Origin: Adineta vaga
Taxonomy: Eukaryota > Animalia > Rotifera
Reading direction: 5' to 3'
Assembly: GCA_021613535.1 (NCBI GenBank)
Contig: CP075497.1
Coordinates: 12,524,001 to 12,588,000, forward strand
Length of the DNA stretch: 64,000 bases
Shown: in pieces, positions 1 to 64,000 of the stretch
Position numbering within the stretch: position 1 is the stretch's first letter
Layout of the letters: the number at the start of each line of letters is the position of its first letter
Notes under the pieces: model-generated
Databases searched by the model: none
Seen by the model: the letters and a program-made list of their open reading frames with translations, nothing else
What the model was told of the DNA's origin: nothing
Position numbers and translations under genes: made by a program

Positions 1-136
1 GAAGGAGGACGATGTGATTCGAGCGGCGTCATTCATTGCATAATATGTTAATAGAAGTCATCCATCGCTATTCATCGTGAACAAGTCATTTCCATAATTT
101 GAAAAAGCAAATCTAACGACACATCGTCATACAACA

Positions 137-1162
137 ATGATCTTGATAACATATGAATTTCTGATTTGTTTTGTAAGTTTTAGTTTTGTTTTCAATTAAA
201 GGAAAAATTTTATTTTTTTTTAAGTATTTGTCAATATTAATTATAATTGATTGTTCAACAACATCCTCATCAATTCTATTAAATCGTTTAAAAAAACATA
301 AAACAATTACATTTCAATCAACATTGAGTTCACCAAAAGAATTAAATATTGAACAAAATATGAAGTTTAATTTAACATGTTCATTTTTATCAAATTTTCC
401 TCAAATTGATATTTTTTGGCTTCATAATGGAACATTAATTCAATCATTTATTTCCAAAGTAATTCATTTTTATTTTTCTTTCGAACAAAAAAAGATTATT
501 ATTCTTATTTTTAGTCAATTTCAAATGAAGAAGATTCTTTTCTTGCTGTTTCAATTGTTTCAACAATATCTATTGAAAAAATTCATTTTGATATGAATGG
601 ATTTTATCAATGTATTGGAGTACATCAAGAAGTTTATGCTCAACAAACATTTTCTGTAAATATAAATCTAAACGGTAAAATTAAAAAAACAACAAAAAAA
701 CAAGAATTCTATTTAAAATTTTTCATTAATAGATATTAGTTTAATACCAGTAAGTTTTTCTCGAGATGCATCTTTTGTTGGTAAGTCAAAACAAATCTAT
801 GAATTCTAAATATAGTTCCGGAAATTGTTTTTCAATAGTTCATACGGTACAAGCATTATTTGAACCTCGTAATTCGATTTCCTTGCTTTGTCGTATAAGT
901 GAATATAAAAAGAAAGAATGTCAAATACAATGGTTTGACCCAAATGAGGAATCTTTGGATATGCTCGGTGAAAATACAGATTTGGTGATTAAAAATGCAA
1001 CATTTGAACTTGATATGGGTTTATATACTTGTCAAATATGTTGTGCAAGTCAATGTCAAAAGTTAACTTCATTTATTTATCCAGTAAGATGTTTAAAAAA
1101 GTGAAGAAAAAAAAAGATTTTAATATTTTTATTTTTAGACTGAAGAAGATGAACAAAACTAA
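137..1162 (+). CDS. Secreted two-Ig-domain protein, IMP-L2/ZIG-like (multi-exon)
   Basis: ATG 137; exon 1 MILITYEFLICF splices (GT 173) to YLSILIIIDCS, forming a signal peptide. Ig1: LTC..IFWLHNG..DMNGFYQC. Ig2: LLCR..IQWFDP..LVIKNA..DMGLYTC. The C-terminus SFIYP|TEEDEQN* (TAA 1160-1162) resembles the TFxYP end of IMP-L2/ZIG proteins. Confidence 0.7.
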
Positions 1163-2270
1163 ACTTTATTTAATGTAATTATTTGTATCTAATTCCGTTT
1201 TGCTTTTGTATTATATATGAAATAAAAAAAAAGAACAGATTTAGATTAGAAAACATTTTTAATAAAAAAATTGGTTTAATGTCGACTTTGTTATTCAGCT
1301 ATTCAAATGAGAATATATCCTATTCTATGATGTTGAATCATTCTGTGGTGTATAGTACAGAATTGACATTCGATAAATCTTAGATTTTTTACGAACAGAA
1401 AACTATTAACATTAATAAATATGAAAAACAAATATTCAAGATGAATTGAAACATCAATATGTGTTGTTTAATTTTGCACGCATCGCTTCTTTACCATCCG
1501 CTGTGATCATCATACTGTAACTTTAAATATTTCAAGTTATAATCTTCAACACAACAATGATTATTAAAGGCAGAATATTGTTTAAGACGATTGAGTTCAT
1601 CATTATTAAGAGTTATTGATAAATTTATTCGCCGCAATACCGACATCAAATCTTCACTTGTTAATAATTCGATGAATACTAATTCATTGTTTAGTTTCCA
1701 TAAAAAAAATTTCATAAATCTAAAATTATGTAATTGATTCATAGGAACTAATCGATATTTATTTTGGTAAATGAAAATTCAGATTATCTAGAATATCAGT
1801 TCATATGATATGAAAATACACAAATGTCTCCGATAAAGGTCGTGTTAACATCATACAGGCGATCAAAGACAATACGATATTCGCATTGAAAATTCTACAA
1901 CTATTGATTTCACTTTCGATTGTATACATTTCTACGAAAATATTTTTTTTAATTTACTGATCAATCGAAATTCACATCTTGTATCAATTATCAATGACTC
2001 AATTCTGTTAAATTGAAAATAGTGAGATATCGTCTTTCAATAAGTAATAATGTCTTATGATGATTAAGAGAAAGAAATCTATCGGTATGAATTTCGTTGC
2101 TAGAATGTTTTTATTGATAGGTGTTTGAATATAAATGAACCTTTCGTATACAAAATAAATGGTAAAACGAAAGACAAACGGACATCGGAACACACGTGCT
2201 TAAACAACTAATGCTGAAAGAGAAAGAACAGAACAAAAAAAGAAACGAATAGTCACTGGATTTCGCATAT

Positions 2271-4292
2271 TCACGAAGTTTTACGATATTTCATAAATGT
2301 AAAAAGACCAACAGCAGCCAGTGCAGCACTGCCTAAGCCAATATACAACCACCAATTGTTACTTGAATTATCAGTCTAGAAGAAAATTCTTATATAAATT
2401 AACAAAAAAAACTAAATCGAACCTGTTTATTCTGTTTTGATTGGCGTTGTTGTTTATTACCAGTTGTTGTTGATGGTGTTGGCTGAAACATTCGACGATA
2501 AATCTCTTTTTCATTTTTTTGATAATTAGCTAATTTATTTTCACATGTTGTAATCATTTCATTAACTTTATCATAATCTCCTGCAGCACTTGCATTTCCT
2601 CGTTGAATTTGTGCAAATGTTTTTAATGGTTGAATTGCTTGATCATATTTTCCTAATTCAAACAATGCTTTACCTTGTCGAAAAAGAGCTTTAACGTTTT
2701 TTGGATCATGTCTAAGAACATTTTCCACAGCATTTAAACATTCGGGATATTTTAATAAGAATAAATTAACTTGAGCAACATTATTTTGTACTTGAATATA
2801 ACCATCGATTAAAATTGATCGTTGACTTTCATCGAATGAAATTGAAATAGGATTATTTGTAATATCTAAGAAACGAAGGGCACCGCGATAACATTGAAGT
2901 GCATTTGAATATTCACGACGACGATAATATAAATTTCCCATTTGACGTTTTTTATCACCCCAAAAAAGTCTTTCATCAATAGATAATGTTTGAACATCAG
3001 GTGGACTCTTCCAATCATAAAGTTCTAAATCAATTTTCATTCGATATGACTGATTATTTGCTGGTGGAATTTGTTTTTCTTCACAACCAAGTTCACCATA
3101 ACAATGTCGAATATCCGAATCAATTATAGCACGTTCACCACGATTCATAAATTGAACGGAAAGATCAATTGCTGGGATCATATCAAATTCACTGATGAAA
3201 AAACTTTCATTAGAAACAGTTTCAATAACACGAATATCTGATGTTAAATTATCAACCAATGATAATGTATATGAAATAGTTGCTAAGGTACTACGTGTTG
3301 GACGAGTTGATGGGATACCTTGTTCGATTATCTAAAGAAATTCTCTTTTAAGATAATCATCGATAGAAAGAGATGATATTTACTTGTTTAATCAAAGTTT
3401 TATTTCCAAGAATATCTTCAGATTCAGGTAAAGGTGTTGATAATAATGGTTGTTGTTGTTGTTCTTCTTCTTTATTGTCGAGATGATTTATTTGTTCTAG
3501 AATTGTAGCAGCTGCTGGTGTTGGTAATGGCGGATAATCTTCTTCATTTAATTGAATAGGAATTTGATGTGCTTCAGGTGATGCTAAAGGTGGAAAATCT
3601 TCTTCTGTAAAATGAGGTTCACTTTGAAGTGGAGTTTCTTCTTTTATCGATTCATTTAATTCGTCGTCGTCTTCTTCTTCTTCTTCATCATCATCTTGTT
3701 CTTCTTCAGAAACTTCTATTTGTTCTATATGAGGTGATTGTGCTTCAACTTCTGTAAATGAATGATTATTTGATGAATCTTGTTCTGGAGATAATTCAGT
3801 TTCATGATGTTCATAAGGTGTTTCAAGTGCTGTTAATGGACGATCATCAGTTATATTTGATTCAGATTCTGTTGATGAAGGAGTTGTTTCATGATCAATT
3901 GGTGTTTTATCAACCGGTACTTCAGCTGGTGGAATTTCATTTTCATCAAGTTCACGTTGAGCTCTAAAATTTGATTCATTTATGTAAAGTAGAGACGATA
4001 AAAGAAACAAAGAAAAGATGATTTACTTGAATTCATCAGGTTTATCATCATGAATTTGATGGTCTGTATCCAAACTTGCGTCAATATTTGTAGTTTCATT
4101 ATTAATTAATAATGGATCAAATGAATTCATTTGATCTGAATTATTCCCAAATTCATTGTTAATATTTGAATCATCAATAAATTCATTTCCATTTACATGA
4201 TTCATTGATAAATCCTCTTGATGGTCATCATGTGAAATATCTTTTGAAAATCTTCTTTCCTGATGAATTTCTGTATTGATCTCGTCGGCCAT
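2271..4292 (-). CDS. FKBP8: FKBP8/FKBP38-like peptidyl-prolyl isomerase (acidic N-terminus, FKBP domain, TPRs, C-terminal TM anchor); 4 exons
   Basis: Glu-rich N-terminus. FKBP-like segment (IPAIDLSVQFMNRGERAII..CYGELG..IPP). TPRs (GNLYYRRREYSNALQCYRGAL; NVKALFRQGKAL). The last exon, read by hand, is TDNSSNNWWLYIGLGSAALAAVGLFTFMKYRKTS*, a tail anchor typical of FKBP8. Confidence 0.88.
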
Positions 4293-4418
4293 TCGACGAG
4301 TTTATATATTCAATAAAAAAATAAGTGAAATCTAAAAATGAATAGATTTATAAGAATACATTTGACGTCCTGAGAAAATTCATTTTGTGAAAAAAGAAAA
4401 GAGAGAACAGATTTGTTT

Positions 4419-5072
4419 TTACTTCGATAATCTTTGTGAAGAAGAATTATTTTTGGGATATTTCTGTTGAGATTCATTTAATGTCAATCTTCTTTTCGAT
4501 GAAAAGGCTGGTGGATCATAATCTGTTCCAATATCATTTGTTAAACGTTTTTCTTCATCAATTGGAATTAATTTCAATCCTAAAATTGAATAAGTTTCAC
4601 AACTGAAATCTTCATTCGTTGATTTTGCACAAGAAAGAATTTTTTTCAAAGCTAACTGAATTTGTTCATAACTAAAAAAAGAAAAGGATTGCATCAAAAA
4701 CAAATAGTTTGAAATGAAAGCAAAGAAACCGTTGATGAATTTGATTTGTTTGTTGATCAATAAATAATTGTCGTTCAGCTAATCGTGCATGTTCACCACG
4801 TATTTGATGAAGACGTTCTTTAACTAAATGATATTGTTGTATTAAATTTGTTTGATGATTTTGAAGAGTTTTCAATTGATTTTCTAATTGATTATTTTCT
4901 TCTTCAACTGAATTGCAGATCGATTTTAGTGAACGTTCACTTTCTTCATATGTTCGAAGTGCTTGTTCGAGAACATTCTCATTTTCTATTTTAATTTATT
5001 TGATTAGAAGAAAAAACAACGATTTACGTTGTGCTATTCAAACTTACCTACCGAAGAATGTGGACAATCCAT
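4419..5072 (-). CDS. Coiled-coil protein of unknown function (3 exons, about 190 aa)
   Basis: MDCPHSSV|ENENVLEQALRTYEESERSLK...IHQR|YEQIQLALKK...RLSK*, with phase-compatible GT-AG introns and a heptad-rich middle region. Confidence 0.5.
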
Positions 5073-5771
5073 TTGACGAACTTTATCACAAGAAATAAAT
5101 CAATTATTACTTGAGGCAAATTCGACATAAACGTAAACCAAATCCTTTTTCACTTAAGTAAAATTTGGTAAACTATGGATTTTTCTAGTGACGAATACAG
5201 AACCGATTTTAGTGAATAAAATATATTCTTTTTTTATTGAACAATTATTTAAATTTATATTGCTTGGAAGAAGAATAGGATTTGAAATTACATCTAACTC
5301 CATCTATCTTTTTATCACTTTACCACTAAAGATAAGACCAGACCAATCTGTTTTCCGTTGTAAATCTATCGATGAATAAATGATCTACGTGTGGATTTTT
5401 CGTTCCGTTCGAAGTGAAAATTGAGGTTCAGTTCATTTTGCATAAAGTAAAGCAAACTAACATGAACTTTGAATAAAAAGAGTCTTAATTATGTATAGTG
5501 GAATGGTAAGGATTTTTACGAAAGAAAACATTTATATAGTACGGAATTCTCGATGTTTTAATTGTTTGTTTCTAATAGGATAATATTTGTACGTATTCTA
5601 TGAAAAGAAAATATCATTTCAATATACCCGATAGAGAGACTAAGATTATCAGGTTGGGTTTCTATTTATTTGCTAAAGACATATTAATGAGAAAAACAGT
5701 TTTATAGGGCAATTAATTTTTTTCATTGAAATTCTTATTATTTCAACACATGAATAAAGAATTTATTGCAG

Positions 5772-5908
5772 CCCAGGTCAAACGATCCGGTCCGGAACCA
5801 TCCAGTTCCAGGTACTTTCCCATGGCATCCAACGCGGAGAATACAGATATCCTACAGGTTTTCGCTAGAAATAATCGTAATACTGCTTCCAAGAACCATC
5901 GACCTGAG
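5772..5908. mobile_element. Short CCCAG-ended MITE
   Basis: GC-rich island with termini CCCAGGTC...GACCTGAG, similar to the element at 33862. TSD not clear. Confidence 0.55.
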
Positions 5909-6409
5909 AAATAACAAAAAGATTTGAATAAGAATTCTATGAAGATTTTTGTAACAATAGATCAAAACGCCTCACCATGATTGGCCAAATTTGTCACTAG
6001 TAAATTATCTACTTCTAAAAAATACCAAAGTCGATTTTTTTCCCTAGAAATAGCAATAGCTTACAGTGAAATTGATTATTCCTATATTTCAATACACCAT
6101 TTCTAATGATATCAACCTAAAACCATTGTATGCACATGAAATAGATCGAAATCAATATTGATTTACTTACTCTTGCAAGTCTTGATGCCATATTTTCTGA
6201 ATTATCAAACACCACATTATCTTCATTGTCCCCTACACCTTCCAATGTTGCACGAGCAATACAATTATTTACATTCTAGTTAATAAACAATTATTCATGA
6301 ATTTAAAGTGATAGAAAACCTCCTCGAGAATAGCCGTAGTAGACAGTTAGATTGTTGTTTTAATGATCGAAATTAAGAGATTCTGGATGTTTCTCTTATA
6401 AAGATTAGA

Positions 6410-6602
6410 CCCAGAAATGTATAGAAATACGCTATAAAAAGATGGTCGTTTCGTAGTAAGAAATGGCCGAAAATGTCGATCGTAATCCAGAGCGACGGAT
6501 TACGATTAAATACGGTTAAAATTAAGGCAGTAAATTGCCGTTTTCTAACCGTTTTTGGTCGTTTAAGACACCGTTTCCAACCACCGGAATGATCGTCCTG
6601 GG
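6410..6602. mobile_element. CCCAG-ended MITE
   Basis: Termini CCCAG...ATCGTCCTGGG. The right end is the exact reverse complement of the left end (CCCAGGACGAT) of the 33862 element. Confidence 0.6.
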
Positions 6603-7003
6603 ATCTATCTCTTTATCATTTGACCACTTAAGATAAGACCAATCTTTTTTCTCATTTTCTCGTTGTAAATCTATACGACAACAATACATTCGACATATAC
6701 TGCGGGATATTATTTTGCAACAAAGTGACAATATACGAACATCATGACTTCGTGACGAAATAAATACATATATAAATGTACGATAATCAACAGTATTTGT
6801 GATATATAGACTGTACCAATACCATCACTATTCTTTGTATCGTTGTATTAATAATATCGATGAGACTTTCATATTCATACGACAAAAATAAATATTAATT
6901 TTGTGTAAACTTTCGATTTTTCTATCTATATTCTACTAAATTTAGTCTATCATTGAAAATCAAATTCAAATAGCAAATGTTTTAATTGAAACAACTCTAA
7001 TGA

Positions 7004-7797
7004 CCCAGGATGGACATCCCGGCCTCAGAATCCCAACGAATCCTAACAAAACCATCCATGGAAGACAAAACATAAAACACTTTAGTACTTATTGTATCAC
7101 GAAGGAACCCTTAGGAAAAGCATAAAGAAATCATTCCGAATCCAACTACTCGGACTTTTCGGTCTCCTTCCAATATTTTCTGGCTAAATCCGACAGAATA
7201 CGAACTGTTCATAAAGGCGGAACCGATAAAAACCGGACAAAGCGATTCTCCTTATTCCCTTAGGCAACGTCCAGAACTATCGTTACCAACAAAATCCGAA
7301 AAATCCTACGTAAAGTAACCATCTCCGGCATCTATCATTCAATTTTCGAGATTATTTAAATCGGCTTTTTAATCCTTCATATATGACTCTATGAACATAT
7401 CTGAATTTGATTAAAGTCAATTTATGGTAGGATTTTTGAGAAGATTAAAAATCCGATTTTCATCCTGTCAAAAATTGGTAATGGATATTCATTAATGATC
7501 GTTTTAGTATTAGAAGTAAAATGATGAAAATAACAAAGAAAACCGAAGTTCCGAATTGTCGGAAAATCAATTCAAGATCTGCTGGTTTCCTTTTGGTTTT
7601 CGAGTTCTCGTTTATGCGGGGAAATCTAAGGTTTTTCCCGCATTTTCCCAGTATCTTCCGTTGGGATATGATCGGAAACGATTGAATTTAGTCGAATGAA
7701 TTCCGGTCTAGATTAATGCTTCCGTGAAATTCACGGAAGGTGCTGGAACCCATTGTTTCCGGGCTGGATCAAGCAATGGCTCAAGGTATTGGATGGG
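7004..7797. mobile_element. Non-autonomous DNA transposon (CCC...GGG termini, TCCG/CGGA-rich), degenerate
   Basis: Starts CCCAGGA and ends GATGGG. GC-rich subterminal motifs. Internal inverted repeat AAATCGGCTTTTTAATC (~7358) / GATTAAAAATCCGATTT (~7443). No transposase ORF. Confidence 0.5.
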
Positions 7798-8417
7798 TAA
7801 ATAGATCATTATTTGCATCAATCCATTTTATATATACTATGGTTTTAAGTTGATACAATTCGTAGTGAGATACTAAGTTACATGCACAACAATTTTCGAT
7901 GTGAGTTCTCCCACTTTTGAAAATAAAACGATATTTGTTACTTTTAGAAATTGCTCTCCATAAACCAGCATATCAATGCTGTGATCTGTTGCGGTTGGGA
8001 AATAATCATTGTGTGCTTGTTATTAAAAACGTTTTTTTGTTTATGCCAATAACGTCTGTGTATTTAATATCTGTTTTTTGGTCTTTGAAGATCTTAAGGA
8101 TGAGCGTGTGGACAGTTTTGATGGCATCCTCACCCATTCACCATCAATTTTTTCTATTTTCTTAACCGATTCGAGTTGATCAATTTATACTGAGATATCA
8201 GAATCAATATGAAAAACTTAATCGAAAACTCATGTAATTTTTGAGGACATTGAATCTATTGACTCATAATGTAAAAGAACATAAAAGAATTCAACATTTA
8301 CAACTAGATATTGAATTCTAATGATTTCTTTTTAAAATCAATATTTATTCAATATGTTCATTGATATTTTATACCAAAATGATAATCGAATTTCATTTTG
8401 ATTTCTTTTATAAAAAG

Positions 8418-9238
8418 ATGAATTTATTTCAAGAAATGTTCATTATTCTTTTAAGTTTAGTTATAAAATCAAATGGAAATAATTCTCAAAGATCTTCTCG
8501 AGGTTTAATTTTCTTTCAAAAAAAAAACATCTCTATCTATTTGTTTATTAAAAAGGTGCATATGCATATTCATCAAATATCGAAATTCGTTGTTTTTCAT
8601 CTGATTCTTATGTAAAACTATCTAATGGATTAGAGAAATTAATTGGAAATCTTGAAATAGGTGATCAATTAATGACAATTAATGAAAATTCATTTGAAAT
8701 TCAATCAACTGAAATGATCCTTATGTTACATCAATCAACAAATCAAATAAGTAATTTTTATTGAAGAGAAAATAATTCATCTGATTTTCTTTTTGTGAAA
8801 GGTTTATTTTATAATTTAAAAACAAAATCAAATAATGAAATAAGTTTAACAGCGAATCATTTAATTCCAATACGACTTTCCAATAACAAAATTGAATTTA
8901 AATTAACAAAAGATATTGAAATAGGTGATTATTTAATAATAAATGAGAATGGAAAAGTAAAACATTCTCAAATAATTAATAAAACAATTCAAATTAAAAG
9001 AGGATTTTATGCTCCGTTAACAATGAGTGGAACATTATTAATTAATAATATTTATTCAAGTTCATTTGCAAATATTCAAAATCATTATTATGCACAATTT
9101 TATTTATTTCCTTTAAGATTTTATTATCAATTATCAAAGTATTTTTCTTTTCAACAAAATGAAACATTTTTTCAGTTTTTTATTCAGTTTAGTTTTGATT
9201 TTATTTATAAATATTTTCCAAATTTATTAATTGTTTAA
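8418..9238 (+). CDS. Secreted Hint/Hog-domain (hedgehog-related autoprocessing) protein with minimal N-terminal peptide; 3 exons
   Basis: Exons 8418-8502, 8556-8750, 8802-9238. Signal peptide MNLFQEMFIILLSLVIKSNG, then R|CFSSDSYVKL..IGNLEIGDQL, LTANH (TxxH), DIEIGDYL and GFYAPLTMSGTLLINNIYSSSFA, followed by a hydrophobic SRR-like tail. Confidence 0.88.
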
Positions 9239-9580
9239 TAAAAAGAAAAATATCAAATGTGATGCAATTAGTTTCTTTTTCTTAGTCATAAAAGGAAGTG
9301 ATGATGGCAATTAATGATAAAATGATCTCGAATATATTATTCACGAGAAAATTTCATCATATTGAAATAGAATAGAACAGCTAGTTTTAGTCTAAAGCGA
9401 CATCTTTTCTGTTGCATTACCGTACAAAAAAATCGAAGAAGGCTTTGATTTCTATCTGAATGGATGAATTCTGATGAAAAAGATGAAGAGAAGAGTTCGA
9501 TGATTTTTAGAATAAAAAGAAGATTTTCATATAACATAAGTTTATTTATTTTAGATAAAATCTCTTAAAGAAGATCAAAG

Positions 9581-9837
9581 ATGATATTTGGCATTGCTTC
9601 CAAGACTGGATCGAGATTATTTAGTGTAAGTTTTGTTTTTTATTTTATATGTAATTTATTTCAAATCAATTTATTTAGAAATATGATTTATCAAAGTCAT
9701 CAATGAGTAAAGAACGTTTGTCATTCACTGCAGCTGTATTCATGTCACTTGTTGGACTTGGTTTATCAGTCTTTAGCACTAATCAATTACTACTTGCCTC
9801 TTCATCGACACGACCTATGCTAAGCAAATCCCATTAA
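9581..9837 (+). CDS. 67-aa single-TM microprotein, copy 1 (2 coding exons)
   Basis: Exons 9581-9625 and 9679-9837: MIFGIASKTGSRLFS|KYDLSKSSMSKERLSFTAAVFMSLVGLGLSVFSTNQLLLASSSTRPMLSKSH*. Length, intron position and stop are conserved with copy 2. Confidence 0.8.
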
Positions 9838-10600
9838 TCCTACCAACGAAATTCATCTCTCTTTTTCTGCTTATTTTACCTCTCAATACAAAAAAGAGAA
9901 ATACTGTTTTGTACGGAGAATATCAAGATGACAAAGTAAAGAATAAATCAATAGTACAAACAATTTTTACTGTTTTTGTCTTGAATTTTTTATTTGATTG
10001 AAATGGAATGTCTGAAAAAAAACTGTAATTGTCATAGACTGAATAGGTTGATGTTTAGTATGAATTCTGAAGTGCACTTTCTATTGAAACAGAAGTGGAG
10101 TGGACTTGAATAAATATTCTGTCAAACAGGTAAAAAGCTAAATGGAATATTTCATTTTACTGTATCAACAAATATGGATAGTTTTCACATGTCTGTCTTC
10201 CATCTCTTTCCTTACAAATATGTTTTAAGAGTACAAAATAACGCCTACTCATATTTCTACTAATATAAAATGCATTGATCAGTGTTAAATAGAATGATGC
10301 TAATACATTTTTTAATATCCTATATACATTTCTATTACTATTGACATGATATTATATAAGAATTTTGTCTCTTTGACTGATTGAGAGTGACATCTTTGTT
10401 CTATATTCGACCAATTGAGGTTTTTGTGTCACATGAGAACGAATAGATTGTTCGAATAAGATGATGTGTAAAATGTAATGTAAGTACATTTGCACTCACT
10501 CATTGATTGATCAAATGAGTTGAAAGACCGAAGTCGAAAATACATAATTCTCGTTTGTTTTTCTTTTAGATAAAATCTCTTATTGCGAATATCGATTACA

Positions 10601-10867
10601 ATGATATTCAGCGTTATTACTAAGACAGGATCAAGATTATTTCCCGTAAATATTGATTTCTCTTAACAATATCTTTTTCTAAGTTCTCTGTTTGAATCTT
10701 TATTTTAGAAAAATGATTTAACAAATACATCATTAAACAAAGAACGTTTCTCATTCAGTGCAGCTGTACTCATGTCACTTCTTGGAGTTGGTTTATCAGT
10801 GTTTAGTACTAATCAATTACTACTTGCCTCTTCGTCTGCACGACCTCTATTACCAAAATCCCAATAA
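10601..10867 (+). CDS. 67-aa single-TM microprotein, copy 2 (2 coding exons)
   Basis: Exons 10601-10645 and 10709-10867: MIFSVITKTGSRLFP|KNDLTNTSLNKERFSFSAAVLMSLLGVGLSVFSTNQLLLASSSARPLLPKSQ*. Confidence 0.8.
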
Positions 10868-11450
10868 ACTCTTCTCTCTTTTCCTTATTATTATTTTTTT
10901 TGATCAAAAGAGATATTATTTAGTACGAAATTCAAATGAAGACGTAAAAATGAAATCAATAGTACAAATGGATTTTTTCATTTATTATTTTCTTATTCTT
11001 GTTGCTAAAGATTTCATTTGTAAAATAAGAAAGAGAAATGAATAAAATTCAAAAGAAATATCTATTGATTTATTTTTTTCAATTCATTCTCACAGTTTCC
11101 TTCGCCTTTTTCATTTTAATAAAAACACAAGACCCATATGTACCTATATAAAGGTTACAATTGCGTATTTTCCTTTTCTCTAATAGTATTGATTTATTGA
11201 CAGCACGAGACTGTCTGGCATTTCTTTCCTTACAAGTCAAATAATAAGAAACAGGAAATGCTGGAATAGCTGAATTGAAGTTTAACACTGTGGTGAGATA
11301 CAGAGTTGGGCAACTCAGTTCAAAAATAAAAATTCTTTTCTCAGCAACATATTAATTTGAAAGTTAATTGAATTTCCCTTGTGATTTAATATATTATCTT
11401 TGGATTATATTATGTGATTTTTAACTCTGCTAAGATATTTAAGGTATGAT

Positions 11451-11473
11451 GGGTGTGGGTGTGGGTGTGGGTG
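11451..11473 (+). repeat. Interstitial (TGTGGG)n telomere-like repeat
   Basis: GGG TGTGGG TGTGGG TGTGGG TG inside a GT-rich patch (~11443-11600) that also contains TGAGGG. Confidence 0.6.
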
Positions 11474-13922
11474 CAGAGGGGTATTATCTCATTGAGGGTG
11501 TGCGGATGTTACGTACGAGGATTAACATGTTGAGAGCAAGGGTGTATGTGTGAATTCGAATATTTCTTGAGAATGTTGAGCAGGAGCTGGCGTAAATATG
11601 TTGCGGTCGTAAAAAAGCTTGCTATAGTAAAGTCGCGGAGTTAGCAGCACAAAGTACCGTCGAAAATTAAAAATTTCAATTGAAGCAAGAATTTTCAAGT
11701 TTCAAGTTCGACACTACTGAAATGAATATAAAATAAAGATGCGTGAATTGATTACTAAGGAAAAAGCGACAAAACAATGAAGAATTGAAAACCATCAAAA
11801 ACTTTTTCTCATGTTTTCAATTATGTTTTGTTTCATGTTCATTATTGCGTTTTCTCACTGTTAATCTTGAGTCGTTTTTTTTATCTACATCTTCTATGAT
11901 CAATAGTGAATTTTTTCTTTCTCATGCTCATTATTCTCATAGTTTTACTGTGATTGATAGTCACTTAAACATTTCTCTACGATCAATGTATGATTTTTTT
12001 CCTCTTACTAAGGTTTTATCTGGTGTTTTGTTAGAAAAGATAAATCTATTGTGCAAATAGTTCCTTTTTTTATCTAACATATTCATCATTGACATGATTA
12101 AATTGGTCTGTGATACTTGATCTGAGAATAAAACGTATTGATTAGATTTTCCGAATGTTTTTATTTATTCTTTTGAAATAGCAATAGATTTAACAGGAGT
12201 ACACGTTACTTGATTGTACGTGTGTGATCATGCTCAACGAATACTTTTGAATATGGAATAAAAAATAGTTTTTGTTATTCAACTGTGTCATTAGTAAGGA
12301 TTCGAAAATTATTAAGACACGGAATGAGAAAAACTGTATGAAGAAGAAAAAATTCTCTTAACTAACAACAGATGATACTTCATTGTATTTCTTTTGCTCA
12401 AGAATATTCAATACCAAATCCAAATGGATAAGTAAAAAATAAATCAATTGTACAAATAGATTTTCTCGGTAATTATTTTATTTTTACATTTAACTTTGTA
12501 AAATAAGAAATAGAAGTGAATGAATCAAAATGAAATGTCTATCGATTTATTTTTTCAATTCATGAAGTTTTCCATCACGTTTTTTCATCTTAATAAAAGC
12601 GAAAAAAATGTGTAGCTGTACAAATGTCATACAATTGTGTATTTTGTTTTTCTTTTTTACATATGAAATAAGATTAAATGTATTTAATAAGAAAAAAATC
12701 AAAAACGAAGAGTAACACAATTTTTAACTGAATCAAGAACATGATTTCGACCAAGATCAACAACATTTGAAAGTGGATGTACCTCATTATCTGTTGTTTT
12801 ATTAACTGTTTCTGTAGCTTTTTCAATATAATCATGTGCCATTTTAAAATCACCACGACGTTCATAAGCTAATCCAATATTATGTAATGTTCGAGTTAGA
12901 TCTGGATGATTACTTGGTAATGCTGCTGTTTGTATTTCTAATGCTTTTTTATAGTTTTCAATTGAAAGATCAAGTTCACCAAGACCAAAATAAATATTAG
13001 CAAGAGTTGCATAGACTGATGCATTATTGGGATGTGCTGGTGGAAGAGCACTTTGAAGAATTTTCTGAGCTTTTAGAGCATTGATTAATGCAGTATCATA
13101 CTAAAAGATAGAATAAAAACAATTCATGAATATGAACTAAATCTCTTAGAAATGAATCGATACTTTCTACGTACCTCTTTTCTATCATATTGAATTGTAC
13201 TTAGATTGATAAGAGTTCCCGCAACATCTATATGTTTTTTTCGAACACTTTTCCCATACAGCTTTAAAGAAGTTTGAAAAGATTCTAAAGCATCCTCTTG
13301 TCTATCCATAGCAGACTGAACAATTCCAATGCCATTCAAAGCTTTTGCTGCACTTGCTAATCGTTTTGGTTTAGCATAAGCATGTAAATCATAAGCACGT
13401 TGATAACAATCGAATGCTTCTTGTAAATTATTTCTTAAACGATGTGTTCGTCCAAAATTAAAATAAATACAAGCAATTTCTTCATCATTTGGTTTTGATG
13501 AATTAAGAATATTATCAAAATATTGACTTGCTTTTCCATATTCACCCATTTCAAGAAGTAAATGACCAAATAAAAGAACAACATTTGCATCCATCATTTT
13601 CTTCTTCTGATATTCCATATATTCAGCAGCTAACGCTGCTCCTTGATCAGTTGCTTGAACTGTGACATGATATAAATTATCAACTTCATCATAAGTACAT
13701 GAATCAATTCGAAATGAAGCACCTAAATAGAAATTAATTTCTTTTGAAAATTTTTCTAAAAGATAATTTTTCTTTACCAATATCAACAAGCATTTCAGCT
13801 TCTTCGGGAAACGCTGAATATTGTGCAATATCAGCGACAACAATATTTCTGACTTGAGTAATATCAACTTGATATTCGAAAAGACAACGTACAACTCCTG
13901 TTCGATTATTTGGTTTTGTAGC

Positions 13923-14251
13923 TGTTAATATGAAAAACATTGCATCAGTTCAATCATATGACACATGTCAAATGTTCATATGTTATCATGACTCATGATG
14001 TCAGATGTATATGATATCTTCTATCTCTTGCATCATGTAATCATGACGCATGATGACATGAGTCATGGAAACTGACCAGTATAAATACGCGTATGTATTT
14101 TCATATGGACGCCTACAAACACCTACGCCATCTGTTCTTATCTTCTCTCTTATCTCTCTTATCTTTCTCTTCCTACTTTCTTATTGTTATTATTTTCACC
14201 TTGTTAACGAATAAACAGAACTCACGAAGTTATACAACAAGAAAACTTACA
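13923..14251 (+). repeat. 5' LTR
   Basis: TGTTAATATG...AAAACTTACA, with TATAAA (~14080) and AATAAA (~14210). No difference from the 3' LTR seen by eye. Confidence 0.96.
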
Positions 14252-14253
14252 AT

Positions 14254-14263
14254 TGGCGACGAG
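14254..14263 (+). promoter_or_regulatory. Primer binding site, probably tRNA-Ser(GCU)
   Basis: TGGCGACGAG lies 2 nt after the 5' LTR and is complementary to the ...CUCGUCGCCA 3' end of metazoan tRNA-Ser(GCU). Confidence 0.8.
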
Positions 14264-14313
14264 ATATATTTTTTTTCAACAACTACGTTTATTCTGACAA
14301 GCAAATAATTACA

Positions 14314-15024
14314 ATGACAACAGCAGCAACGAATTTCTCAACAATTCCAGCACTTCACTCATTTGATCATCGAAACTCAACATGGCAATCATACCGGGAT
14401 AGAATTAACTTCTATTTCAGAGCCAACAAGATCGTTGACAATGACGATAAGAAAGCTTTATTCCTATGGTCAGTTGGTGATTCAACTTATGGTTTGTTAG
14501 AATCATTAATGGCACCTGCTCTCCTGACCGATGAATATGTTAAATTCGTTGATCTAATTAAAAAATTAGATTCACATTATGATGCAACAAGAAATATTAT
14601 GACAGCAACGTATGAATTTTATTCATGTCATCAAAAACCAGGTCAACCATTTTCCGAATGGAAAGCCGAACTTTGTGAAAAAATGCGTCATTGTGGTTTT
14701 AATTCATCAAAATTAAAAGATCGTCCTCAAGATCGTGCATTGCGAGATGCCTATGTTATTGGAGTGAACAATCCAAAAATAAGACAAGCTCTTCTCAAGG
14801 AAGAGGATCCTGATCTTGCTGCTGCTGAAAGAATTATACAAGTAGCAGAACGTCTTGAACAAGACGTCCGACAATTCAATACATCGAACAATACAAATCT
14901 TCCAATAGTGGCCAAGTTACAACAGAAGAAATCAACAAGTCAATATCCATCCCCGAATGGAAAATCATCTTCAGCAACCACATCTGATTCTTGCCAATCA
15001 TGTGGATCAACAGCATCCACGTAG
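14314..15024 (+). CDS. gag: Retrotransposon Gag (frameshifted within the first zinc knuckle)
   Basis: WQSYRDRINFYF..KKALFL..QKPGQPFSEW..LRDAYVIG. Ends CQSCGST. Confidence 0.9.
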   Translation: MTTAATNFSTIPALHSFDHRNSTWQSYRDRINFYFRANKIVDNDDKKALFLWSVGDSTYGLLESLMAPALLTDEYVKFVDLIKKLDSHYDATRNIMTATYEFYSCHQKPGQPFSEWKAELCEKMRHCGFNSSKLKDRPQDRALRDAYVIGVNNPKIRQALLKEEDPDLAAAERIIQVAERLEQDVRQFNTSNNTNLPIVAKLQQKKSTSQYPSPNGKSSSATTSDSCQSCGSTAST

Positions 15025-18000
15025 TGAATGCAAATATCGTACATTTACTTGTAATTTCTGCAAAAGAACTGGTCATTTGGAACGAGTATGTCAGAAGAAG
15101 AAGAATGGAAAGTATATACCAAAACAAAATTCAACCACGCACCAGTTGAAACGTGTGAAATGGAACAAATCCAACTCGACACAATTGTCAATGTCACTTC
15201 GGATAAATGGTCAAGATTTTACTCTTGATGTAGATACAGGTTCTGATCATACAATTATTAGTACAAATGATTGGAAACAACTTGGTTCACCAACAATTCG
15301 TACAACTTCATTGAAACTAGAATGTTATAGTGGTAAACAACTGGATATTCAAGGTGAATGTGATGTCCATGTACACTATAACAAACAAGTTTTCAATCTC
15401 ACAATGGTGGTAATCAAACGAACAGGAACACCGCTTCTTGGTCTTCGATGGATTTCATCAATGAAAATAGATTTGAATGGATTGCTTTATGGTACAAACG
15501 GCACAAGTCAACAGGTGAACAAGGTGTATAGTCAGGTGAAACTGAACGAGATCCTGAACAAGCACAAACAAGTATTCAACAAGGACTTAGGTCATTGTAC
15601 AAAAGTCAAAGCACATATACAACTGGTTCCCAATGCTGTACCGAAATTCTTCAAACCACGTCCTTTACCATTCGCATATTTAGATGGAGTGAAGGAAGAA
15701 ATACAAAGAAATGTAACAAATGGAATTTTGGAGAAAATTGACATTTCACAATGGGCAGCACCAATAGTTCCAGTTCGTAAACCTTCAGGAAAAATCCGCA
15801 TCTGCGGAGATTTCAAGGTAACCATCAATTCACAAATGCTCGTGGATCAACATCCTATACCACCAATTGATGAACTTCTTACCCGACTCAATAATGGTGA
15901 AAAATTTACAAAATTAGACTTGACAGATGCATATCTTCAAGTCGAACTCGATGACAGCAGCAAAGAATTGGTGGTTATAAACACACCATTGGGCCTGTTC
16001 AAGTACAATCGGATGCCTTTTGGCATCTCAAATGCGCCTGCGATCTTCCAGCGCATAGTTGATCAAGTTCTTGCTGGTGTGCCAAACAGTATAGCATACT
16101 TAGACGACATATTAATCACTGGAAAAGATGAAAAAGAACATTTGGAAACATTGGATTTGGTTTTGGCAAAACTGGCCGATTTTGGTCTTCGGTGTAACAT
16201 GGAAAAGTGTTCATTTTTCCAAGATGAAGTGGTCTATCTTGGTTATATAATCAATTCAAGTGGTAAACAACCCGATCCTACTCGAGTTGTAGCAATTAAA
16301 AATTTACCAACACCAACTGATGTGAAACAAGTTGAAGCTTTCATCGGAAAAATTAACTATTATGGGAAATTCATTGCAAATTTCTCGCATCTTTGTGCTC
16401 CATTGAATCGATTAAGACAAAACAATGTAAAATGGAAATGGGATAGTTCATGTCAAAAAGCTTTTGACACCTTAAAAAAGCAATTGGAAGAAACAACTAT
16501 GCTGGTGCACTTCGATCAAAAACTCCCATTAATTCTCGCAACAGATGCAAGCAGTTATGGAATTGGAGCTGTATTGATGCACAGATACGCCGATGGAACT
16601 GAAAAACCCATCGCACACGCATCGAAAACTCTCAATCCAGCTGAAAGAAATTACAGCCAGATAGAGAAAGAAGCACTTTCCATCGTATATGGAATAAGAA
16701 AATTCCACCAATATCTGGCAGCAAAGTCTTTCGAATTGGTAACTGATCATAGACCTTTACTGGCAATCTTTAATCCAGCAAAAGGTATATCAATAACAAC
16801 TGCAAATCGTCTTTCAAGATGGTCCATTGCATTGATGGGTTACAATTATACGATTAGATACAAACCTACACAACAACATGGTAATGCTGATGGTTTGTCA
16901 AGGTTACCTGCTGGTGAAGATAAATCATTTGTTGATGATGAATCCGTTCAAGTCAACCGAATTCAAGCTCAAGTTATTGAAGATGGTCCTGTTGATTCAA
17001 AGAAAATTCAAGCAGCTGTAGCTGCAGATGAACATCTTCATCTGATTAAAAATTTTTTATTGAATACATGGCCGAAATCAATGTCAAAGAAAAACAATCC
17101 TGATCTTTTTCCATATTTTACAATACGGAAATCATTATCAGTAGCACATGGATGTATCTTGAAGGATACACAAGTAGTCATACCAAAATCATTACGACAT
17201 CGTGTTATACAAATGATTCATCGTGGACATCTTGGTGTTATCAAAATGAAACAATTAGCACGTGTTCATTGCTGGTGGCCAAAGATGGAAATGGATATCG
17301 AAAACATGGCTAAGTCATGTAAAATATGTGCAGCAGCAGCACCTAAACCAAAAGAAGATTTCAAACCATGGCCAGAACCTGAACATAATTGGTCTCGTGT
17401 GCACATGGATTTTCTTGGACCTCTTTGGAACTCGAAATGGTTGGTAATGGTTGATGCAAAATCAAAATTTCCTTTTGTTGCAGATATGGGAAATGATACA
17501 AGTGCAAAGAATCTTTACAATGTACTCGAACAAGCCATCGATTGGTTAGGTCCACCGACAACATTGGTATCGGATAATGGACCACCATTTACCAGTTTCG
17601 AAATGAATGAATTTTATAACAAGTATGGAATACAAAGTATCACCACAGCACCGTACCATCCTCCTAGCAATGGAATTGCTGAAAGATTTGTTAGATCTTT
17701 CAAGGAAGGTATGATCAAGGAACAACAATCAGGTCAAACAAATAAATCAGTTGCATTACGAAATGTTTTACGAACCTATCGTTGGACACCTCATACAACA
17801 ACTGGTATTGCTCCAGCTGAAGCACTTTTTCAAAGACCAATTCGAACGGATCTTGCACGACTACATCCAAATTTAACAAAATCAAAACCAACACAAATAA
17901 GCAAATATGATCTTGAACAAGAAATTTGGGTGATGAACCACAAACAGAACAAAAAATTTGAATGGAAATCAGGAGTTATCAAGAAAAGAATAGGTTCAAT

Positions 18001-18226
18001 GATGTATCAAATTGAATTGCAAAATGGACACACTTGTGTGCGACATCAAAATCAACTTCGATTACGTCAAGAACCAGACAACCAATCAATTGATCTAGAT
18101 GCTTTACCAGATGATCTTTTGAACTACAACAACCCAACAACTTCTGATCAACAACAAGCACCTCAACAATCACCCCGTTACCCACGTCGGCAACGGCGAC
18201 CACCTGATCGTTATGCACCGTCGTAA
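14957..18226 (+). CDS. pol: Retrotransposon Pol (NC knuckle, protease, RT, RNase H, integrase)
   Basis: CNFCKRTGHLERVC knuckle; protease VDTGS; RT YLDD; RNase H TDAS..YSQIEKEAL..TDH; integrase HHCC (H-rg-H..CKIC), HMDF, SDNG, NGIAER. Confidence 0.96.
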   Translation: MENHLQQPHLILANHVDQQHPRSECKYRTFTCNFCKRTGHLERVCQKKKNGKYIPKQNSTTHQLKRVKWNKSNSTQLSMSLRINGQDFTLDVDTGSDHTIISTNDWKQLGSPTIRTTSLKLECYSGKQLDIQGECDVHVHYNKQVFNLTMVVIKRTGTPLLGLRWISSMKIDLNGLLYGTNGTSQQVNKVYSQVKLNEILNKHKQVFNKDLGHCTKVKAHIQLVPNAVPKFFKPRPLPFAYLDGVKEEIQRNVTNGILEKIDISQWAAPIVPVRKPSGKIRICGDFKVTINSQMLVDQHPIPPIDELLTRLNNGEKFTKLDLTDAYLQVELDDSSKELVVINTPLGLFKYNRMPFGISNAPAIFQRIVDQVLAGVPNSIAYLDDILITGKDEKEHLETLDLVLAKLADFGLRCNMEKCSFFQDEVVYLGYIINSSGKQPDPTRVVAIKNLPTPTDVKQVEAFIGKINYYGKFIANFSHLCAPLNRLRQNNVKWKWDSSCQKAFDTLKKQLEETTMLVHFDQKLPLILATDASSYGIGAVLMHRYADGTEKPIAHASKTLNPAERNYSQIEKEALSIVYGIRKFHQYLAAKSFELVTDHRPLLAIFNPAKGISITTANRLSRWSIALMGYNYTIRYKPTQQHGNADGLSRLPAGEDKSFVDDESVQVNRIQAQVIEDGPVDSKKIQAAVAADEHLHLIKNFLLNTWPKSMSKKNNPDLFPYFTIRKSLSVAHGCILKDTQVVIPKSLRHRVIQMIHRGHLGVIKMKQLARVHCWWPKMEMDIENMAKSCKICAAAAPKPKEDFKPWPEPEHNWSRVHMDFLGPLWNSKWLVMVDAKSKFPFVADMGNDTSAKNLYNVLEQAIDWLGPPTTLVSDNGPPFTSFEMNEFYNKYGIQSITTAPYHPPSNGIAERFVRSFKEGMIKEQQSGQTNKSVALRNVLRTYRWTPHTTTGIAPAEALFQRPIRTDLARLHPNLTKSKPTQISKYDLEQEIWVMNHKQNKKFEWKSGVIKKRIGSMMYQIELQNGHTCVRHQNQLRLRQEPDNQSIDLDALPDDLLNYNNPTTSDQQQAPQQSPRYPRRQRRPPDRYAPS

Positions 18227-18233
18227 CAATTTT

Positions 18234-18244
18234 AAAGGCAGAGG
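18234..18244 (+). promoter_or_regulatory. Polypurine tract
   Basis: AAAGGCAGAGG immediately before the 3' LTR. Confidence 0.75.
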
Positions 18245-18573
18245 TGTTAATATGAAAAACATTGCATCAGTTCAATCATATGACACATGTCAAATGTTCA
18301 TATGTTATCATGACTCATGATGTCAGATGTATATGATATCTTCTATCTCTTGCATCATGTAATCATGACGCATGATGACATGAGTCATGGAAACTGACCA
18401 GTATAAATACGCGTATGTATTTTCATATGGACGCCTACAAACACCTACGCCATCTGTTCTTATCTTCTCTCTTATCTCTCTTATCTTTCTCTTCCTACTT
18501 TCTTATTGTTATTATTTTCACCTTGTTAACGAATAAACAGAACTCACGAAGTTATACAACAAGAAAACTTACA
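18245..18573 (+). repeat. 3' LTR
   Basis: 329-bp direct repeat of 13923-14251. Confidence 0.96.
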
Positions 18574-20399
18574 GTAGCAAAACCATATGCTACGGCACGA
18601 TCATGACTTGTTGATAAATAACCATTTGTTGAAATTAATTGTCCAATATTTTTTTTGAAATTTTCAACTTCAGTTGGACTCAAACAAAGACCACGATAAA
18701 GTTTAATTAAATTCTTTCCTTTTGTTTTTAAATCCTCAAATTTTAAATCAAGTTGTTTACATAAATCAATAATATAAAAACGAAAATGATATAAAACATT
18801 GACATTTTCAGTACGTAATGCTTTGTTTATAAACCTTAATTATAGAAGAAAAAAAAACAATAAAATCATCTTAGAAAACCCGTTGTTTCCGCGCTATTCT
18901 CATTGAAAAGAACCTGAATCCTATTATTCCCTATTTTTTAACGACTACGTCACAGTTATGCGTAATTGCGCCATAGTTTTTCGCAACTATGGCGCATGTC
19001 TTTCGCATCGATGTCTTTCTTACCTATATAGAAAACATTCTTTTGTATACCATTGAATAGCTTCATCTGATTTATAAGTTAAATCAAATTCATTTATATT
19101 TGCTAATTCAACAAGATTTCCTCGATAATATTCCTTACATTTATCAACCATCATTTGTTTAGCTTCTTGTGTTTTCGGCATATTCATTAAAACTGATTTT
19201 AATAATTGAAAAAACATAAATGAACCAGATTCTTTACTTAAATCTCGTGTCGATTTTTCATTTTGATTATAAACACTAAATGCTGCTGTTTGTTTCGCAA
19301 GATCATTACGTACTGATTGAATTGTATTTAAAAGACTTTCTGGATTTTCACATCGAGTTATTACACGACTATTTTGTACTTGATCTGTTTCATTTGCACT
19401 TTTATTAAATGAAGATGAATAAACAATAACTGAATCAACATTTGTAAGCGTATTAAGAGATTCAAGAAGAGTTTGCGATGGAGGATTTTCAAGAATAAGA
19501 AAAATTTTCTTATCTGACATGGATTTTATACGATCAACACAATCTTCTTCTGTTTGAACTAACTTAAAATAAAATCAATTTTCAATAGACTTTTGTCATT
19601 CGAAATAAACAAACCTGAATTTCATTATTATTAATTGCTTTGAGAACATCAAGAACTGTTTTTTTTGGTGATTCATATGATAGATAAACAATGTATACAT
19701 CATCATCGCTAATTGTTTGTTGTTCTGTTCCAGGTGATCGTTGATCTTCTCCTCTTTTGCTTTTTTCTTTTCCATTAACATCATCTTGTTTATGATGACG
19801 CCATTTAATGAAAGGCATTTTTATAAAATGAAGAAAATCTCACGTTCTATTTTGCTTTTATTTTTATATCTATCGTTCTGCATCACTGAATCATAATCAA
19901 TGCCTCAATCATTTTCATCATTCTGACTGATTGTATTTTTTTATGTTATTATGATAAAAAACCTTTGTATATTGATTATTTTGGGTATTTTTTATGGGAA
20001 AAAATATTTCATTTCTAATAATTCAATTTTTTTAATGAAAAATATCGATCAAAATAAAAGTACAAAAGATGCCACGTCGAATTAAAGTTTCATTGAAGAA
20101 AAAGAGGAATAGATCCTAATTGCATACTGAACATTCATTATTCATTCATCGTCAAGTTTATAAATAATTCTTTTTTCGTTTAAGAATGAAAAATAATATT
20201 CGAACAAGTTTTCGATCATCAAAAAGAAATTAAGAAAAATAATCTGATTTCAAAGTATTTTTCAATATCGATTAATATCCTTTAAGAAAAATGTAATTAA
20301 TCAAAGTTCAAATGAACAAGATCAAAATCGAATAAAAGCCTTAATGATTTCCATCGAGTAATACAAAAATTTTCGTTTTTTTTTCTTAGAAAAAAATCT

Positions 20400-21320
20400 A
20401 GTCGTCGAAAAGTTTGTTGTGGATGGTCTTGACCTTGTATTCTTTTAACATTACATGGAATTCTTTTTTTTGTCACAGCTATTGCTGTAACTTTGATCAC
20501 TCTTTTAACTGCTAACAGATCAAGTATAACAACACAAACATCATCCACTTTTTCCATAACAAGCGAAATATCAACAACTTTATCAATATGTAATTCTCTA
20601 TGCGGTCATAATACAACAGTTGCAAATGTGTCTTTTTTTTGCTCGTTTGAATTTTGAAAATGATTTTATTGCTTCAATGTTAACTTACAATGGAACATCA
20701 TCAAATGGACCAACATTTATCGTCGATTATATTTGACAAGCAGTTTCGTTAAATTCAGGATTAGATCAATACCTTTCAATCTTAGTTATACCAATAAATC
20801 CAAAGAGTTTTCCGAATATCAAAGGAATTCATACAATAACTGGTTTATGTCCACGACAATCTCAACAAGAATGTTTTCAATTTGGTCTTCGTTTCGACTA
20901 ATACAACAAGTTTAAGAGGAAAAGGTTATTTTGGTCTATGGGAAGCAGCTGATCTTAGTGATACTTTACCTATTCGTATAAATGAATGGACATATATTGC
21001 TATTGTTTATTCTAAAAGTAAATCAAAACAAATACTTTATGTTAATGGAATACTTGATAATTCTCGAATACCATCAAGTGGTTTTAATCAAACATCAAGA
21101 ACATTTTACACTAGATAATCGATTTCTTTCGTTTTTTCAAGGTTTATATTGATCAATTAATAATAAGTAATGGAATAAGATCATCATGTGAAATTTAAAA
21201 TGTTGCAACAATGACTTGTCGATTTTCTTGCTGATTCAGGTCCAAACGATGTTTTAGTTAATGCTTTTAATTATAATTCAACAGATGGATTAAAAGGAAG
21301 ACAAGCAACTGGTCTTCGAT
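20400..21320 (+). pseudogene. Degenerate type II membrane protein with a LamG/concanavalin-like domain
   Basis: RRKVCCGWS*PCILLTLHGILFFVTAIAVTLITLL (TM with in-frame TGA), a Ser/Thr-rich stalk, further stops and frameshifts, then the LamG-like motif NEWTYIAIVYS..QILYVNGILD..GYIDQL. Confidence 0.55.
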
Positions 21321-21717
21321 TATATATTGCGAAATATTGATGAATAGAAAGTTTGTTCGAGAGAACTTGTTTTGGATAATATTTGTGCCATTTTTACAAA
21401 TTAACTTTTTGTACAAAGGGCAAATTTTGTAACCAATGAAGCGATATACGAGAATGAAATAATATAAAATTCTTTGTATATTTAATATAAAAAAAACGAT
21501 TTTCGTTTATTTCAAAATAACATTTTTTCTTTCTTTACATACGACATCAACTATCTATAAATAACAACCATTTATTTATATTCATCCAATCGCATTCGAT
21601 AATTTTGTCCCATCAATTAATCCAGTCATCCATATAAATGTATAATTTTCCTCCCATTCAAACGTATCAATTATAATTCAGATGTCAAAAGGTAAAATAT
21701 CATATCAATAAATCCTC

Positions 21718-24141
21718 ATGTTTCCCTTACCATTACTAACAACTAAACCAACAAAAGTCTTAGAATGTGATGAAAATACACCTGATTCACATGTTTCACG
21801 AGATTCACGATTAATTCGTTTAACAGGAATTCATCCATTTAATTGTGAAGCACCATTAAAACTTTTATATGATCATGGTTTTCTTACACCAACAGAATTA
21901 TGGTTTGTTCGTAATCATGGAGCTGTACCTAAAGTATTAGATGAAGAGATTTTCAATTGGACAATTCATATTGAAGGAATGGTTGAAAATCCGATGTCAT
22001 TGACATTGAATGATCTTTTAAAATTTCCTCAAATAACAATTCCAATCACAATGGTCTGTGCAGGAAATCGACGTAAAGAACAAAATATAATTCGAAAAGG
22101 ACATGGATTTAATTGGGGAAGTGGAGCAGTAAGTACAGCTTTATTTACTGGAATATTAATGAATGAAATTCTCAAAGTAATAAAACCAACCGACGAAGCA
22201 AAATACATGTGGATGGAAGGTATTGATCAACTTCCAAATGGTCATTATGGAACAAGTATTCGTTTATCAACTGCAATGAATCCTTCAATGTGTGTTATGT
22301 TAGCTTATAAAATGAATGGAGAATTATTAAGAGCAGATCATGGACGTCCTCTTCGGATGATTATTCCAGGACATATCGGTGGAAGAAGTGTGAAATGGTT
22401 AAAAAGAATCATTCTTTCTGATAAACCAAATGACAATTGGTATCATATATTTGATAATAGAGTTTTACCAACGATGATAACACCAGAAATGATTGAACAT
22501 GATAAATCTTGGTATTATGATGAACGATATGCGATTTATAATCTTAATATTCAAAGTGTTATTTGTTATCCAAATCATGATGAAAGAATTGAAATTGAAG
22601 AAGAAAAATTTTATAATATTCGAGGTTATGCTTATAATGGAGGTGGAATACGTGTTGGAAGAGTTGAAATTTCTCTCGATCAAGGTTATACTTGGAAATT
22701 AACAACTATTAATTATCCAGAAGACCTTTATAGACAAAGTAAAAGTAATGAAGAACTTTTTGGAGGAAAATTAGATATGTCAAAAAGAGAAAATTGTTTT
22801 TGTTGGTGTTTTTGGAATATTGAAATTTCAATTAAAGAACTTTCACAAGCAAAAGATATTGTTGTTCGAGCAATGGATGAATATATGAATATTCAACCAA
22901 GAGATATTTATTGGAATATTCTTTCAATGTTAAATAATTGTTGGCATAGATTAACAATTATTCAGGATATAAATACAAATGATTTACTATTTCAACATCC
23001 AACTGTACCTGGAGTAACAAAAGGAGGATGGATGGAATCTATTAAAGATCAAAGTGGAAATCTTACGGATGGATTTTGGGGTTTAAGAAATATGAATTCA
23101 TTATCATTAGAAAATAAATCATTCGATAATGTGAAAATGACAAATGATTCAATAACACAATTGATTACAGAAGAAGAATTAGCGAAACATAATAAAGATA
23201 ATGATGTATGGATTGCAATCAATGGACAAGTTTACGATGTTTCGGAATATTTAAAAGATCATCCTGGGGGAAGAAATTCAATTCTAGTAACCAGTGGTAT
23301 GGATGCATCGGAAGATTTCTTAGCTATTCATAGTAATCATGCGAAATCAATGTTAATTAAATATCATATTGGAATACTTGAAAAACAAATAAATATTCAC
23401 CAAGAAATATTTCTCTCACAAAATCAATGGAAAAAAACGATTTTAAAAACGAAGAAAATTCTTAATCATGATACAATTCTATTAACTTTCCTATTAGAAC
23501 ATCCAAAACAAGTTCTAGGCGTACACATTGGAAAACATTTATTTGTTCGATGTACAACTCAATCAAAGGAAAAAGTTATTCGAGCATATACACCAATTTC
23601 AAATCCAAATCAATTGGGACAATTTGATTTACTTATTAAATTATATCGAAAAACACAAACACGATCAGCTGGGAAAATGTCTGCGTGTATTGATTTACTT
23701 AAAGAAGGTGATACAATTGAATGTAAAGGACCATTTGGAGATTTTGAATATCTTAAGAACGGAATTGTTTCAATTAATGGAATTCAAAGAAAATTTGATA
23801 AATTGACAATGATTGCTGGTGGAAGTGGAATAACGGGTATTTATCAAATATTTCAATCTGTTTATCAAGATGGAATTCAATGTAATTTGATTTATTTTAA
23901 TAAAATAGAAGAAGATATTCTTTTACGTGATGAATTAACATCTTTAAAACAAATTCAATATTCACTTTCATATCCAAAAACAAATTGGAATGGTTTACAT
24001 GGAGATATTTCTAAAGAACATCTACAAGATGTTCATCAAGGTCTATTACTTTGTTGTGGACCGCCAGAAATGATGGATGAAGTTTATCGAATTGCATCTG
24101 ATCTTGGATGGAATGTTAAAGATCAATTTATTCGTTTTTAA
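21718..24141 (+). CDS. niaD: Eukaryotic assimilatory nitrate reductase [NAD(P)H], fungal NiaD-like, intronless
   Basis: Moco domain RLTGIHPFNCE, FVRNHG, CAGNRRKE, DHGRPLR, GGRSVKWL; dimerisation domain RGYAYNGGG, CFCWCFW, NNCW; cytochrome b5 VYDVSEYLKDHPGG..FLAIHS; FAD RAYTP, GKMS; NAD(P) IAGGSGIT, CGPPEM. Single 807-aa ORF. Confidence 0.95.
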   Translation: MFPLPLLTTKPTKVLECDENTPDSHVSRDSRLIRLTGIHPFNCEAPLKLLYDHGFLTPTELWFVRNHGAVPKVLDEEIFNWTIHIEGMVENPMSLTLNDLLKFPQITIPITMVCAGNRRKEQNIIRKGHGFNWGSGAVSTALFTGILMNEILKVIKPTDEAKYMWMEGIDQLPNGHYGTSIRLSTAMNPSMCVMLAYKMNGELLRADHGRPLRMIIPGHIGGRSVKWLKRIILSDKPNDNWYHIFDNRVLPTMITPEMIEHDKSWYYDERYAIYNLNIQSVICYPNHDERIEIEEEKFYNIRGYAYNGGGIRVGRVEISLDQGYTWKLTTINYPEDLYRQSKSNEELFGGKLDMSKRENCFCWCFWNIEISIKELSQAKDIVVRAMDEYMNIQPRDIYWNILSMLNNCWHRLTIIQDINTNDLLFQHPTVPGVTKGGWMESIKDQSGNLTDGFWGLRNMNSLSLENKSFDNVKMTNDSITQLITEEELAKHNKDNDVWIAINGQVYDVSEYLKDHPGGRNSILVTSGMDASEDFLAIHSNHAKSMLIKYHIGILEKQINIHQEIFLSQNQWKKTILKTKKILNHDTILLTFLLEHPKQVLGVHIGKHLFVRCTTQSKEKVIRAYTPISNPNQLGQFDLLIKLYRKTQTRSAGKMSACIDLLKEGDTIECKGPFGDFEYLKNGIVSINGIQRKFDKLTMIAGGSGITGIYQIFQSVYQDGIQCNLIYFNKIEEDILLRDELTSLKQIQYSLSYPKTNWNGLHGDISKEHLQDVHQGLLLCCGPPEMMDEVYRIASDLGWNVKDQFIRF

Positions 24142-24484
24142 AACATTTATGAACATAAGACATTAGCGCCATCTACATTTAATCTTATTATGAAATATTG
24201 TAAACATAAATTGTCTGATGAAGAAGAAAATCTCTTTTTTTTCTATCAAAGTTATTTAAGAAAAATATTTTCATTAGAAAAAGAAGCTCATTTTGATTAG
24301 TTAAAATATTTATCAAGTAGGAAAATTCTTTGGAAATATCTTTGTTTAGTAACAGATGTAATTTAGTCAGTCTGATCATTCATAGAAATATTTCGTTTTA
24401 AAAATAGTACGAAAAAACAATCTTGATAAATCTTATACGAATATTTTATCAAGATTTCATCTTCGAATTTTTTGTATATAAATT

Positions 24485-25004
24485 ATGTAAGTCTTATTTA
24501 TATTTAAATATATTCAATTATTGATTTTCTTTTTTTTTTAAAATAGGAAACGACATCATGAAGACAATCCTTATTCATCAACTGATAGTGGTGGTGGAAA
24601 TGTTACAACACATTCAATACCAAAACGAATGGCAATAAGAACTGATTTACAAACAAAGTAAGTTTTATTTTCTTTTAAATAAACAAAATAATTTGTATAA
24701 TTTTATGAATAGTTATTCTCCATCAGAAAATTATTCTCCACCAAGTTCAACTGAATCAGATTCTTCATCATCTTCATCAATAAATTCATCGAATCCATTG
24801 AATTTAATTCATTCACAATTATGTATATGTCCTAATCAAGATTGTGTTATTCATGATCGTCAACGTTTAATGAATATTCCAACAGAATTAACTCATACAT
24901 TAAATCCAACTTATGGAAATAAAAATCTTCTACTCTATTATGCACATTTGGAACGATGTCGTCGACATGGATTAACTCTTCATCAGAATTCTTCTTCATC
25001 TTAA
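24485..25004 (+). CDS. FAM104/VCF1-like small nuclear protein; 3 exons, start codon split by an intron
   Basis: AT|gtaagt...aaatag|G gives MKRHHEDNP..PKR... Ser-rich TESDSSSSSSINS and the C-terminal helix YGNKNLLLYYAHLERCRRHG resemble FAM104 (SSSSINS; Y..IN..L..AHF..L..RG). Confidence 0.62.
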
Positions 25005-25131
25005 CTTTTATTTCTTGTTTTTCTTTGTATTAGCGCATGCTAAACATATACATAGTTCTATACATAAATATATATATTCACTTCTGAACAAAACGAAATC
25101 GAGATTCATTCTTTTTAATTCTAGATTAAAT

Positions 25132-26341
25132 ATGACAACACCTACAACACCATTCGCAACACCGGGTGAACCATTTGGTAATGATGATGGAGTCATTTCT
25201 TCAAGAAAATTAGACACCATCTGCTTATTTGATGTTGATGGAACGATAGCTTTAGCACGACAGGTAATTGTGGAAAATAGATTAAGTTCTGTAATGATTT
25301 TCGTTTTTTCAAGCTAATTACAGTAGAAATGGATACTTGTCTTCAAGAAGTTCGAAAGAAATGTCTGATTGGTCTTGTAGGTGGATCAGACATTGTTAAA
25401 ATTGTTGAACAAATCGGTGGAACAAATGGTTTGTTTTGTTTTAATGAAATTTCTTTTCTGAAGAAAATCTTTCGTTTTAGCTATAGCAAAATATGATTAT
25501 GTATTTGCAGAAAATGGTCTTGTTGCTTATAAAAATGGCAACCTATTTTTTCAAGAAGTTTGTTGATTTAATTTTGAAAAATGAAAAATCTTCTTTTTTT
25601 TCTTTCCTTAGAATATTCAAAAACATGTTGGTGAAGATGATTTACAATCATTGATTAATTATTGTTTAAAATATTTATCGGAAATTAAATTACCATTTAA
25701 AAGGTTTTCTTTTTTCTTTTCAAAATACGAATCTTTTCTTTTTTTCAGAGGTACATTCATTGAATTTCGTAATGGTCTTATAAATGTTTCACCTGTTGGA
25801 AGAAATTGTACAAAAGAAGAACGAGATATATTCGAAGCCTATGATTTAGTAAGATTGTTCTTTTCGAAAGATTTTAGTTTCTAGTTTTTATTCTATAGGA
25901 ACATAAAATTCGTGAAACAATGGTAAAAGATTTACAAGGAAAATTTGCTCATTTAAATTTAGTTTTTGCAATTGGTAAAACTTTTTTTTCTGAAATTTTA
26001 TTGTTTTGTTTTTATTCTAGGTGGACAAATAAGTTTTGATGTCTTTCCTGAAGGATGGGATAAACGATATGCAGTTAAACATTTAGAAAAAGATAATGTG
26101 AAGAATATTTATTTCTTCGGTGATAAAACATTTAAGGTAAGAATGCATTTTATTATTTTTGAGAAAGAAAACGAGTTCGTATCATTTTGAAATCAAAGAG
26201 TTCATGAAAACGAGTTCTTTTGTGTAGGGTGGCAATGATTATGAGATTTATAATGATCCACGAACGAAAGGTTATTCGGTAACAAATCCGGTGGAAACTC
26301 GTGCTTATTTATGTGAATTATTTGGATTAGAAAAAGTTTAG
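25132..26341 (+). CDS. PMM2: Eukaryotic phosphomannomutase (HAD IIB), multi-exon
   Basis: [70 protein letters not shown]. Confidence 0.95.
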
Positions 26342-26436
26342 ATTTCCAGTATTTATTTAATCCTTTTTAAAAAAAACAATTTTATTTCTAAATTAAAAAG
26401 AAAGACACAAAAAAATACGATTCGAATAAAAGAAAT

Positions 26437-29400
26437 TTATTTCCTTTTTCTTTGAACTTTCTTCTGAGTTTGTTTTTCTTGTTTAAGTACACATGATGAT
26501 CTTCCTCGATGACTAATTCGTTTCTTCAACTCTTCTTCCATTGTTTTCAATTGATTTTTTTGATTTGGAATTGTTCTTTGAATCTCTTGAAGATACCAAT
26601 CGGGTAGAAAATTTCCATGTCTTTGATTTGATCGTTTCATTTGTGTATAACGAAAAGGAACACATGATGGTAAATCAAATTCGATAACTTTTCCAGTTAT
26701 TGGATCGATTTCTAAAGGTTGAGGAATATATGCAAATGCATGAATTGTATTTGGATCATCGATATGAATTGTTTGTTGAATTAATTGTAGAAATGAATAA
26801 AGATATGAAAGACAATATTTTAAATGTAGATCATAACGAGAAAGAAATTTTGAAATTAATTTTCGTATAGAAAATAAATCTAATTGTTCAATATTTCCTT
26901 GTGAAGATGATTTATAACCAATCATTAATGTATTAACATTTGCTAACCACATTTGTGCCCACCAATAAAGTGTTTGTAATTTATTTTCATCACGATAAAA
27001 GATTTTTTTATTTGTACATTTCATTTCAACATAACCAGGTTGAATTTCATTCTGAAAACGTTTTTTCTTATCAATGATTTCATTTTCATCGGTTTGAATT
27101 AATTCAAGATTTTCATTGATTTGTGCGACTTTTGATTCATCTTCGATCACTTCCTCTTGTTGTTGTTCTTCTTCTTCTTCTTGATTCCATTCTAAAACAA
27201 ATAAGAGAAAAAAGATGAAAATTAAATTTTAGAATTGAATAATTTACTCCGATTGTTGTGTCAATGTAACTTTGATTGAATCATCATCAACTTGTTTATT
27301 CGTATCTGTCTTTGGTATCATATCTTGATTAATTTCTCCATCAATTTCATTTGAATAAAGTATATTCAATTCTCCAAATTTCCAATATTGAACTGTATGA
27401 AATTGTTCTTGTGGTTTTTCTATTGGAATTTGTTCTTGCATTCTCGTTGTATTCGGTTGTTCTGTTGTAAATAATTGTTCAAATTTATAACCACTATATT
27501 CATCTTCCGTCATACTTTCGACATGTTTCGTTGCTTTATTTGCAATTGCTAAATAAAATTGTCCTTTGATTCTAACAACGAGTAATTTCCATGGTTCACT
27601 ATCACAATAAAGATTTGCTAAGATTGTTCTTAGAACTAATCTTCGACAGATAAATGTTGGTGGTTTTAATAATTGTGAATTGGTCGTGGAAAAAAGATAT
27701 TGTTTTTGTGAATACCATGAAATTAGTGGACGAAGATCAGTGCCATCATGAGAACGAAAATAATTCTCAGGATTTAATCGTGCTTTTTCTTTAAATTCTT
27801 CATAACCTCGATAAACATTATATGAACATTGAGTTCGTTCTTTAGGAATATGAACATAACGTTTGAATGATTTATCAAAATGATAAATTGGTTGAGCAAG
27901 TGACGCATCATATGAGATGTAACCGATCTCACGACGAAGACGTGACCATGTTTTAGGTGGTTCTCGTTCGTAATCAGATCGAAATAAACAAGGACCTAAA
28001 TTAACTGAAAATTTTTCCTTAGTTGTTATATCATAGATTTGATTCATATCTTCATTTAATAGAATTTCACAATTTGTTAAATCTAAAATAATGAAAAGTT
28101 AATTTTTTAAAAGTAAAATTTTCATCTTACCTCGATAAGTTTGTTCTTCATCGAAATCATTTTGAATTTCTTCTTCACCTATCGCAATTTGTTCATTTCC
28201 ATGAAATTGTAATTCTAATCCTTGTAAAGAATCTAATTGTTGATTTTCATCATTTTTTATTGACATATGTTTACAACGATAACGACGAAATGCTCGTGCA
28301 CTGATTTCATCACTTTCAATAAGAATTTGTTGAAGAGATATCGATGTTCCATCTTCTGGAGAATAGAGATAAGACAGAATTTCTTCAGGTGAAAGATTTT
28401 GTATAAGAATTTTGAAATCTTTCAATGACCATTGATGAGATTGATTTTGTTCATCAATTCCAAAGTTTTGTTTGATTTGAATTGAATCAATAATTGTTAA
28501 TAATTGTTGTTTAATATCATTGGATGATAAACTTAAAGTTTGATGAAAATCTGAATCATTTATTGAAAATAATTGACAATATTTTTCATCATTTATTGAT
28601 AATTTCATTTGAAAATCTTCTTTAATTGATAATTGTTCATGATCAGTATTTGGTAAACTGATTAAATAAGATAAAATTAAATTTTCTTTTAATAAATCTA
28701 ATGACCATTGAAGTGCTTTTAAACTGTTTGAATCAATATGAATTTGACTTTCATTTAGTGGTGAATATTCTTCAGAACAATGTTCCATTGGTATTGATAA
28801 TTGATATTCGGATATTCCTTCAACCCATTCAAGAACGATTGCAGGTTGATAAATACTTAATTTCGAATCAATCGAAGGAATATTCGAATCAATATGAAAC
28901 GTTTGAAGATCGCCATTATTATCTGGAAAGATATGTAAATCATCCGATTTTGATTCAATTGCAAATTTCATCTAAAAATTGAATAGAAGAAAAAAAAGTT
29001 TATTTTATTTCAAAATTCTTTTACCTGATTTCGAAATTCATCACCATGAATAAAATTCAAGTGATTATTATGATCATTTGTATCTAAATCATGTTTATTT
29101 TGTAATTGTTGTTGATCATTTAGATTGAATTGAATTCTTTGTTGATTAGAATTATCTAAAGAATATTGTTGCTCTTTATTTTGTATTGAATTAATATTTA
29201 AATGAATTTGTTTATCTTGTTGATCATCATTCCATTTGATTTCATATGTTTCATTTAATTCAGAATTTGTTTTCCATAAATCTTGATTTCCATCGGAATG
29301 AATATCATAAAGATAATTTGAATTATTTTCATCTTCAAATGAAATTTGTTGATTTTTATCTTCGAATTCAGAATTATCAAATTGATGTTTGAAATCTTCA

Positions 29401-29558
29401 TTAATTGTATCACTTGTCCAAATAAAATGACTTTCTAATTCTTTATCGATCAATGCTTGTGCTTCTTCATCATCGGCATCAATTAAATTATTATTAGCAT
29501 TTTTACGACGAAATCGTGGAACGATTTTTTTTTCTTTTTGTTGAAATTTGGTTGTCAT
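26437..29558 (-). CDS. DXO/Rai1-family decapping nuclease with a long acidic N-terminal extension; 4 exons
   Basis: FICRRLVLRTI, GYKFEQ, EQFHTV, NEIDG, YVEMKC and WWAQMWL match the Rai1/DXO motifs. Upstream exons 29558-~29046 and ~28971-28130 join through GT-AG introns. Confidence 0.78.
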
Positions 29559-29701
29559 ATGTCTTGTTTTTCTTCTCTCCTAGTGAAATAACGCATTGCA
29601 CGTGTCTTTTATTTTCATGTAATTACACAATCAGCAATCTTGCACAAAACTAAAGAAAGAATTACTTTGTGATTCATTTGACTTAAATTTCAGATAAAAA
29701 A
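29559..29701. promoter_or_regulatory. Compact bidirectional promoter region between the DXO-like gene and PRPF31
   Basis: Only 143 bp separate the divergent ATGs. Contains a CACGTG E-box (~29599) and a probable 5'UTR acceptor TTTCAG before PRPF31. Confidence 0.5.
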
Positions 29702-31610
29702 ATGTCGTTAGCTGATGAACTTTTGGCTGATCTCGAAGAAATGGGTGATGGTCAACAAAATTCTGTTGAACAGAATGATTACGCCATGGATACGGATCAA
29801 ATTCCAAGTGCAATTCATTCCTTACCAAATAAAAATAGTGTTCATGCTGTTGCGAAATTAAAAGATTCAATTTTATTAAAAGAAACAATGTATAAAATTG
29901 ATTTCCATACAAAACATCAACGAAAATCAACAATGGAAATTGAAGGGCCTGTTGAACATGATCCAGAATATTTACTTATTGTTGATGCAAATAATTTACT
30001 TGTGGAAATTGATAATGAAATTGATATTATTCAGAATTTTGTTAAAGGTATTTATCGAAAAAGATTTCCAGAATTAGAACAACTTGTTCAATTACCATTG
30101 GATTATCTGAAAACTGTTCAAGTAAGAATAATTTGCATTTTTTTCTTTCTTTCATTTTTCTTTCGTTTTAGGAATTAGGAAATAATGTTGATCAAGCAAA
30201 ACTGAATGAAAATTTACAGAAATTTTTAACTCAAGCAACAATTATGATTGTCAGTGTATCAGCTTCAACTACTCAAGGGTAAATAAATAATTTCATTCAT
30301 TTCATTTCATTTCTTCTGTTGTTCTTGTTTGTTTTTAGAAAAAATCTAACTGATGAAGAATTAGAACGTGTTTTGGAAGCATGTCAAATTGTTTGTATTT
30401 TCATTGTTTTTCAAATAATTCTTTTTAATTGAATAGATTTATTTTGTTTTTAGGCAATGAAATTAAGTGAAGATAAACAAATCATTTTAACATATGTTGA
30501 ATCACGAATGACATTTATTGCACCAAATTTATCAATGATTGTTGGAGCATCAACTGCAGCGAAATTAATGGGAATGGCGGGTGGATTAACAAATCTAACA
30601 AAAATGCCTTCGTGTAATATTCTATTATTGGGTGCACGTAAAAAACAATTAGGAGGATTTTCTACAACAGCTGCAATGCCACATGCTGGAGCGATTTTCT
30701 ATTCGAAAATTGTTCAAGATTGTCCATCGGTAAGTTATTTCGTAATAACGAATTTATGTTGTTTTATCAAAGAAATCTTTCTTTTTAGGATCTTCGAGTA
30801 AAAGTAGCACGTTTAGTAGCATGTAAAGTAACATTAGCTGCACGTGTTGATAGTTTTCATGAAAGTCCACAAGGTCAACAAGGAAAAGCTTTATTAAATG
30901 ATATCGAAAGACGATTAGAAAAATTACAAGAACCACCACCAGTGAAAGCAGTTAAACCTTTACCACCACCGATTGAATCGGGAAAAAAGAAACGTGGTGG
31001 AAGAAGACATAGAAAAATGAAAGAACGTCTTGGAATGACAGAATTAAGAGCTGGTGCAAATAAAACTGCGTTTGCAACAGTAAGAATCAAATCTTCGTTT
31101 AGTTCTTATCAAAAATTAACTTTTCTCTTGTTTTTTCTCCTCTAGATTGACGGAGATGCCTATCAGGAAGATTTCGGTTTTTCAAAAGGTATGATTGGAA
31201 AATCAGGTTCAGGAAAAGTTCGTGCTGCACAAGTTGATTCAAAAACAAAAGCAAAAATTTCACAAAAACTTCAAGTAAAATTTTTAATCTTATTTCAAAA
31301 ACAATCGTTTCATTTTTCCATCTTTTTTTAGAAAACTTTACAACAACAAAACAATGCATATGGTGGAACAACAACAGTTCATAATCGAAAACAAATTAGT
31401 GGAACAGCATCAAGTGTGGCATTTACTCCGCTTCAAGTAAGAATAAAGATTTGGATAAGAATAAACTTTATTGTTTAATTTTAGGGTTTAGAAATTGTTA
31501 ATCCAAATGCAATTGAAAAGGATCGAACTGGTATTGAAAGTCAAAAATACTTCTCAAATTCGTATGGTTTTGCGAAAACTAGTCCATCTGTTATTCCAAA
31601 AACAACTTAA
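29702..31610 (+). CDS. PRPF31: U4/U6 snRNP protein Prp31, multi-exon
   Basis: MSLADELLADLEE, DPEYLLIVDANN, KRFPELE, YVESRMTFIAPNLS, LAARVD, KKRGGRR.RKMKER, SGTASSVAFTPLQGLEIVNP. Confidence 0.97.
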
Positions 31611-33772
31611 TGTTATCTGTTGTGTACATAAATCATCACCAAGAATAGTTTATCATCTTTTCTGTTGTTGTTGATTGAAAGATGAAGGTTTTGTTCAAAT
31701 AAATTGGTTGGCTCTTTGAAAGAGAAAGTGTATTGGAAATAATTGTTGAACAGTCGTTTTAAAGAGCATTCGAAACTGTAATTATAGTGTAAAAATGAAA
31801 ACGGTTCATAGATAAATAATCTTGGTGGAGTGACCACTTCATGCTCTTTCAAAATATGTGTTTAGATTTTTTTTAACTTATGAATGGATTTATAAAGAAG
31901 GTATTCTTGATAGACTTGAAAGCAAATTTTGTTGGGAATGTTTCGTTCGAAAATCTTAGTTATTCATTTTCTGGACGTTTAAATATTAAAAAATATGCAA
32001 AGAGAAAGAATAATTTTGACTATTATTGTAATATGCTTGATTGACAGTCCAGGTGCTCGTAGAACGCACTGTTAGATACGATTTGGAAAAATTCTCATTC
32101 ATTATCTATGCAAAAATACTTGACATGAAAATGTACTTGAAAAATAAGGACGAAGTACTTTAACTAGTGATACATTATTATTCTGCATATATTCTGTACT
32201 TGAGGGTGAGTGTTTAACTTTCACTCGTTTTTCCTACTTTCTGATCGAAATTTCGTAGGGTGTTCGGTGTAACAACTATTGAAAATTTCGATTATTCTAT
32301 CACAAGATGATACGCAAATCGAATCTTTGAGTAGTTTTTCTGTAAATTCTTCGAGGACTTGAGCATAATTAGTTTTCCACGTAAAATATATTGCAGTTAT
32401 TACTTCACCAATGATCTACCGTATGATTATTTGAATAAAGCCATTTCCTACAAACAGAAATCCGAGAATGTTGTATAAGCTACTTTTGCTTAAATAATTT
32501 TTATGTACATTAAATTTACTGGAAGAATTTTTGTTTCTATATCTTATTAGAAAAAAATTGTCCGCCAAAATACCCCAATGCGTCAATCAGTAGCTATCAG
32601 TTTTATGGTTTATTACGTTTCATACGAATAAATCGCGAATATAATAGGAAAAAATGAAAGAAAACAGACCTAGTAAGATTAAGCGTGTTTCATAATTATT
32701 TTTTCAGAACAATGACCGCCGTAGAGCCTTCATATGCATGATAGGTAAAACTAACCTGTAGAGACACCACTTCGTTAGAAAACATTTAATTTAAAATATC
32801 TTTAAAAACCTTTTTAACACGAAATTGTTCATCAGATAGTACTAGGTATGTTTTATAGATACAGTTGAATATGAATTAACGCTAGTATCTAAAGATAGCA
32901 AATCAGTGTTATTTTGATTTTCGTTCTCTATAGGTCGATCGATAACAAAATCAGTAAAAAAGAAAAAAAAACTTAGCTGACAGCACGCCGAGTAACTATC
33001 ATCTTCTCTCTTCTACTTGAGTGCAAATGAACGTATATGAAAAGCTCCTAAAGATTTAAAACGATACCATATCTTTACAGGACAAATCATAATCCTCCAA
33101 AGTTATATAACGCTTATCTGTGATATTATAACTAAGATTCCCTTTCTCGTATAAAATAGTGTAGTAAAAATAGTTGTCTACTTGATTTTTTATTTGCTTG
33201 CGTTATGTACTCGCACTACATCGGCTAGTTCAAAAATCAAATGAAAATAAACAAATTACTTTACATAAGGGTTGGCGGAAGATTAAATAGGATTGACGTA
33301 CACGAGTCTGAGATCATTTTTTGCACATTGTATAGATAAAACTTGTTGAATAAGCAATTCGATCAAATGACAATTAAGTCATGCTAATTGATAATCCTAA
33401 TCATCAGTATGAGTTTAATTTTGATTGTATTACAGAAAAATCTGATGGAAATCAGCCAATATATTTTAAATGCGAATATATGAGTGATTCTTAATAGTTA
33501 TGCATAGTATAGTCATTATGATTGTCTTTAAGATATATGACACAGTACTCTTTAATTTAAAGTATATAGTTCTATTCTTTTAAGATAAAGCAACATCAGT
33601 AAATAATTACTTTCCAAATTTTCTATCTAATGACATTTCTGTTTAATTCAAAGAATGCTTCAAATCCAGTTTAGCACATATGAAAATTTCTTATAACAAC
33701 AGAATATTTATTAACAAAAAAAAACGAATTACATGATTGTTTTATTAAATTATCAACAAAAACTTCCTATTA

Positions 33773-34584
33773 TCACTTTGTTAATTTGACTAAATCTTGT
33801 TCCAATTCAGTATATTTTTGTTTAAGTAATTCTAATTCATGTAAAATTTGTTGAATGTCAACCCAGGACGATGTTTCCCGGCTACGGATCCGCACGGAAC
33901 CTGCCGGAAATCACGCCTTTCCGAGGATATTCCGGACAGTTCCAGCTAGTTCCAAAAGGTTCCAACCGGAAAACCCAGGACAATGGAAGCAGTATTCCGA
34001 TCGGAATTTCTCGGACTGTTCCGGTGAATTCCAGTCGGAATTGTCGGAAAACGACTGGAACTTACTGGAAGTTAGTCAGAAGCGAGCGGGAAAATCCGAA
34101 AATATCTGGTTCGGAATCCTGCTTCCATGAAATTACCAGAATGTTCTGGTTCCGGCGGGATCCGGCTCGGATTTTTCGACCTGGGAATAGTAAGAACATT
34201 ATTCGTTATTTGAGTTTGATCAACGTGAACATCGATAGTTAATGCACTTGTTGTATTTACATAAAGATTATTCTTTGATACTAAATTAATAAGAAGATTT
34301 AATATTAATAAATTCAAAAAAAAGATATATTACGTTCTAATGGTATAGAATTCGAATAATTGACAGTTATTGTATCATTAATAATTGTCTCATTTGATAC
34401 TGGTGATGTTATAGGATGATTGTATTCTTCTTGTTCCATTAAACTAAAATCATCATTCTGCTACTTTTACAGAAGAAAGAAAACGAAATTCAATAAAATT
34501 GATTCATGTTTTTATTAAAAAATCTATAAATTAAACTTACATATTCATCGTCGGAAAAAAATTTGTATATTTGGGAATACGTAT
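33773..34584 (-). pseudogene. Pseudogene paralog of the 46494-46916 gene (start ATG>ATA, MITE in last exon)
   Basis: IRIPKYTNFFSDDEY|..DDFSLME..|..LTI[MITE]DIQQILHELELLKQK aligns with MCIPKYKNLFSDDEN|DDDLSLIE..|..LTIDLQQALHELELLKQQ. Confidence 0.75.
33862..34185. mobile_element. 324-bp MITE with CCCAGG termini and a 2-bp AA TSD (CMC/EnSpm-like)
   Basis: AA|CCCAGGACGA...TCGACCTGGG|AA, with a CCGGAA-rich interior. The empty site is visible in the paralog near 46580. Confidence 0.88.
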
Positions 34585-35172
34585 TTTTTATTTTGCTATT
34601 GCAAAACATTACTTATTTATACTTGTCATTTAGATGATACGTAACAATGAAACGAACCGTCGGTCAAACATAAAACAATCAGACAGATCTCTATTTCACT
34701 GTCGCAGCTGTCTGAGATATAAATTTGCAAATTGATCGATAGAAAATGAAACAAAGATGCAATGTTATCATCCGATATAAAAATACATTTATTATAATCT
34801 AAAGAGAATTATAGACAAGTGTTCTTTTATTTTACCAAATAGTGTTGAAAAAATCTATTGATATCAGAATATAATTCAAATGCACTATTGATGATTGAAG
34901 AATAATATTAGGGAAGATTTTGTGATCGAATGGATTAGGTTATTTCAACAGATCTATGTCAAAATTTTTTACCATTTGTAACTGGATGTTGTGAAAGACT
35001 TACAAATAATTTTTAATCAATCAATTTATACTTCAGTATGCTGTAATTGATATCGAAATAAACAATCAATAATTAAGAAAAAAAATTTAAATTAATGAAT
35101 ATCTTTTAAAGATTGTTTTTATTTTTATTTTTTCAAAAAGAAACAATCAAATTTGCTAATTATATTTATGTT

Positions 35173-35880
35173 TCAGTAAATTTTCTTGAATAGAAAGACG
35201 TTTATGAGCTTCTTTTTCTTTTTGTTGTGCAAGTTTATATTCGTCTTTAGCGCTTCATTGTACATTTGTTTTAGCTCTTTCAAGTCTAAAAGATAATATT
35301 TCATTTCATTTAGAATTATTCGTCTTTTAATATCTTGTGTCATACCTTGTAAATCTTTTTCACGTTCCAACTCTTTGATACTGTCGATTCCTTTTTGAAG
35401 TTCATTTTTCATGTGTTGATTGCAGCTGATGTAAAGTTGGCCGATCTTGATCGCGACCAAATTATTCGAATCATTTGGATTTGTCATCATCAACCTTAAA
35501 AAAGATAAGCTTTAAAACAAAAAATGAATTATCTTTACTGGAAATGATTAGATTGATCAAGAGAAAGATTTTCAGGTAATTCGTATGGTTCTACAAATAA
35601 TTGACCTTTGTATATGTCTTTACTAAAAAACAAATACTTTTTATTTATATCGATATTGAAATCTAATAATTACTTGATGAACCAAAACTTATTTGTACTA
35701 CTCAAAATCGACAAAAACTGTTCACAGTGACGTTGAGTGTCGAAAATGATATATATAATTCCAATTTGATTTTGGAGATGATCTACTGGAATATGTCATT
35801 TTTGAAATGTATCATTAGGAAATATATGATCAATCGATAAATCAGTTGGTAAATTTGATACTTTAATGGTTCTCTAACAA
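35173..35880 (-). other. Exon-like remains of an unidentified multi-exon gene
   Basis: A 106-aa terminal ORF preceded by short GT-AG-bounded segments. No recognisable domain. Confidence 0.3.
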
Positions 35881-36012
35881 GTATAAAAATAATTTAGAAC
35901 AAAACGTATTTTTATTCGAAAAGTATTACCAATGAAATGACAAGCAATTCTAAAGTCTTTTTGGATTTACTTTGATTTGATATAGGATGATTTGAAACAA
36001 CACTATCACTTG

Positions 36013-36112
36013 CAGAGATGTCCATGGCGGCGCTGCCGCGCCACTGCCGCGGTGGTGGTAGTTTATTTTTTCGACCGTCACGGCTGATTTTCAACCGCAA
36101 TGGACATCTCTG
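36013..36112. mobile_element. 100-bp hAT-like MITE
   Basis: 18-bp TIR CAGAGATGTCCATGGCGG / CCGCAATGGACATCTCTG (1 mismatch) with a GC-rich interior. No 8-bp TSD visible. Confidence 0.7.
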
Positions 36113-37891
36113 TTATAGATCTACTGGCATACTTTTCAAAGATAGTGTCTAGGTCAATCGAATCGATCAAATACGATATTTCGGATATAGTGTGCAAATT
36201 AACTAAATAAAAAGCGAACAAAAATTTCATTTCAGTATTTATTATAAAATTCAATAAATCAAACTGACGTACATTTCAATGAAATGAATTGAAATTTTTG
36301 AACTGCATTCTGTTGATCGATACGAAATTGAGATTCTCTGAAATATGCACAATACAACGTATATTCGTTAACAAAAAAAGCATTTATACATACGCTTGAA
36401 TACTTAAGATGACAGAATCATTATCAATATCGTAACCAAGAGCAACAAGTTTTGAACAATCGTTAAGAACCTCTAAAAAGTTATTCAACTGTAATATTAA
36501 GATAGTTCATAAAAGTACCTCGATAATTTTGTATCTTAAAATAACCTTTTATTCGATCAATAAGGAAAACGATCAAATTCTCTTTATCATCTGATGCAAT
36601 ATCTTTAATTGATTTTGTCAAGATCTATTAGTAGAAATTAATAGAAGTGTTTTTCAATTAATAATTGATACATACTTCGATTGCTTCAAAATGGTTTTTG
36701 TTCTGAATGGCTTTTATATATGTACCCAAGATATTTTTGTTTGTATGATCCATTGTATGTATCTAGTACAAACGTAAAATCAAATGAATTTTAGGAATGA
36801 AAATAATATGTGGTATAACGTCTAATTTATAGTATCATGATGAATTTTTATATTGATGTAATAGTTTCGGACGGGAAAATTCACAGTTACACTATTCCAC
36901 TACGATAATCTTTGTTCAACTAGTCATCGTCAGTCAAGTAGGTGACGAGTAAATTCGCGTTCTTTATATTATTATCGTTCGTCCGTTTGAAAAGATATAA
37001 TTCAGAACGAACGAAAAAAATTTGAATGTTCCTTCATAAATACAATGATAGGCTATGTCGGATAACTCGTTCTTGTTAGCTTGTGTTCGAGAGAGAAACG
37101 GACGAAACGAAAGAATAGAGAGAAAATAATGGATCGTTTACTAGCGATCCGTATAACAGTTCTATGATTGGATTATGTTACTAGAACTAATAGCAGGCTT
37201 GCCAAATGAAAATTTTAGATACTCAACTCAAGAGCGTTTATATAATTTTAACGATACAAGTTACGCCCATCTAAAGACTTGCTCAAGTTTTTCTAGTAGA
37301 TTCCATGTTCTACACTGTGAAAAGAGGTGGAGAATTATCAACGGTGAAATTGTTTTTGATGTCCTAATAAACGAAAAAAAAAGTTTATCAATTTGCAACG
37401 TATGACAAACCCTTTTATAGCCATATTTGAAGAGAGCATAAACCCTTTTTTCACTGTACACTGTTACTGAGTTTTTCATTTATCTAGTTTGCAAAAAAAT
37501 GACCTTGTATTCGACCTCCACGACTCCAACTATTCGTCGGTGAACTCTTATCAAAAATTGTTGCATTTTTTGTAGTAGGAAACATGTTTCTTTGTTCGAA
37601 ACAATACAACCTATTCTTTTTTAAACTATTGTTAAATTCAAATTTACTATCATTGATTTTCTTTTAGTCAAGGGTAATATTACAGAACAAAGAAATCTGA
37701 TGTTGAGAGTAAGAGTGTGAATGTAAATATTTTCAGCATATCCACAGTCAGAATCTCAAGTATTCAATTATGGTACGAAGAATAATCAGGTTTTATTGAT
37801 ACCGAACAAATTGGATGTGGGTATGAGTGAGGGTGAGAGTCGAAGCAATACTTTCACCTACATGTACATTCACACCATCAAGATGATTTAT

Positions 37892-38230
37892 TTATTTATT
37901 CAAATGTCGAATAATAACAATCATTCGACAACCAACATGTTGATCAGCTTGATAAGGTCCATGTTTCATCTGAGGATTTCTCCATGCATGATATCCTTTA
38001 CCAAATGTTTCTCCAAGTGAAAGATCAGTTATTGAACCATCAAGAATATAAACTTCTTCATGATATGTATGAGTAATAATATCATTACCAGTTTTAAAAC
38101 TTGGTGGCCATGTTTGAATACTTGTTTGAGGCGATAATTGTGTAGTAGAAATTTTAGTAGAATTATGTAACGGAAATGAAGGAAGATCAGGTTGGTAAAA
38201 TTCACGATTCTCCATAAAATTATCTTCCAT
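37892..38230 (-). CDS. ChrR-like cupin protein, intronless
   Basis: HTYHEEVYILDGSITD..TFGKGYHAWRNPQMKHGPY..GC contains cupin motifs 1 and 2, as in microbial ChrR/Cupin_7 proteins. Confidence 0.75.
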   Translation of the reverse strand: MEDNFMENREFYQPDLPSFPLHNSTKISTTQLSPQTSIQTWPPSFKTGNDIITHTYHEEVYILDGSITDLSLGETFGKGYHAWRNPQMKHGPYQADQHVGCRMIVIIRHLNK

Positions 38231-38666
38231 ATTTTTTACTTTGATAATATCTTACAATAAAGAAGGTATGCTATTTTCATGCAATATTTATCATTCATGG
38301 TCGTTTAGTAGAAGTAAATAGAAAGATAAGCGACAATGTCATCTAAAGATTGTGTGCCATTATATACTACTCATCGCAAAATACTCGTATATTTTGATTC
38401 ATCTTCAGGATGTTTTCGATAGATTTATGTTTTAAATATTTATAAATGACAAGAGTAAAATCGCTACAAGATAAATATTATTATTTCCAATTGAAAACTC
38501 TCACATTCTATTTGATATCATATTTTGACTATGTACAAACCTTAATACTATTTAACTTTCGATCATGAAAACATATTAGCAGATCACTATCGTTTTTCTA
38601 TACTTTTGAATATAAAATAAATATAGGTGCTTATTTGATATATAAATATTTATTCATAGGATGACA

Positions 38667-38924
38667 TTATGTAAAATTAAAAGTTAATGAACGAAGTCGA
38701 ACTTGTTGACCATGTTCAGAACAATTAATTTCAGGAGGTTCAAGCATTGTATTTCCATATACTGTTGCATCATTCGTCGTATTCATAGTCCAATGATTTG
38801 TACTTGGCGTATAAGTATAAGAAACAATATCTTTTTCACAACTCGGACATTTATATAACCATAATTGTGTTTCAACTGGAATTAAACCACCAGAACTTGT
38901 TGTAATTTGATGAATATTTGTCAT
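38667..38924 (-). CDS. 85-aa hypothetical protein, possible CxxC...CxxH zinc ribbon
   Basis: Clean ATG-TAA ORF with host-like codon use; YKCPSCEK...INCSEHG. Confidence 0.5.
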   Translation of the reverse strand: MTNIHQITTSSGGLIPVETQLWLYKCPSCEKDIVSYTYTPSTNHWTMNTTNDATVYGNTMLEPPEINCSEHGQQVRLRSLTFNFT

Positions 38925-39914
38925 TGAAGAATTTTAACTAAAATACAACGAAAAACGTCATTGTCTTTATCGTTTTCTCCAAAAGAAATTTATCTTTGAA
39001 ATAACGAAAACGAAATTTATCTATACAACGAATATATATCTTAGTTTGTTATGCATGAATAAAAATGTAGTCATGTGTTTTAATGATAATTTGATCTATA
39101 TTCATATGACACATTTGAGAGTATGTGAATATGTGTTTCTTGAGTGACTAATTGTTCTAGCCGTGCTTTGATCATATTTAATGATATTCGAGTGATAGAT
39201 GAGAAGGTCCATAAATGCTCTGTTTATCTGATATATTCAACCACATCCGTATCCTAAAAGTGACCTTCTGATTAATAATAACTACTTGTTTCCAATCAGA
39301 TTTTATTGATTATTCTATGAAACAAAGTTCTACTAAGTATATTGAAAAAAAAATGAAGATAACAGAATCACATAGCAATAATATTTTCCTCTCTGATCAT
39401 GAATGTGCCAGAAGAAGCATTTATTCAGCATCAGAACTCTCAGAAAAAAAGAGAAAATATGAGAAGATACTAGAATGCATCGAAGCATATATCAAAACAT
39501 AAGTATTTGATCGTTCAAGTGCTCGAAATGTTATTGATTTCTACTATCCTCATTCCAACAGAACATAAAAACAAAATCGACTCTTATCTTTTCTTCAAGA
39601 ATTATCACTCTTTTATTTTATAGTTACAACATGTAGTATTGAACATGAAAGTTGATTCTATTACTATCTTATTTGGATAGCTGAAATCAAAGAAGGAACT
39701 TTGAAAAGAATATGATTATTATTGTCTTTTCGTTTTGTCTTGGTTGATGTTTATGTTCTTACACCAATCTGTCAATGTCATTTTAGTGAAAAGAAACGAA
39801 GAAAAAAAAACAAATATTTTTTTCTTCGTTCTATTGATTTAATGTTTGTCCTTGACAATAAGCATTTGACAGAATCATTCATGTAACTTTTGTTTTTAAA
39901 TATACAAATTTCCA

Positions 39915-42900
39915 ATGGTTTTGAAGAGTATTGTTCGTTATATAATAAATAATTATTTGAAAGATTATATTGAAAAATTAGATGATGAAAGATTAAAACT
40001 TGATTTTAGACATGGTATGATATGATTTGGTTTGATTTTCTAACATTTTCATTCATTTTAATTTAAGGTAATGTTTCATTAGAAAATCTTCATTTAAAAC
40101 CAGAAGCTTTGGTAAATCAAATTCACTTGTTGTTTTTTCATTGAATGAAAAATTTCATTCATTTAGATTGGATTTGGAATTCCTGTGACAGTTGTCGTCG
40201 GTTTTATTGGTAAAATTGATTTCTTTAATCGAATTATACTTTGTTTTTTTGATTATTTGATAGAAAAGTTATCTATCGTCATACCATGGAAAAATCTTCA
40301 TTCAAATCCAACAAAAATTTATCTAGATGGTTTATATATGTTAATTGTACCGAAAAATGGTATGTAGATTTCATTGTTTGATGAAAATGATAATTCTTGT
40401 GTTACTTTTTAGAGGTTCGTCAAGATTTACGTGAATATCATGAAGAAAAAATGAAAAAAGTCGAAAGAAAATTGGATAATCTTCGAAAAGCAACATCAGG
40501 TTAGAAAATTTCTTCAAATGGAAATAAAATTCAATGTTTTTGTTTTGTTTTCGTAGATGAAACTAAATTTGAAGAAAAAGAAAAAAGTTTTTTTGAACGA
40601 ATGAAAATTCAAATGATGCAAAATCTTGAATTAAACTTAAAAAATCTTCATATTTGTTATGAAACAATCTCAACAACAAAATTAGGACATCCGTTTTCAT
40701 TTGGATTTACAATTTATTCTTTACAATTACATGTAAATCTTCTTTATATTCTTTTCAAGAGATTTTCTTCGTTTTAAAACAAAAAACTGATTCATTTAGT
40801 CATCAACAAATTCTGAACAAATTGGAAAAATAAAAGAACATTCATTAATTATTTTTAAGGTTTTTTATTTCTTTTTGAAATCATTGAATTTTATATCGAT
40901 ATTTTATAGTTAAATGAAATGAATAATTTATCAATTTATTGGAATACAAATTGTCAATCAAGAATTCATATTCCATTTCAATCTGTTATTGTTTGTATTT
41001 CAAATATTTTTATTAAATTAAATCAATTGAAATTTATTTAGGAAGATTTAAAATCGAAAATAGCTCGAGATGATTATAAACCTAAAACACGTGAAATGAA
41101 TTATGGTTTGTTGTAAAATTTCTTCAATTAATTTTTTTCTCGTTGTTTTTTTTTCTGTCAATAGTTTTTCATCCAACAAATTTAAGATTTCAATTAGAAA
41201 TGACAATGAAATTAACAGAATTTAATTTTGAAAAAGCAATTATTAAAATCGATTTCAAAATTGAAGAAATGAATTTCGAAATTGATCCAAAACAATTTTC
41301 TGATTTATTAGATTTTGTTAAATTTCAAAATTATTCCATTTTCTATGGTAAATTTTCTTTGAAAAAAATTTTATTTTATTCTTTTTGGTTTTCAAAGATC
41401 GATGCCGAGAATATCGACAATTAGTTCTGAAAGAATATCTTTCAAATTCTACACTAATACAAGAAGAAAAAGATCGAATTTATGTAAGAACTTTCATCTT
41501 TAATAAATTAATTTGCTTTTCTTTTAAAAGATTTTGGAATCCAAATTAGATGCTTATACAATGGCATATATTAAACATTCAATTGAATTAGAAGTAAATA
41601 AAACATTTACTAAATGTCTCGTTATTGAGAGAACCATTCCTGAGGGGGATACAGGGATTTTTCACAAAAAATATTTTCTTCTCAAAATTATTAAAAACAT
41701 ACATAAATCGATTCACTCTTTAACGCTGCTTTCGAATTTGATATTAGTTTTGAACAAAACCATAGGTTTCTATCGAAATTTTGCTTGAAAAGAGTCTCAA
41801 AATGCGTAAAAACTACATCCAGAAATTAGGTTGCCTAGATATATCTCAAATAATCAGTAGTTTTAGTGTTTCCTAAATGCTAATGTATGCTTCTTATAGA
41901 TTTATAAAGTTGCTGATGACTGTATTCCTGATAGAGTCAAACACAAAAATTCATTGAAAAGATTTTTCATGATAATTTTGATGCGTAGACATTCCATCAT
42001 GACTCATTTTTCTAATACACTTTTTGAATATTCTATAGTTTAATCAATCGTCAAATAAAAAATATTCCTGGTGGAATTGGTGGTGGAATGGAAATGATAA
42101 TTCGAATTCTTTAGTTGAAACTGAAATAAATCATGAAGAAGTAAATTGTTTAAATTGTTTTAAATTAAAAAATACTTTGAAGATTTTAGTTATTCAATAC
42201 GGATGTTAATATTAAAATAAATAAACTTGGATTTAATTTATTATTTTCAAGAAGAAAAAGAAAGTAATGAGAAAATTATTGATTTAATTAGATTTTAAAA
42301 ATAAATTTAGATTAAATCAAACGAACGAAATCATAAGTGAAATTTCAATTAAAAATACTCAAATTAATTATAAACGTCGAACAATTTCATCGAGTATCTT
42401 GTAAAAACGAAAATAAGATAAATTTTTTCTTGATTTTTTCCATTTTTTAGATTTGTTCTTAATTTGGGATATTTTCAAATCTATGGTTTAAAATCTCTTG
42501 ATCATTCTCGTCCATTAATGTTAACATCATCAACAAAATCATTAAATTCTTTAATTCATATTGAATTAGAATTAGCTCCAATTGATAAAAAATCTGATTA
42601 TCGATTTTTCTTATCAATTCAACCATTAACGATTATTTATCATTCGGTTTTTTTATATTTATTGAAAAATCTTTTCTTTGAAAAATAATGTCATTTTTCT
42701 AGGAAACAATTAATGAAATTGTCGATAATTTTGAACCAATTCGTGAAGATTATTTTCCTTTTATTAGCCCAAAGTTTGTCAAAAAGTTTCATCAAAGATT
42801 TCATTTAATTTCGAACATTTAGAATCAAACAAAGAACATCTGAAGAAATGAAAAATGATTTATTAAATAAGAAAATCTTCGATATGACAATTCAAATTCA

Positions 42901-43948
42901 AGGTCTATCACTTTTATCACCTGAACATGGAATCTATACTCAGTTTGTTTTCTTCTCTTTCGAATTTCAATACATTTTTTATTCTTTTCTTAGAGATTCA
43001 AAACTAATTCTTATTCAATTTAACAATTTTCTCATAAAATCATCATTAAAAAACGACAAAGATGATTTCTTTCATGTAAATATTTGTCTCATCTTTGATC
43101 TTCACATATTCTCTGAATTTCATAGGGAAATCTTGATGAAAGAAAATATTATATGAAATATAATTTAATATTAAATAATTTAAGAATTATTTATTTAAGA
43201 CCAAGTATTTAATTTGGATTTTATTTTCAAGAATAATATTGATTTTCTTAGATAAAGAGCGAATTGACCTATTAAAATCAATTCCAATACTAAAAACCGA
43301 TTTTTATAAATGTGTTTATTCCGATGAAAAGAATTTAATTCAGTAAGATTTCTTTAAAAACAAAATCTATTGAAAATCTTCGATAAAATTTAGTTGGAAA
43401 ATTGATTTTCAAATTAATGAAATGAATCAAATCGAATTAACAAAGAAAATTTTAAATAAATTACAAAATCATCTTCGATCAATTCCATTATTTTATTCCT
43501 CAATGACACAAACAATTCATCGATTTAATCTTTTTTGTAAAAATCTTTCTTTTCTTCTTTGTACAAAATTAATTCAAATTCAATTTTAGTTAAAATATTT
43601 TCTCCATATTCAACAATTCATTGTGAAATTTCTATTCGAAATTCTTCTTTAATAATAACAAATTCACGAAAATCCATTCAAACAGGTTTGATACTTTTTT
43701 CTTTCTTTGATTTCTTTATTATTTGACTTTTCCATAGATATTTACGGTCATATATTGAGAACAAGATTAGATGAAGATCAATTGATTAATTCAATTGAAG
43801 TTTTATTAAAAAATGTAAACATGACACTGTCAAATCAGTAAGAAATTCTTGTGATTTTATTTCATCTAAACCTTTCGTTTTTTGTTGTAGACTAAATCGA
43901 TCATTTTACGAAAATGATTCTATTCAATTAATGTATTCTGATCTTTGA
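39915..43948 (+). CDS. Shortened VPS13-like protein (chorein-N plus part of the lipid-transfer rod), many small exons
   Basis: MVLKSIVRYIINNYLKDYIEKLD..G|NVSLENLHLKPEAL|..PVTVVVGFI|EKLSIVIPWKNLHSNPTKIYLDGLY; NLELNLKNLHICYE..HPFSFGFTI; NNLSIYWN; WWNWWW; ELAPIDKKSDYR..QPLTIIY. Last exon ends YSDL* at 43948. Confidence 0.72.
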
Positions 43949-44207
43949 TTTAATTAATAAAATTGTTTACTATTTCTAACTGATTATATCCTCTTCGCTT
44001 AGAAGAACGTTTATTTCGACTTTTGAAGTTTTTGGATATCCAACATTTAAAAATCTAAAGTACGATCAACAATATGAAATAATGAGTTTTATTAGAGCTT
44101 TAACAACAGATCTTGAGGGTGTGAGTGTGTGTGTGGTATATTTATTACAATTGATTCATTAAAATAAGAAATTAAAAGTGTTTAGAAAAACGTGGATAAT
44201 AAATATT

Positions 44208-45983
44208 TTAGTTAGACAATGTTTTGTTCGATTTTTGAATAAAGTATATGTCATATTTCGATGATGTTATCTCAGGTTGATCTTTATGTCGTCTGAGCTT
44301 TAGTGCATGACAAATGGCATTACACATATGTGTTTGAAAGAATCGTTTGATTCCTGGTTTACCTAAATTTGTACGTCCAAATCTCATTAAATCTGTTGAA
44401 TGAATACATGGATCTGTTAATAAATACGTTTGATTATCTCCAATATCAATTCCTTGTAAATCCACGACGATCATATTACCATCTGTTCGTTCATTCGTCC
44501 AATGTGAGAATGCTTGTAATGTGAATGCTGGATCATCAAGATTAATATAACCAGCATTGTTTGAAAATTTCTTATAAGAACCTTCGATATAACGTTCCAT
44601 GGTCAAATTACGATGTTTTCCATCGTCTGAGCGATCAAAAACTAATTTTAACATAATAAATTTAATTTTTTTAACGATTATTAAATTTTTTATCGAAGGT
44701 AAATTATTAAATTGTTGAGCAAGATAATCAGCAATTGTTTGACAATCTAATATTTCTAAATATTTATCTTTAATATTTGCTCTCTTATCAATCTGTTTGT
44801 ATTCTTTAAGAACAACTTTTTCATGTCTATCTTTGTATTCCATTAAACCATAATAAGCTAAACGCATCCCACCTTCTGCAAAAGGTTTCGCAGCAATTTT
44901 AATATTCCATTGTTGATTCACTTCAACACATTTTAATTGATCATTACATTCATATTTGACGACTCGCACTCTCCTCGTCTGTATCATTGACCAAATTGGT
45001 TCTTTTTCCTCAAAATCTACGGTACGAAGAGTTTTAATTTTGACTGAATTAGGTGAAAGATTTTTTAATAATGATGATGTTGTATTTGAGATCGATCGTG
45101 AAACAGTTTCAACAATAAATGGTAATAAATTTGTAAATTTGTCTACATCAATTTGTTCAATTGTCATTCGCTCTTCTGCATATTTTAGAAATTGTTCAAT
45201 CATTTTATCCGTATGAGATTTTAACCGTCCAAAGAAATATGCAATTTGTAACTCAACCAGTTCTTGAATCAGACTATATCCAATAGATCCATCCGTATCG
45301 TGTGTTAGATAATAATCTTTTCTTTCTGACAAATCATGATAACGCCTTCCATGTGATGGAGCATCCGCGACATGAATTAAAATGCGTACTGGTTGTTTCC
45401 AATTAAGATTTATTGTTCTCTGTAAACCACCAAGAACATCTTCGCAATAATCACCACCATTTTCACATTCAATCATGGAAACAAATGAATGAAACGTGTC
45501 TTTATCAGTAAAATCCAAAATGCTAAATTGTTTATCTTGCGGTAAATTTAAATCTCGATATCCAACAAATGCTAAACGTATGTTGAGATGTGAAAAACGA
45601 GTTTTTAAAACATCAATTGTTTTAAATATATGATTTTTCACATCATCAATATATTTTCTCATACTATTCGTACAATCCATCAGGAAGCATAAATCTACTG
45701 ATTCAGCTTTTTCCAATGCCTTCATAACTTCATTAATTTCTTTCGTACGTTTCATAACAAAATTCAAATGTTGCTCTGCCTCTATTTGTTTTTGTCCAGT
45801 GAAAGCCAGTCGATCGTAGCTTTCCTTTTGTAATTGATCTGCTTGCTGTTGTATTTGTTCAAGGCGAAGATTTCCACTAATATTTTCTTTCTGCGTACGT
45901 TCAATTTCATCTAACTGACGACGAAGTGCAGCTACATCCAGAGTAGTTGCTGCACGTTGTAGATTATTATTTCTAAAAGCCAT
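44208..45983 (-). CDS. vWA + alpha-kinase protein (VwkA-like), copy 1, intronless
   Basis: N-terminal coiled coil; vWA DLCFLMDCTNSM (MIDAS), GGDYCEDV, ADAPSHG; alpha-kinase PFAEGGMRLAY, VVLKEY, FSNNAG, QAFSHWT, VVDLQG, LTDPCIH, TNLGKPG, HMCNAIC. Confidence 0.93.
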   Translation of the reverse strand: MAFRNNNLQRAATTLDVAALRRQLDEIERTQKENISGNLRLEQIQQQADQLQKESYDRLAFTGQKQIEAEQHLNFVMKRTKEINEVMKALEKAESVDLCFLMDCTNSMRKYIDDVKNHIFKTIDVLKTRFSHLNIRLAFVGYRDLNLPQDKQFSILDFTDKDTFHSFVSMIECENGGDYCEDVLGGLQRTINLNWKQPVRILIHVADAPSHGRRYHDLSERKDYYLTHDTDGSIGYSLIQELVELQIAYFFGRLKSHTDKMIEQFLKYAEERMTIEQIDVDKFTNLLPFIVETVSRSISNTTSSLLKNLSPNSVKIKTLRTVDFEEKEPIWSMIQTRRVRVVKYECNDQLKCVEVNQQWNIKIAAKPFAEGGMRLAYYGLMEYKDRHEKVVLKEYKQIDKRANIKDKYLEILDCQTIADYLAQQFNNLPSIKNLIIVKKIKFIMLKLVFDRSDDGKHRNLTMERYIEGSYKKFSNNAGYINLDDPAFTLQAFSHWTNERTDGNMIVVDLQGIDIGDNQTYLLTDPCIHSTDLMRFGRTNLGKPGIKRFFQTHMCNAICHALKLRRHKDQPEITSSKYDIYFIQKSNKTLSN

Positions 45984-46493
45984 TTATCACGACGAAAAAT
46001 CGAATATCTTGTAAAATTTTGTACAAATATTATTTTTTATCAACTTATATAGACTTTTCAAATATAGTAGATATGTTTAAAGAATTGCATATTGAGAAAA
46101 AACCCAGACGTCGATAAGTAACTGTTATTTACATGAATTTTCTCTTTTCTTTTACAAACAGCGGAGGGAGTAGTGACAATATGAAAGAAGTCTGAGATGA
46201 TGACGCATAGTTTTACTTTCATGTCCATCCATGTGCGTTGTAAATGTTTACGTATTCATGGTAGACAAGAACTTTTAGAATAGAGTCAATTTGCTGTAAA
46301 GTAAAACTACTGACAATAAGCGGTTGTGTATCATATATGCACAGATCATTCTGTGACGAGAAAATATTTTGTTATTTTTTACTCTAAGTAAACATACACG
46401 AGTATTCAACCAAAAAAATGATTATATTTATTAAGAAAAAAGAAAAACTAATCGTATCATTTTTTTACTCTTATATTTAACAGAAACAACGTT

Positions 46494-46916
46494 TTATCTG
46501 TTGTTTAATTCTATCATGTTTTGTATCATTTGAGAAAATTGTTGTTTAAGTAATTCTAATTCATGTAAAGCTTGTTGAAGATCAATAGTCAAGTTATTAT
46601 TATTATTATCATGATTGGATGCTAAATTAATAATAAAACATAATATTGATAAATAAATAGATAAAAAAAAAAGAGTTTTTACTTTCTATTTGCACATCAA
46701 CAGAACTATATATTATTGTTGTAACATTGATGATCGTATTGTTTGATGGTACTATCATTGTTGTATTAATCTCTTCTTCGATTAAACTAAGATCATCATC
46801 CTAATATAGATTAAAAAAATAAACTCTGATTATCTTATGTTATTGTTCAACGATATTTAGATAAAACTTACATTTTCATCATCTGAAAAAAGATTCTTAT
46901 ATTTTGGAATACACAT
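46494..46916 (-). CDS. Small (about 100 aa) 3-exon protein with a C-terminal coiled coil
   Basis: MCIPKYKNLFSDDEN|DDDLSLIEEE...VQIE|TSNHD...DLQQALHELELLKQQFSQM...NNR*. Exon structure is conserved with the paralog at 33.8-34.6 kb. Confidence 0.68.
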
Positions 46917-47127
46917 TTTTATGTCTGATAGTAAACTGTCAATGATTTATATAGGTGATATGAAACAATGAAGTTGACCGTCCGTTGCACATCGGCTAAT
47001 GACATTGATCTTTCTTTAGCTTTTCCTATAATCTGCTAATTGATATATCAAGAAATGACAAAACTATGTCAGCATTGTTCAAATAGGAAAAAAATCTATT
47101 TTATTAAAATAGAAACAAAAATGCATA

Positions 47128-48966
47128 TTAGTCTATAGAATATCGACGATTTGCAATGTTATTAAACATTATTTTACTTGATCTATTCGAAGAAATTGAT
47201 TCGAATTCAATTGCTTTTATATCAGGTTGATCTTTATGTTTTTTAAGTTTTAAAGCACGACATATTGAATTACAAACATGTGTTTGAAAGAATCGTTTAA
47301 TTCCTGGTTTACCCAAATTTGTACGTCCAAATCTCATTAAATCTGTTGAATGTATACATGGATCTGTTAATAAATAAGTTCGATCATCTCCAATATCCAT
47401 TCCTTGTAAATCCACAACCATCATATTTCCATTTGTACGTTCATAAGTCCAATGTGAAAATGCTTGTAATGTTAAAGCTGGATCATCTTGATTAACATAA
47501 CCAACATTATTTGAAAATTTCTTATAAGAACCAAAAATAAATCGTTCCATAGTAAAAAAATGATATTGTCCTTCATTAGGAGGATCTGAAACTAAAATTG
47601 TTGTAACAAATTTAATTTTTTTAACAATAACTGATGTATTAATTAAAAGAGAATATTTATTAAATTCTTGTGCAAGATGATCAGCAATTGTTTGACAATC
47701 TAATATTTCTAAATATTTATCTTTAATATTAAGAGAATTTCCAATAAATTTATATTGTTTAAAAACAACTTTTTCCCATCGATCTTTATATAAAACTAAA
47801 CCATAATAAGCTAAACGCATTGCTCCTTGTGCAAATGGATTTCGTGCAATTTTAATATTTCCTGTTTGTATCATTTGTTCACAACGTAATTCATTATTAC
47901 ATTCATATTTAAGAAATTTAACTTTTTTAGTTAAAATATTTGACCATTGTGGTTGTTTTTTATCAAAAATAATATTTCTTTGTGAATTAATTTTTAAACT
48001 TATATTTGAATGAATTGTATTATCATTATTTAATGAATATTTTTTTAAAACAGTTCTCGTTGCTTTGGCAATCGATTGTGAAACAATATGAACAGCAAAT
48101 GGTAATAAATTTTCACATTTTTCCAAATGAATTTGTTCAATATTCATTCGATTTTGTGAATAATTTATGAATTGTTCAATCATTTTATCTGTATAATGTG
48201 TTAAACGACCAAAGAAATATTTGATTTGTAAATCAATTAATTTCTGAATATGATGAGATCCAATAAGTCCATCATTATCATTTTGAATATAATCATCACA
48301 AACCTCGGCTAAATTATGATAACGTCGTCCATGTGATGGACAATCAGCAATATGCATTAAAACTCTTAATGGTTGTTTCCAACTAAGTCCAATGAGTTTT
48401 TCTAAACCACCAAGAACATCTTCACAAGCATCACCACCTTTTTCACATTTAACAGTTGATACAAATGAATGAAATGTTTCTTCATCAGTAAAATCTAAAA
48501 TACTAAATTGTTTTTCTGGACGTAAATCAACATCACGATAACCAACAAATGCTAAACGTATATTTAAATGTGAAAAACGTGATCTTAATAATTTAATTGT
48601 TTCAGATATTCGATCTTTAACTTCATCCGTATATTTTTGCATACTACTTGTACAATCCATTAGAAAACAAACATCAACCGATTGAGCTTTATTTAATTCT
48701 TTGATTATATCATGAATTTCTTTTGTTCGTTCGACAAGATGTTCTTTATATTTTTGTGCATCACGTTGTTTTTGTGAAATTGATGATAAACTAATGACAC
48801 TTTCTTTTTGTAAAAAATCACATTGCTTTTTTATTTGATTTAAACGATTAACTTCATTAATATTCTTTTTTTCAATACGTTCAATCGCATCTAATTGACG
48901 ACGAAGTGCAGCGATATTTAATAATGCTGTTTTTGGACGTGGTGATGAAGCAATATTCTTTTCCAT
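47128..48966 (-). CDS. vWA + alpha-kinase protein, copy 2, intronless
   Basis: Same architecture and motifs as copy 1 (DVCFLMDCTSSM; PFAQGAMRLAY; VVDLQG; HVCNSIC). Confidence 0.93.
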   Translation of the reverse strand: MEKNIASSPRPKTALLNIAALRRQLDAIERIEKKNINEVNRLNQIKKQCDFLQKESVISLSSISQKQRDAQKYKEHLVERTKEIHDIIKELNKAQSVDVCFLMDCTSSMQKYTDEVKDRISETIKLLRSRFSHLNIRLAFVGYRDVDLRPEKQFSILDFTDEETFHSFVSTVKCEKGGDACEDVLGGLEKLIGLSWKQPLRVLMHIADCPSHGRRYHNLAEVCDDYIQNDNDGLIGSHHIQKLIDLQIKYFFGRLTHYTDKMIEQFINYSQNRMNIEQIHLEKCENLLPFAVHIVSQSIAKATRTVLKKYSLNNDNTIHSNISLKINSQRNIIFDKKQPQWSNILTKKVKFLKYECNNELRCEQMIQTGNIKIARNPFAQGAMRLAYYGLVLYKDRWEKVVFKQYKFIGNSLNIKDKYLEILDCQTIADHLAQEFNKYSLLINTSVIVKKIKFVTTILVSDPPNEGQYHFFTMERFIFGSYKKFSNNVGYVNQDDPALTLQAFSHWTYERTNGNMMVVDLQGMDIGDDRTYLLTDPCIHSTDLMRFGRTNLGKPGIKRFFQTHVCNSICRALKLKKHKDQPDIKAIEFESISSNRSSKIMFNNIANRRYSID

Positions 48967-50914
48967 TAAAATAAATAAATAAATAATATTTATTATGAAA
49001 GAATGTTGAAAATTTGGAGAAATAAATCAATATATTTTAATTATAGATAAAAAAACAAACCTTAATTAAATATCGAAGACATGCATCGTTTTATTTTACT
49101 ATAATGATCATTCATGCATTGATTACTGGTCTTTTCATTATTGAAAAATATTCAAATTCTAATACAAAATCAAACGATTATAAATTTGATTTTAGAAGAA
49201 AATAAATATACGTGTAGACATATCACAAGGAATGAAATGCAGTTAAAATTCATACTATAATAAGGAAATCTGGATATATTTATTTATTTTTTTCATTCAT
49301 AGTCTTTGCTAAGTTGAATACACTGTCCTTCGGTTATGTCTGTATCCGTCTAAGTCTCTAACGGTCTCTTATAGTTTTCTATATTATTTAAATCTGAAAA
49401 AAACAATGAGCCCCTAGGAACAACTTGGAATTGACTGTTTTCGTAACTGATTTACTAAGGATCATGAGTGACTTGTAGTTAAACGAATAAAAATGGTTTT
49501 CGACACTAGTCCACTTTTTTTGTCGTGAAAGTCGAACTAAAATAAGATAAATGATCTAGAACATCAAGGTAAAAATGACGAGACATTTTTCAAAATCTGT
49601 TTGATTAAAAATTAATTATATGTTAATGATTGACCTCACCTTTTTGTCTATTAATCAAACAAAACAATTAAGAGTGGCTATATTTTGTGACATAGGATAG
49701 AACCCAAGAACGACATCCAATGAATAAAAAACACCGCGATTGACAGGATCGCTTTATTTTGAAAACTTTAGACTTGGATTGATTAAATATCGAGAATAAG
49801 AGTAACTAAAACATAAAGACCTCTATTTTCTTATTGATATTTTCATACCAGTTTGTATTACAATAGGACTATCAATCTAATATTCTGATTCTTTTTCATC
49901 TTACTAAATAAAATCTTTTCATAGTACATGCAACTTGAATTAATTTTGCAATCAATTCTAATTGAAAGATTTCGTCCTATTCGATCTCGATTGGTATCAG
50001 GATAACTCCAACATCATATTCTCCTACTGATTGGAAATCTGTGTTCTTCACACTACCGAATCTTTCGATGGCCTATTTCTCAAGGTCATTTGATAATATT
50101 GCATTTGCACAACATTTATATCTCTTCATATGATTTTCATATCACACTTTTGAAATACGAAAATTATTTGTCAGGATAGGAATATTTGATATCAATGAGG
50201 AATTAGTCCGACATTCTCGTCAAGTCGTTTATTATAGATGATGAAATAAAGTCCGACTATGTATGTGTTATAAACTTTGTTATAGAGGTTATCGATTAAA
50301 TTTATCACAAAATGAATGGACAATGATTATCGTGAAAGAGTAATTGAAAATTTTGAGGAAAAAAAATCAATATTTTAATATTAATTATGAATGACAGAAA
50401 ACTAATTAAATATCGAACACATACTTCTCTTTGACTTTTTTCATTTTATTTTAACTGTCAATTTAGATATTATTGATCGAATGATAATTTTAGTTGAAGA
50501 ATTATCAATCAAACACGGCGAGAAAAAAAGAAAATTAATTGATCGTAAAGATAATTTTAATGAAAAAAATATCTGTTTGGATTCATATAAATTGTATCTA
50601 ATATACTATCGATTGATGAGTTATGACACAATAACCGTTTCTTCATCATATGATTACATACAAAAATATTTTCAATAAGATGCAAAATATATTTATTAAC
50701 ATTCTATTGTAAATATAAGAAAAATGTATTTCTAATCGATAATTACTTGTATTCTATTTAATATTTGCAAATAAAATCGAAATAAACTAAATATAAAAAT
50801 AGAGTTAGTGATAAAAAAATATATATCTAATCAACTAAAAGAAAAGATTTCTCGATTATTTTCAGAAAAGAATAGAGTTTAATTTTTGGTTATAAACCAT
50901 TAGATAAATTTATA

Positions 50915-53068
50915 TCAATGTTTTGTGGACATTGAACCATTTATTGTTGATGCTTTTTTTTCGCTCAAATACGAATCGCGTTTTAAGGATGCTTTTGCTT
51001 CACTTAATTGTAGATCAAGTTTCGATGGTACTTTCGTTTCGTTCAAATATGAATCTTGTTTTGATAAGACTTTTGGTTCACTAAAATGCGAATTCTGTTT
51101 TAATGATGCTTTTGCTTCGGCCGAACACGAATCTTGTCTTGATAATACTTTTGCTTCGATGAACTGTGAATCAAGTTTTGATGATACTTTTGGTTCACTA
51201 AAATGCGAATTCTGTTTTAATGATGCTTTTACTTCGCTCAAATGCGAATCCTGTTTCGATGATAGTTTTGGTTCACTAGAATGCGAATCGTGTTTTGATG
51301 ATACTTTTGTTTTTGATTCTGATTGAATTTCATGCATTTTCAATTTTAATGCATGGCAAATGGCATTACATACATGTGTTTGAAAGAATCGTTTGATTCC
51401 TGGTTTACCGAGATTCGTTTTTCCAAATCTCAATAAATCAGTTGAATGAATACATGGATCTGTTAATAAATAAGTTTGATCATCTCCAATATCCATTCCT
51501 TGTAAATCCACAACCATCATATTTCCATTTGTACGTTCATAAGTCCAATGTGAAAATGCTTGTAATGTTAAAGCTGGATTATCTTGATTAACATAACCAG
51601 CATTATTTGAAAATTTCTTATATGCACCATCAATAAATCTTTCTATTGTAAAATAATGAGTTTTTCCTTCATTTAGAGGATCAAAAACTAATTTTGTCAT
51701 AATAAATTTAATTTTTTTTATTGAAACTGTTGGATCACGTAAAACGGATGATTTATTAAATTCTTGTGCAAGATGTTCGGCAATTGTTTGACAATCTAAT
51801 AATTGTAAATATTTTTCTTTAATATTTAAATCATTATTAATACGTTTATATTTTTTGAGAACAACTTTATCCCATTTATCTTTATTTTGCATTAAACCAA
51901 AATAAGCTAAACGCATAGCTCCTTCCGAAAAAGGTTTTTCAGCTATTTTAATGTTTGATGATTGAATAATTTCATCACAACGTAATTCATTATTACATTC
52001 ATATTTGATGACTTGCACTTTTTTAGGTGCGATAGATAACCAATCTGGTTCTTGTGAATCAAAACTTACTCGACTATGATTACTAGTCTTTGATGATATA
52101 CTATTCTTTGTATTATGAACATTTTCATCGACTATTGAATGACTTTTTAATAATGATGATGCTGTTTTGGAAATAGATCGTGAAATACTATCAACAATAA
52201 ATGGTAATAAATTTTCAAAATTTTTCAAATTAATTTGTTCAATTGTTGTTCTTTTTTGAGCATATTGACTAAACAGTTCAATCATTTTATCTGTATGAGA
52301 TGTTAAACGTCCAAAGAAATATTTTATATCTAATTCAATAAATTTTTCAATGTAACTTTGTCCAATTGATCCATCAGCATCATGTGATAAATAATGATCT
52401 TTATTTTCTGATAAATTATGATAACGTCGTCCATGTGATGGACAATCAGCGACATGTATTAAAATTCGTACAGGTTGATTCCATTGAAGATTTGTAACCT
52501 TTTCTAAACCACCAAGAACATCTTCACAAGCATCACCACCAAATTGACATTTAACCATTGAAACAAATGAATGAAATGTTTCTTCATCAGTAAAATCTAA
52601 AATACTAAATTGTTTCTCTTCAGGTAAATTTAAATCTCGATATCCGACAAATGCCAAACGAATATTTAAATGTGGAAAACGTGATTTTAATAATTTAACA
52701 GTTTCAAATATTCGATCTTTAACTTCATTAATATATTTTTGCATACTATTCGTACAATCCATTAGAAAACAAACATCAACTGATTCACTATCTTGCAATG
52801 CTTTCATCATTTGACTGATTTCTTTGGTACGTTTAAGAACAAATTGAAGATGTTCTTGAGCATCGACTTGTTTTTGTGAAATTGCTGATAATTTTTCTAT
52901 ACTTTCTTTTTGTAAAACATCACATTGTTTCTTTATTTCATCTAATCGACTATTTTCACTCTGATTTTGTTTTTCATAACGTTCTATTGCATCTAATTGA
53001 CGACGAAGCGTATCTATATCAGAAAAGGTACTAGCTGAATGATGAGATGATGAAGATTTCTTCTCCAT
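50915..53068 (-). CDS. vWA + alpha-kinase protein, copy 3, with a C-terminal Ser/Lys repeat tail
   Basis: Same motifs as copies 1 and 2. First ATG at 53068 (MEKK, compare MEKN in copy 2). Extra repeat tail. Confidence 0.93.
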   Translation of the reverse strand: MEKKSSSSHHSASTFSDIDTLRRQLDAIERYEKQNQSENSRLDEIKKQCDVLQKESIEKLSAISQKQVDAQEHLQFVLKRTKEISQMMKALQDSESVDVCFLMDCTNSMQKYINEVKDRIFETVKLLKSRFPHLNIRLAFVGYRDLNLPEEKQFSILDFTDEETFHSFVSMVKCQFGGDACEDVLGGLEKVTNLQWNQPVRILIHVADCPSHGRRYHNLSENKDHYLSHDADGSIGQSYIEKFIELDIKYFFGRLTSHTDKMIELFSQYAQKRTTIEQINLKNFENLLPFIVDSISRSISKTASSLLKSHSIVDENVHNTKNSISSKTSNHSRVSFDSQEPDWLSIAPKKVQVIKYECNNELRCDEIIQSSNIKIAEKPFSEGAMRLAYFGLMQNKDKWDKVVLKKYKRINNDLNIKEKYLQLLDCQTIAEHLAQEFNKSSVLRDPTVSIKKIKFIMTKLVFDPLNEGKTHYFTIERFIDGAYKKFSNNAGYVNQDNPALTLQAFSHWTYERTNGNMMVVDLQGMDIGDDQTYLLTDPCIHSTDLLRFGKTNLGKPGIKRFFQTHVCNAICHALKLKMHEIQSESKTKVSSKHDSHSSEPKLSSKQDSHLSEVKASLKQNSHFSEPKVSSKLDSQFIEAKVLSRQDSCSAEAKASLKQNSHFSEPKVLSKQDSYLNETKVPSKLDLQLSEAKASLKRDSYLSEKKASTINGSMSTKH
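50957..51307 (-). repeat. Coding tandem repeat, 9 x 39 bp (13 aa, consensus KVSSKQDSHFSEP)
   Basis: KVSSKHDSHSSEP KLSSKQDSHLSEV KASLKQNSHFSEP KVSSKLDSQFIEA KVLSRQDSCSAEA KASLKQNSHFSEP KVLSKQDSYLNET KVPSKLDLQLSEA KASLKRDSYLSEK. Confidence 0.9.
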
Positions 53069-53849
53069 TTGTTTCTTTGTTTTATGCAAAACAACTTGCT
53101 TCAAGCTAAAGAAAAAAATATATTTTAAGGTAATAACCGTTTGTTGTTATGAAAGAATATAACACTGTCTATATAAATAATCGTCGCGAGCAAAATAACG
53201 AAATCTATTTTCAATATTAAAAATAAAGATGTATCGAAGAAAACAAGAAAACCCTTTTTTTTATCTCATTCGTAACGAAACTGTGATTGATCGATTCAGG
53301 TATTTGATATAGTTTGATCACATGTCAACATTCTCTATCTACCTTCAAACTTATATTACCTGAGTATGTCTGTTTCTTGTTATTTACCGTTATGGTTTGA
53401 ATAGTTATAACGATCATATGTTTAGGTGTACCAGATGATTTCTGTTTTGAAAAAAAAAGCAAAGACAAATATGTCATTTAGAACATAAAAGGTATTCAAT
53501 AGAGTTTACATTTAAATCTGAGAAAAGAATAACGTACAAGGCTGAATGAGGGTAAGAATGTGTCTATAAACACTTTAAAGAAGATTAATATCTTTCGTTT
53601 CAAACAGACTGAAAATAATTATCTATTTAAACGGACAGATGATTTCTGTTTTTCATAAAAAAATAAAAGAAAGTATTCAATAGAATTTCTATATGTATAT
53701 TCTTTTATTAAAATACTACAAATTTATAATAATAAAAAAAACTGTTCTCGTGATTAACAATATAAACACATAGTGATACACAAAACAAGAAAAGATATAC
53801 TCGAAAAAACACCGGATCCGAATTCAATAAGCATTTATTAGTTTTTGTT

Positions 53850-56309
53850 TTTTAAACTTGAATTTTTCATATTGTTTTAAGGCTGTTATGAATTGTTATT
53901 ATGATTTGAAAATATTTGAGTGCATATTTAATTATCATCATCTAAATAGAAAAGAATTTTAATAATAATTTAAATAGAGTATTTACTTATTAAATTCTTA
54001 CTTTGTTGATTCATATTCGTTGTTGATATTGCTTGACTATTTGTATTCGGTTTATCACCTAAAAATATGGATTTTTTTCTTTTTAAAAGATAGTGCATAA
54101 AATCTGCGTTATTTACCTTCCATAAAATTGAAAACTTCCCGTTGGGTACCTTGGATAGGTAATGCAGCAGATAGATCATCACCATTTTTTTCAACGAAGT
54201 CGCATTCCACAGAGAAACGATTAGCATCCATGTTAAATAATCGAAAACGAGGATTATCACCAGGTATATAACAAGTAACTTGTTTAACAAATATTCAAAG
54301 ATAAAAAACAATTATATTGGAGAATTTTGACACAAAAAAATCTTTACCTGTACGAAAATTATTACTCAACTCTTGACGAAAAGAGAATACTGGAAAGAGT
54401 TGATTTTGTTGTATTTCATCCCATTTTGGTCGACAAACAGTAAAATAAATGCTAAATAAATAAATATTTTATATATAATAATGATAATCAATTAATTATT
54501 CGCATATTTATATATTCTTTTATCGAATAACTTTTATAAGAAAAACCTAAACTGAATCTGAAAATGTTTTCAGAACTGACAAGTAAATTTTCTCTAAAGA
54601 TTTTTATAATTTTATTTATTCTTGATTGTCATTGTATTGCTATTAGAATTTTAAATAACTAACTCATATAATTATTATACACTTGTATTTTACAACTTAC
54701 TCCTGTTGTGGTTTCTGAACTGAAATAAAAAGCACGTTTCCTTTTACTTCTGATGTAAATTGATAAAAGATGCTCGATTCTTCATTCATTTTCAAGGATA
54801 ATTTCAACAATAAATTATTTCTATTAAGTATTGGAAATAATTCTTCTTATATCTAAAAGTAAATATATATAAATAGTGAAGGAAGAAATGTATTTTTTAT
54901 CTGCATACTGTCCAATTAGAAACACATCGACATTCACCATTATCGTTGAAATACAGAACTTCAGTTGATGGATTTGTGTTGTTCATATTCATTGAACGTC
55001 TATCAATCGTTTGATTTGTATATGTTGAATCAGATGAAAACCAAATGAAAAGATTTGGCCTGTTTAGATTATATTTTGTAACCCCTTCTCGACAACGGCA
55101 ATTTGGAGAAATTAAATCACCTGAAACATATGAACTATATAATAATATTGAAGAAAGCAAAACAAGAATTATGCAATGCTACATCTTTGAGAATTTCTTT
55201 TGTCACTTAAATATGAAAAATAAACATACCAGATGGAAAAGTTGGAATTTCTTTCATAGTAGTTCGTTCCTTTCTGCTTTCTCCTTGTTTATTTGTTTGT
55301 TGAGGTAATAACATCATTTTTAGATCAACAAAGCTAAAAATATAACAATCAATTATTTTTTGCATATAGATGAAATGAACAATAGAAAATCCTTACTTAT
55401 TATCGTTATGATCAGATGATAATGAACGACTTAATACTATTTGACATGTCTTATTATCATCAAGTAATTGATACAAACTAGGATGAAATCCATCTTGAGA
55501 TGAAGATATCAATTGTATTATCTTACCTGTATTATCACGAAATTTTCTTTTAATCTCTTCTATAATTTTAGCTGGGTCAGTTTCGGTCTCTGAAAAAGCA
55601 AAGAGAAAAAGTAAATCTTCTATAAACTAAAATGAAACTATTACTGAATCTTTTCGTTGATGAAGTTGTTTGTTGATTTTCGTCAAGTTGTGAAGGCAAA
55701 CTTTCACCATGTCTACCAAGGAAATTATTCGGAGCTAGTGCCACTTGACTATTGTTATCTAAAATTTCCAAAAGTTGACAAACTGAATTATTATTCTAAT
55801 GAAAGACTTTTTACTTAATTGATTGTCATTGTTCAATATACGACGAGATACTAAACAAATATTATAATATAGTTATCTTCTATTGAAAATATATTTAAGA
55901 TTCCTAACCATTTGCTGACCTGTTTAGGTCTGTTTGATTGATGTTTGTTTCGGAAATATTTTGTGATACACGTTGTGGAAGAAACTCCATAGGTAATTGT
56001 CGCATTTCAGTTACTTGCTTCGTTAATTCAATCATTTGTACATTCATTTGATTAACTTGATTTTTTAAATCCATTAGAGTTTGTTTATCTTTATCATTAT
56101 TTAATAAGAAATCTTCCGATGGGAAATCAGGCAATATATCAGAAAAATCTGTCGATGCATCAGAACTAACTAAATATTCATTGTAGATTTATTTTTCAAT
56201 ACTTTTTCTATTTTCTTTGATATTTACTGAGTTCTAATGGCTGTGTCAATGGATATGAAGACGAAGCGATGTTACTAAGATAGTTTCCTCGATGTTGTTG
56301 AGTATTCAT
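53850..56309 (-). pseudogene. Unidentified multi-exon gene, probably degenerate
   Basis: A series of GT-AG-bounded coding-like segments (MNTQQHRGN.., PDFPSEDFLL..coiled coil, YFTVCRPKWDEIQ.., YLLHYLSKVPNGKFSILWK) with apparent frameshifts near 55.6 kb. No family recognised. Confidence 0.35.
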
Positions 56310-56929
56310 TGTTACTAAACTATAATAAATCCAAAATATAAGTATATTTCAATCGAAATTATACATACAAGTTAATTTTTATGTGTTTAGATTGACAAGA
56401 CAAATGATTTTAAGAAATTATGGCGAATAAAATGTTTTAAAGACAATCTTATATGTTAAGATTCTCGTATAGAATGAAAACATATCAAGCCAGCATATCT
56501 ATACATAGATTTGGCTTATAACTTTTTCCATGGAAAAAAACAAACCAATAAGAAAGAAATCTATTATTATGTGTAGATGTCAGTATATATTATTAATAAA
56601 TCGAACTATTTGATGTTATTTTAAAACAATGTGATCACACTTTTTTTTCTTATTTCTTATTTCACTCGACACTTCCATTGATTCAATCTATTATTTTTTA
56701 TGAACAAATATTGATTGAGATGATCTAACTGATTACGACTAAAGGAGATAATTTTCTTTTCTTTCGACCAAAAAATAAATATTATTAACAAAGTTGTCTT
56801 TCCACCTGTTGTAAATATGATAAAAAATCGTTGATTTTTCTTTTATTTAAATAATACGTGTTCTCTTTATCAAGTATATCTAACAAGAAAGATAAGAAAA
56901 TTTTCGTTTTCTTTTTCTTTTATTTTGTA

Positions 56930-57729
56930 ATGTCTTTGTATCGAGTATCAACAATTCCTATTGATCATATTAAAGTTTTTCGACAACAATCAGAATCACC
57001 TGAAATTCCATCGACTCCGAGTTATGGAATCGATTCTCCCTTGGGTTTAATAGCATCACTTTGGTCTGCTCCACTTTATTTGTATGCAACATTAAGTGGC
57101 AAATTTCAAGTTTGGGAGGAATTATTAAAAAATATAATCAAAGATATTAATCTAAATGAACCATGCTTAGATTGCGGTTGTGGAAGAGGAATGGTTCTTT
57201 TAATGATTGCTCGTTTGAAAAAAGAATTCAGACTCGAAAATGATCGCGGGTAAAGTTTTTCTTTTAAATATATGAAAAAAAACTAATTTTTAAAAAAAAT
57301 AGATCAATATCACCAGTTTATGGTATTGATATATTTAATAGTCTTGATCAAACTTCAAATTCACCAATATCAACATGTCGAAATGTTGCTTCTACCAATT
57401 TATTAGATTGTGTCGTTTTACATACTGGTACTTTTCTTGATTTACCTTTTGTAGATGATTCATTTACATTGGTAACTTCTTCGTTAGCAATTCATAATGT
57501 ATCGAATTCAAATGAAAAACAACGAGCAATAAGAGAATGTGCACGAGTAACAAAACCAAATGGTTGGTTATTAATTGTTGATTTGAAAGGAAATGTTGGT
57601 CTCTATGAAAATACATTAAGAGAACTTGGATGGAAATCAATTGAACGAAAATGGGCTGGAATGAAAATGATGTTTGGAATTTGGCCATGTGAAATACTTA
57701 AAGCTCAAAAACCGATAGAATTATCTTGA
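56930..57729 (+). CDS. Class I SAM-dependent methyltransferase, microbial/fungal-like; 2 exons
   Basis: Intron 57250-57302. SYGIDSP, YLYATLSGKFQVW, motif I LDCGCGRG, YGIDIFNSLDQTSN, LPFVDDSFTLVTSSLAIHNV, ECARVTKPNGWLLIVD. Confidence 0.88.
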
Positions 57730-57969
57730 TTTTTGAATTTTTGCTTTTTCATTAAAGAATATTTGTCTTAGATATATTATACCCCGCGGTCTATAATAAG
57801 CAAAAGACTACCAGTACTTAATAGATAACTATACAGAATGAAGAAGATCAATCGGTTTATTTCTTGTTCAACCTTGATCATTGATTAAGAACATCTATTT
57901 ATGCTAAAATAGAAAATGAAATTGTATTTGAATCATTAGAGTTTTCGATGTTTTTTTTAATAAATTGGT

Positions 57970-58095
57970 AAATCAAATTTATTTAGAAAATTTGGATAAT
58001 TTATTAACATTTGCTGTTCATATTGTAACACAATCAATTGTAAAAGCAACAACAGCAACTGTATTAAAAAGATATTCATTAAATAATGAAAATTC
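57970..58095 (+). pseudogene. Inverted fragment of a vWA-alpha-kinase gene
   Basis: NQIYLENLDNLLTFAVHIVTQSIVKATTATVLKRYSLNNEN versus copy 2 EQIHLEKCENLLPFAVHIVSQSIAKATRTVLKKYSLNNDN. Confidence 0.8.
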
Positions 58096-58574
58096 ATTTA
58101 ATTCATGTAGATCATCCAGTGATTCTAGTAATTCCATATGTTGCATGTACTATTGTCTTTAAAAAAACACAAAACGCTGTAACGATTCATATTTTATTCT
58201 ATAACTTGTCCATGACTTTCTCGAAGATGTGTTAGTCGAAGTAGAGTGACATCTATTCAGTATATATAATAAAATAAAAATGAGAAAAGAATAGAAAATT
58301 TTCAGAATAAAATTATTTTAAAAATACATAAATTAAAATCAAATAAATAATTCTATTGACGAATTTTAATGATGTTGATTAATATTAACTTTCACTTCAA
58401 AATAAAATCAAATTCGTTGTTCTGTTCTTGTCATTATCTGAATTTAAAAATTCTTCTTTTTAATAATGAATCTATTTATCTCTAGAATATGTACATATTT
58501 TAACTTCAAATTACAGGAAATTAATATAATTTCCAAGATTTTATAGTTGATTATCTCTATAGATTGATATAATA

Positions 58575-61500
58575 ATGTCCCACATTCCTCCAGTTATTCC
58601 ATTAGATGGAACAACTATAAGGTAATGAATAAAAGAGAAAGTATTGAAATTTCTTATTATTGTATAGTTCATCTCCTGAAAATTCATCCATTGATGAAAT
58701 TAATCAAAGATCAATAATATCTTCCACAATCCCATATTCTGTAGGTACTCAACACCATCAAAATGGTTTATCATCAATAAGTTCAAATAATTCATCCAAT
58801 CTATCAGGAACAATTGATTCTCTTATTAATAAAAGTTCAAGTATAGGTTTTTTTAAATATTTTCTTTTATCAATAAGAAAAATTACGTTTTTTTTTTATT
58901 AGCTGTCGGAAATGTTCCAAATAATGAAATATCAAGTATGACAATGTTAATGATCTCATCTCCATCATATAATGATAATTTATCATCAGAACAAAGAACA
59001 AGTTTATTAAATGAATCATCAGATGAAGTAAATTTATCATCATTATTATATCTTCAAAGTAAACAACGTCAGATAAATCATCGACGAAATAAAAGTGAAC
59101 CAGTTATAATTGGAAATCTTGATAAATTATCAACAAAAACCATATTGGAATCATCATCAACAAGTACAACAAGTAATGAATCAGCATTAAGTGGAAATGC
59201 TTCTTCGGGAAAGAAAAGAAAATCTTCAACAAAAAAAACTTCACCAAATATAAATAATAATAAACAAGAATTATTAACTTCTCAATTACAAGACCGACTT
59301 TCATCATCATCATCAACAACAACAACAACAAAGAAAAAGAAACCATGGTATAATGTAAGTTATTTTATCATTTCTAATAGTTTTAACATTCCAAATCAAT
59401 TTGAATAAACAAACTCTATTTCGCATTAGAATTCTTTAGTTAAAAAAGCAAAAAAATGAAAAATTGAGTTTTGTCATTTCGATAAGAAAGACAAAAAATT
59501 TGTATATGAATAATATTTCTTTTTCAACGCTTGAATGAGTCAAGTAACGATCAATGGCAATGAAATCATATAAGATAACCTTCCACCCACATTTGTACAT
59601 AACTTCATATTTTTCTTCATTATATAAATATTCTGTTTAGAAAACAGACATATTTCCATTTTTGTTTTCGTTTCAATGGATACATTAAGATTATTTCTTC
59701 GTTCAAATAGTTTTCGTAATTCAAAGAATTCTTCAATTCCATCCGACTTAATAAGTAAAGATTTAAATATTCAAGTTAAAAAGAAATTATCTAATGAAAG
59801 TTTATCATTTGATAATATTAAATCCTATTTTTCAAATCATCCATCGTCATTTTCATCACGTTCACCATCAAATTCAATTCAATTAGAAACATGTTCAGGA
59901 TCATCTTCTCCATTAATTAATCGTCATACAAATATTGTTGCCAATGCTTCCGAATTGATTTCAAATGCTCAAACATTTACATCGAATCATCGAAGACATT
60001 CATGGACTGTTGAAAATCATATTCATGAAATTGTTTCTCCTATACGAAGAAGTAAATCTCAACATTATCCAAATCGAATTCGAAAATATCCAAAAGAAAA
60101 GATTCGATGTCGAAGAAATGAATCATTCAAATCTGTTACATTTCCTTTAACAAATATTCGTCCTAATCCATTGGAATCAACACAAATTCGTTCAGTAAAA
60201 ACAACAGCTACCAATGCTTTTTTAACCGCTACTTCCTTATTTAAATATTGGGTAGATAGATTTACAATTAGATATTAATAAAGGATAATTCCTAACGAAA
60301 ATAATCTTTAGAATTTTTATTTTGAAAATCCAATTTATTTTTTCTTCTAGCCATTTCAATCAACATATCGTCAACGAAATGAAGAATTTCGAAAATTATT
60401 CAAAGATTTACCAAATGATGAACGATTAATCGTTGGTAAGTTCAATAAATTTTATAGAAAACGTGACGAATTTCTTTCTATAGATTATTCCTGTGCATGG
60501 CAAAAAGAAATCTTAATACAAGGTCGAATGTATATTTCACAAAATTATTTATGTTTTCATGCAAATTTTCTTAAATGGGAAACGAGTTTATGTTTGAAAT
60601 TTCACGATATCATTGGAATAACACGTGAAAAAACCGCCAAAGTTATTCCCAATGCCATTGAAGTTCGAGCAAATAAAAATGAAAAATATTTCTTTGCAAG
60701 TTTTGCTACACGTGATAAATCTTATGCAATGATATTTCGAATATGGCAAATGGTTTTGACTCAACAGGTTTGTTTTGTTTTCATTTGAAAGAGAAAATAT
60801 TATTTCTTCTTTTTTAGCCAATTTCAAGTCAACAAATATGGATAATGATTCGTGAAAGTTATGGAAATGATTTAGATATAATTACAGATGAAGAAGATTC
60901 ATTTAATAAACAATCAATTAATTCAACACCTGAAAAAACTTCACCGAAACAAGAAAAATATCAGGTTAGATTTCATATCTCAAAGAATAAATTCTTTTCT
61001 TTTTTCGAAATTTTATCATAAAGAATAGATAAGAAAAATTTTCTGTTTTCGTTAGCAAATCACACCCAATTCTCAAAGTTCAACAAATAGTAAAAAAGAA
61101 GAATTGGACGATCATTCGAGTATGTCATCGCGTAGTGATAGACGAACAGATGATGATCTTGATGGCGATGATGATCTCGGAATAATTCCAATTGGAGAAG
61201 AAGCAAATACAAATACATTAATTCGTCAACCATTAACAAATTTTCATAAACAAGAAAATATTTTATCAACAATGATAAATCTTCCTGGTTTGTTTCGTTT
61301 CTTTTTTATTTTGAGAAAATACGTTTTCTTTTTTTTTCTTCTATATAAAAATAGAAGAACAAACTTATTTAACAACATGTCCATGTCCATGTCAATCACA
61401 TTTAGCAACAAAGTTAATTGATCGAACATATCCAACCTCAGTTGAACGTCTATTTGATTATATATTTGATGATCGTGATTTTCTTGCTGCTTATCACGCA

Positions 61501-63254
61501 TCACGTCGTATAAAAGGTTTACTTTATCATATGTTCGTTCATTCTTTTTCTTATAGTCTTTTTTTCGATAGATTTTCAAGCAAGTGAATGGACTATTAAC
61601 ACAGAAACAAGAAAAAGAGAACGTGTTTGTACTTATAAAGTTTCTGTTACTGCTGTTTTTGGTGCAACAACAATTTGTTCAAATGAAAAACAAGTATAAA
61701 CAATGAAGAATTTCATTTTTAATTCTTTTTTTTTATCTTCATAGAGTATCGATTGTGAAACATCTAAATCTCATTATATAATTGATACAGAAGTTCGAAA
61801 TGAAGGAATTAAATATGCCGATACATTTTTTGTTGCATCACGTTATTGTCTTGTTCAAACTGGACCCAATAAATCCCATTTAAAAGTAACTTGTGAAGTT
61901 CGATATGTTAAAAGTGTTATGATGATTATTAAATGTAAGTTACAAATCTTTTGGTTTATCTTCAAAGAAGAAGAAAAGACTTTTTTTCATTGGAAGAAAA
62001 TCGAAATTCTTTTCCATCACGCCATATTCTCTCAGAGATCTTTTTCCTTCTTCTTCTTCTTTTCTATTTTGACAGAAAAGCTTCTCAAAGATGATTTTTT
62101 TTTGTTCGTTCTTCTATCTAAACGATGGTGTGATGTTCGAAGAATGAGAGAAAAAGAACGATTAGATTTCTATTAGAATGAAAACAGGAAAACTAGTTCG
62201 ATCATTTTCTCGTTTGATTAAAAATCATATTTTATATCCTTATTCAGCATTTGTGGAAAAAAATGCCATGGCTGCACTTCAAGATTCATTTACTGATTTA
62301 AGTAAGTCATTTGTTTGTAAACAGATTCATCGTGCTCATTGCTTCAATATTTCGCTTTTTGCTTTATGTTTTTAAAGATAATCGAATCGAACGATCAACA
62401 TCATCAGGTGTTTTTTCTTTCTTAATTTATTCATTGAAAAATCTTAAAATAATATTTTTCTTTTAATTAGTGAAACGAATTGAACATGAAAGTTTGAATC
62501 GACAGCGAACATCAAGTATAACAAATCATCATGATAAAGAGAAAACAACAAGTTTTATCAATTCTTCAAAGAAAAAACATTCACGAAAACAACAATCAAA
62601 TGACTTAGATTCATCAATTGAAGATTCTTCATCAAATAAACATCGAAAACACATTCATCAAGATGATCATACTCATTATAGTGATTCCAATTCAGTTATA
62701 TCTTCTCCATCAACTTATATTTCTTCATCAACATGGTCAACAAACAATTTTTTAATTCCATTTTGTATCATCACGTAAGAATTTCTTTTCAACGATATTC
62801 TATTTCGATTCTATTTTTTATTAAATAGAATGTTAATTTTATTGACTGTTAATATATTTTTATGCGTAAAATTAAATGAAATTGATCGGATGACAGATCG
62901 TCTTATACAAAATTATCCTTTATGGTCAAATGATTTTTCGTAATGATTAAATTAAGATTTACTTATTGAAATTCATTTTTCTCTATTCAGATATCCTAAA
63001 CAAGAAAATGAATGGTCAATTTTATTAAAAAGACAAGAAGAATATTATCAAACGAAATTAAATGGACTTCAATCAGTTATTTTATCAACACATAATGCTT
63101 TAAAAAATGTTTGTTTTTTTCTCGATTTTTAAACGAAAAAATTTCTTTGAACTTTATCTTCTATTTTTAGGTTACAGATGCTTTAAATGAATTATCGAAA
63201 TTAAGTAGTGGATCAAATGTTAATGCACCTATTAATCGTCTTCAGTCTCTATAG
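58575..63254 (+). CDS. GRAMD1: GRAMD1/Aster sterol-transfer protein (GRAM, VASt/StART-like domain, TM), multi-exon
   Basis: KKPWYN|PFQSTYRQRNEEFRKLF..ERLIV|DYSCAWQKEILIQGRMYISQNYLCF..REKTAKVIPNAI..YFFASF..RDKSY; VASt GIKYADTFFVASRYCL; C-terminal TM and coiled coil; TAG 63252-63254. Confidence 0.9.
59676..60251 (+). CDS. Probable alternative first coding exon of GRAMD1
   Basis: A 192-codon ATG-initiated Ser-rich frame inside the GRAMD1 intron. It ends LFKYW|gtagat in phase 0, compatible with the acceptor at 60350. TATATAAA at ~59621. Confidence 0.65.
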
Positions 63255-63624
63255 GTTTCACATTGGTGCTCTTCTTTTCTTTTTTTCAAAGACCGGTGTA
63301 TTTAATCATAAGGCGAATATTCTTTATTGTAATTTTTTTTCTCTCTTCATATTATTATTTATTAACTCCGTTAGGAGATATGTGATTCCGTTCTTTCCTT
63401 TTTCTTCAAGTAAATCTTCTAACTAATGAGGCAGATGAGAAATATTTAACATATCGTTAACATCTCTTTTTTTATTACTTCTAAAATCCATTAAAATGGT
63501 TCACTAAATAAACTTTTTTATCCAATGTAATCAAATATTATAAGAAAGGAATAAGGTACTTTAATTCCCACCTTTCGTATGGAAGAAAAAAATAGCTTAA
63601 CTTTTTTTTAATAATCATATTGTT

Positions 63625-63885
63625 TATAATGGCTTCTGAACCTTGAGTATTTCACATGGCCAAATTCCAAATATTATTTTCATTCAATTGATTTCTATCC
63701 AAGTTCTTTTAATGTATTATCATAGAGACCAATATTTCCTTTCGAATCAACAATCAATAACCAACCACTCGGTTTAGCCACTCGAGCACATTCTCTTATT
63801 GCTTGTTGCTTTTCAATTGTGTTTGATACATTATGAATTGCTAATGAAGAAGTAACTAGAATAAATGAATTATCTGAAAAAGGTA
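63625..63885 (-). pseudogene. Truncated pseudogene copy of the 56930 methyltransferase
   Basis: PFSDNSFILVTSSLAIHNVSNTIEKQQAIRECARVAKPSGWLLIVD..LKELG* (TGG>TAG), then a short deletion. The 5' half is absent. Confidence 0.85.
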
Positions 63886-64000
63886 AAAATCAACAGTTTT
63901 GTGTCATTATTGAGAAAAAAACGAAAACGAATTTTCATTGTAAGATCTATAATCATTTGAAACAATTATTTCGTTTTTGGTTCAAGTCATTCGTCCGTCA

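What the first reader, a model, noticed from the sequence alone, without database searches (positions are those of the whole stretch)
21718..24141. Complete fungal-type assimilatory nitrate reductase embedded in an animal chromosome
Seen: an uninterrupted, intronless 807-aa ORF with all five eukaryotic NR modules and key residues (Moco-ligating Cys in CAGNRRKE, both heme His, RAYTP, CGPP). Its codon usage matches the AT-rich host, and it lies a few hundred bp from intron-rich animal genes (FAM104-like, PMM, PRPF31). Known: this enzyme is typical of plants, algae, fungi and oomycetes, and animals do not normally assimilate nitrate. Inferred: an ameliorated horizontal acquisition, probably fungal, giving the animal nitrate-to-nitrite activity. 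No nitrite reductase or nitrate transporter is in the window, so possible roles include NOS-independent nitrite/NO production or an NAD(P)H electron sink under hypoxia or desiccation, rather than nitrogen nutrition. The usual GGTGITP reads GGSGITG here.
Basis: partly seen in the sequence, partly recalled or inferred. Interest (0 to 1): 0.88.

Follow-up and report, generated by a model that had tools for sequence, protein, structure and literature searches.

The report
Fungal nitrate reductase in a rotifer
A bdelloid rotifer chromosome carries an intact, transcribed gene for the fungal/plant-type enzyme that turns nitrate into nitrite. It was acquired long ago from an ascomycete-type fungus, probably together with a nitrate importer, so these animals may reduce nitrate themselves.

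Summary
Window 21718..24141 (+) is an uninterrupted 807-aa ORF with all five eukaryotic nitrate reductase (NR) domains and every catalytic and cofactor residue checked.

The host is a bdelloid rotifer, Adineta vaga by all indications. The gene lies in a block collinear with A. ricciae on both sides. One DNA contig links it to the spliced neighbour PMM at even depth. Its GC3 (12%) matches host genes. Unspliced RNA contigs cover it in runs from three studies.

Eight rotifer orthologues read as DNA are all intact and intronless (dN/dS 0.13-0.43). Trees place the rotifer clade inside Dikarya on the ascomycete side (99.9/100). Fungal monophyly without rotifers is rejected (AU p=0.005). The subphylum of the donor is unresolved.

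New here: bdelloids also carry a fungal-type NRT2 nitrate transporter, on another A. vaga chromosome. An earlier scan note on other DNA of this genome had flagged it. In two rotifer-like environmental contigs NRT2 sits directly upstream of NR, as in the Saitoella cluster, which suggests one co-transfer. No nitrite reductase is linked; its absence from the whole genome is untested.

Enzyme activity and physiological role remain inferred. No paper in the searched library describes this gene.

The parts
21718..24141 (+). Nitrate reductase coding sequence, 807 aa, intronless, stop codon included
   Evidence: ORF list; Pfam five domains; 2bih E 1.6e-174
21684..24224 (+). Minimum transcribed span seen in RNA contigs, with no splice joint inside
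   Evidence: Run X1 contigs cover 21684-22145, 22207-23906 and 23907-24224; X11 covers 21967-24150; X5 covers 23332-24205. Depth is zero at 20700-21654 in these runs
21916..22443 (+). Molybdopterin-binding domain (aa 67-242), with Mo-ligand Cys114 and Arg118/Arg119. Substrate-site Arg65 lies just upstream, at nt 21910-21912
22525..22962 (+). Moco dimerisation domain (aa 270-415), with Leu402 and Met404 of the NR-type substrate pocket. NR-type Asn247 lies between the two Moco-half domains, at nt 22456-22458
23167..23379 (+). Cytochrome b5 haem domain (aa 484-554), haem ligands His515 and His538
23440..23751 (+). FAD-binding domain (aa 575-678), motifs RAYTP 622 and GKMS 652
23809..24084 (+). 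NAD(P)H-binding domain (aa 698-789), motifs GGSGITG 701 and CGPP 780. This is the fastest-evolving part in the A. vaga/A. ricciae pair
22146..22206 (+). Two haplotypes (L152F, T158K, D159K plus synonymous changes), both present in DNA and in RNA contigs
   Evidence: DNA run X9 word depth 63 against 78. Both forms appear in RNA runs X1 and X11
24436..26400 (+). Context only, not part of the NR gene
   Evidence: Ten GT..AG joints in RNA contigs. DNA contig X9 record 24 spans 22207-26400 and so links NR to them. The order is the same in A. ricciae
12806..19770 (-). Upstream host gene (ADP-ribosyltransferase/TPR family), collinear with A. ricciae but split by a 4.65-kb LTR retroelement at 13924-18569. 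Context only
   Evidence: tblastx collinearity; Pfam on the ORFs; the A. ricciae gene table

Best explanation
This is a functional eukaryotic assimilatory-type NAD(P)H:nitrate reductase (EUKNR) gene of ascomycete-type fungal origin. It has been a resident gene of bdelloid rotifers since before Adineta and Rotaria diverged. Expected mechanism (inferred): a homodimer passes electrons from NAD(P)H to FAD, then to haem b5, then to the molybdenum cofactor, which reduces nitrate to nitrite in the cytosol. The animal already makes the molybdenum cofactor for sulfite oxidase. Nitrate is most likely supplied by a co-acquired fungal-type NRT2 transporter. The two genes probably arrived together as the nrt2-euknr part of a fungal nitrate-assimilation cluster and were later separated in Adineta. 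What happens to the nitrite is not settled. My preferred reading (about 45%) is conversion to NO and onward N-oxide metabolism, or a reductant sink under hypoxia. True assimilation through a nitrite reductase not yet found is about 30%.
For: Shown:
- All five domains are intact.
- NR-type catalytic residues are conserved in the window and across 15 rotifer sequences: Arg65, Cys114, Arg118/119, Asn247, Met404, His515, His538, RxYTP, GKMS, GGSGIT and CGPP.
- Where wild-type sulfite oxidase has Tyr322, Arg450 and Val452, the window has Asn247, Leu402 and Met404. Engineered sulfite oxidase chains carrying Asn/Met at those places outrank wild type as hits.
- The Moco half aligns end to end with Pichia NR 2bih.
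- RNA contigs from three studies cover the whole ORF unspliced, while the neighbours show GT..AG joints.
- A DNA contig links NR to PMM at the same depth, and both haplotypes are present.
- A. vaga and A. ricciae are collinear for about 19 kb on both sides.
- GC3 equals that of host genes.
- Eight rotifer orthologues are intact and intronless, with dN/dS 0.13-0.43 overall and 0.17 for the Moco+dimer part.
- The rotifer clade has 100/100 support inside Dikarya, and the split that puts it with ascomycete-type NRs has 99.9/100. Fungal monophyly excluding rotifers is rejected (AU p=0.005).
- NRT2 is present in A. vaga, A. steineri, Rotaria and Didymodactylos, with Taphrinomycotina as nearest fungi.
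- NRT2 then NR, same strand and about 1.1 kb apart, occurs in L006 and L013, mirroring Saitoella.

From the literature: all eukaryotic Mo enzymes, NR included, can reduce nitrite to NO (PMC10637980).
Against: - No enzyme activity has been measured.
- RNA word depth over NR is 5-9 against 77-320 for the neighbours in the same runs. The tool warns that contig depth is a poor measure.
- The reductase half evolves faster in the A. vaga/A. ricciae pair: FAD+NAD dN/dS is 0.55 (0.37-0.81), and the NAD domain alone is 0.93 (0.49-1.84), so neutrality cannot be excluded there. The NAD(P)H motif ends in Gly instead of Pro.
- No nitrite reductase lies in the window or in any NR or NRT2 locus read, so a complete assimilation pathway is not shown.
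- The NR and NRT2 trees do not place rotifers beside exactly the same fungi.
- The environmental contigs that carry the cluster have 45% GC and come from an unidentified organism.
Confidence: 0.85

Rival explanations
1. The protein is kept for something other than nitrate reduction. Candidates are a nitrite-to-NO synthase, an electron donor (diaphorase module) to a partner such as an ARC/mARC-type enzyme as in Chlamydomonas, or a general NAD(P)H oxidoreductase.
For: NR and other Mo enzymes reduce nitrite to NO, and Chlamydomonas NR donates electrons to ARC (PMC10637980). No NiR is linked. Earlier scan notes, unchecked here, report P450nor and flavohemoglobin genes in this genome.
Against: The nitrate-pocket residues (Arg65, Arg118/119, Asn247, Met404) are strictly kept. 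The Moco half is the most constrained part. A dedicated nitrate/nitrite transporter is co-retained. NO formation by NR needs nitrite, which NR itself makes, so this rival largely extends the main reading.
Confidence: 0.15
2. The gene is a transcribed relic. It is drifting towards loss in A. vaga and no longer makes a working holoenzyme.
For: RNA contig depth is low. NAD-domain dN/dS is about 0.9 in the A. vaga/A. ricciae pair, and the motif has Pro to Gly. 12 of the 29 strain or allele differences seen are non-synonymous.
Against: All eight rotifer genes read as DNA have intact 800-878-aa ORFs. Whole-gene dN/dS is 0.13-0.43, and the FAD+NAD confidence interval excludes 1. Every cofactor motif and the C-terminal aromatic residue are kept. 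Both haplotypes are transcribed.
Confidence: 0.07
3. The gene is a contaminant or an assembly chimera: fungal DNA wrongly joined to rotifer sequence.
For: The ORF is intronless and its best non-rotifer hits are fungal.
Against: The contig is 13.9 Mb. A DNA contig spans NR to PMM at the same depth of about 121, and two haplotypes have depths of 63 and 78. Independent A. ricciae assemblies show the same gene order. GC3 is 12%, as in host genes. Orthologues occur in Adineta and Rotaria assemblies.
Confidence: 0.01
4. The gene was inherited vertically from an early opisthokont ancestor and lost in nearly all other animals. A variant: the donor was not a fungus.
For: Some holozoans (ichthyosporeans) have nitrate-assimilation genes (PMC6400420).
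Against: The rotifer clade is nested inside Dikarya on the ascomycete side (100/100 and 99.9/100; 99*). The AU test rejects fungi-without-rotifers (p=0.005). NRT2 tells the same story. Only bdelloid names appear among animal hits.
Confidence: 0.02

Closest known systems
Ascomycete NADPH:nitrate reductase, e.g. Ogataea (Pichia) angusta YNR1 (PDB 2bih) and Aspergillus NiaD
   Same: It has the same five-domain order and the same catalytic and cofactor residues. The Moco half aligns end to end with 2bih (E 1.6e-174), and the protein is 47-50% identical over its full length to many Pezizomycotina NRs.
   Different: It is encoded in an animal chromosome with host codon usage (GC3 12%). It lacks about 40-70 N-terminal residues. 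The NAD(P)H motif ends GITG instead of GITP. The stem branch is long, 0.46-0.62 substitutions per site. Pyridine-nucleotide preference is unknown.
Fungal high-affinity nitrate assimilation cluster (fHANT-AC: nrt2, euknr, NAD(P)H-nir; Slot and Hibbett 2007, PMC2040219), as seen here in Saitoella coloradoensis
   Same: In rotifer-like contigs L006 and L013, NRT2 lies directly upstream of NR on the same strand, with the same order and orientation as in Saitoella.
   Different: The nitrite reductase, which is the third member in Saitoella and Taphrina, is absent from every rotifer locus read. In A. vaga the two genes are on different chromosomes.
Animal sulfite oxidase (same Mo-enzyme family, native to animals)
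   Same: It shares the Moco and dimerisation folds and the Cys ligand (chicken sulfite oxidase hits, best E 8e-66).
   Different: Sulfite oxidase has Tyr322, Arg450 and Val452 where the window has Asn247, Leu402 and Met404. Sulfite oxidase also has an N-terminal b5 domain and no FAD/NAD(P)H module.
Ichthyosporean putative nitrate reductase CS-pNR and nitrate-assimilation clusters in animal relatives (Ocana-Pallares et al. 2019, PMC6400420)
   Same: Both are nitrate-assimilation genes gained by transfer in a phagotroph-related holozoan lineage.
   Different: CS-pNR fuses the EUKNR N-terminal half to a NiR C-terminal part. The rotifer gene is a canonical EUKNR. That survey reported the pathway as restricted to autotrophs and fungal-like osmotrophs, and its text nowhere mentions rotifers.
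Other foreign metabolic genes of bdelloid rotifers (Gladyshev 2008; Boschetti 2012, PMC3499245)
   Same: It shows the general pattern of an expressed, ameliorated non-metazoan gene embedded among metazoan genes.
   Different: This gene is not mentioned in the main text or held supplements of Boschetti 2012, nor in any paper found. Here a two-gene fungal cluster fragment appears to have moved together.

Membership tests
Eukaryotic assimilatory nitrate reductase (EUKNR) | Domain order: Moco, dimerisation, cytochrome b5, FAD, NAD(P)H | tested here: met
   All five Pfam domains are in order and above their cut-offs
Eukaryotic assimilatory nitrate reductase (EUKNR) | Mo-ligand Cys and the two substrate-site Arg residues (Pichia Cys139, Arg89, Arg144; residue names recalled from Fischer et al. 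2005, a paper I could not obtain) | tested here: met
   Cys114, Arg65 and Arg119 align with those residues of 2bih. They are conserved in 14-15 of 15 rotifer sequences
Eukaryotic assimilatory nitrate reductase (EUKNR) | NR-type rather than sulfite-oxidase-type pocket (Asn for Tyr322, no Arg at 450, Met for Val452) | tested here: met
   The window has Asn247, Leu402 and Met404. Wild-type-like sulfite oxidase chain 2a9d shows Y, R and V at these places, and engineered 3r19 shows N, M and M
Eukaryotic assimilatory nitrate reductase (EUKNR) | Haem b5 His pair; FAD RxY(T/S) and GxxS/T motifs; NAD(P)H GGxGxxP and CGPP motifs | tested here: met
   His515, His538, RAYTP, GKMS and CGPP are present. The GGSGITG motif has Gly in place of the final Pro, and this position varies among rotifers
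Eukaryotic assimilatory nitrate reductase (EUKNR) | NAD(P)H-dependent reduction of nitrate to nitrite | not testable with these tools
   This needs an enzyme assay
Sulfite oxidase | Tyr322/Arg450 sulfite pocket and an N-terminal b5 domain without a flavin module | tested here: not met
Fungal nitrate assimilation gene cluster (fHANT-AC) | nrt2 next to euknr | tested here: inconclusive
   Not met in the window or in A. vaga, where the genes are on different chromosomes. Met in rotifer-like contigs L006 and L013
Fungal nitrate assimilation gene cluster (fHANT-AC) | NAD(P)H nitrite reductase in the cluster or in the genome | tested here: not met
   tblastn with the Saitoella NiR finds nothing in the window or in 8 rotifer or rotifer-like loci. 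L013 and L014 were fetched afterwards, and their gene tables list no NiR-type domain. The rest of the genome could not be searched. No scan note mentions nitrite
Horizontally acquired gene resident in the host genome | Nested within the donor group in a supported tree, with the alternative rejected | tested here: met
Horizontally acquired gene resident in the host genome | Physical linkage to host genes, host-like depth and composition, conserved synteny, transcription | tested here: met

The most novel reading that the evidence does not exclude
Bdelloid rotifers took up a fungal nitrate cluster fragment (nrt2 plus euknr) in a single event. They now run an animal-encoded nitrate pathway. One version is nitrate import, then nitrite, then NO, then N2O or recycling, using the foreign P450nor and flavohemoglobin genes that earlier scan notes report in this genome. 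The other version is true nitrate assimilation. Either would be a first for Metazoa, and the transfer would be a rare eukaryote-to-animal move of linked pathway genes.
Probability: 0.3. Interest if true: 0.85.

Novelty: new member of a known kind. Interest (0 to 1): 0.65.

Why it matters
Animals are held to lack assimilatory nitrate reductase. [quoted passage not shown]

Here a phagotrophic animal lineage has kept both the nitrate importer and the reductase, intact and under purifying selection, across bdelloid diversification. That makes animal-encoded nitrate reduction directly testable. Open questions are whether it serves nitrogen nutrition, NOS-independent NO production, or redox balance in hypoxic or drying water films.

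It also offers a likely case of two neighbouring fungal pathway genes entering an animal genome together. This bears on how bdelloids acquire foreign DNA.

Tried and rejected
- The careful PMSF tree did not finish on one CPU. I used the quick PMSF tree plus an LG+F+G4 tree with UFBoot and aLRT, and a 33-row tree that includes Taphrina.
- A possible upstream exon (ATG near 21682, GT at 21692, a tactaac branch site, AG near 21757) is rejected. RNA contig X1 runs unspliced from 21684 to 22145.
- The 234-aa NAD_binding_1 gene upstream of the A. steineri NR is not an NR fragment: tblastn with the A. vaga NR does not hit it.
- Naming the 50%-cluster representatives mostly failed because many are unnamed metagenome proteins. 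Outgroups are therefore partly anonymous.
- The AU test could not separate rotifers+Pezizomycotina (p 0.53), rotifers+Saccharomycotina (p 0.09) and rotifers outside all ascomycete-type NRs (p 0.19).
- Fischer et al. 2005 and Qiu et al. 2012 could not be fetched. Pichia residue names are therefore from memory, backed by the alignments.
- Literature searches for bdelloid or rotifer NR, NiR, nitrate assimilation or P450nor found nothing relevant.
- NADH versus NADPH preference was not assigned.
Full report
**Observation**

Window 21718..24141 (+) is a single 807-codon ORF. Pfam finds, in order, Oxidored_molyb (67-242), Mo-co_dimer (270-415), Cyt-b5 (484-554), FAD_binding_6 (575-678) and NAD_binding_1 (698-789), all far above their cut-offs. 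The best solved structure is the Pichia angusta nitrate reductase Moco fragment 2bih, E 1.6e-174, aligned over residues 3-455. The quoted motifs are at the stated places.

**Is it a nitrate reductase rather than a sulfite oxidase?**

- Arg65, Cys114, Arg118/119, Asn247 and Met404 align with the active-site residues of 2bih.
- Wild-type-like chicken sulfite oxidase (2a9d) has Tyr, Arg and Val where the window has Asn247, Leu402 and Met404.
- The engineered chains 3r19 and 3r18, which carry Asn and Met at those places, score above wild type.
- The haem ligands (His515, His538), the FAD motifs (RAYTP, GKMS), the NAD(P)H motifs (GGSGIT, CGPP) and the C-terminal aromatic residue are kept.
- GGSGITP is the normal fungal form of the motif. 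Only the last Pro is replaced, by Gly or Ala in 9 of 15 rotifer sequences.

**Host and residence**

The identical protein sits on a 13.9-Mb contig. The next best hits are Adineta ricciae (77%), A. steineri (67-68%) and Rotaria (61-63%), followed by Pezizomycotina at 47-50%. An earlier follow-up note names the genome as Adineta vaga.

In A. ricciae the gene order is NR, a small gene, PMM, RAI1 (minus strand), PRPF31, the same as in the window. tblastx shows collinearity from about 12.8 to 31.6 kb on both sides of NR.

Reads were laid on window:20700-26400:
- Run X9 behaves as DNA. Its depth is even at about 121, and one contig spans 22207-26400, from inside NR into PMM.
- Runs X1, X5 and X11 come from three studies and behave as RNA. 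They show ten GT..AG joints of 45-91 nt in the two downstream genes and no depth at 20700-21654.
- Those RNA runs cover NR from 21684 to 24224 without any joint.
- Two haplotypes at 22146-22206 appear in DNA (word depth 63 and 78) and in RNA.
- NR word depth is 5-9 against 77-320 for the neighbours. This suggests low expression, though the tool warns against ranking genes by contig depth.

GC3 of NR is 12.3%, against 9.8-15.1% for RAI1 and PRPF31 exons. Contamination and chimerism are effectively excluded.

**Conservation**

Eight rotifer or rotifer-like NR genes read as DNA are intact, intronless ORFs of 800-878 codons. Pairwise NG86 dN/dS is 0.13-0.43.

Within the A. vaga/A. ricciae pair:

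| Region | dN/dS | 95% interval |
|---|---|---|
| Moco + dimer half | 0.17 | 0.12-0.25 |
| FAD + NAD half | 0.55 | 0.37-0.81 |
| NAD domain alone | 0.93 | 0.49-1.84 |

So the reductase half is relaxed in this branch. In other pairs the NAD domain is constrained, at 0.17-0.27.

**Origin**

A search of 1.84 billion cluster representatives gave 760 relatives at E<=1e-30. Selected representatives were named through their cluster members. A second homologue search identified P0123 as Saccharomycotina and supplied yeast, Taphrinomycotina and Pezizomycetes NRs.

Three trees were built: FastTree with 101 rows, IQ-TREE LG+C20 PMSF quick with 59 rows, and LG+F+G4 with UFBoot. They agree on these points:
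- The 15 rotifer-type sequences form one clade (100/100) on a long stem of 0.46-0.62.
- That clade lies inside the Dikarya clade (100/100).
- It falls on the ascomycete side of the split from Basidiomycota plus outgroups (99.9/100; 99* under PMSF).
- Its position among Pezizomycotina, Saccharomycotina and Taphrinomycotina is unresolved (support 44-58).

Adding a Taphrina NR recovered from locus L011 did not resolve the position.

AU tests:

| Constraint | p-AU | Outcome |
|---|---|---|
| Dikarya fungi monophyletic without rotifers | 0.005 | rejected |
| Rotifers + Pezizomycotina | 0.53 | not rejected |
| Rotifers outside all ascomycete-type NRs | 0.19 | not rejected |
| Rotifers + Saccharomycotina | 0.09 | not rejected |

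The constrained searches used the fast option, so these p-values are approximate.

**A transporter partner and a cluster**

The locus of environmental homologue P0013 (L006, a 361-kb contig) has a 512-aa MFS gene 1.1 kb upstream of NR on the same strand. That gene passes the NarK/NRT2 model, at 366 bits against a cut-off of 311.7.

Its homologues include named proteins of A. vaga (I4U23_015979, on a 20.35-Mb contig and so another chromosome, among GPCR and CCDC171 genes), A. steineri, three Rotaria species and Didymodactylos. The nearest fungi are Taphrina (53%), Saitoella (51%), Protomyces and Savitreella, ahead of Pezizomycotina at 42-48%.

In the NRT2 tree the split {rotifers + Taphrina/Protomyces/Savitreella clade} against {Saitoella, chytrids, Pezizomycotina, Saccharomycotina, Bifiguratus} has 99.5/100 support.

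Cluster layouts seen:
- Saitoella has NiR (minus strand), then NRT2 (plus), then NR (plus).
- Taphrina has NiR and NR on the minus strand and NRT2 on the plus strand.
- A second environmental contig, L013, repeats NRT2, then NR, then a Rieske/PaO oxygenase. Its proteins are 79-84% identical to those of L006.

The NR of L006 nests among named bdelloids, although both contigs have 45-46% GC. The simplest reading is a single transfer of a linked nrt2-euknr pair, later dispersed in Adineta. This is inferred, and the two gene trees are not fully concordant.

**Nitrite reductase**

tblastn with the Saitoella NiR found nothing in the window or in the eight rotifer or rotifer-like loci then in hand. 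The gene tables of L013 and L014, fetched later, list no NiR-type domain. None of about 4140 scan notes on this genome contains the word nitrite. The rest of the genome could not be searched here, so absence is not shown.

**Mechanism and role**

The electron path from NAD(P)H to FAD to haem to Moco to nitrate follows from family knowledge plus the conserved residues. It is not measured. Two routes are possible for the nitrite:
- Further reduction to NO by NR or other Mo enzymes. This is a general property of eukaryotic Mo enzymes (PMC10637980). Onward metabolism would use the foreign P450nor and flavohemoglobin genes that earlier notes report in this genome. I did not test those notes.
- Assimilation through an unfound NiR.

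I favour the first route, at about 45% against about 30%.

**Comparison with what is known**

The enzyme is a canonical ascomycete-type EUKNR; what is new is the host. Public databases auto-name the A. ricciae, A. steineri and Rotaria proteins as nitrate reductase. No paper in the searched library discusses a rotifer NR or NRT2. The main survey of the pathway reports it only in autotrophs and osmotrophs. I class the finding as a new member of a known kind.

**Limits**

- One read-laying run of 5701 letters was used, as the operators advised.
- The LTR retroelement in the window was only described.

Noticed in passing
window 13924-18569 (gag-like ORF 14314-15024, pol ORF 14957-18226, + strand): A Ty3/gypsy-type LTR retroelement has an intact 1089-aa pol ORF (protease, RT, RNase H, integrase). 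It sits as a 4.65-kb insertion inside the ADP-ribosyltransferase/TPR gene, which is uninterrupted in A. ricciae. Its GC3 (27%) is higher than that of host genes.
   Followed up: partly
L006:13182-14480 and L013:15527-17077: A Rieske/PaO-type (pheophorbide-a-oxygenase-like) oxygenase gene lies directly downstream of NR on the same strand in both environmental rotifer-like contigs. The two copies are 84% identical. It is absent from the window. It may be another foreign gene; its function and any link to nitrate are unknown.
   Followed up: partly
L006 and L013 (ENA ERZ26165376): These contigs have 45-46% GC against 28-36% for the named bdelloid loci, yet their NR nests among Adineta and Rotaria. 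The source organism is unidentified.
   Followed up: no
L005:2013-4934 and L005:7225-7929 (A. steineri): The A. steineri NR lies in a different neighbourhood, next to a 973-aa urea-transporter/ankyrin fusion gene and a 234-aa NAD_binding_1 gene that is not an NR fragment. In the trees A. steineri NR groups weakly with Rotaria rather than with A. vaga/A. ricciae. This may reflect old paralogy or ohnologue sorting.
   Followed up: partly
P0315 and P0445 (Bifiguratus adelaidae, Mucoromycota): Both its NR and its adjacent NRT2 (locus tags BZG36_03815/6) group with ascomycete yeasts rather than with early-diverging fungi. This hints at a separate fungus-to-fungus transfer of the cluster.
   Followed up: no
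window 20800-21340: The stretch upstream of NR reads like broken coding fragments of a lectin/LamG-like domain (for example WTYIAIVY...YVNG) interrupted by stops. It has no RNA coverage in the runs laid.
   Followed up: no
window 21682-21711: A 9-codon upstream ORF (ATG at 21682, TAA at 21709) ends 6 nt before the NR start codon. The longest RNA contig begins at 21684, 3 nt after an AG preceded by a pyrimidine-rich run. No spliced-leader sequence was seen.
   Followed up: partly
window 8418-9238 and the flanks of the window: Other scan notes nearby: a Hedgehog-type autoprocessing domain at 8418-9238, and a candidate four-gene operon 3.8 kb before the window start. I did not examine either.
   Followed up: no
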